The translations under genes were made by a program, and so were the position numbers. Below are positions 1-64,000 of a DNA stretch of 64,000 nt, piece after piece (within the stretch, counting starts at the first letter, position 1; the number at the start of each line of letters is the position of its first letter). The notes beneath the pieces are model-generated. The model had not been told where the DNA came from and did not search any database. It was given only the letters and a program-made list of their open reading frames with translations. This DNA is from Euprymna scolopes (Eukaryota), in assembly GCA_053919585.1 (NCBI GenBank), contig CM132819.1; one strand, 5' to 3'.

Positions 1-1702
1 TTAAAAGGGAAAAAGCGAGAGAAAACAACCAAAACAAAAATAAAAAGGAAAGATATCAATGTGTAACGTATTGCAGCTCAACAACAAGAAAGCATTGGCA
101 ATGACCCAACCGAAGCCTATGTCGTATAATCTGACAACTGTCAGACCATTAGCCGAAGAAATATGAACGACTTCAGAGTAGCAAGGGCTTTTCACACTTT
201 GGATAGCGAATCTAAAGCTAACAGTATTCCATTAATTCTCCAATAAACATATTTTTGGAACAATCAAAGTAAAAATAACTCAAATATAAGTATTAACGTC
301 ATAAAGTTAGGTATGCTATATTTATATGAACAGTATTCACTCTTAAACTAATTAACCGATCATTACGAATCGCTGCCAAGCGTAAGGGTCATACATGTGG
401 TCTATATTAAGGATATTTTAATTTTAGTGGGTAGTAAAGTAATTTCCTCGGTAAAATTCAGATGTTTCCAATTTCTTGTGAAATTTTACTAAGTGTTATA
501 CATAAATGTATAAACATTCTCTAACCTTCAATTTCTTTTTGAGCATTTTAAAAAGGTGTTCAAGGATCATAATACTAACACCCCTCCCCGTTTGAAAATT
601 CAAAGCAGATTTGATAGTTATTAGAAACTAATTAAGTCCAATTTCTTGAATTTGAATTATTTTTAAAATGCCTTCAGCTTAAGCCTTAAATTGTAGACAT
701 TTTATAGAATCAAAGTCATGCAATGAATTTTGATAAAAATTGAAATAAAAAATTCTAGACAGAAAGTGCAATAGCATGATATCTAGATTTTAATAATCGT
801 AGAAATATGTTCTGTTTGGAACACATATCTGTGTGTGTGTGTGCCCTATGTTTTTCAAGCAACAAAACAAAACAAAAAAAAAAACAGGCACACTTTATAA
901 AGAAAGGAAATCTGTTTACTTCTTATGGGTCAATACCATACGATTTGTGCCTCCTATGTTATGATTAGTCCAAATCAATGAGGTTGGGGTGAGGGAATGT
1001 GCTCTCTCACTATTCTCTTCACGCAGAGTTTCATTTACCACCGAAGCAGCGTACCGAGGTCTATCAAAAGGTATTCACTTAGCAAACAGCAGCGAGACGT
1101 GGACTTGGCGAGTTCACCCGACCCTCTCCCTAGCAGACGCTTCGTAATATTTCTTTGCACAGCTGGAGAGTGAACGAGAAAGCGAAGAGCGCCGATCTGT
1201 AAGGGAGTAAAGTTAACTCCCAATTGGAATTGGATATTGGAGAAGAGGTCGAGATTCTTTCCAATTTCACGGCATAATTCGTCTCGCCTTACCCAACGTC
1301 TGTAATTGATCAATAAAGTTTTATTGATTTTCCGCTCTTACTCAGCGGGAGAGTGGACAGCTTTTGCTATGGAAGGGCGACGAGGAAATTACGGGAAATA
1401 TTCAGACAAATGTCACGACATACAAACAACTGAAGATAAGCAGAGGGTAATTTATAAGGCTGTTGCAATGTTGCATAGCCTCGAGCAATTTATAGATATA
1501 ATAATATAATCAGTTTTTATTTAAAAAAATATTTCTGTAATTCCCAGACAGCTTCGTCCATATTAAATCAAAATTGTGTTCGTTTATGAGTAAAATTAAG
1601 TATATATTTAATCATCTGCATTATAGATTATTATATGAAGAAACACATTTTTAATAGAAATGACTTTAAAATATAAAAAAAAACTTATTAAAAATAATTC
1701 CC

Positions 1703-1745
<43 letters not shown>

Positions 1746-1746
1746 T

Positions 1747-1777
<31 letters not shown>

Positions 1778-1782
1778 TAGCC

Positions 1783-1820
1783 ACCACATACAGTACTGTT
1801 TCGCATCTCATCAGTGCGGC
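1783..1820 (-). ncRNA. Type I hammerhead ribozyme, second tandem copy (stem II reduced)
   Basis: Minus strand reads GCCGCA-CUGAUGA-GAUGC-GAAA-CAGUACUG-UA^UGUGGU. Core, palindromic stem III and a 6-bp stem I are intact. Stem II is collapsed to one G-C pair, 8 nt shorter than in the other copy. The cut site (1789/1788) is 210 nt from the other copy's site. Confidence 0.8.
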
Positions 1821-1993
1821 TAGGCAAGCAACTACCTCAAACTAGGATCGGACACCGAATTAACAATGTTTTTACATTGTACAAATACCTAAGCTCAGTT
1901 TGTTTACGCAAAGAGCATTGCTTCATACGCTAATAGCAATTTGTATATCACTTCCCAATATGCTCAACCCATGATATGTAGCATTATAGTAAT

Positions 1994-2037
1994 CCACATA
2001 CAGTACTGTTTCGCTGTTTCACAGCTCATCAGTGCGG
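1994..2037 (-). ncRNA. Type I hammerhead ribozyme (intact core, minimal/dimeric type)
   Basis: Minus strand reads CCGCA-CUGAUGA-GCUGUGAAACAGC-GAAA-CAGUACUG-UA^UGUGG. It has the canonical CUGAUGA/GAAA core, stem II GCUG(U)/(A)CAGC, stem III inside the perfect palindrome ACAGUACUGU (2000-2009), a GUA cleavage triplet (cut between 1999 and 1998) and a 5-bp stem I CCGCA/UGUGG. Confidence 0.9.
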
Positions 2038-2051
2038 CTAGACAAGCAACT

Positions 2052-2122
2052 ACCTCAAGCCAGGATCGAAAATCGACTGCCCAAATAACAGTTAGAGCTT
2101 CTAACCGTTGTGCTATTCGGCT
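2052..2122 (-). pseudogene. tRNA(Asn, GTT)-like Pol III promoter head of the hammerhead repeat (not a functional tRNA)
   Basis: Minus strand shows an A-box-like TAGCACAACGGTTAGA, an anticodon-arm-like TCTAA-CT-GTT-AT-TTGGG and a B-box-like TTCGATCC. Acceptor and T stems are poorly paired. Confidence 0.6.
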
Positions 2123-3263
2123 GCTGCTATGTGGGCAGTGAATTAAAACTGTTTTGACATTGCCCCAAAACATCAATATTATGCTATGGGACATTCCGGT
2201 CTGAAAGGGTGTAGTTTCTCATCACCAACAAGTTGGAAATGTCCTTTTCTGCCAACAGTGCTTAGAAAATTCTGTTGAAAACATTAAATGCATGCGGTGA
2301 CACGAGTGTATAGTCAGACACAAGACCGGTTTTTAATGTGAAAAAAATATTCTAGATCCCCGAAAAGAGGCATTCTGACTTAGAACAAAAAAAAAATGGA
2401 CAGTCCTTCGCAAAGAAATTAACAACCAAATACATCACGAAAACAGATATAACACCTCGCTCCACATGTCTTTCATACTTGAAAGCACCTTTCTATTCTG
2501 ATGATGGATAAACTTTGATCGTTGTAAGAAAATAATCTAACAGATTTATTCTATTGTTCAGGTAGGTACAGGTTTTCCTTCGATCTATTTGTGAATTGAA
2601 ATCCGGTTTCTTTCTAACGATGTGCAACCGTAAATATCTGAGTGACGGGCATGGTAACATAGAGAAGAGAAAGATGAGAGCATGGTTCATTCTTTAGAAA
2701 GTATAAATGGCATTTTTGAAGAGAAAAAGAAAAGTCGATCAGGATTGATTGGATAAAAATTAGATTTCAACAACGAGAAAGAAAAGATCCCTCTTGAAAA
2801 AGAATATCTGAGTTTTATAAATACCTGAAAGCTAATACAAGCAAAAGATTTCCATAGTGTGTAGCTAGCAGGCGCAGAGATGAGTGGCTGTAGAGAGCAT
2901 AAAAATAAGATGGGCGTATTCCATGTTTTTGCGACAGGAAAAAGCGACAAGACATGGAGGGGTTAATAAGGAGCAAGTTGAAGATCGTGGGCAGGTAGAC
3001 GAGAAAGCATGGACAAAGCATTTGAAATCGAAGAAAAGTTCTGCTATATGGAGAAAGACAAATATATGAAAGGGAAGAGAGGTGAGGGGCTGGGGAAAGA
3101 GGACAAAGAGAAGGATAAATACATAGACACAGACAGCAGTTAAATAAAGAATGAACGAAAGAGACGAAGAGAAAGGAGAAATACAGACGAACGGGTGCAG
3201 GGAGACAGAGGACACACAAAATGGAAAACAGGCGGAGAGAGATATAGACAGAAAGGAGACAGG

Positions 3264-3270
3264 ATATATG

Positions 3271-3316
<46 letters not shown>

Positions 3317-3358
3317 CAGAGAGAGAGAGAGAGAGAGAGAGACAGGCAGGACATATAT
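3264..3358. repeat. Fold-back compound microsatellite (TC)n(TA)n(GA)n
   Basis: ATATATGTC...(TC)n(TA)n(GA)n...GACATATAT is largely self-complementary and lies directly next to the gap. Confidence 0.85.
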
Positions 3359-3361
3359 ATA

Positions 3362-3739
3362 NNNNNNNNNNNNNNNNNNNNNNNNNNNNNNNNNNNNNNN
3401 NNNNNNNNNNNNNNNNNNNNNNNNNNNNNNNNNNNNNNNNNNNNNNNNNNNNNNNNNNNNNNNNNNNNNNNNNNNNNNNNNNNNNNNNNNNNNNNNNNNN
3501 NNNNNNNNNNNNNNNNNNNNNNNNNNNNNNNNNNNNNNNNNNNNNNNNNNNNNNNNNNNNNNNNNNNNNNNNNNNNNNNNNNNNNNNNNNNNNNNNNNNN
3601 NNNNNNNNNNNNNNNNNNNNNNNNNNNNNNNNNNNNNNANNNNNNNNNNNNNNNNNNNNNNNNNNNNNNNNNNNNNNNNNNNNNNNNNNNNNNNNNNNNN
3701 NNNNNNNNNNNNNNNNNNNNNNNNNNNNNNNNNNNNNNN
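3362..3739. other. Assembly gap (N run)
   Basis: Ns, with a single called A at 3639. Confidence 0.99.
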
Positions 3740-4066
3740 TATGATGAATTAGAACAGTCTAGAATTTCGAAAAGAAGCCACTGTATAGAGTGTACGTGCA
3801 TACTTAAAAGATAAGGGCATTATTTATAATTAGAGTGTCTGTGCGGACGAGTGAAGGATGGCGAAGAAAAACAAAATGGTGGATATTGTAAATATGTCAC
3901 CACACAAAGTCGCAAGTATTGATCAACGGAGAGCACCCACTCCTCCTCCTCTTGTAAAAAGAGGTGGGAGCTTAAAACAGGCAATTTTGTACGTCTTTAA
4001 ATTATGTGATTTCCACACGTACATTAATTAAAGAGAAACCTAGCAGTGAAATCAACATAGCAGCAT

Positions 4067-4105
<39 letters not shown>

Positions 4106-4748
4106 CATACACGTCTGTGCACCCGTACATGTGGCAATATAACGTTTATGGAGGACACCCACATTTTTTTAAATACTAATGGAGAAGACTTGTCTAAGCG
4201 TATGGCTTCGTCAATGCTCTAGCAAAATCGAAATTTCTTTTATGACATGTGGTGATGGCTGGTATTGAGAGATAACGGAAGGGGACACCTATGAAAAAAA
4301 GAGTAACATAATCTCTAACCGCACATCTGGCCCGGCATTGTTTAACTCCAGTAGCAAGGAAAGCTCTCCAAACGACAGGAAACATGCATGGATAAGCGAA
4401 AACAGGCCACTTTCTGTTACGAAACGTCAGTCTTTCTTTTATATAGTAGTTGCTGTGCCAATTAGTAGTCCAGCAAACTTCAGTTGAATAGTAAGTGAAA
4501 ATCCACACTAGTCACAAGAGGGGGGCAACTATGGAGCAAACAGACTTCTTTTAACGACTGAGCACGATTAAGTTGTGTAGGTGCACGTTTCGATTTTACC
4601 CATAGTTGTAAACAACTTCAGCTTCGTAACTACCCCAATGCTATCAGAGCATAATTAGATCCACATATATCCGATAGCATAAACGACTTTATATTATGTG
4701 AAGACTCACCGAGAGAATATTTACAGCCTCAAATGTAAGGAAACGACG

Positions 4749-4815
4749 TTGGCCTAGAAGAGGTTTGGGTGCCCTATACCTGTGGCCGAAACACGTTTCA
4801 CTAATGTGTAGCCAA
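4749..4815 (+). ncRNA. Type I hammerhead-like motif with 1-nt core insertion (probable Penelope-type terminal repeat)
   Basis: UUGGC-CU[A]GAAGA-GGUU...GGCC-GAAA-CACGUU(UCACU)AAUGUG-UA^GCCAA. Stem I is 5 bp, stem III is 7 bp and the triplet is GUA, but an extra A interrupts CUGAAGA. Confidence 0.6.
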
Positions 4816-5435
4816 ATACATAAGATTTAATTAAATAACAACTTTATACAATTCGAACAGCTCTATTTATTAATTTAGTACCCTTATATCATCACAGTAA
4901 GGAAGCTCTGGAGTTGGATTATGTGTGTAAAGTTCAAAATAATGTAATGTAAGCAAACTATAAGGTATTTACAGCTTTTCTTCCAATGTTCGGATTTTTT
5001 AATAATGGCTAATCGCATTTTATTTCCTTTTGATTGTTGCTATTTCTTCTGGTGAGTTAAGGGCAAAATAAATATGCTTTTGTAAGACACGTGTTCATAC
5101 GGGTAATAATAATGTTACGATATACCGTCTTATGAATATCTAAAAAGCTAGACAAAAACATTAACCAGTGCATTTGGCAGATCGCTTACGAAATATAACG
5201 GCTAAAAGAAAGTCGAATACATACTTAGATCACTCAAATCTATTGATATGATTCGTTAGATTAGTAAAACAAATCGTTAATTTGCGTAATGTTTAAAACG
5301 CCGTGAACCTTTATTATATATACAATAGAACATATTTCGCACAACTGCCTACCGTTTATAAAGCTCTACCTTGTATTGAACAGTGTACAGAAAAATTGGT
5401 TTTAATTTCATCAATACATTTGAACTTGTATAATT

Positions 5436-5697
5436 NNNNNNNNNNNNNNNNNNNNNNNNNNNNNNNNNNNNNNNNNNNNNNNNNNNNNNNNNNNNNNNNN
5501 NNNNNNNNNNNNNNNNNNNNNNNNNNNNNNNNNNNNNNNNNNNNNNNNNNNNNNNNNNNNNNNNNNNNNNNNNNNNNNNNNNNNNNNNNNNNNNNNNNNN
5601 NNNNNNNNNNNNNNNNNNNNNNNNNNNNNNNNNNNNNNNNNNNNNNNNNNNNNNNNNNNNNNNNNNNNNNNNNNNNNNNNNNNNNNNNNNNNNNNNN
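5436..5697. other. Assembly gap (N run)
   Basis: Ns. Confidence 0.99.
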
Positions 5698-5741
5698 ACG
5701 AAACGTTGATGAACATATAATACGGTTTGTTCCTTTTTATT

Positions 5742-5795
<54 letters not shown>

Positions 5796-6586
5796 ACTAT
5801 ATATCTCTCTATATATATTTAGCACTTTTATATAAAAAAAATTACCCTGTAGACAAACTTATACAAGCGTATAGTAGTTTGTCTTAAGCATTGCTGGTAA
5901 AAATGTATATAAGTATTTTTTTTATAAGACCGCTCGCAATGCGGAAAACCCGATGAAGTCGAGATTAAAAAAAAAAAGAAATATAATCTCACAACTATAT
6001 TGGAACATTTGTTTTTAAATAGGGAGGTTTCATGAAATATGACAAGGTTTTTCTTTTTATAAACTATACATCACACAGTTGGTTGGGTATATCGGAGTTT
6101 CGACGATCTGGCCATGCTTAGCATGGGTTCGTAACCGGCTTATGGTAAAAGATCGACTCTTCCATCAGCGAAGACGGAGAAAAAACAAAAAAAACAAACA
6201 ATATTAGCTTTTGTAGAACCGACAATCAAGCACTTACATATAATACGCACACACCATGTTAGTGATGGCACAATTAATCGGAAATATAAAAATGAACTTT
6301 TAGGGATATCCGGAAAAAATAGTGCACCTATTTTTCGATGCCAAGACAGATTCTTCCTGTTTTTTTATTTTATTTTTATTTAATTTTGTTTTAAACAAAA
6401 TCTTCTGACAGTAATGATAAAATAAATATCTATTGATTTTAAACAGTAAACCAAAATTGATGGATCACAAATGTACGTTTACATTTGTGCAAATATCTCC
6501 ACATTTAACAGTTTTTACGATAATTGTGAACAAAATAACTCCCAGTTAAATATGTAGAGATTTATAAAAGTTGGAATCGTCCGATC

Positions 6587-6638
<52 letters not shown>

Positions 6639-7869
6639 TATATCGATATATATATGTATATATGTGCGCAAGCGTGTTTTTGTGGTATTCATATCCCAAT
6701 TTAATAAGTGCACAATATTTTATTACCACATTTTGTTTATAAATATTTAATAACAGTTAAAAGTATTTCCAAGGTTTCACTAAGGATCTTATTTTGTGTC
6801 CACGTCTTTTCATATTAAGAGAAATGCTTTTCATCGGTGTCCCGGGAGAACAAACTCCAATGGTTAACCCCATCCCCCCCACACACACACTCTTCTCTCG
6901 CTAGTATAAGACGGGATGAATTGATGAAAATATTAGCGAGGGGTGTTATAATGGAAAAGAAAAGCGACAAGGAAGAAAGCATCTCTTCCCGTCCGTCAAT
7001 TTGTGGTCGCGTTTTCGGCGAGGAGGCAAAGATTTGGCTAGAACGTAATGGACACTTCTATGCGTGCGAGTTTGAGATCAGGCAAAAACCGAACTCGCCA
7101 TCCAAACCCCCTCAAAAAGAAGGCCGACTGATTAAGAAATGATTTATCGTCTATCTCTTCACTTACTCGAAGAATGTCCGTTCTTTGTTTGCTAAACTGT
7201 ATTGCGAAACGTAAAACGGAAGAGCTGACTTGTATTATTTATAAGTTGTTGCCATATGTGCCTTGCACGGATGGGGTTAGCGACTGGAGAGTAAGGATTA
7301 GCACTAAGGGAGAACAGTGCTGGAGTTAACGAGCGACGAGGTTTGACGAAGGTGGACTTTAAACGTTAGAAAGTGAGCTTCCCTACAGATAAACTCGGGA
7401 AAGTAAGGTAAGGAGCTTAAAGAACTCTCCTCGCACTTCCCCCTTCAATAAAACCAACTAGGAGCAATAACTCCATTACGTTTCATTCAGTGACTCTCAG
7501 GAGGCATGGGGGAGCGAAAAATTCGCGAAGTTTGGGTAAGAGCGGAAAACCGATAAATACAACAGGCTCAACCACTCAGAAAAAAAAAAATCAATTAGGG
7601 CGTAAATAAATCTATTTAAATCCAACATACGGATTTTTGTTATGAAATAAATCTCGAAAATTCACCAAATAGTAAACGTTGGATTCTTGTGGCTACATGA
7701 AGTAACAGTCTGTGATATGATTCTATTTAAGTTTTTATAAGAATGCTTTTAGAAGATATACACGTCGTAATTTATGGTAGATGTAAGGTATTGTGCTTTT
7801 GTATTTTTAAGACGAGTATTGATAATTCATATTTGAATTATTCAGACTCCTATTCTCATCTTGATTATT

Positions 7870-8040
7870 ATTTTATTACGTTTCGGTCGATGTAACCTCC
7901 GATATTCTTTAGGTGTATCTGGTCAAACTTATCCATTTAATCTACGTATATAGCATGTTCTCGTCTCGCCTGCCATGACTAGGCAGAAGTCCTAAACGAT
8001 TCGCTTTTGTATTTAGATTGTCAATTGAACCTTCAACTTT
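7870..8040 (-). mobile_element. Degenerate tRNA-box / hammerhead-relic interspersed repeat
   Basis: Minus strand has the B-box-like GAAGGTTCAAT and ends in CAC-CTAAAGA...CC-GAAACGT, a decayed CTGAAGA...GAAAC. Patches align with 9740-9945 in inverted orientation. Confidence 0.5.
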
Positions 8041-8282
8041 TATTAGATTAACTTACAACCGATTTTTTACTAAGTATTTTATCCAGTACGCCACAAGACA
8101 CTAAACAGAATGATTCCAGTGTTCGACAGAAACGACAGAAGTTAAAGTCTTTAGAAAACGGACTTTGGTTTTCGCAGCTTTGGTATAATAATAAAGTTTA
8201 AGTTTTTTAACATTCTACGAAACGAGCACTTTTGACTACGCGGTAAATCAATTTTGAAGAAATTAAGTTTAATGTTTAAAAA

Positions 8283-8980
8283 TTTATTGGTCCCCGACAA
8301 AAAGAGGGTGGACCTGTAAATTCATCCTTGTCTATTCGGCACATTTCTCAATAACTACGCCTTGGATTTTTTGGAAATTTTGCACAAACATTAAGCATGA
8401 TACGAGTACAAAACTAACTGAACGTATTTTAAGGGAAAACGCCGGTTGCCCCCCCCCCTACTAGGCGTGCCTTTCGGGTTGAAATGGCTAAAATTGTGCT
8501 TATTAACAAAAAAATAATGCCTTGCATTTTTATAAAACTTTCCGAGAAGTTGTAACTAACTGGTTTCTATATAATTTTGTTTATTTATACTTCGAGATAA
8601 TTCTTGGGTGTGCCCCAGTTTAGGACGAATAAAACACTCCAGTTTTGGAACTATTTTACCATATTTGGCCAAAATATTCTGTGTATGTCGATTTATTAGC
8701 AGTTTTCCATGGTGCTGAACTCAAATATGTTAAGACCTTGAGGACTTTGGGGCTAAATGTAGGGGGGGGCCAAATGATGGACTTCATTTCTTTTTTTGCA
8801 TTGTGCAGAACTGAAATGTGCATATATTAAGGCCTGAAACTGCATTGTTTTTTTCATTTTCACAAGGATTTGACGTCTCCTGGGGACTTTGGGGGGGGGT
8901 AAATCGAGGGGGAAGGGCAAATGCTGAACTTAGTTATTTTTTTCATGCGTATAATAGTGTATTAGCGCTTGCTTTTAATT
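8283..8980 (+). mobile_element. Non-autonomous Helentron/HINE (DINE-1-like) element, degenerate
   Basis: T-rich start followed by a short inverted repeat GGTCC(8289-8293)/GGACC(8310-8314). The body TTTCTCAATAACTACGCCTTGGATTTTTTGGAAATTTTGCACA resembles the typical HINE core motif. An internal duplication GG(G)ACTTTGGGG...AAAT...GGGG...CAAATG is present. Confidence 0.55.
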
Positions 8981-9112
8981 AAAACTTTGGATGCTACAAT
9001 ATATCTAATCGTAAATAAAACTAGACACAAAACTAGGTTAAAGAAATGATTTGGTATAAGTAAGATCCCGGACTGCTTTACTTTTCCGAAGATATGTGTA
9101 TAACCTAGTACA

Positions 9113-9480
9113 ATGTCTGAACATTCCAGGCGTTATCACACATCTTTCCTTCGCCTCGTTCTGGCGGCAGTTATATTCTCCCCGTCTCTAATTACTGTTC
9201 CTTGCTCCATAGTCGGATTCTTCTCTTTCCAACAACCGGACACCTTGGGTAAAGACAAACAAACCAGATACTTCTATCGTCCACGTCATCAACTTCAACA
9301 CCGCTAGTTCCCAATGACTTGATCTCGTTAGTAGCAAACGCTTATGGCTTAACTGAGTGACTAAGTTCCAACACATGTGAACGAATGAAAATCACGACCC
9401 GCTTTCCCTGTCACCTTTCCTTCAATCAAGATTATATCACCTGCCAACCAACACCACAAATCCAGGCAAAACGCACATGT
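9113..9480 (+). mobile_element. Possible Penelope-like ORF N-terminal relic
   Basis: RRYHTSFLRLVLAAVIFSPSLI loosely fits the HxxFLxxCxxxxIxPxxL pattern seen at the start of Penelope ORFs. The frame is interrupted by stops. Confidence 0.25.
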
Positions 9481-9734
9481 TAACAGTATGCTCTTTACCT
9501 TTATACGCTGATTGACGATTTGCTGCGATGTTCGATGGACTACTTTGATTGTTTCTATCAAGTGACATGTCTACAAGAAATAAAACCGCAGGTTTCGATT
9601 ATATTTTCTCACGTATGTTTTTATTTGTGGGAAAATATAAAATAACGCATTATAGAGCGTATATACGCTTTTTAATATGTGGTGCAAACGTTTATAGGCA
9701 TTTCCTAACAATCAGTTTTAAGTAATTGTCTTCT

Positions 9735-9960
9735 GGACACTGAAGGTTCAATCCTTGATAAGGCGATAATAATCAAGATTTACATAATCAACGCAGTTGT
9801 TATAGCTGACATAAGGAGAAGTATTTACCTCCGCAAATTAAATGAACGATTCAGTTAGAAATTCTGTACGGATTCTAGGGTTCGATAAAAGTTGGAAATG
9901 ATGAAACAGAAAAAAAAAATCAAGGTTACACAGTCGAAATGTTGCGAGAACACAAATTCA
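9735..9960 (+). mobile_element. Degenerate copy of the same repeat family as 7870-8040 (inverted)
   Basis: CTGAAGGTTCAATCC (B-box-like) ... AGGTTACACAGTCGAAATGTT aligns to the reverse complement of 7876-7905 and 8020-8036. Confidence 0.5.
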
Positions 9961-10351
9961 AAGTATCAAACCTTATCTAAAAAAAAAGTCTTTAAATCTA
10001 GAATCAGACTTCTTCACCTTACTTAATATTTATTCTTGGATATTTTCACAAAAGTTATGGCATGAAAATATCGAAATAATGGGCATCGTATTGATTTGGT
10101 ATTAACCGCTCCATGTGTCTAGTGCCAGGAGGAATTTCCATGGACAGAACGTCGTTGTAAGTGTAAACTGTCAGTAAAACCTCATGGAACTGCTTTTCTA
10201 CAGACTACAACATAGTCGTCACTAAGTATTTATCGTGAATGTACCTAGAATCGAACTTGGTTTATATCATTGATTAATTTCGTCTGAACCCGTATCCTCG
10301 AGTGTCTCCTCTGTATGATAAGTGACAGTAAACTGCATATCTATATCTATC

Positions 10352-10588
10352 CTCTTGGCAAAATTGTAGGAGTGTTCGCTAATTGGCCGGGAGATTAGGT
10401 ATCAATCCTCACTCAAATCAAACCAAAAACTTAAAAATTGATACTTGATGCCATCTTATTAAGTACTCCGCATTATATAAGGAGGATCAATAGCAAGTAG
10501 ACTAATCTTCGGAATGGTGTGGCACACATACTCAGTGTAGTAACTAAAGGGAGCCTTCGAGTTGCCCTCGACAATAGTCAGCCACTTA
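10352..10588 (+). mobile_element. tRNA-derived SINE (Meta-domain-like), diverged copy
   Basis: A-box-like TGGCAAAATTGTAG and B-box-like GGTATCAATCC, then CCAAAAACTTAAAAATTGATACTTGATGCC...ACTCCGCATTA and a tail AAAGGGAGCCTTCGAGTTGCCCTCGAC. This resembles an abundant octopus SINE as I recall it. Confidence 0.7.
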
Positions 10589-23537: not shown

Positions 23538-24939
23538 TACTCCACGTAATGGTGTACTAACAATCTGCTGCAAGATGCTTTCCTAAACCTGCATATTAAG
23601 GAATGCCGATATCTAAAGTGTGTGCGATACAAAATTGCACCTCGTGGATTACCTAAAAAATACTGGGACTGGCTCAATCCGCATGAGCAAAATGTATAAT
23701 CGTATCCGATTTTTGCCAACGACGATATAGATGTGTATATGGGTGTGTATGTTGAAAGGGACATGTTATTATAGTTGATTTTGAATTTTTTTCTTCCATC
23801 GATGCATTAATAAGTAAAATAATCAGCATTGCTGTGAAAGCAAACCCAATCGTCCTTTGCAGCCTTACGCAACGAAACATTTTTAGGAATCTCCGAATCA
23901 TGTCTGTACAGAAATATATTCAAATTTTACAGGAATAAACAAAACTATTTAACAATCCATTGTTCTGCTGCTTTCGTAGTATAGACTCCTTTGTCTACAG
24001 AAGTCTTAACAAAATGGCACAGCGGTTACGCAATAAATAAAAACGAGAAAAAAATCTCTACAGAAATTCTATGACCTTTTAAAGTTATTAAAGAAGAACG
24101 AAAATAATCTAATTTGCTTCGAGTTTCACTTTCGAAGAATGAGAAAAGAACGTCGGTTTCAAAGGTGGTATTTCAAGATGTTTGGAGAATTGTTCACAGA
24201 CTGGAATTTGATATTAAAATTTGAGATAAATTTTTGTTTCATTTTTTTTAACCTTTTCGCAAAGAATCGAAAACTTACTTTTAATTTTGAATATTTGTTG
24301 TATTTGTAGTAGTAGTAATAGTAGTATGAAGTAAGGTCGAGGGAGAAATGCTGGAAAACAGTTTCGGTGGGAGTTCAGCAGTTCGCTTCGAAATTTTTCC
24401 TAAGAATTCAATCGCAGAAAGGGATTCATGACATTCCATTGATCGCGTGAAAGAGTTCACCGCGAACACTTCAACAAAAAATTCATGGCCACAATTTCGT
24501 TTTAAATATAAGTAAGAATTTTTGAAGGGGTCATAAAAAAATACTGTTTGAAAGGGGGATAATTTTTCTTAAGAAACAATTACAAAGTGACGTTTTTACA
24601 TACGAAATAAAGTGTTAACATTTATTTGCAGTATAAACGGAAACTAAAATAGGCTAATATTAACTTCAGGATATTGTTAAAACAACGTGTGTCGGCACTA
24701 TTTAGAACATGTTCTCGTCTGAAAGTATTATAAAATGTACGTTTAATGACAAAACTATCAACGCAGACGAGAGTTTATTCAATATGACTGTATTTCGCTT
24801 ACGTTTTTAACGCTTATTGATATTTTGTTCACAAAGAGGTCACTCCTTATCAATGCTCGAAGGCCATTCGAGGATAAGGGTTAACGTGTATACAGTAGTC
24901 ATTAGTAATCGTTATTTGTGGAAATTTGAACGTCCTCTT

Positions 24940-25540
24940 AAATAAGAACCTGTTTACATTAGACTTGAGAACGACAATATGGTAGTTAGCTGAAACGCAG
25001 ACCAGCAAAAAAGAGTTCCAGATGCGAGTAGTTCTAGGAAATAAGTTTTGTACACAGAATTTACATTTATGTTTAAGCGCCGATAGAGTGGAAGAAATTT
25101 TGGATATTAGTTTTGGTTAGACGAGTCTTTTTGAAAGATTGGCAAGAAGGGGCCACATATTGAAGCTCAGTCGAGCGCGTGTCATGAAAATAACGATAGA
25201 GCATGGCCAAATTCGCACCGTTTCTTCTGTACGAAAGATGTTGCAGCGACGAGACAAAGGTATCGCCCACTAGATTATGATGTTCGTTTTGAACAACTAC
25301 GGAAGGATACGGGATTCCGAACAGCTCCCGCTCAGCTGCCAGCAATATGCCATCCTAGGACGTACTTGACTCTTATACCGATATTCGCTTGCATCCCCAG
25401 TGAGATATCTACTGTAGCAGTGGAATGATCCAACCATTTTTATTGGCTACGGGTTTGATGTATGCGTTCTAATCCAGATCAGGAGTGAAGGTTAGACCAA
25501 GAAGCTTATCTATTCCTAAGGTGGCCATTTGTCACCGAGT
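24940..25540 (-). mobile_element. Non-LTR retrotransposon (Jockey/CR1-like) ORF2 3' fragment, pseudogenised
   Basis: Minus-strand peptides LLGLTFTPDL, YKSQVRPRMAYCW, LQHLSYRRNGANLAMLYRYFH, RIWNSF and LKSNVNRFL match the typical post-RT C-terminus of these LINEs. Frameshifts and stops are present. Confidence 0.85.
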
Positions 25541-28353
25541 GATGCATTATGATCACAAAAGAAGTCTTTCTTGAACAAATACGAAAGGAGACTGAATTAC
25601 GTGTGGGAATTTCTTGTATATATGATTTTACTAAACAGGACGAAAAGCGATATAACAGTAATATAAACAGAATATTGTCAATCCAAATGTCGCGGTTCAT
25701 CTTTACATCATTTTAGCAGAAGTTTGTTTTCAGATTAAAAAAAAAAAAATGATCAATGGTGTTTACCATATCTTTCTTTTGACATAATACTAGACGACCT
25801 TAGGTTTGTGAAAACAGAAGAAAAGTTTGAAACCTTTTTTTAAAAGGTCTCAAACTGATCATAATCAGTTTACTTCCGCTTTCTAAGGTTTCATGCGTTG
25901 GACGACTTTAAGAAATTAACTTCTAAACCAACCATTCTCTGAATATGTCTTATCGTCTTTCCTCTCAAATCTACACGTATTAGTCCCTTGCCCAGTTTTC
26001 TTTATCCTTCTTTCAACAGACTGCTATTTTACTTCTTTCACATATCATATGATAACGAACATTTAACAGCCATCGTATTATGCTCATATCGCTCTTCATG
26101 CAACGCATCTCCACAACTCTTACTTGCCAACTTCCAGTCCTATAATCCCACTTCACATGCATGCCGGATAGACTAGTTTCTTGATTGAGTGTGATAACAC
26201 TCTTCTGGTTAGTACTGTATAAGTTTACTGAACTTGCGACCCATCTAACTTTTGAGATTACACTAGTACTAGCCCCCTACTGTGCTCTGCTACTATTACC
26301 AATGTAACAAAATTCTTGAACAGCATTAATATAATTAGTCGTGTAAGCATAAATGCAAAATATCATTTGCAGACGTATCCATTTGCCTCTTAATAGACTT
26401 TATCCATTGCGCTTTAGTTCTAGAAACCATGTACAGCGTTATACGCGCAAGTTCAAAGGACGATTTTTTAAAGTTAAATCAATAATTTTGATTCCGGTCT
26501 AAGTTGAAACAGAATTAAACAAAAGCAAATAAAACAAGTCGGTATGTGAAATACGGTTTTAAAATTTCAATTTAATTATTTTTTTTAGTTTTATAAATAC
26601 TCGTATAATATGCATTTCATTTCTGAAATATCTTCTGTGGATTTCGCTCGAATGACGGAAAATAAAATAAATAAAAACAGATAAAAGCACTTCCAGCCCC
26701 TAACCAGAAAAAAAAAATCCATAAGAATGCACGAGAATTTCAAAATTGAAGTCATTGTTTGTTTTGATGTCAGTAACTGTATCTGCAAGCTGAAAAATAT
26801 TGAAGTTTCTTGAAAAATTCGGTGTTCATCCTTTCATTCTTTCCTTCACCCCCCCCCGTTTTTCCTAAGCCACACAAGAATCCTTTAACAGGGGCGGGGA
26901 ATCGGTCTGGCTCTCTTCGAGACCGTCTCGACGGAGGTATGTAGGCGACGGTGGCGGCGTTTGAGGAAAAGGGAGTTTGGGTTGGGGTTGCTTGCATACC
27001 AACCAAACCGTGGAATTGGTGTAGAACGTCTTTATCCGATTAAAAAGGCAACGTGACCCAAGAACTGGAAACGGCCGAGAAGAATTTTTCGTTTCTGCTT
27101 AGAAGGAAAACATTCTTTTAAAATTAAATAAACAAAAAACCAAAAAAGGTAAATACAAACGTGTGTAATAACAGGAAGTGTGAAAACGAAGCAAATTATT
27201 TTTGTTTTTAAGGAAGTGAACGGACATCACAATTAGTTAAGAATATTTGGTGTAGATGTGAGCGCGGGCTAGATACATTATAACCCGAAAGAGTAATAAC
27301 AAATCAATCACAGAGTTTCCGTCAGAAAATGACGTTCAAATCTGCAAAGATGATTGGAATCGAATTGCAGAGTTAACGAAAAAAAATCTATATTAATAAA
27401 ACGAGAATGTAACGTGCGTATGTCTCGCGGCAATGTAACACACACACATTTTTCACTATATATCCGTTACATTTCGACGTATAAGACGGCCCTGAAAGTT
27501 AAAAAAATAATCTTTGAAAAACATTTCATAAGGTACCGAGTGTTGCAATCTATAACCTAGTTTAAACAATCATGGTTTTGTGATTTAGCTGTCATTTTAT
27601 GCAACATATATGATAAATTTATAAAAACAATATGCTCCAATGTTGTACCTGGTCTTATCTGACGGACGCCTTATATGCCAAAAAAGGCAATAAAAATACA
27701 ATTTAAAAGAAGACCGAACAACGCTGGATATATAGTATATATATATACATCATATATTCTCATCGGTCGCTGATTTTTTCACTACTATATACAGGTTTTT
27801 ACCTTGCTAATGGACCTCTGAGTTTGAAAAGATAATCGTTGGAAGGATGGTTTCATGACAAAAAGAACATATACAATATACCATCCAAGAGTACTGCTCA
27901 AGAGGATGACCATAGATCACATCCTGCATCAGCGTACATGAATTCAGCAGTGAACGAGAGTACAATAGTAATTGTAATAATTTGTATTAACACAATTGCC
28001 ATACAACATGAACAAGTAACTTCTTGGAATCGGGAGAAAATCGAATCTAAGATCTTGCACACAAAAAGGATAAAAAAACTTTCCAATACATATTTATACG
28101 AATTATGAATAATTGAAAAGGGAACAATTTTAATTATTTGAAATGTAAAGATTAGCGCTTTTCGTTATTTATACATTATAAGATTGAACTGGCCTCTGTT
28201 CTGTCTCGAGGAACGATGGATAACTCCCGTAAAAGTGGCTGTGTGTGTAATTGTGAAGCAAGAGTTGCACAATCTCCAACCACATCTCTCCGGGGTCGGC
28301 ACTGCCCAATTTCATAATGGCTGGAAACAATGCCAAGATTAACAGCGAGGTCA

Positions 28354-28446
28354 TACAGCACCTGGTATTACAAAATAATCATCCATTTTATTATTGACAA
28401 GGTTTAACAATGCTTGCCTTCATTGATGTATTAGGAACCGTATGCC
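28354..28446 (-). mobile_element. 5S rRNA-derived SINE, copy B
   Basis: Plus strand TACAGCACCTGGTATT...CATCCA...TGCTTGCCTTCATTGAT...GAACCG is the reverse complement of a diverged 5S sequence. A possible tail extends toward 28170. Confidence 0.65.
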
Positions 28447-29240
28447 GTATATTTATGTTTTTCTCATCAATGTATATAAAATATACATTGGTGATATAAG
28501 CATTCTCAAGGCAAGTGAGCTATAAAAGAGTTATTTCTTTCCATACAAGGAAATCGTCAGATTACCTACAATAATATTCTAAATTCTAACATATCTTATA
28601 TAAACCAATTTTTTATCTATATATTATTCGTACTTAAATTTATTAGACGTTGTTTCCTCCCCATTACCCCTGTTTGCTCCAGGTACACAATTACATATAG
28701 GTATATGCAAGCATGTGTGCTTATGAAAAATAATCTGCGACTTTAATTCCGTCCCCAAAGTTTCTATGACGTCAGAAAACTAGAGAATATTTCTGAATAT
28801 TGGGTAATGGAAATTTTTTTTTATAAAATCTGAGAAAGGCTTTTAGAACTGATGGCGGTTGGGGTAGCGGAGTTCTTGAGATCAAACCTTTAGCCATTCA
28901 TCTTTGTGCTATGTCTAAAATTTACAATCTCTTACATTGAAAGGAAAATAATTGGCAAAACTGAAGGAATTCAAGATGCGACCTTTGTGAAGACGTTCCC
29001 ATCGCAGCTAAAAGAAAAAGAAAAACTCAAATATGTTGAAATAATGTGGACAGAAATGGATAATAAAGGCACATAATATTAATCATTACTATAATCACGA
29101 TTGGGAATGAAAATGAAGAAATAATGATAGAAAGGAATGGCAAACATGTCGATGCGTAAAAAAACATATGAAGAAATAAAAACATTAAAAAATGGTGACA
29201 GCAAAATTACCCGAAAAAATATTCATTAGCATAGACTTAT

Positions 29241-29353
29241 GTACGAGATAATCACATTAACAGATCGGTTCTCTTTAGATCACCGTAGTTAAACAACTTT
29301 TAGCCGAAGCAGTACAAAATGGTCGACTATTTGGTAATATCATGAACGATATG
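29241..29353 (+). mobile_element. 5S rRNA-derived SINE, copy C
   Basis: TACGAGATAATCACATTAACAGATCGGTTCTCTTTAGATCACCGTAGTTAAACAAC...AGTAC...ATGG is colinear with 5S. Confidence 0.7.
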
Positions 29354-29835
29354 TCATTTTATTACAGGGATATGCATGTGACTGAAACCCTTTATGAATT
29401 TGATATTTCCGAGGAAATTTCTCCTTTGGAAGATGCCTACTTAGCAAGAGCTAATACAGCACAAGGTATTATGGGTTTTCAATTTGATGCATATGAGAAA
29501 AAAGAAATCACTAATCTATGGACAAAATTAAAGCAAGAAAGCAGATTTCAAAAAAAAAGAAAAAAGCTCGACATGTCATTAGATAAGTTGCTTATATTTC
29601 ATTTAGCGATCGAGGTATTTCTCCTGCCATCTCTCGTTATATACTTAACATAAGCATACATGCAATATCTATAAAAAGTAAAGCTGTATTGTACGTAGGT
29701 TAATAAAAAAATTTAAATCTTTACATTAAAAGAAAAACAAACTTCAGCATGAATTTATTTTACATTAGATAATGCTAAATGTGATCTTTTCTACTGACAC
29801 ATGCTACAACTAAAAAAGGTATACATGGATTATCT

Positions 29836-29872
<37 letters not shown>

Positions 29873-30020
29873 GTTTGTATGTAAATACGATCTCTTTCTT
29901 TTGTATAGAGAAAAATGCTTAAAGTTGACTTGCTCGATGTAACTCCGAGACGGACAAAAACAAGCTATTGTGTATTAAGCATAAAAACACTGCCTTAGAA
30001 TTTTAAGTTTTAATGTGTGC

Positions 30021-30064
<44 letters not shown>

Positions 30065-30827
30065 CAAGGTTTATTGAGAGTGAAACTTTGTGATCCATGA
30101 TGTAATCTGAGCTAAAAATACTTAAAGAAAAATACTTATCTCCGATCTGCTTGGATTATAGAAAGATCCCTTTTCTGATATAAGCAGAAAAGCTTTTACA
30201 TTGTTGTCTTTTCCCCTTCTAATGCCAGGATTTGCCATTTTTTTTCTTTTCAAACGATTTACATTTTTTTGGCATCAGACAAACAGGATGAACAATCTCA
30301 GATTGGCCCATAAAAAAAAAACTTGTTCTATATTAAAAAATCCTAAAAATAAAGTAATGGGTCGTCTTTTATTAACTATATTCCTAAAGTGCAGATCCTA
30401 ACCCAAGAACATAATATCAGTCAGTACTGATAATCGAATAGTGCCTACTGGTCACAAAGGCTTACATTCAGGTTTTTTTATGTTAGCTATGTTGCACGTT
30501 TGATATCGAAATACTCTGCAATAATTCTACAAATAGAAATTCTAATCATTCAGGGTAGCGAAACCGTTACGTAACCAATATGTTTTTGCATCATTGGATC
30601 CATGCATTAATTTCTTTCCCAGCGACAACAAGGGGGAATGAATAAAATATTTATTATAACAACGGTAGGTTCTTTCATTTCAGAAATGAGTCACCACTTA
30701 TCAAGGCCCGGGAGCCTCTCGAGGATAATGGTTAATAATAAGTGTACAGTGGTCAAAAGAAACATATCGTAGTAATCATTAGTGAAACTTTAGTAAATTG
30801 CATTAATTAAGAGGATTTTTTGGATGC

Positions 30828-31585
30828 CTAATCAAGAGTTTGTTTACGTTGGACTTGAAGACAACCACTTTGTAGTCAGTTAGAAAGCAGGAAAACGGAA
30901 CAGTATTCCACAGGTGTGCAGTTCTAAGAATCTACGTTTAGGTTTAGGCACAGATAAAGATAAAATTATTGATAGTGTTTTTCGTGGATCTCAGAACAGG
31001 GGAGAGCATAGGTTGCCATGGAAATAAGAATAAAGCAGAGACAGGCTCGCAACGTCTCTTATGTGTGAAAGAGGTTGCAATGAGGTGAAAAGGGCATCCC
31101 CCACTAAGCTACGAAGTCTATTTTGAACTCAGTCGAGGCAGAATAAGCTGCTTATAGCCAGATATGGCAACTACTCCATCCTTGGATGAACTTGACTCTT
31201 ATACAGGCAGAAAATTTGCATCAGCAGTGAGATGTCTACTGGAGCGGTAGAACGATTCCATCATTTTTCCAGCAGCATTGACAACCAATTTGATGTACGT
31301 GATTCATTTCTTATCAGGAGTAACATGCAGATCTAGAAGCTTGTCAAAACATGGAGTCTCCCCGAGATGAGAGCCATTCTTTTCGATTGATGCCAAACGG
31401 GGATCAGAGCGTTGATAATGGAAAGATAAAAGCTTGGTTTTAGATGCATAAAAATTACCCAGCCACCTCTTTCCTCATTGAACCACGTGATCAAGATCAG
31501 GAGAGAGAATCAGAGAGAACTTGTTCGGTTACATCCTTTGAAGTGCTGCCATACATGGCAGTGTTGTCAGCATAAATGTCGACAA
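30828..31585 (-). mobile_element. Non-LTR retrotransposon (same family as 24940-25540), RT + C-terminal fragment
   Basis: Minus-strand peptides VDIYADNTAMY (YADD-type RT motif, 31574-31563), LYKSQVHPRME...CHIW and FKSNVNKLL. The nucleotides align with the 25-kb copy (e.g. CAGTGAGAT[A/G]TCTACTG, TTGACTCTTATAC). Confidence 0.88.
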
Positions 31586-33544
31586 ATGATTGGAATCGGA
31601 CGATGTAAATCTTGTATGTGTATCTTGTGTAGGTTCCGAGGCTTAGCGACTCGCACACCACATCATTTCATACAATAGTTCTAGTGAAATGTGTAAGCTG
31701 ATGACCTTAAAGGAATGAATATCACTGTATTTATTTTGTTAATATAACAAACTAGAGTTCACATTTGATGTAAGGTTTATAAATTATGTGGTTTCACAGA
31801 TTTAGCAGGATACGTATTCAAAATTGATTTTCTAGTATATAATAGTTAATCTATAGCAGTATCAAAGATAAGTAGCTAACGGGAAAAATAAACCTGGCAT
31901 AAAGGTGGATTTCTCCATCTTTGGGGTCACGGCCCTGTGTGTGTTTGGAGAAAGGGCAACACAAAATAAAAAATTTTCATAATATATCCGATCAGATACA
32001 AGTTAAAATAAATAGAAAAATATTTGTATATATTGACAGATAGGAAATCATTCTTTGATGAAGCAAAACTCATCCTTTGTTCCCAACATGAATTGCTTGA
32101 TCTTTTAGCCTTTACTGTTGACTTAATATATTTAGCTTTCAAAGAGAACTGTCACAAGAATAGAAGTTTGTTTTTATAAAGGGAAGGCGGCTTTAAACTA
32201 GGGTATAATTAACATTAATTAGCTGCTCTAGCGATTTAAGCGGAAATCCGCAAAAAAGCCAAGAATTCACATCCTTGAAAAGGAGACTACATAGAGATTA
32301 CTCTAGGCAGAACGTAACCGTCGGTGAAATGGTCCTCTGCCTATCAAGAATTTCCCAAACAGTAGTATGAGCAAACGATTCCAAATTACATACATGCATA
32401 ATCGTAACAGGTTGCAACTAAGACTGAAAAGACGAATTGTACATGCATAACATTTGATTGCGACAGAGAATGCATACAAAAAATGGCATATCATATACAA
32501 ACCAACAACTATGTCAAATGTAGATCTAATTTGTTTTATAGACGAAATGAAAACGATTTATTAATGCATTTATAAAATCAATGATATCGAATGAGGAAGA
32601 AAAAAGTGACATTAGAATCAATTTTAAAACCCATTAAGGAAAAACCAGTTTGTCATTAACATATTTAAGATTTTTTTTGAGAAAATAGAAAATATCGGAA
32701 AGACAATAAGAAAAAGAAAATAAAAGAGGATTCTTTCCAACCCCACCTCCCCTAAAAACGTTAGTATTGCTTAATGTTAGAATAGAAAAAAATGGCGGAG
32801 TCATCAGTACTAAAGAACAAAAGTCAACTTCCTATGACCATGAGAAACGAAAGAAGCGCAAAGATCTTTGGCCAAGTAAAGATTAAAGTATGTTTTAATA
32901 TGTATGTGAATGCGTATGCAATAGATTTGAAAGTCGTTTAGAAAGAAAAGGTAAGCGTAAAAAGTCGGCAATTAAACAAATACTGGTTGAACATTAAATG
33001 ACACAAATTGTGCAGAAATTTATTGTGTGGGTTTCTGCCAGTATTTTCTTTATTTTTCGTTGTTATAGTCATTATCGAGACTCCCCAAATGCCCGTATAA
33101 TATAAGCCATTGTATTGTTCCAATTAGAGATACACTACTATTTTCAAAGTAAAAAACACCTTAAAATAAGTTGAAATAACAATGTAGGTAGAACAGTAAC
33201 TTTTCCTGCTTTTGATGACATTTGTTTTATATTTGTTTATTTTTTATGGCCACTTTTTCATTTTGTCACTTTAAATGTAAAATACCCATTTAATCAGATC
33301 TAAAGTTGTTTTTAAGATACGCATTTTATTCTCACGTCATTTTTTCCGTGCAAGCATGTTTCCAACCCACACTAAGACCACACATTTCATTTAATCATTT
33401 TTTATGGAACGAGAATATTTTGTCTTTATACATGAATATACGGATAAGAATATTGCCATATTTCCAGTATCTTCCGAGAATTATCATGAGAAGAATGGTG
33501 GTGCTGGTGGCGGTGGTGGATAAGAGACAAGTTGAGTCTATCAG

Positions 33545-33690
33545 AGAAGAGAATCAGATGACCTAATGGTTACAGAGACTGGACTTAGTGACAGAAAAAG
33601 TTAACTTTGCTGACGTAACGAACAGGTCAAGAATCCAGATGGGAGTCAAATCATTACTTAGTTGAGTGGACAAATAGAAGACGGAAAAAG
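33545..33690 (-). mobile_element. LINE apurinic-endonuclease domain relic
   Basis: Minus strand ILDLFVTS...TFSVT is followed by CCATTAGGTCATCTGAT, which reads PLG-SSD with a 1-nt deletion. This matches the LDL...PLGxSDH end of APE domains. Confidence 0.5.
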
Positions 33691-35334
33691 AAGACTGGAG
33701 GGGGGCACTTTGGAATCTCATTGGAAAAAGAAATAAGATTGCTAACATGATGAATGATAGAAACAGAAAAAGAAAAGAGAAATCAGATTAGAGAGAAAAG
33801 ATGTTGGACTCTTATTCGAAGGACGGAATAAGATGGTTTACATAAGAAAAGAGAAAGACACAAAGAAATAGAAAGCGAAAAAAATAGACAAGCAAAGAGA
33901 AATAAGAAAGAGAAGGAATCTAGAAGAATGGTCTACAGAGACATGGGTGAGAACCATGTACAAAGCGAATCATATATTTACAGAGAGAAAAAGAGAAAGA
34001 GGGAGAAAGAGAAATAGAAAGAGGCCTGTCATAAGAAAGAGGGTAGTGGTCATCACCAGCACGTCATACTTGAACTGTCAGTGGCTGAGAGGATCAAGTA
34101 TTGAGTCATGCCCAGTGAAATCAATGGGTAGGATTTTCCAACTGTGTTGGGGAGGGGGAGGAAGTGTACTTGTTTCAATAACTTAGGAAACTAAACTCTG
34201 TAAAATCCTTTAAGTATGTGACCAAGGAATGAACACACAAGAGGAACCAGGCGACAGCTAAACTAGAGGGAGAAGAAAGAGCGACAAAGGAAAAGCGTGA
34301 GGGCGACGCCCCGTTTCGTCCTCCTTCCAACGCTATCCCTCTCATCCTTGGGTCTCGTTCAACCCAAAATCTTCACGACAAACAAAATCAGAGAAGCGTA
34401 TAGAACACGCACACAACAGAGGGTCACCACACCAAGACGTTTGTATGTGCGCGCGTGTGTGTGTATATATATACATACATACATACATACAAGAGAGCAA
34501 ACTGGTTTGTATTTCCTCACATAAGAGATCTTGATTTCGTACTCCATCCCAGCCCTACCTCGTTGTGACCTGCATCTACAGTTGCATCTATTAGTATCAT
34601 TGTGCTAACTAGAGCATGTCGTATGAAAGGAGGGAGGAGAATTTAAATTATTACACAGACTTTTCTTTAGCTAGCCAAGCAAACTTTTAAAGTAAACAAA
34701 CAATCCTTGATTCGACATTGGTTGCATTTCAGCGTTCATAAAAATAATTCATGCAAATATATAAAAATAGTTCGTTTAGAAGAAAACTACTTAAAATAGT
34801 AACCCAAAACAATTTCCTTACTAATGAAATTACAAATTTATAAGATTAGTTGTTAATACCGTGAAATACTAATAAAATACTAACATCTCTATCTTTCATT
34901 TTATTTCATTTTTGAATACCCGTTTATAAAGTTCAAGAACCATTCGAAGTTAAAGCGGCTGGAATGATTGTTAGTTGAAAGATCGGGAAAACTATGGAAG
35001 TACTAACATTGATCCATGATATTAAACCATTGAGTATGATGTGAATTTTAATAAGGATTTTTAAACGTTAAAATTAAAGATCACCAAGTCCTTGTCAGTA
35101 GAGCCCCGCAGCAATGTGTTCCATAAACAGTATGTTTTTGCAAAAAAGCTATCTCCACGAAAATCACCCCGGGCAATGAGCACAGGAAGCGAAGAAAAAG
35201 CAATATCTTTTTAAAAAAAAAAATAGAAAACGAGTTCTTACCGTAAATGTCTTACAAAAAGAGACCAAAAATTAAAGCTCAGTCAAACACATTCCATAAG
35301 GAAAGAGAGTCCACTGTAACTGAAGCACGTGTAA

Positions 35335-35366
<32 letters not shown>

Positions 35367-35644
35367 TGATCTTACCAGATTCTAGGACAGGAATTTATCC
35401 AGCCTGGTGGAGTATCCAGCTTCGTGCTATTACTTAAGGTAACATTATTTGGTGGAGGTGCACTATTCCTCATAAAAGCTAATGTGGGTCAGCCATAGTG
35501 AGGTCTTATTTGGGCTGCGAATACTTTGATTTTGAATATTTTGTCAGGGTTTACTTCTAGGGAAAGTATTCTCATGCCAGGTTATACTGACAAACCCCTG
35601 TACAGCGAGACCTTAGACACTCGAGAATAGTGTCTAGTGGGCAT

Positions 35645-35694
<50 letters not shown>

Positions 35695-35835
35695 TAGGGG
35701 CGTGGCTCAGATGCCTATGAATTAGGGTAGAGATTTCTGTTTTAGTTTCGATCTTAACTAATAACACCCAAGTTATATTTTAGTTTTGATCTTACTACTA
35801 TATACTGGTTCAATATAATAATCCATAGAGTAATA

Positions 35836-35925
35836 TCTCTATAATAATCAATGTGCAATCTACATTAATTAAATTATAATATTTAAACGTATATTACTAC
35901 CCGGCAACGCCGGGCAGCCTGCTAG
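35836..35925 (+). mobile_element. Helitron 3' terminus / candidate 90-bp mini-Helitron
   Basis: Perfect hairpin CCCGGC-AAC-GCCGGG (35900-35914) followed by CTAG|T (35922-35925). A candidate 5' end A|TCTCTATAATAATC lies at 35836. Confidence 0.7.
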
Positions 35926-36616
35926 TATAATGAATATATCTTAAATTAATGTAGTTGCAGATCATTCACTATTAAACCTTTCATAAAATACGACTGTGAA
36001 TAAGACAAGGTAACTATTTTTTTCTAAAAGGGATAACTTATTTATTAGTTCATCTTTAAGGGGCGGAAAGATACATTATTTCTCTGTATTTTTGAACTAT
36101 TAAGATCGAGTGTTTTTATAACAAAGTATTTAATATTTTAAAAGAGTGCTTGAAAAGTTCACAAGAAAATAAAAAGCGAAAGAAATTATTTCAGCAATAG
36201 AAACAAATAAACAACAAAGGTTGTAAAACAATTCCCGGTGCACTTTCTATTCGCCCCCGAGGATTTGCAAAACCGCTTTTCACGCGGTGTTTCCCAAAGC
36301 GCCGAACAGAGGTGCAACGGAACTGAAGCAAATACAAAATGTCTACCGAGGAACAAGCGGTTTAATTAAGATGGAAGACACAGCGATGCTTCATCCCTTG
36401 TCTATAATTCGGGAATGCAGGAAAGCTGGGACTGAAGCCACCTACTTGAGTGCGAAATCTCTGGACAGGAAAATAAGGTCCAGGAATATCTTTAACTGAT
36501 AAGTTAAATTAAAATTTGCTCTCGAATGATTTTTCAACGAGTAGTTTGTTATATCAAATAAGCAAACTTTCATAATACATCTGATTAAGAGAAACATACA
36601 CAGGCAGACAGACGGA

Positions 36617-37158
36617 GGGGCACAGGATACAGAACGAAAAATGGGGACACAGGATACAGAACGAAAAATGGGGACACAGGATACAGAACGAAAAATGGGG
36701 ACACAGGATACAGAACGAAAAATGGGGACACAGGATACAGAACGAAAAATGGGGACACAGGATACAGAACGAAAAATGGGGACACAGGATACAGAACGAA
36801 AAATGGGGACACAGGATACAGAACCAAGAATGGGGACACAGGATACAGAACCAAGAATGGGGACACAGGATACAGAACCAAGAATGGGGACACAGGATAC
36901 AGAACCAAGAATGGGGACACAGGATACAGAACGAAGAATGGGGACACAGGATACAGAACGAAGAATGGGGACACAGGATACAGAACGAAGAATGGGGACA
37001 CAGGATACAGAACGAAGAATGGGGACACAGGATACAGAACAAAGAATGGGGACACAGTATACAGAACGAAGAATGGGGACACAGTATACAGAACGAAGAA
37101 TGGGGACACAGGATACAGAACGAAGAATGGGGACACAGGATACAGAACGAAGAATGGG
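36617..37158. repeat. Minisatellite, 27-bp unit GGGGACACAGGATACAGAACGAA(G/A)AAT, ~20 copies
   Basis: Tandem array with blocks of variant units. Degenerate relatives continue to ~37290. Confidence 0.98.
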
Positions 37159-40100
37159 ATCAAGGGAAACACCAAGGGGAATGGGAACACAGGATTCAGA
37201 AAAGGGAAGAGAACACAACATACAGAAAGGAAAAAAGAACACAGGACAAAGAAAAGGAAACACGGGATACAGTGGGGCACAGGAATCAAATAAGGTGGAA
37301 ACATGAATCAGACGGGAACGGACAGACATACTGACAGATGGTGAAGCGTCAAACATTTTTAACAAAAAGCAAAACTATTCTTTTACCAGTTTTATATTGA
37401 ACACATTTGTTAGCAAAACATGCACATATGAAAATAAAATCGAAGTTTTCAACTATACCTTAAAAGGACCATGGAGCGATGTTTGTGCGCTATTATACTT
37501 TTCATCGACGAATATATTACTTACCTAAAAAACGAAAAAAAAAACGAGAAAAGTTAGTAACGAAATTTGATAATTGCGTAGGAATAGAAAACAAAAATTG
37601 TTCTGTAAGGGTGGAATTTTATGGCATGGATTAAAATGGTAGATAGAAGATTCCATAAGGCAGAAGTATTGATTTTGATGCAGGTCTGGGAAAATCGGGA
37701 GTGTAAACGGAAACTTAAGGAACACAAAAACAAAAAACACACGTATAGACACATACGATCTATACGTATATAAACGACAATACAATATTTATAGAGAATC
37801 TACTTTTAAATTCGTACACAACGGAAGTTTATATACTCAGATATTAACATGTATACATAGTTCATTATTTATGTACACAGTGAAGTAATAGATATATACG
37901 AAAATATACAGAGCTACACGCAAATCTAGAAAGATATGCACAGACTATGCGAATATATATTTGTGTAAGATGTCGTATGTATATAGATAGAGAGAGAGAG
38001 AAGGAGTCTCTCGCGACATATGTATGTATACATATGTACGTAAACACATGACTGTTTAGATACAGTGATACGGTACAGTGTTATAGATATACGCACCCGC
38101 GTTTTCACTGTATCAAACATAAACCTTACAGCGCAGAAGACACACGCTGAATCTTTGTCTAACGTGTATGTTTTCGAACAAAGGCTAGTCAAGAACGGTA
38201 AATGTATGCATATGCGAGAAGGAAAAGTGTGTGGATTTGGTGAAAGGGAGGAATGGAAGAATAGACATCTACAAAAAAGAACATACCGGACAATGTAGCG
38301 TCAATCTAGGACGCGTCGCTATTGGAGGCGTGTGTACGTCTGCTAAACAAATGGCGGAAAACAGACGCTAAAATAATGCTATCTTAAAAGACGAAAAATT
38401 TGGAACGTAAAGGAAGCAACTTCAGCAAGAAAGTGAGTGCATTTTGATACGTTGCAAAGGCCACGTAAAGTGCGTTTACACCGAAAACAAGTTTAGAATA
38501 AGCGAACAGTTGTATATCAGAATGCTTTAAAGAATCTGATTAGGATAAAGGCAGGATTTTGGTATTTGGACAAGGGATAAATAGTTAGCTATGTAAGTAG
38601 ATAAAAAAAGGACAAAGTGCAGATTGCAGAAGAATATCTAAAGAAACTGGGTATGGTGATAACTATTTTCATTTTCTCAGTTGTTCAATGTAGGGAAACT
38701 TAGAAAAGATATGACGCAATGACATTAGCGAAATGAAAAACCTAAAAATTCTTTAAACGCAAGAAAAAACGTAGTATATTATTTGATTGGTTGTAGCAGC
38801 AAATTCATAAGTTCAGTTTATGTTTACCAAAAAATACGTCACGGGATATAGTTATGGGATAGAGTAGAGGTTAAAATGAATGAACGTCTATTCCCCCCCC
38901 CCCGCTCTCGCAACAAGAGGTTTGTTTCGGGAGGGCGCAGTTCATCTAAATATTCTTGTTGTGAGAAGTAAACTCGAACTATAAGGCTAATAATGAAGTT
39001 TTTTTTTCTTTTTAATTTCCCTTTGTAGCCAGAAATAGGGGAAAGAAAACAAAACATCTCAACGGCTGTTACTAATAGAGAAAGATATCACTCTCCCTTG
39101 AGTCAACAACTTACAACGTATCGAAAGCCTTATCTAAGATGAGCGAACTACTGCCCACTCATACCAGAATATTATAGCATTTTTAAGTACCAATAAAAAG
39201 TTAGGAGTACAACATTAATTTAAAGGTAAAACATTTGATATTAAATTCAAAAAAATGTTAAGGCATTATTTTTATATATACTTTAAATAATTCCAACATG
39301 ATTTTTATTGAGAAAAATTGCTGACTTGTTTTCAAAGAAATAAAAATGGATTCTGGTGGAATTAATTTATTAAATACAATTTTGTAAATGTTAGTCTATT
39401 TTAGCTATTACATATATGTTAAATATTCGATTCACAGCAAGGAATAATTGAAATTTACGTTCATACGAGAACTACATCATGAATTTTATCAAGATAAACC
39501 AGGGTTAAATATAGCGGACAAACAATATTGAGTAAAAAAAAATAGTAATTCGCTCTAAGTCCCCACCCCTACTAAAAAAAAAAAAAATCTCAACACTAAA
39601 ATAAAAGAAACATGGAATAAATTATGTAGACTTCTTTTAGAAGATGAGGACTTCATCTTTTACGTTTTTCAATGTCTTCGGTTGCTGGTCAACCTGCGGG
39701 CAGGAATGGGATTTCTCTTAATATTTAAAGGAAAATTACAAACAGATGAATGGAGTTAGCATGCAACCCCATTCGATTTTCCCATATATTTTTTTTTTAT
39801 GTAACTGACTATGTATTACAATTCTCTCATTAACCGAGAGTTAATGAGCCTCTTCCTTGCCAGGAAAGTGACGGGACAAGGTAAGGGTCAGGAGGTTTCA
39901 TGCTCTTTCACCTAGAGGCAGATAGGGAGATCGACAGATAGAAAAAGACAGACCAAGTTAATCAAGATAGTATTTTTGCATCAACAGTATTGGATTCTTT
40001 TTCTCACACACAAAGGGCATACTATAAAAAGAACAATATAAACAAATGTAGAGAATACTGCAGACAAATCAGACCAGAGCATGAAAAATGGAAATATGAG

Positions 40101-40160
<60 letters not shown>

Positions 40161-40318
40161 CAAGGAAAGAATAGAATAGGATTAAAAAATAGGCTCCGGA
40201 ATATTTCTGAAACTAATGTACACAGATTTATTGTTGAATCGTGTACAAAGAAATAGAACGAAACAAAGATCTAACGAAGACGATATAACAACGGGGGAAA
40301 AACTGCAGAATGCACGAT

Positions 40319-41378
40319 GATCGAGAAAAGGCAGAGAGCTCGAGAAAAGGCAGAGAGCTCGAGAAAAGGCAGAGAGCTCGAGAAAAGGCAGAGAGCTCGA
40401 GAAAAGGCAGAGAGCTCGAGAAAAGGCAGAGAGCTCGAGAAAAGGCAGAGAGCTCGAGAAAAGGCAGAGAGCTCGAGAAAAGGCAGAGAGCTCGAGAAAA
40501 GGCAGAGAGATCGAGAAAAGGCAGAGAGCTCGAGAAAAGGCAGAGAGCTCGAGAAAAGGCAGAGAGCTCGAGAAAAGGCAGAGAGCTCGAGAAAAGGCAG
40601 AGAGATCGAGAAAAGGCAGAGAGATCGAGAAAAGGCAGAGAGATCGAGAAAAGGCAGAGAGATCGAGAAAAGGCAGAGAGCTCGAGAAAAGGCAGAGAGC
40701 TCGAGAAAAGGCAGAGAGCTCGAGAAAAGGCAGAGAGCTCGAGAAAAGGCAGAGAGATCGAGAAAAGGCAGAGAGATCGAGAAAAGGCAGAGAGCTCGAG
40801 AAAAGGCAGAGAGCTCGAGAAAAGGCAGAGAGCTCGAGAAAAGGCAGAGAGCTCGAGAAAAGGCAGAGAGCTCGAGAAAAGGCAGAGAGCTCGAGAAAAG
40901 GCAGAGAGCTCGAGAAAAGGCAGAGAGATCGAGAAAAGGCAGAGAGATCGAGAAAAGGCAGAGAGATCGAGAAAAGGCAGAGAGATCGAGAAAAGGCAGA
41001 GAGATCGAGAAAAGGCAGAGAGATCGAGAAAAGGCAGAGAGATCGAGAAAAGGCAGAGAGATCGAGAAAAGGCAGAGAGATCGAGAAAAGGCAGAGAGAT
41101 CGAGAAAAGGCAGAGAGAGAGCGAGAAAAGGCAGAGAGAGCGAGAAAAGGCAGAGAGATCGAGAAAAGGCAGAGAGATCGAGAAAAGGCAGAGAGATCGA
41201 GAAAAGGCAGAGAGATCGAGAAAAGGCAGAGAGATCGAGAAAAGGCAGAGAGATCGAGAAAAGGCAGAGAGATCGAGAAAAGGCAGAGAGATCGAGAAAA
41301 GGCAGAGAGATCGAGAAAAGGCAGAGAGATCGAGAAAAGGCAGAGAGATCGAGAAAAGGCAGAGAGATCGAGAAAAGG
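40319..41378. repeat. Minisatellite, 19-bp unit GAGAAAAGGCAGAGAG(C/A)TC, ~55 copies
   Basis: Tandem array with two main unit variants. Confidence 0.98.
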
Positions 41379-43300
41379 AAGCTTCAGACTCCTCACATTG
41401 CTGCTTGTCATTATTCCCTAAAAAGATTTACAAGTTAATTTAATTAAAGAGATAGAATAAACCACACCAGTTTTAAATACACGCATGTGCATGTGTGTGT
41501 GTGCATAATAAACGTAATATTGGTGCGTATGTAACGCGCCAAACAGAAAAGATGAAAAAGCAACTTGATTACTTTCTATGTTTTATTCGAAAAATTTCCA
41601 GGAAATTAGACAAATCATTTAACTTGAAGGATTTGCTTTATTAACATGCATTTACTCTGAAGAAACGTTACTTTTTTTTTCTTCAATGACTTGACCTAAT
41701 GTTTTTGTGTGTGTGTGTGCGCGTGTGTTTAATGTTTATCATGTCTGACTGAAGGAATATCCTTAAAAAGAACATCCTAAGAAATATAATACATATTAGG
41801 GGTTGGCTAAAAAAAGAAAAAGAACCCGGAATTTGTGTTGTTCTAAAAAGCTAAATGATGTAAACAATATTTTAAGCTCCAGGGAGAAACTTTTAAAAGA
41901 CATTCTTGTGTCTTTCTATATTGCCCTATTAAATGAGTAAAAAGTGTAACATCTTTGAAGAATGACGTGACGTTCTTTACTGAGTTTTGAAATCATATTT
42001 AACAAAATGATCTGAAAGTTGAACGTTAATAACTAATCTTTGTAAAATTACTTCATCCGTAAAGTTCTAGGCGTTTTAGAAAAATATTGCCTACAAGATG
42101 GCACTATTTTATGCCTTCGGCGAATAGAAAACCGACATCAAAATCTTTTCAAAATTGATTTCTTCCCTTTGACATTTTTATTACAAAAGAGGAGTTACTG
42201 GTCACTCTAATTCATCGTTATTTTCATGGAAGGAACTCGACTGAGCTCTGGTGTTTATCTCTTCTCTGTACGACATCGAGAGAAAGAATTCGTTAAAAGT
42301 ACGAAAAAAAATCCTTACTATTTGCATATACCCAACACAAAGCAGAAGCTTTAGAAAAAGCGTTTCTTAGCAATAGCATGTAGAAGACATTATCGCAGAA
42401 CTAATCAGTTGATTATGATCTGATTATCTTTAAATCCAATATGAAAAATTCTTATAGACCATCTCAGAGTAATAAAAATAAGGTTGTATCATTGGTCAAT
42501 GTTAGCACTCTTATAGTGTTCCTCATCTTTCACGAGTTTTAATTCTGATTAAAATACTGTTGAAGAGTTACTATTTATTCGCTTCCCCACGAAGGCAAAG
42601 TTGGAGATAAGATCGGTTTTTGCTGTGAGGTAAAAATAAGTCCCCCCCAATAGACACATTGGATTGAAACTAAAAAAAAATTGCACCAATCTCGAGGAAC
42701 TTCCCCTCAAGGAGAGAATAGATTAAGTGTAGCATTAGAACATATACTACATTTTGTTCCTAACCCAAAGGACAACATTCCACCTTAATCTAGTCTAAAG
42801 AGCAGCTTAAAAGCTTGGCGGGTGATCCAAATATATATGTGGAGCAAAGTTCCATTCGTGTCTTCACTAATTATCATTTAACCGATGACACGTAATCGAA
42901 TTAAAGTCATTTCCCGCTAATTAAGGAATTAGTTAGAAGTACACTTGGAAATTTAATTTCAAGAAAAGAAAACTTGCTTACACAATCCACGCCATTAAAA
43001 ACAAGATGAAGGGAAAAAAGTAGAAAACAAACCACTCTAAATCTAATGAACCAGTAATTAAATGAGGTTGGTGTGAGTGCAATCTTATTATGTTTGAAAT
43101 GTTTGACCCTTATTTCCAGTTATTCGGCCTTGTAGGATTTTTGTTGTTTTTTGTTTTCTTCCGGAATAAAGTTAAATCATTCTTATCCTACTTGAAACAA
43201 ACAAGTCGATGACGAAGATAATGACAAAAGGCTATTATCTTGTATCAATGATTAATGACCTCCATTAACGAAAGGTTGGCTCGTTTCTTTTCGTATCTTT

Positions 43301-43424
43301 TATGGCATATCAACTTACATCACCGAAGTTAATCCACATTAGGCCTGGTCAGAACCAAATGGGTGACTCTCTGGGGACATCAGGCGCTGTATCTAGGAGA
43401 ACGTCGACACCTCTCTTCAAGAAC
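43301..43424 (+). mobile_element. 5S rRNA-derived SINE, copy D
   Basis: ATCACCGAAGTTAA (box A region)...ATGGGTGAC (box C region)...CTGGGGACATCAGGCGCTGTA, then the tail GGAGAACGTCGACAC...CAAGAAC shared with copy A. Confidence 0.85.
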
Positions 43425-43785
43425 TACATATCTAATGTCTTTTCCCTTTGAAGGTATAGAAACTGACTGCTTTTGAATTTCATCTTCCTAGAACATGTCC
43501 TCTTTCGAATGAAACTGGGTTATCAATCATGTTCGTTTATTTACATATTGTCATGCAGCACCTCTTCGCGTTTTCATCAAATTTGGGTATTCACGGTCAT
43601 GAGAGTTTCCCAGATTTCAAGATGAGCAACGCAAGGCAATGTATCATGCCTGCTATCCCTGCAGACAGGCCAAAATTGTTGTCACTAGCCACGTTACATG
43701 CACTCATAATAAAAAAGAAAAAAAACAATCCAGAGCAAGTAAAGAAAGAAAATGTTTCTTCTGAACAGAAAAAAAAATAGATCTT

Positions 43786-43916
43786 AGGTGTCGCCATCCA
43801 TCCAAATGCAGCACCTACTATTCAAAAGCAGTCACCCATCTGGTAGTAATCAAGATAAACATTGCTTAACTTTACAGATCTAACAAGAACATTTGTGCCA
43901 ACCTGATTATGACGTA
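43786..43916 (-). mobile_element. 5S rRNA-derived SINE, copy E
   Basis: Minus strand TACGTCATAATCAGGTTGGCACA...AAGTTAAGCAATG...AGATGGGTGAC...GGTGCTGCA, then the tail GGCGACACCT similar to copies A and D. Confidence 0.8.
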
Positions 43917-44034
43917 TCAGATATGTTTATATATAAGATTTGTAAAGTTAAAAGGTGATTTGGGTCGGAGGTCCGAATCGTGCGATGATTTCCGAAAAAT
44001 ATCAAAAGTAAAAAGAGGATGTAACGTGTGGACG

Positions 44035-44103
<69 letters not shown>

Positions 44104-45902
44104 AACTATTTCTTCTGATGTGTCAATGATAAAATAGATTCACTAACTGATATAATGATTAAGTGATTGATTTTGTGCTACGAAACAGATACTGTCAAGA
44201 ATTGTAAATGTCAGCTGAATTAAGGAATGAATGGTAAGCTGGTCAACATCATGAACTTTGGAATATAGACTTGTCATTCATTCATTCACTATATTGCTCT
44301 GTAATTACATTGAGCTTAAATAAGGATTAGTATATATTGTAAGGAAAAAGTATATTTCCACAGAAACATATATATACATACATGCACATACGAGAGAGAC
44401 TATTTTTAAATAATTGCATTTCATAATTTCGGCAATTATATGAACGAATATATTTTTACTACTTATTAAACTCAACTAATTTTGAAGAATCTGGAATACG
44501 TAACAGCTATGTCATAAGATTTTTCCATTCCGATCGTGTATAGGAACAGTGGTGATAATCTTGTTTAAGTGTCTGCAAACATTAAAGTCCAAAGTCTGGA
44601 ACCCAAATATTTACGCACATTTATTTCGGTGTCTGAACCCAACACACGTGGAAAACTACTTGAGACTAACGTGATCATCGTTGTGTTACTGAATGGAAAT
44701 GAGAAGGTTGAAGCGGTAGGCGACGATGACGATTGAATGAAGGACCATCTGTTGTCGAAAACGGAAGATATATATACACTAAGCACACACAATAGCAATA
44801 ATAACAAACCTGAGCCAAGTTTACTTGACTGTAGAATCCTGCAAAATTCATCTTGTTCAGCACAGTTATTTTACTTAAAAATACATACACGGTTTAGACC
44901 AAGTAGTTTCCGTAGAGATTAAGATCTTAAGAAAGCAAAGCAAAGGGTATTTTATGCTACTCGACTTTTCCGAAAATCAGTCTGTAAACGTGGGTTTACT
45001 GAAGTATACAAAAAGCTAACGATGGTGATCGTGGTTATTTCGATATAAACCAACATGTGCTCTGTACCCATTCTTAATGATCTTAGTGGCTCCTTTTGTA
45101 TTCCAAGTGTGAAAAGTGTATACAATCTACATTATTTAATTGTGCATGTTTAACTATATCTTCATTCCATTTATTAAAAAAAAAATGGCTTCATAGACGT
45201 ACAAACTACTGTACAGCATAAAACTTCGCATTGAATTATCTAAAACATTTCATCTTACAGTTTCCAGAAATGGCATCTTACATCCTATCTATATTATTTA
45301 GATCCATCTAATTCAATCTTATAATCTTCAACGATAATGCTATTCTTAAGCACATACAATAACTTATTTGAAAACTATTACAAAAAGAAATATTTTTAAT
45401 ACTATGTGCTCAAATCAAGTTAAGATGAATCCATATCCAAACATTTTCAGTTAACTGTCGCTACACAACGATTTTACACTGTCTTTTTCACCTGGGCACA
45501 AGGAAGAATTTGCTAATATAGACACCCATTTACTTTTGTATCTCTATGGCTCTTCATATCTAACATCTGAGCAGATTTTTAATCTGCACCAAGCAGTAAT
45601 TTATTATAAAAAAATGTATTTTCTATCAAAATTCCATATATACTCTCACTAAGATTACACATTCTTATTTAGCGTAACTCTGTACAGGTTAGACTTGTAA
45701 TATTCATTCATTTAAGATCAGAGTAAAAATTGATGTCCTCCAAAAAATAGAAATAAGAAAATAAATAAAATATAATCAAGGAAAATAACGATTCAATCTT
45801 TAGCTACAGTAAGGAAGAGATGTGTATCTACTCTTCCTAGAGATGGAGAAATAATTAACGGACATTGAACAAACAAGTGAAAAAATACTAAGAACTTGTT
45901 GA

Positions 45903-45948
<46 letters not shown>

Positions 45949-47837
45949 GTTTATGTAACATCCGTTTTTTGCTTTTTTGAACGAGACTGGAAAAATAGAA
46001 GCAAGAGACTTTTACAAGAGGCAACTATACGAATATTGAGAAATTAATATGCTGAGATTTGCTTTATTGACGCGTTCTTAATAAATGAGCAGGTTTTTTT
46101 TAATAAAACCGGAATTTGAGATATAGAAATAAGAATTTAGTGCATTCCAAGGCGAGTCTAAATATCGAAAACGTTAAACACAGACGAGGAAAGAAGGAAG
46201 ATAATACAACCCATTTTACATTTCTTTTATTTTCTTATTTTTCCTTCTATAAAACACCTGTGAATTATTCAGAATATGAAACTGTGACCAAAGTAAATGA
46301 TGCGGAAATCATCCGCTTGGGGATGAAAGTGGACGTACATCTGCCAGCGATTTCCACAGGGATGCAGAAATTCTTCACCTTCTTGGAAATATTTATCAAC
46401 AGTTAAAAAAAAAAAAATTCTTGCTTCTTATCGTGTTTCTTTTTTTCTATTTAGTTTTTGTACATTGCAATGATAATTTTTAAACATCGGATACGAGTGG
46501 AAACGAAAGTGCGTAATACATAACTAGTATGAATAATCAGTATTGTCAGGGATTAAACGCAAAGTAAACTCAATGAAATTATTGGATGTAATAAGCTTTC
46601 AAACACGTCCAATCTTTAATACATAAGAATTTACTATTTTAAAAGTAAATACGTATTCGATTATTTAAAGGCTTTCAAACTTTAAAGATCAAAGTAATCG
46701 ATATGTTTAGGTTTAAATATTTAAAAAATCCAAATCGGTGGATTTACCAAGTAACTGAAATGAATTCTGGTCAATTTATTTCCATAACTGCTTTGAAAAT
46801 TGGGTTTTGAATGCCCTTTATAGTCTGTTACGTTATTATTTTTTATTATTGTAATAATCGATAAATAGTAAATAAAAATACGAGTTACGAAGATGCGAGA
46901 CATGCTGACATACAAGAAGTGCTCAAATTTTTTTACAGAGATGATAGAAACAACACGAGAGATAATATAAAAAGAATAGAGAAAAGCAAAATAGTCTAGT
47001 AAGACATAAAATATTCTATCCTCCTTTTAATAAAAATATGGTGGAGAAATAACGTCGTCAAGGAATGGAATATGTCGATTAAGAAGAGTCTATTCTGAGA
47101 CGATGCTGGACAAAATGAAAAAATGATTATAAGAAAAGCAATAAAATGGAAAATAGTTGGACGATCGGGTGGTTATAACGTAGAAAGGAAGAATGAAAAA
47201 GAAATTAAAAAAAAAAACATGGAGTCGAATCGGCAGCAGAAGCAATGAGGCGGAGAAACAAATGCATTAATAAAAGAAAGATTGGAAAAAATAAAGAAAA
47301 AGAAAATATTGGTGTTCATAAGAAAGAAACGGGGGTGGAGAGCGGGTAGACATGGAAGGATTCATTGATGTTTTGATGGAAATGGAATGGATGGGGATCT
47401 TCTACACATTCCGACATTGCTTGGATGGAAGAAACTGGGAAAATGCGTGTCTGGAAATCTTCGAACGAATGATTGCAAAGGAAAAAAAATGTTTATAATT
47501 TGGCATAAGGATTCGTTATTTTTTAGCATGTATGCAGACAAAATACTTTGCTCACACACACACACATATATATATATATAACAAATTAGAAGCATACCCG
47601 TCTCCGGACAGGTAAAATTCTTCATTCATATCATTCATATCCTCTTCTGTAGTTTATAATCAAGATGTTATTTTAATAAAATTATGACCGGAATTATTAC
47701 AATTTTGATAAAAATATCTCAGGATTCGGGAATCTTAAGAATGAAAATTCAAAGTCCTTTTAATTAGTATCCAATAGTTATAGATCAGTTTCAACAGAAA
47801 TTTGAACTATTTAAATTTCATATCATGATCCTAAGAT

Positions 47838-48060
47838 CTGGCACAATCACGTTGACACACCGGTTTTCGCCAGATCTATTCGAAATCAAGCACTTTGGGC
47901 CTTGCCAGTACGAGATGGGTGACCATTTGAGAATGGCGAGGCGCTGTATGTACCGCGAGGTAACGTACCAGGTTGAGAAACTGGCGCGGTCTATCCTTCT
48001 CGAGGGTAAATGGGACTCTCTTAAGTCGTGGTAGGCACCCCATCTACCCTTGATAGCCCT
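47838..48060 (+). mobile_element. 5S rRNA-derived SINE, copy F (with different/longer tail)
   Basis: AATCACGTTGACACACCGGTTTTCGCCAGATC...AAGCAC...GGGCC...AGTACGAGATGGGTGACC...GCGCTGTA spans 47838-47950. The 3' boundary is uncertain. Confidence 0.8.
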
Positions 48061-49914
48061 GGCGAAGCATCAAGTATTCAGCTACCGACAAGATTCGAAT
48101 TACACTACAAACTCGTGTAGTGAGTTCAATCTCGGCTACGGGCGCGCAAGCTGGATGGACGATCCGCGTAAAATAATTTAAAGATACTGAAATTGTAAAA
48201 ATGTTGATTGATGTCTAATACTTTTTCTAAATTTTCAAAAGTGATCGGAGGGTTCTAAATTTTGCCAAGTTGGTTTACCTTTTTATCCCGTTTGTTTTCA
48301 AATGAATTAAACTAAACCAACCCCATGTTATTACCCTTTACGGCCAGCAGCTGTGGTCCAATATTAATAAAAATGTTATTAGTTCATCAGTAAATACACA
48401 CAAATAATTTTATATATGATAGATATAGATATGTCATACATAGAAGTTATTAATAAACGCGCGTTCCTTGATATCTAACAGCCATCAGCATGGCTTGATT
48501 TAGTAAGGATTGAACCCACAACTAAGACATCTATCATTCCTTGTTATGTAGTTTCTATTTAAAATCAGCATTATAGCATAATTGTCTAATGAGATAAGTA
48601 TGTCTGTTGGAGTCCCTCTAATCTATTAGTTGTATTCAGAGATGAGCAAAGAATCCAGAGGATGGAGGGAGGGAAAGAGTAAATAACGCTTAATCTAATT
48701 AGATGAAAATTGGTTTCGTCGTTCAAATTTTAGAAAAAGAAAATTTTCTAATGAATTTATTGAATAATGTCAAGCCAATTAATTCTGTAATTCACTGGAG
48801 ATGAAATCAAAATGAATAATAAAAAGAAATCGAAAGACTCATCTTTACTTTCGATTGTACGAACTTATTAAAACCCACTTAATACTATCAATAAAAATCC
48901 AAGAATTCTTCAGCTGATGTCGAAAGAACTTGTCTTGCTGCGGGGTTCAACGAAAAATACATTCCTGGAACACAAGAATTTTGTAATTGAAATTTGAAGA
49001 TCATTGAATGTCAGAGTTTTGTGGAAAAAGATGTAAACAGTGCAGAAAATATGAAGATATCGATCCACTTATTGAAGTATGGAGGCCCACAAATGTCATA
49101 ATTCATTAATCGACAGTTCTACGGATGTTTCTGGCGAGGAGATTAGAATGACATTTACACGTCCGAAAGCTGCAAAAAGAAGACTTGCTTTCAATTTTTC
49201 CGTCCCGTTTAAAACAATTTTGGGAGAAGAGTAAATCAAATTCGAATCCGACAAGCTATCATACAATAATATTCAGGTTGGAATCATCAACACCTTGATA
49301 GTAGATTCGCTAACTTATTACAACGTATTGCTCAGTGTGTTCCTAATTAAATCTAAATATTTTGTGGATGGTTCCTGCTATGTAATGGATATATAACTAA
49401 TTCAGCATCCCATTTTCGAAGAATATTCGCGAATATACAACAAATTTTAGACATAAATAAGGCAGGCGTCGTTATCCCTTGATATATTATTCTTCCAAAA
49501 TATATTTGATTTTGGCTATTCAATTCTGGTAAATCTTTGCAGCATGTAAATAAACAAAAAAAAAAATTAAATTTAAATCCATGCAATTCCTTCAAATATT
49601 TCGTCCGGATCGGAATTATTATTTTTAATGGTCATCATTTCTAAAGAGACAACTGTACTGTTTACTGCCCTTTGATTAGAACAAAATATACTATTTTAAT
49701 TTCTTGTGATAAACTGCAATAAAAATATACAGATATGTATCCCTGGCAAGTACGCTATATTGAATGATCATGCTTTATTAACGAGCTAAATGTAATCTGA
49801 ATGCCCTTTTGTAGCTTATTGCTCTACTCACTTATCGAACAATGTTGAAGTAAATTTATAGTTTTATATAAAAATACTATATTTATAATCAATGCTATGT
49901 ATCAGACACGCCTA

Positions 49915-49974
<60 letters not shown>

Positions 49975-64000: not shown

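What the first reader, a model, noticed from the sequence alone, without database searches (positions are those of the whole stretch)
1781..2168. tRNA-headed tandem hammerhead-ribozyme unit (retrozyme/Sm-alpha-like system)
Seen in sequence: on the minus strand a tRNA(Asn)-like A/B-box head is followed by a fully canonical type I hammerhead, and a second hammerhead copy lies downstream. The GUA cleavage sites are exactly 210 nt apart, both stems III are the palindrome ACAGUACUGU, and the 210-nt monomer has no T4 run on the transcribed strand. Established knowledge: minimal hammerheads with palindromic stem III typically cleave as dimers (Penelope-type); tandem type I hammerhead repeats (non-LTR retrozymes) yield small circular RNAs; Schistosoma Sm-alpha joins a tRNA-like promoter to a hammerhead. 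Inference: this is a Pol III-driven, self-processing, non-autonomous retroelement family (full unit ~283 nt), probably mobilised by Penelope-like elements. A read-through transcript could form a double hammerhead and excise or circularise a monomer. Caveats: this B box carries a TTTT that could terminate Pol III, and the downstream copy lost most of its head and stem II, so this locus may be decayed.
Basis: partly seen in the sequence, partly recalled or inferred. Interest (0 to 1): 0.88.

Follow-up and report, generated by a model that had tools for sequence, protein, structure and literature searches.

The report
Decayed hammerhead-ribozyme retroelement copy
This is one old, partly deleted copy of a very abundant, protein-less jumping element of a large mollusc genome that carries a self-cutting hammerhead RNA motif next to tRNA-gene-like promoter boxes; the kind is already known from blood flukes, mussels and Penelope-like elements, so it is a new family rather than a new system.

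Summary
On the minus strand there is an intact minimal type I hammerhead (2038-1994). A second one (1820-1784) has lost stem II. The cleavage sites (after 1999 and 1789) are 210 nt apart, and both stems III are the palindrome ACAGUACUGU.

It is one copy of a family with a 283-284-nt unit. The exact 45-nt ribozyme occurs 6,035 times in this 5.9-Gb genome. Its 3' junction with (TA)n occurs 6,868 times, against 0 for the reversed controls. Copies have a fixed 3' end 14 nt past the cleavage site, variable 5' truncation (0.07-2.5 units), (TA)n flanks and occasional inverted partners. That is the insertion anatomy of Penelope-like elements.

The "tRNA head" is weaker than claimed. A- and B-box motifs sit at tRNA spacing (1 found, 0.005 expected), but ARAGORN and the Rfam tRNA model reject it. 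"Asn" is a decay product: less decayed copies read GUC.

Pol III transcription, in vivo cleavage and RNA circles are not shown. PolyA RNA-seq gave read-through reads and no pile-up of read ends at the cleavage sites. At this locus only one of the two cuts is plausible.

This scan had already reported the same kind of element many times on other DNA of this genome. Verdict: new member of a known kind, and a dead copy.

The parts
1777..2168 (-). The whole insertion. It is 5'-truncated at unit position ~117, followed by one complete ribozyme unit end, a second shortened unit and the tail.
   Evidence: BLAST against a natural 282-nt unit: 2164-1999 = unit 117-282 (90%), 1998-1849 = unit 1-149, 1850-1796 = unit 213-267. 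This is the only copy of the family in the window.
2052..2128 (-). tRNA-like head. It holds an A-box motif (TAGCACAACGG, 2115-2105), an anticodon-arm-like hairpin reading CUGUUAU, and a B-like box (TTTTCGATCC, about 2072-2063).
   Evidence: The A+B composite at tRNA spacing occurs once in the window against 0.005 expected. ARAGORN and the Rfam tRNA model do not call it.
1994..2038 (-). Hammerhead 1. It is intact, minimal, type I, and would cut after 1999.
   Evidence: The exact 45-mer is shared with 6,035 genomic sites.
1849..1998 (-). Body of unit 2 (unit positions 1-149). The deletion of about 63 nt that removed the A box and the anticodon-like part of the second head follows at about 1850/1849.
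1784..1820 (-). Hammerhead 2. The core and the stem III palindrome are kept, but stem II is deleted (CUGAUGAGAUGCGAAAC). The nominal cut is after 1789.
1777..1788 (-). 3' tail past the cleavage site (TGTGGTGGCTAT). It is a decayed form of the family's TGTGGATGACTATA.
1709..1776 (.). Compound microsatellite (TC)n-(TATC)n-(TA)n abutting the 3' end. It is the target or tail microsatellite of the insertion.
   Evidence: Almost all family copies end in (TA)n.

Best explanation
Window 2168-1777 (minus strand) is an old, 5'-truncated, internally deleted insertion of a non-autonomous retroelement.

Unit structure (shown). The 283-284-nt unit runs, from the cleavage site: a ~150-nt body, a ~80-nt tRNA-related module with A- and B-box motifs, and a minimal type I hammerhead.

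Copying mechanism (inferred from anatomy).
- New copies are made by target-primed reverse transcription into (TA)n microsatellites.
- The nicked TA repeat anneals to an internal UAUA that lies 11-14 nt 3' of the ribozyme's cleavage site.
- The reverse transcriptase then copies back across that site into the ribozyme, the head and the body.
- It falls off after anything from 20 nt to about 2.5 units.
- The 5' junction again tends to form at A/TA microhomologies.

Template (inferred). Every insertion crosses the cleavage site. The template must therefore be RNA that is uncut there or religated: a multimeric transcript or a unit-length circle.

Enzyme (inferred, partner not identified). The likely source is one of the abundant Penelope-like elements of this genome with GIY-YIG endonuclease.

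Ribozyme (inferred, not shown). It has a palindromic, weak stem III and probably cuts as a double hammerhead in multimeric RNA.

Head (plausible, untested). It probably supplies an internal Pol III promoter.

This copy. It is dead as a source of monomers. Only hammerhead 1 is intact, the second head is deleted, and the copy is about 10-12% diverged from its relatives.
For: Family size and unit:
- 5,899 first-look matches. The top 30 loci match at 79-90% identity with a 283-nt offset between units.

Fixed 3' end:
- The junction CGAAAC..GUA^UGUGGAUGACUAUA|(TA)n has 6,868 exact hits against 0 for the control.
- The internal junction that continues into the next unit has 1,535 hits.

Unbiased sample of 30 insertions:
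- Lengths are 35-712 nt (0.07-2.46 units).
- 5' start positions are scattered.
- (TA)n lies on both sides in about half.

Penelope-like features:
- Inverted partial copies occur at L002, L012 and L025, and at the pair C3:161974528/161974767.
- PMC8557442 describes partial tandems, a 30-40-bp tail, inverted 5'-truncated copies and (TA)n targets as features of Penelope-like elements.
- GIY-YIG gives 15,395 first-look candidates, many in 804-808-aa open frames and in inverted pairs.
- A 5'-truncated Penelope-like C-terminus sits in the same (TA)n in L020.

Recent activity of the superfamily:
- A 284-nt subfamily is 97-98% identical between copies.
- Of 100 listed intact ribozymes on C1, 31 lie in 14 arrays, 12 of them spaced 284-285 nt.

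Double hammerhead.

A/B boxes: conserved between subfamilies that are 81% identical overall.
Against: - No partner element sharing the ribozyme and tail was found. The one Penelope-like fragment I could read (L020) has a different 3' end and no canonical hammerhead.
- The PolyA RNA-seq raw reads show family reads on both strands. Many run from the tail into (TA)n, which is read-through of genomic copies. No read ends accumulate at the predicted cleavage sites.
- The unit RNA is not unusually structured: z = -1.45 for a young unit and +1.0 for the window monomer.
- The hammerhead shows no covariation. It is nearly invariant across subfamilies, so its conservation could reflect recent common descent.
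- The head fails both tRNA detectors.
Confidence: 0.8

Rival explanations
1. The element is as described, but the A/B-box head is not a working promoter. It would be a vestige of a tRNA-derived piece or an RNA-structure module. Transcription would come from read-through of host or neighbouring promoters, or from a Pol II-type internal promoter as in Penelope.
For: - The Rfam tRNA model gives no hit at E<=10 on two heads, and ARAGORN finds 0 of 40 at default settings.
- The B-like box has a mismatch or extra T at the G53 position.
- 5' ends upstream of the A box are spread out, and the recurrent positions are explained by A/TA microhomology.
- RNA reads occur on both strands and run into flanking (TA)n.
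- An alternative hairpin (GACUG/CGGUC, extended to about 12 bp) is kept between subfamilies, while the anticodon-arm pairing is not.
Against: - The A+B composite at tRNA spacing is expected 0.005 times per window, and it is conserved between subfamilies.
- At an 80% threshold ARAGORN of 40 heads against 3 of 200 shuffles.
- Intact units lack T4 on the sense strand, although 25-40% of shuffles do too.
- The Sm-alpha precedent of a tRNA-related hammerhead SINE (PMC2770079).
Confidence: 0.35
2. These are not a separate family. They would be solo or partial pseudo-LTRs of an autonomous Penelope-like element that carries the same ribozyme.
For: - Penelope-like elements carry hammerheads in their pLTRs and leave partial tandems with a tail (PMC8557442).
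- Such elements are abundant here.
- A 2026 preprint derives vertebrate retrozymes from the pLTRs of these elements (10.64898/2026.07.22.740005).
Against: - In 60 loci the ribozymes are spaced 210-316 nt with no ORF between them.
- Among the first 100 exact ribozymes and the first 100 terminal junctions listed on C1, no same-strand pairs are spaced 2-5 kb.
- The unit has its own body and head.
Confidence: 0.1
3. The local two-ribozyme arrangement is a small DNA-level tandem duplication or satellite, not a product of reverse transcription.
For: The second unit is shorter (210 nt) and carries deletions, as slippage or unequal exchange could produce.
Against: - The same layout of partial unit, full unit and tail recurs at thousands of dispersed sites with an identical 3' end.
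- Deletions at microhomologies in last units are seen elsewhere, for example ACTGT in L010 and also L003, L025 and L028. They fit template jumps by a reverse transcriptase.
Confidence: 0.05

Closest known systems
Metazoan non-LTR retrozymes (Cervera & de la Pena 2020, PMC7229834; review PMC7761336)
   Same: Both have ORF-less units of 170-400 nt in short tandems, each with a type I hammerhead. Both have a weak helix III that favours dimeric cleavage. Mobilisation by Penelope-like elements is proposed for both. A mollusc example (mussel) is known.
   Different: Here most copies are less than one unit, with a fixed 3' end in (TA)n. The unit carries A/B-box motifs, and those papers mention no tRNA-like promoter. 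RNA circles are not shown for this family.
Schistosoma Sm-alpha / Sj-alpha SINE-like elements (PMC2770079; Ferbeyre et al. 1998 from my own knowledge)
   Same: Both pair a tRNA-related Pol III-type head with a hammerhead in a ~300-nt high-copy element that occurs dispersed and in tandem.
   Different: There is no sequence relationship. Stem II here is GCUGUGAAACAGC, not the Schistosoma one. Sm-alpha heads are recognised as tRNA-Gln by tRNAscan (PMC2770079), whereas this head fails ARAGORN and Rfam. The host phylum differs. The (TA)n-specific, tail-bearing insertion anatomy is documented here.
Hammerheads and insertion anatomy of EN+ Penelope-like elements (Craig et al. 2021, PMC8557442; preprint 10.64898/2026.07.22.740005)
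   Same: Both have a hammerhead near the 3' end, partial tandems, a short tail beyond the repeat, inverted 5'-truncated partners and a (TA)n target bias.
   Different: This element has no RT/GIY-YIG ORF and a unit of only 283 nt. The partner element was not identified.
Canonical tRNA-derived SINEs
   Same: Both have internal A and B boxes, no coding capacity, a high copy number and dependence on another element's reverse transcriptase.
   Different: The head is in the 3' half of the unit and not at a defined 5' end. Copies are mostly 5'-truncated rather than full length. There is no LINE-derived tail or A-rich/T-run end. Multi-unit copies occur.

Membership tests
Hammerhead ribozyme, type I | Conserved core: CUGAUGA, GAAA, the A15.1-U16.1 pair and an NUH cleavage triplet | tested here: met
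   Both copies keep CUGAUGA..GAAAC..GUA. The motif is expected 0.05 times per window.
Hammerhead ribozyme, type I | Three helices, with stem I open and stems II and III closed | tested here: met
   HH1 has stem I CCGCA/UGUGG, stem II of 5 bp and stem III of 3-4 bp (or 10 bp as a dimer). HH2 has lost stem II, so it does not meet this feature.
Hammerhead ribozyme, type I | Score at or above the Rfam gathering threshold | tested here: not met
   0 hits at gathering score. The best hit is Hammerhead_3 at 20.1-22.4 bits against a 48.5-bit cut-off. From my own knowledge, variants with a minimal stem III are known to escape these models.
Hammerhead ribozyme, type I | Self-cleavage at the predicted site | tested here: inconclusive
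   No pile-up of read ends at the cleavage sites in polyA RNA-seq. About 8 of 36 TA-flanked 5' ends start at +1, but TA microhomology confounds this. An in vitro assay is not possible with these tools.
Non-LTR retrozyme | Short tandem units, each with a hammerhead and no ORF | tested here: met
   Spacing is 283-285 nt in multi-unit copies, and no long ORFs are present. Only about 17-27% of insertions hold more than one unit.
Non-LTR retrozyme | Unit-length circular RNA in vivo | tested here: inconclusive
   Family sequence is present in RNA runs. However, laid reads include read-through into (TA)n, and a tandem reference cannot separate circles from multimers.
Penelope-like-element-dependent non-autonomous element | Insertion scars of these elements: (TA)n target, tail beyond the repeat, 5' truncation, inverted partial copies | tested here: met
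   compared with PMC8557442.
Penelope-like-element-dependent non-autonomous element | An autonomous partner that shares the 3' module | not tested
GIY-YIG ORFs are abundant. The single Penelope-like fragment I read (L020) does not share the 3' end.
tRNA-derived SINE head | Recognisable tRNA cloverleaf or homology | tested here: not met
   ARAGORN finds 0 of 60 loci and 0 of 40 heads at default settings. The Rfam tRNA model gives no hit at E<=10 on L007 and L054 heads. The host tRNA-Asn anticodon arm matches 16 of 27 positions.
tRNA-derived SINE head | A and B boxes at tRNA spacing | tested here: met
   1 match against 0.005 expected. 22 of 40 heads keep the A motif and 12 of 40 keep the TTCGA..C motif, with a G53 mismatch or extra T in the B box.
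tRNA-derived SINE head | Copies start at a defined transcription start upstream of the A box | tested here: not met
   5' ends are spread out. About 6 of 34 lie at (A)GCAGCC, a site of A/TA microhomology.

The most novel reading that the evidence does not exclude
The genome may keep a large fossil record of circle-templated retrotransposition. All of the at least 6,868 insertions cross the ribozyme's cleavage site and end at an internal UAUA 11-14 nt beyond it. Insert lengths decay smoothly from 0.07 to more than 2 units without a full-length class. This is what rolling reverse transcription of a religated, unit-length circular RNA primed by a nicked (TA)n would give. The Pol III-type boxes travel inside the circle, so that any copy longer than about 0.45 units is a potential new source. 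If the host is a decapodiform cephalopod (a guess from genome size and the number of chromosome-scale contigs), it would also be a large SINE-like class in a group reported to have almost no SINEs (PMC13218726).
Probability: 0.3. Interest if true: 0.65.

Novelty: new member of a known kind. Interest (0 to 1): 0.35.

Why it matters
Taken alone, this locus is a dead copy.

The family matters modestly. It adds a second, unrelated host lineage to the design of promoter boxes plus a hammerhead, known so far from schistosomes. It ties that design to insertion scars typical of Penelope-like elements. It also offers thousands of dated insertions from which the template form (multimer or circle), the priming site and the microhomology rules of the reverse transcriptase can be read.

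It may also mean that repeat annotations of this group of molluscs miss a SINE-like class with thousands of copies.

Tried and rejected
- Rfam at gathering score on the whole window gave nothing.
- ARAGORN on the window and on 60 loci found no tRNA.
- The Rfam tRNA model on two short head segments at E<=10 gave no hit.
- tRNA(Asn) origin is rejected. The host Asn anticodon arm differs from the head. Less decayed heads read GUC and are called Asp only at lowered ARAGORN thresholds, with a non-canonical T arm.
- Covariation in the hammerhead is not assessable. Differences between copies are decay, mostly CpG transitions.
- Structured-rod RNA is not supported: z = -1.45 and +1.0.
- Absence of T4 as a Pol III signature is not significant, because 25-40% of shuffles also lack T4.
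- RNA evidence for cleavage or circles comes from one read-laying run on a young three-unit copy (L054). It showed reads on both strands, loose ends into (TA)n and no pile-up of ends at the cleavage sites. The libraries were polyA-selected, so this neither supports nor refutes.
- A class of 5' ends at a Pol III start site was not found.
- A 5' end class at the cleavage site is mildly enriched but confounded by TA microhomology.
- The partner Penelope-like element was not found. No more genome letters could be fetched.
- The Penelope-like fragment in L020 has a different 3' end. Pfam found nothing on its two pieces. The Atlas gave HTH_animal/GIY-YIG clusters, which is a lead only.
- ORFs next to the element (2815-3801 and others) are artefacts of N runs and minisatellites, with no Pfam hits.

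Full report
**What is at 1781-2168**

Read on the minus strand, the stretch holds, in order:
- a tRNA-like segment with an A-box motif (TAGCACAACGG, 2115-2105) and a B-like box (about 2072-2063);
- a complete minimal type I hammerhead at 2038-1994: GCCGCA / CUGAUGA / G-CUGU-GAA-ACAG-C / GAAA / C-AGUACUG-UA^UGUGG;
- about 150 nt of body;
- a remnant of a second head;
- a second hammerhead at 1820-1784;
- a 12-nt tail;
- a (TC)n-(TATC)n-(TA)n microsatellite (1776-1709).

The cuts would fall after 1999 and after 1789, 210 nt apart. Both stems III are ACAGUACUGU. The 210-nt monomer has no T4 run. TTTT sits at 2148 and at 2072, in the B-like box.

The second ribozyme reads CUGAUGAGAUGCGAAAC. Stem II is gone. 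Unit 2 also lacks about 63 nt of head.

The core motif is expected 0.05 times per window. Rfam does not report it at gathering score. In E-value mode it aligns only as a 20-22-bit partial match to Hammerhead_3.

**It is one copy of a very large family**

- The 388-nt query found 5,899 first-look candidates in the window's own 5.9-Gb assembly. The best 30 loci match at 79-90% identity and show a second alignment offset by 283 nt.
- The exact 45-nt ribozyme of the window occurs 6,035 times, against 0 for the reversed control.
- Cutting the loci against a natural 282-nt unit shows the common layout: a 5'-truncated unit, one full unit, then 14 nt of the next unit, then (TA)n.
- The 33-nt junction CGAAACAGTACTGTA^TGTGGATGACTATA-TATA occurs 6,868 times, against 0 for the control.
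- The same ribozyme continuing into the next unit occurs 1,535 times.

**An unbiased sample shows retrotransposition scars**

The first 30 junction hits along contig C1 (L031-L060) were not selected for similarity to the window. Their features:
- Inserts are 35 to 712 nt long, or 0.07 to 2.46 units.
- About three quarters are shorter than one unit.
- The 5' start positions are scattered over the unit.
- About half have (TA)n on both sides.
- Recurrent 5' positions (unit 11-13, 111, 217) begin with TA/AT. The 5' junction, like the 3' one, therefore forms at microhomology with the TA repeat.

Inverted partial copies occur at L002, L012 and L025. An inverted pair truncated at the same position lies at C3:161.97 Mb.

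Craig et al. (PMC8557442) describe partial tandems, a short tail beyond the repeat, inverted 5'-truncated partners and a (TA)n target bias as the marks of endonuclease-bearing Penelope-like elements. A 2026 preprint derives vertebrate retrozymes from the pLTRs of such elements.

**What the anatomy says about the template**

The last element-specific bases are ...GUA^UGUGGAUGAC, followed by UAUA that merges into the microsatellite. In the unit the sequence continues UAUAAUGC.

Reverse transcription therefore starts at an internal UAUA 11-14 nt downstream of the cleavage site and always copies across that site, even in the shortest inserts. The template is thus RNA that is uncut or religated at that site: a multimer or a circle. 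This is inference. I could not tell the two apart.

**Ribozyme mode**

- Two copies of the core cofold into a double hammerhead, with a 10-bp intermolecular stem III and stems I formed in trans. The energy is -34.2 kcal/mol against -25.2 for two monomers. This fits the weak helix III and dimeric behaviour described for many animal type I hammerheads (PMC7761336).
- In the minimum-free-energy fold of the window transcript 2045-1777, the two palindromes pair. The enzyme half of hammerhead 1 assembles on the site after 1789.
- The reciprocal half lacks stem II.
- This locus could at best be cut once, so excision of the 210-nt monomer is unlikely.

**The head**

Evidence for a tRNA relationship:
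- The A+B composite at tRNA spacing occurs once in the window against 0.005 expected.
- Both boxes are kept between the window's 283-nt subfamily and a young 284-nt subfamily that is only 81% identical overall.

Evidence against a recognisable tRNA:
- ARAGORN finds no tRNA in the window, in 60 loci or in 40 extracted heads. At an 80% threshold it of 40 heads against 3 of 200 shuffles, as Asp(GUC) with a non-canonical T arm.
- The Rfam tRNA model gives nothing at E<=10 on an old and on a young head.
- The host's own tRNA-Asn anticodon arm (687 pattern hits) matches the head at 16 of 27 positions.
- The window's GUU is a decayed form. Less decayed copies read CUGUCGU or CUGCCGU.
- The anticodon-arm pairing is not kept in the young subfamily. 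A different hairpin (GACUG/CGGUC) is kept.

I read the head as a degenerate tRNA-related module that kept promoter-like boxes. "Asn" is not supported.

A Pol III role is untested:
- 5' ends upstream of the A box show no sharp class.
- Lack of T4 in intact units is not significant.

**RNA**

- Family words are present in several RNA runs of the same organism label and of mollusc and invertebrate metatranscriptomes.
- I laid two polyA raw-read runs and two contig sets on a young three-unit copy, L054:700-1650.
- Reads map on both strands.
- Hundreds run from the tail into (TA)n, which is read-through of genomic copies.
- No pile-up of read ends was reported at 947, 1231 or 1515.
- PolyA selection disfavours cleaved or circular RNA, so this neither supports nor refutes cleavage.

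A genomic proxy gave a mild signal. Among about 36 TA-flanked 5' ends within 30 nt of the cleavage site, about 8 start at +1. The UA at -2/-1 offers the same microhomology that shapes other junctions.

**Partner**

- GIY-YIG gives 15,395 first-look candidates. All 150 that were scored exceed the cut-off. Many lie in open frames of 804-808 aa, often as inverted pairs a few kb apart. Young Penelope-like elements with endonuclease are therefore abundant.
- In L020 a 5'-truncated Penelope-like C-terminus starts in the very (TA)n where the ribozyme element ends, and itself ends at another (TA)n. It has a YRKPT-type motif, a GIY-YIG motif and one in-frame stop. Its 3' UTR has no canonical hammerhead and no shared tail.
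- No kb-spaced same-strand ribozyme pairs appear among the listed sites on C1. This ribozyme is therefore not the pLTR of an abundant autonomous element.

**Comparison and novelty**

The element works like an animal non-LTR retrozyme (PMC7229834). In design it resembles the schistosome Sm-alpha/Sj-alpha elements, which combine a tRNA-related SINE head with a hammerhead (PMC2770079). The neighbouring insertion mechanics are those of Penelope-like elements.

I found no paper in the held library that links hammerheads or retrozymes with squid or cuttlefish. The host's identity is not established. This is a guess.

This scan had already reported the same kind of element many times on other DNA of this genome. 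My tests agree with those notes on the (TA)n targeting and the Penelope-like scars. They are more reserved on the tRNA identity and on in vivo cleavage.

**Verdict**

This is a new member of a known kind, and this copy is decayed. Interest 0.35.

Noticed in passing
L061-L090 (G000:C11:1.68-2.16 Mb): A very large tandem array of tRNA-Thr genes, mostly TGT, with AGT/CGT variants and Lys(TTT)-like derivatives. ARAGORN made 627 calls in 30 overlapping 3-kb loci, at a period of about 144 bp. The tRNA family search had 506,012 first-look candidates genome-wide.
   Followed up: partly
G000:C32:9.765-9.787 Mb and C37:2.64-2.70 / 13.55-13.57 Mb: Tandem arrays of the tRNA-Asn anticodon-arm pattern at a period of about 222 bp. 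There are 687 pattern hits in the genome.
   Followed up: no
L020:1962-2987 (+): A 5'-truncated Penelope-like element C-terminus with a GIY-YIG motif and an in-frame stop at 2465-2467. It is inserted in the same (TA)n as a ribozyme element and ends at (TA)n at 2988. Its 3' UTR holds only a degenerate core-like string (CTGTTGAG..GATCGAAAC).
   Followed up: partly
L020:346-395 (+): A second, unrelated hammerhead type lies between two TA runs: CTGATGAG-AAGAAA-AGTA-TTTCTT-CGAAAC followed by the palindrome TCCGCGGA. It probably belongs to another small element.
   Followed up: no
window 1776-1709; L017 and L021 3' ends: In the window copy and in 2 of 30 related copies, a (TC)n run lies between the element's tail and the (TA)n. 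L016 has (GA)n after a short TA run. Whether this is the structure of the target or stuttering at the start of reverse transcription is open.
   Followed up: no
L010, L003, L025, L028 (last units): Internal deletions in the last unit join short repeated strings, for example ACTGT of the anticodon-like loop to ACTGT of stem III in L010. This is like the head deletion in the window's unit 2 and suggests template jumps.
   Followed up: partly
L003:404-520 (-): A 5S rRNA match at 55.7 bits, above the gathering score, about 1 kb from a ribozyme element. It may be a 5S gene, a pseudogene or a 5S-derived repeat.
   Followed up: no
window 18790-19018, 36617-37201, 40319-41378, 60298-61912: Four minisatellites with periods of 30, 27, 19 and 24 nt, up to 66 copies and 95-98% matches. 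They create the long spurious ORFs of the window.
   Followed up: no
window 3362-3739 and 5436-5697: N runs. The 328-aa ORF at 2815-3801 next to the element is an artefact of reading through them.
   Followed up: yes
L054:700-795: An unrelated flanking repeat with very high, strongly strand-biased depth in polyA RNA-seq: about 800 against about 150 reads.
   Followed up: no
window 22127-22156 (-): A second match to CTGATGA..CGAAAC, with no convincing stem II and no similarity to the family. It is probably chance.
   Followed up: partly
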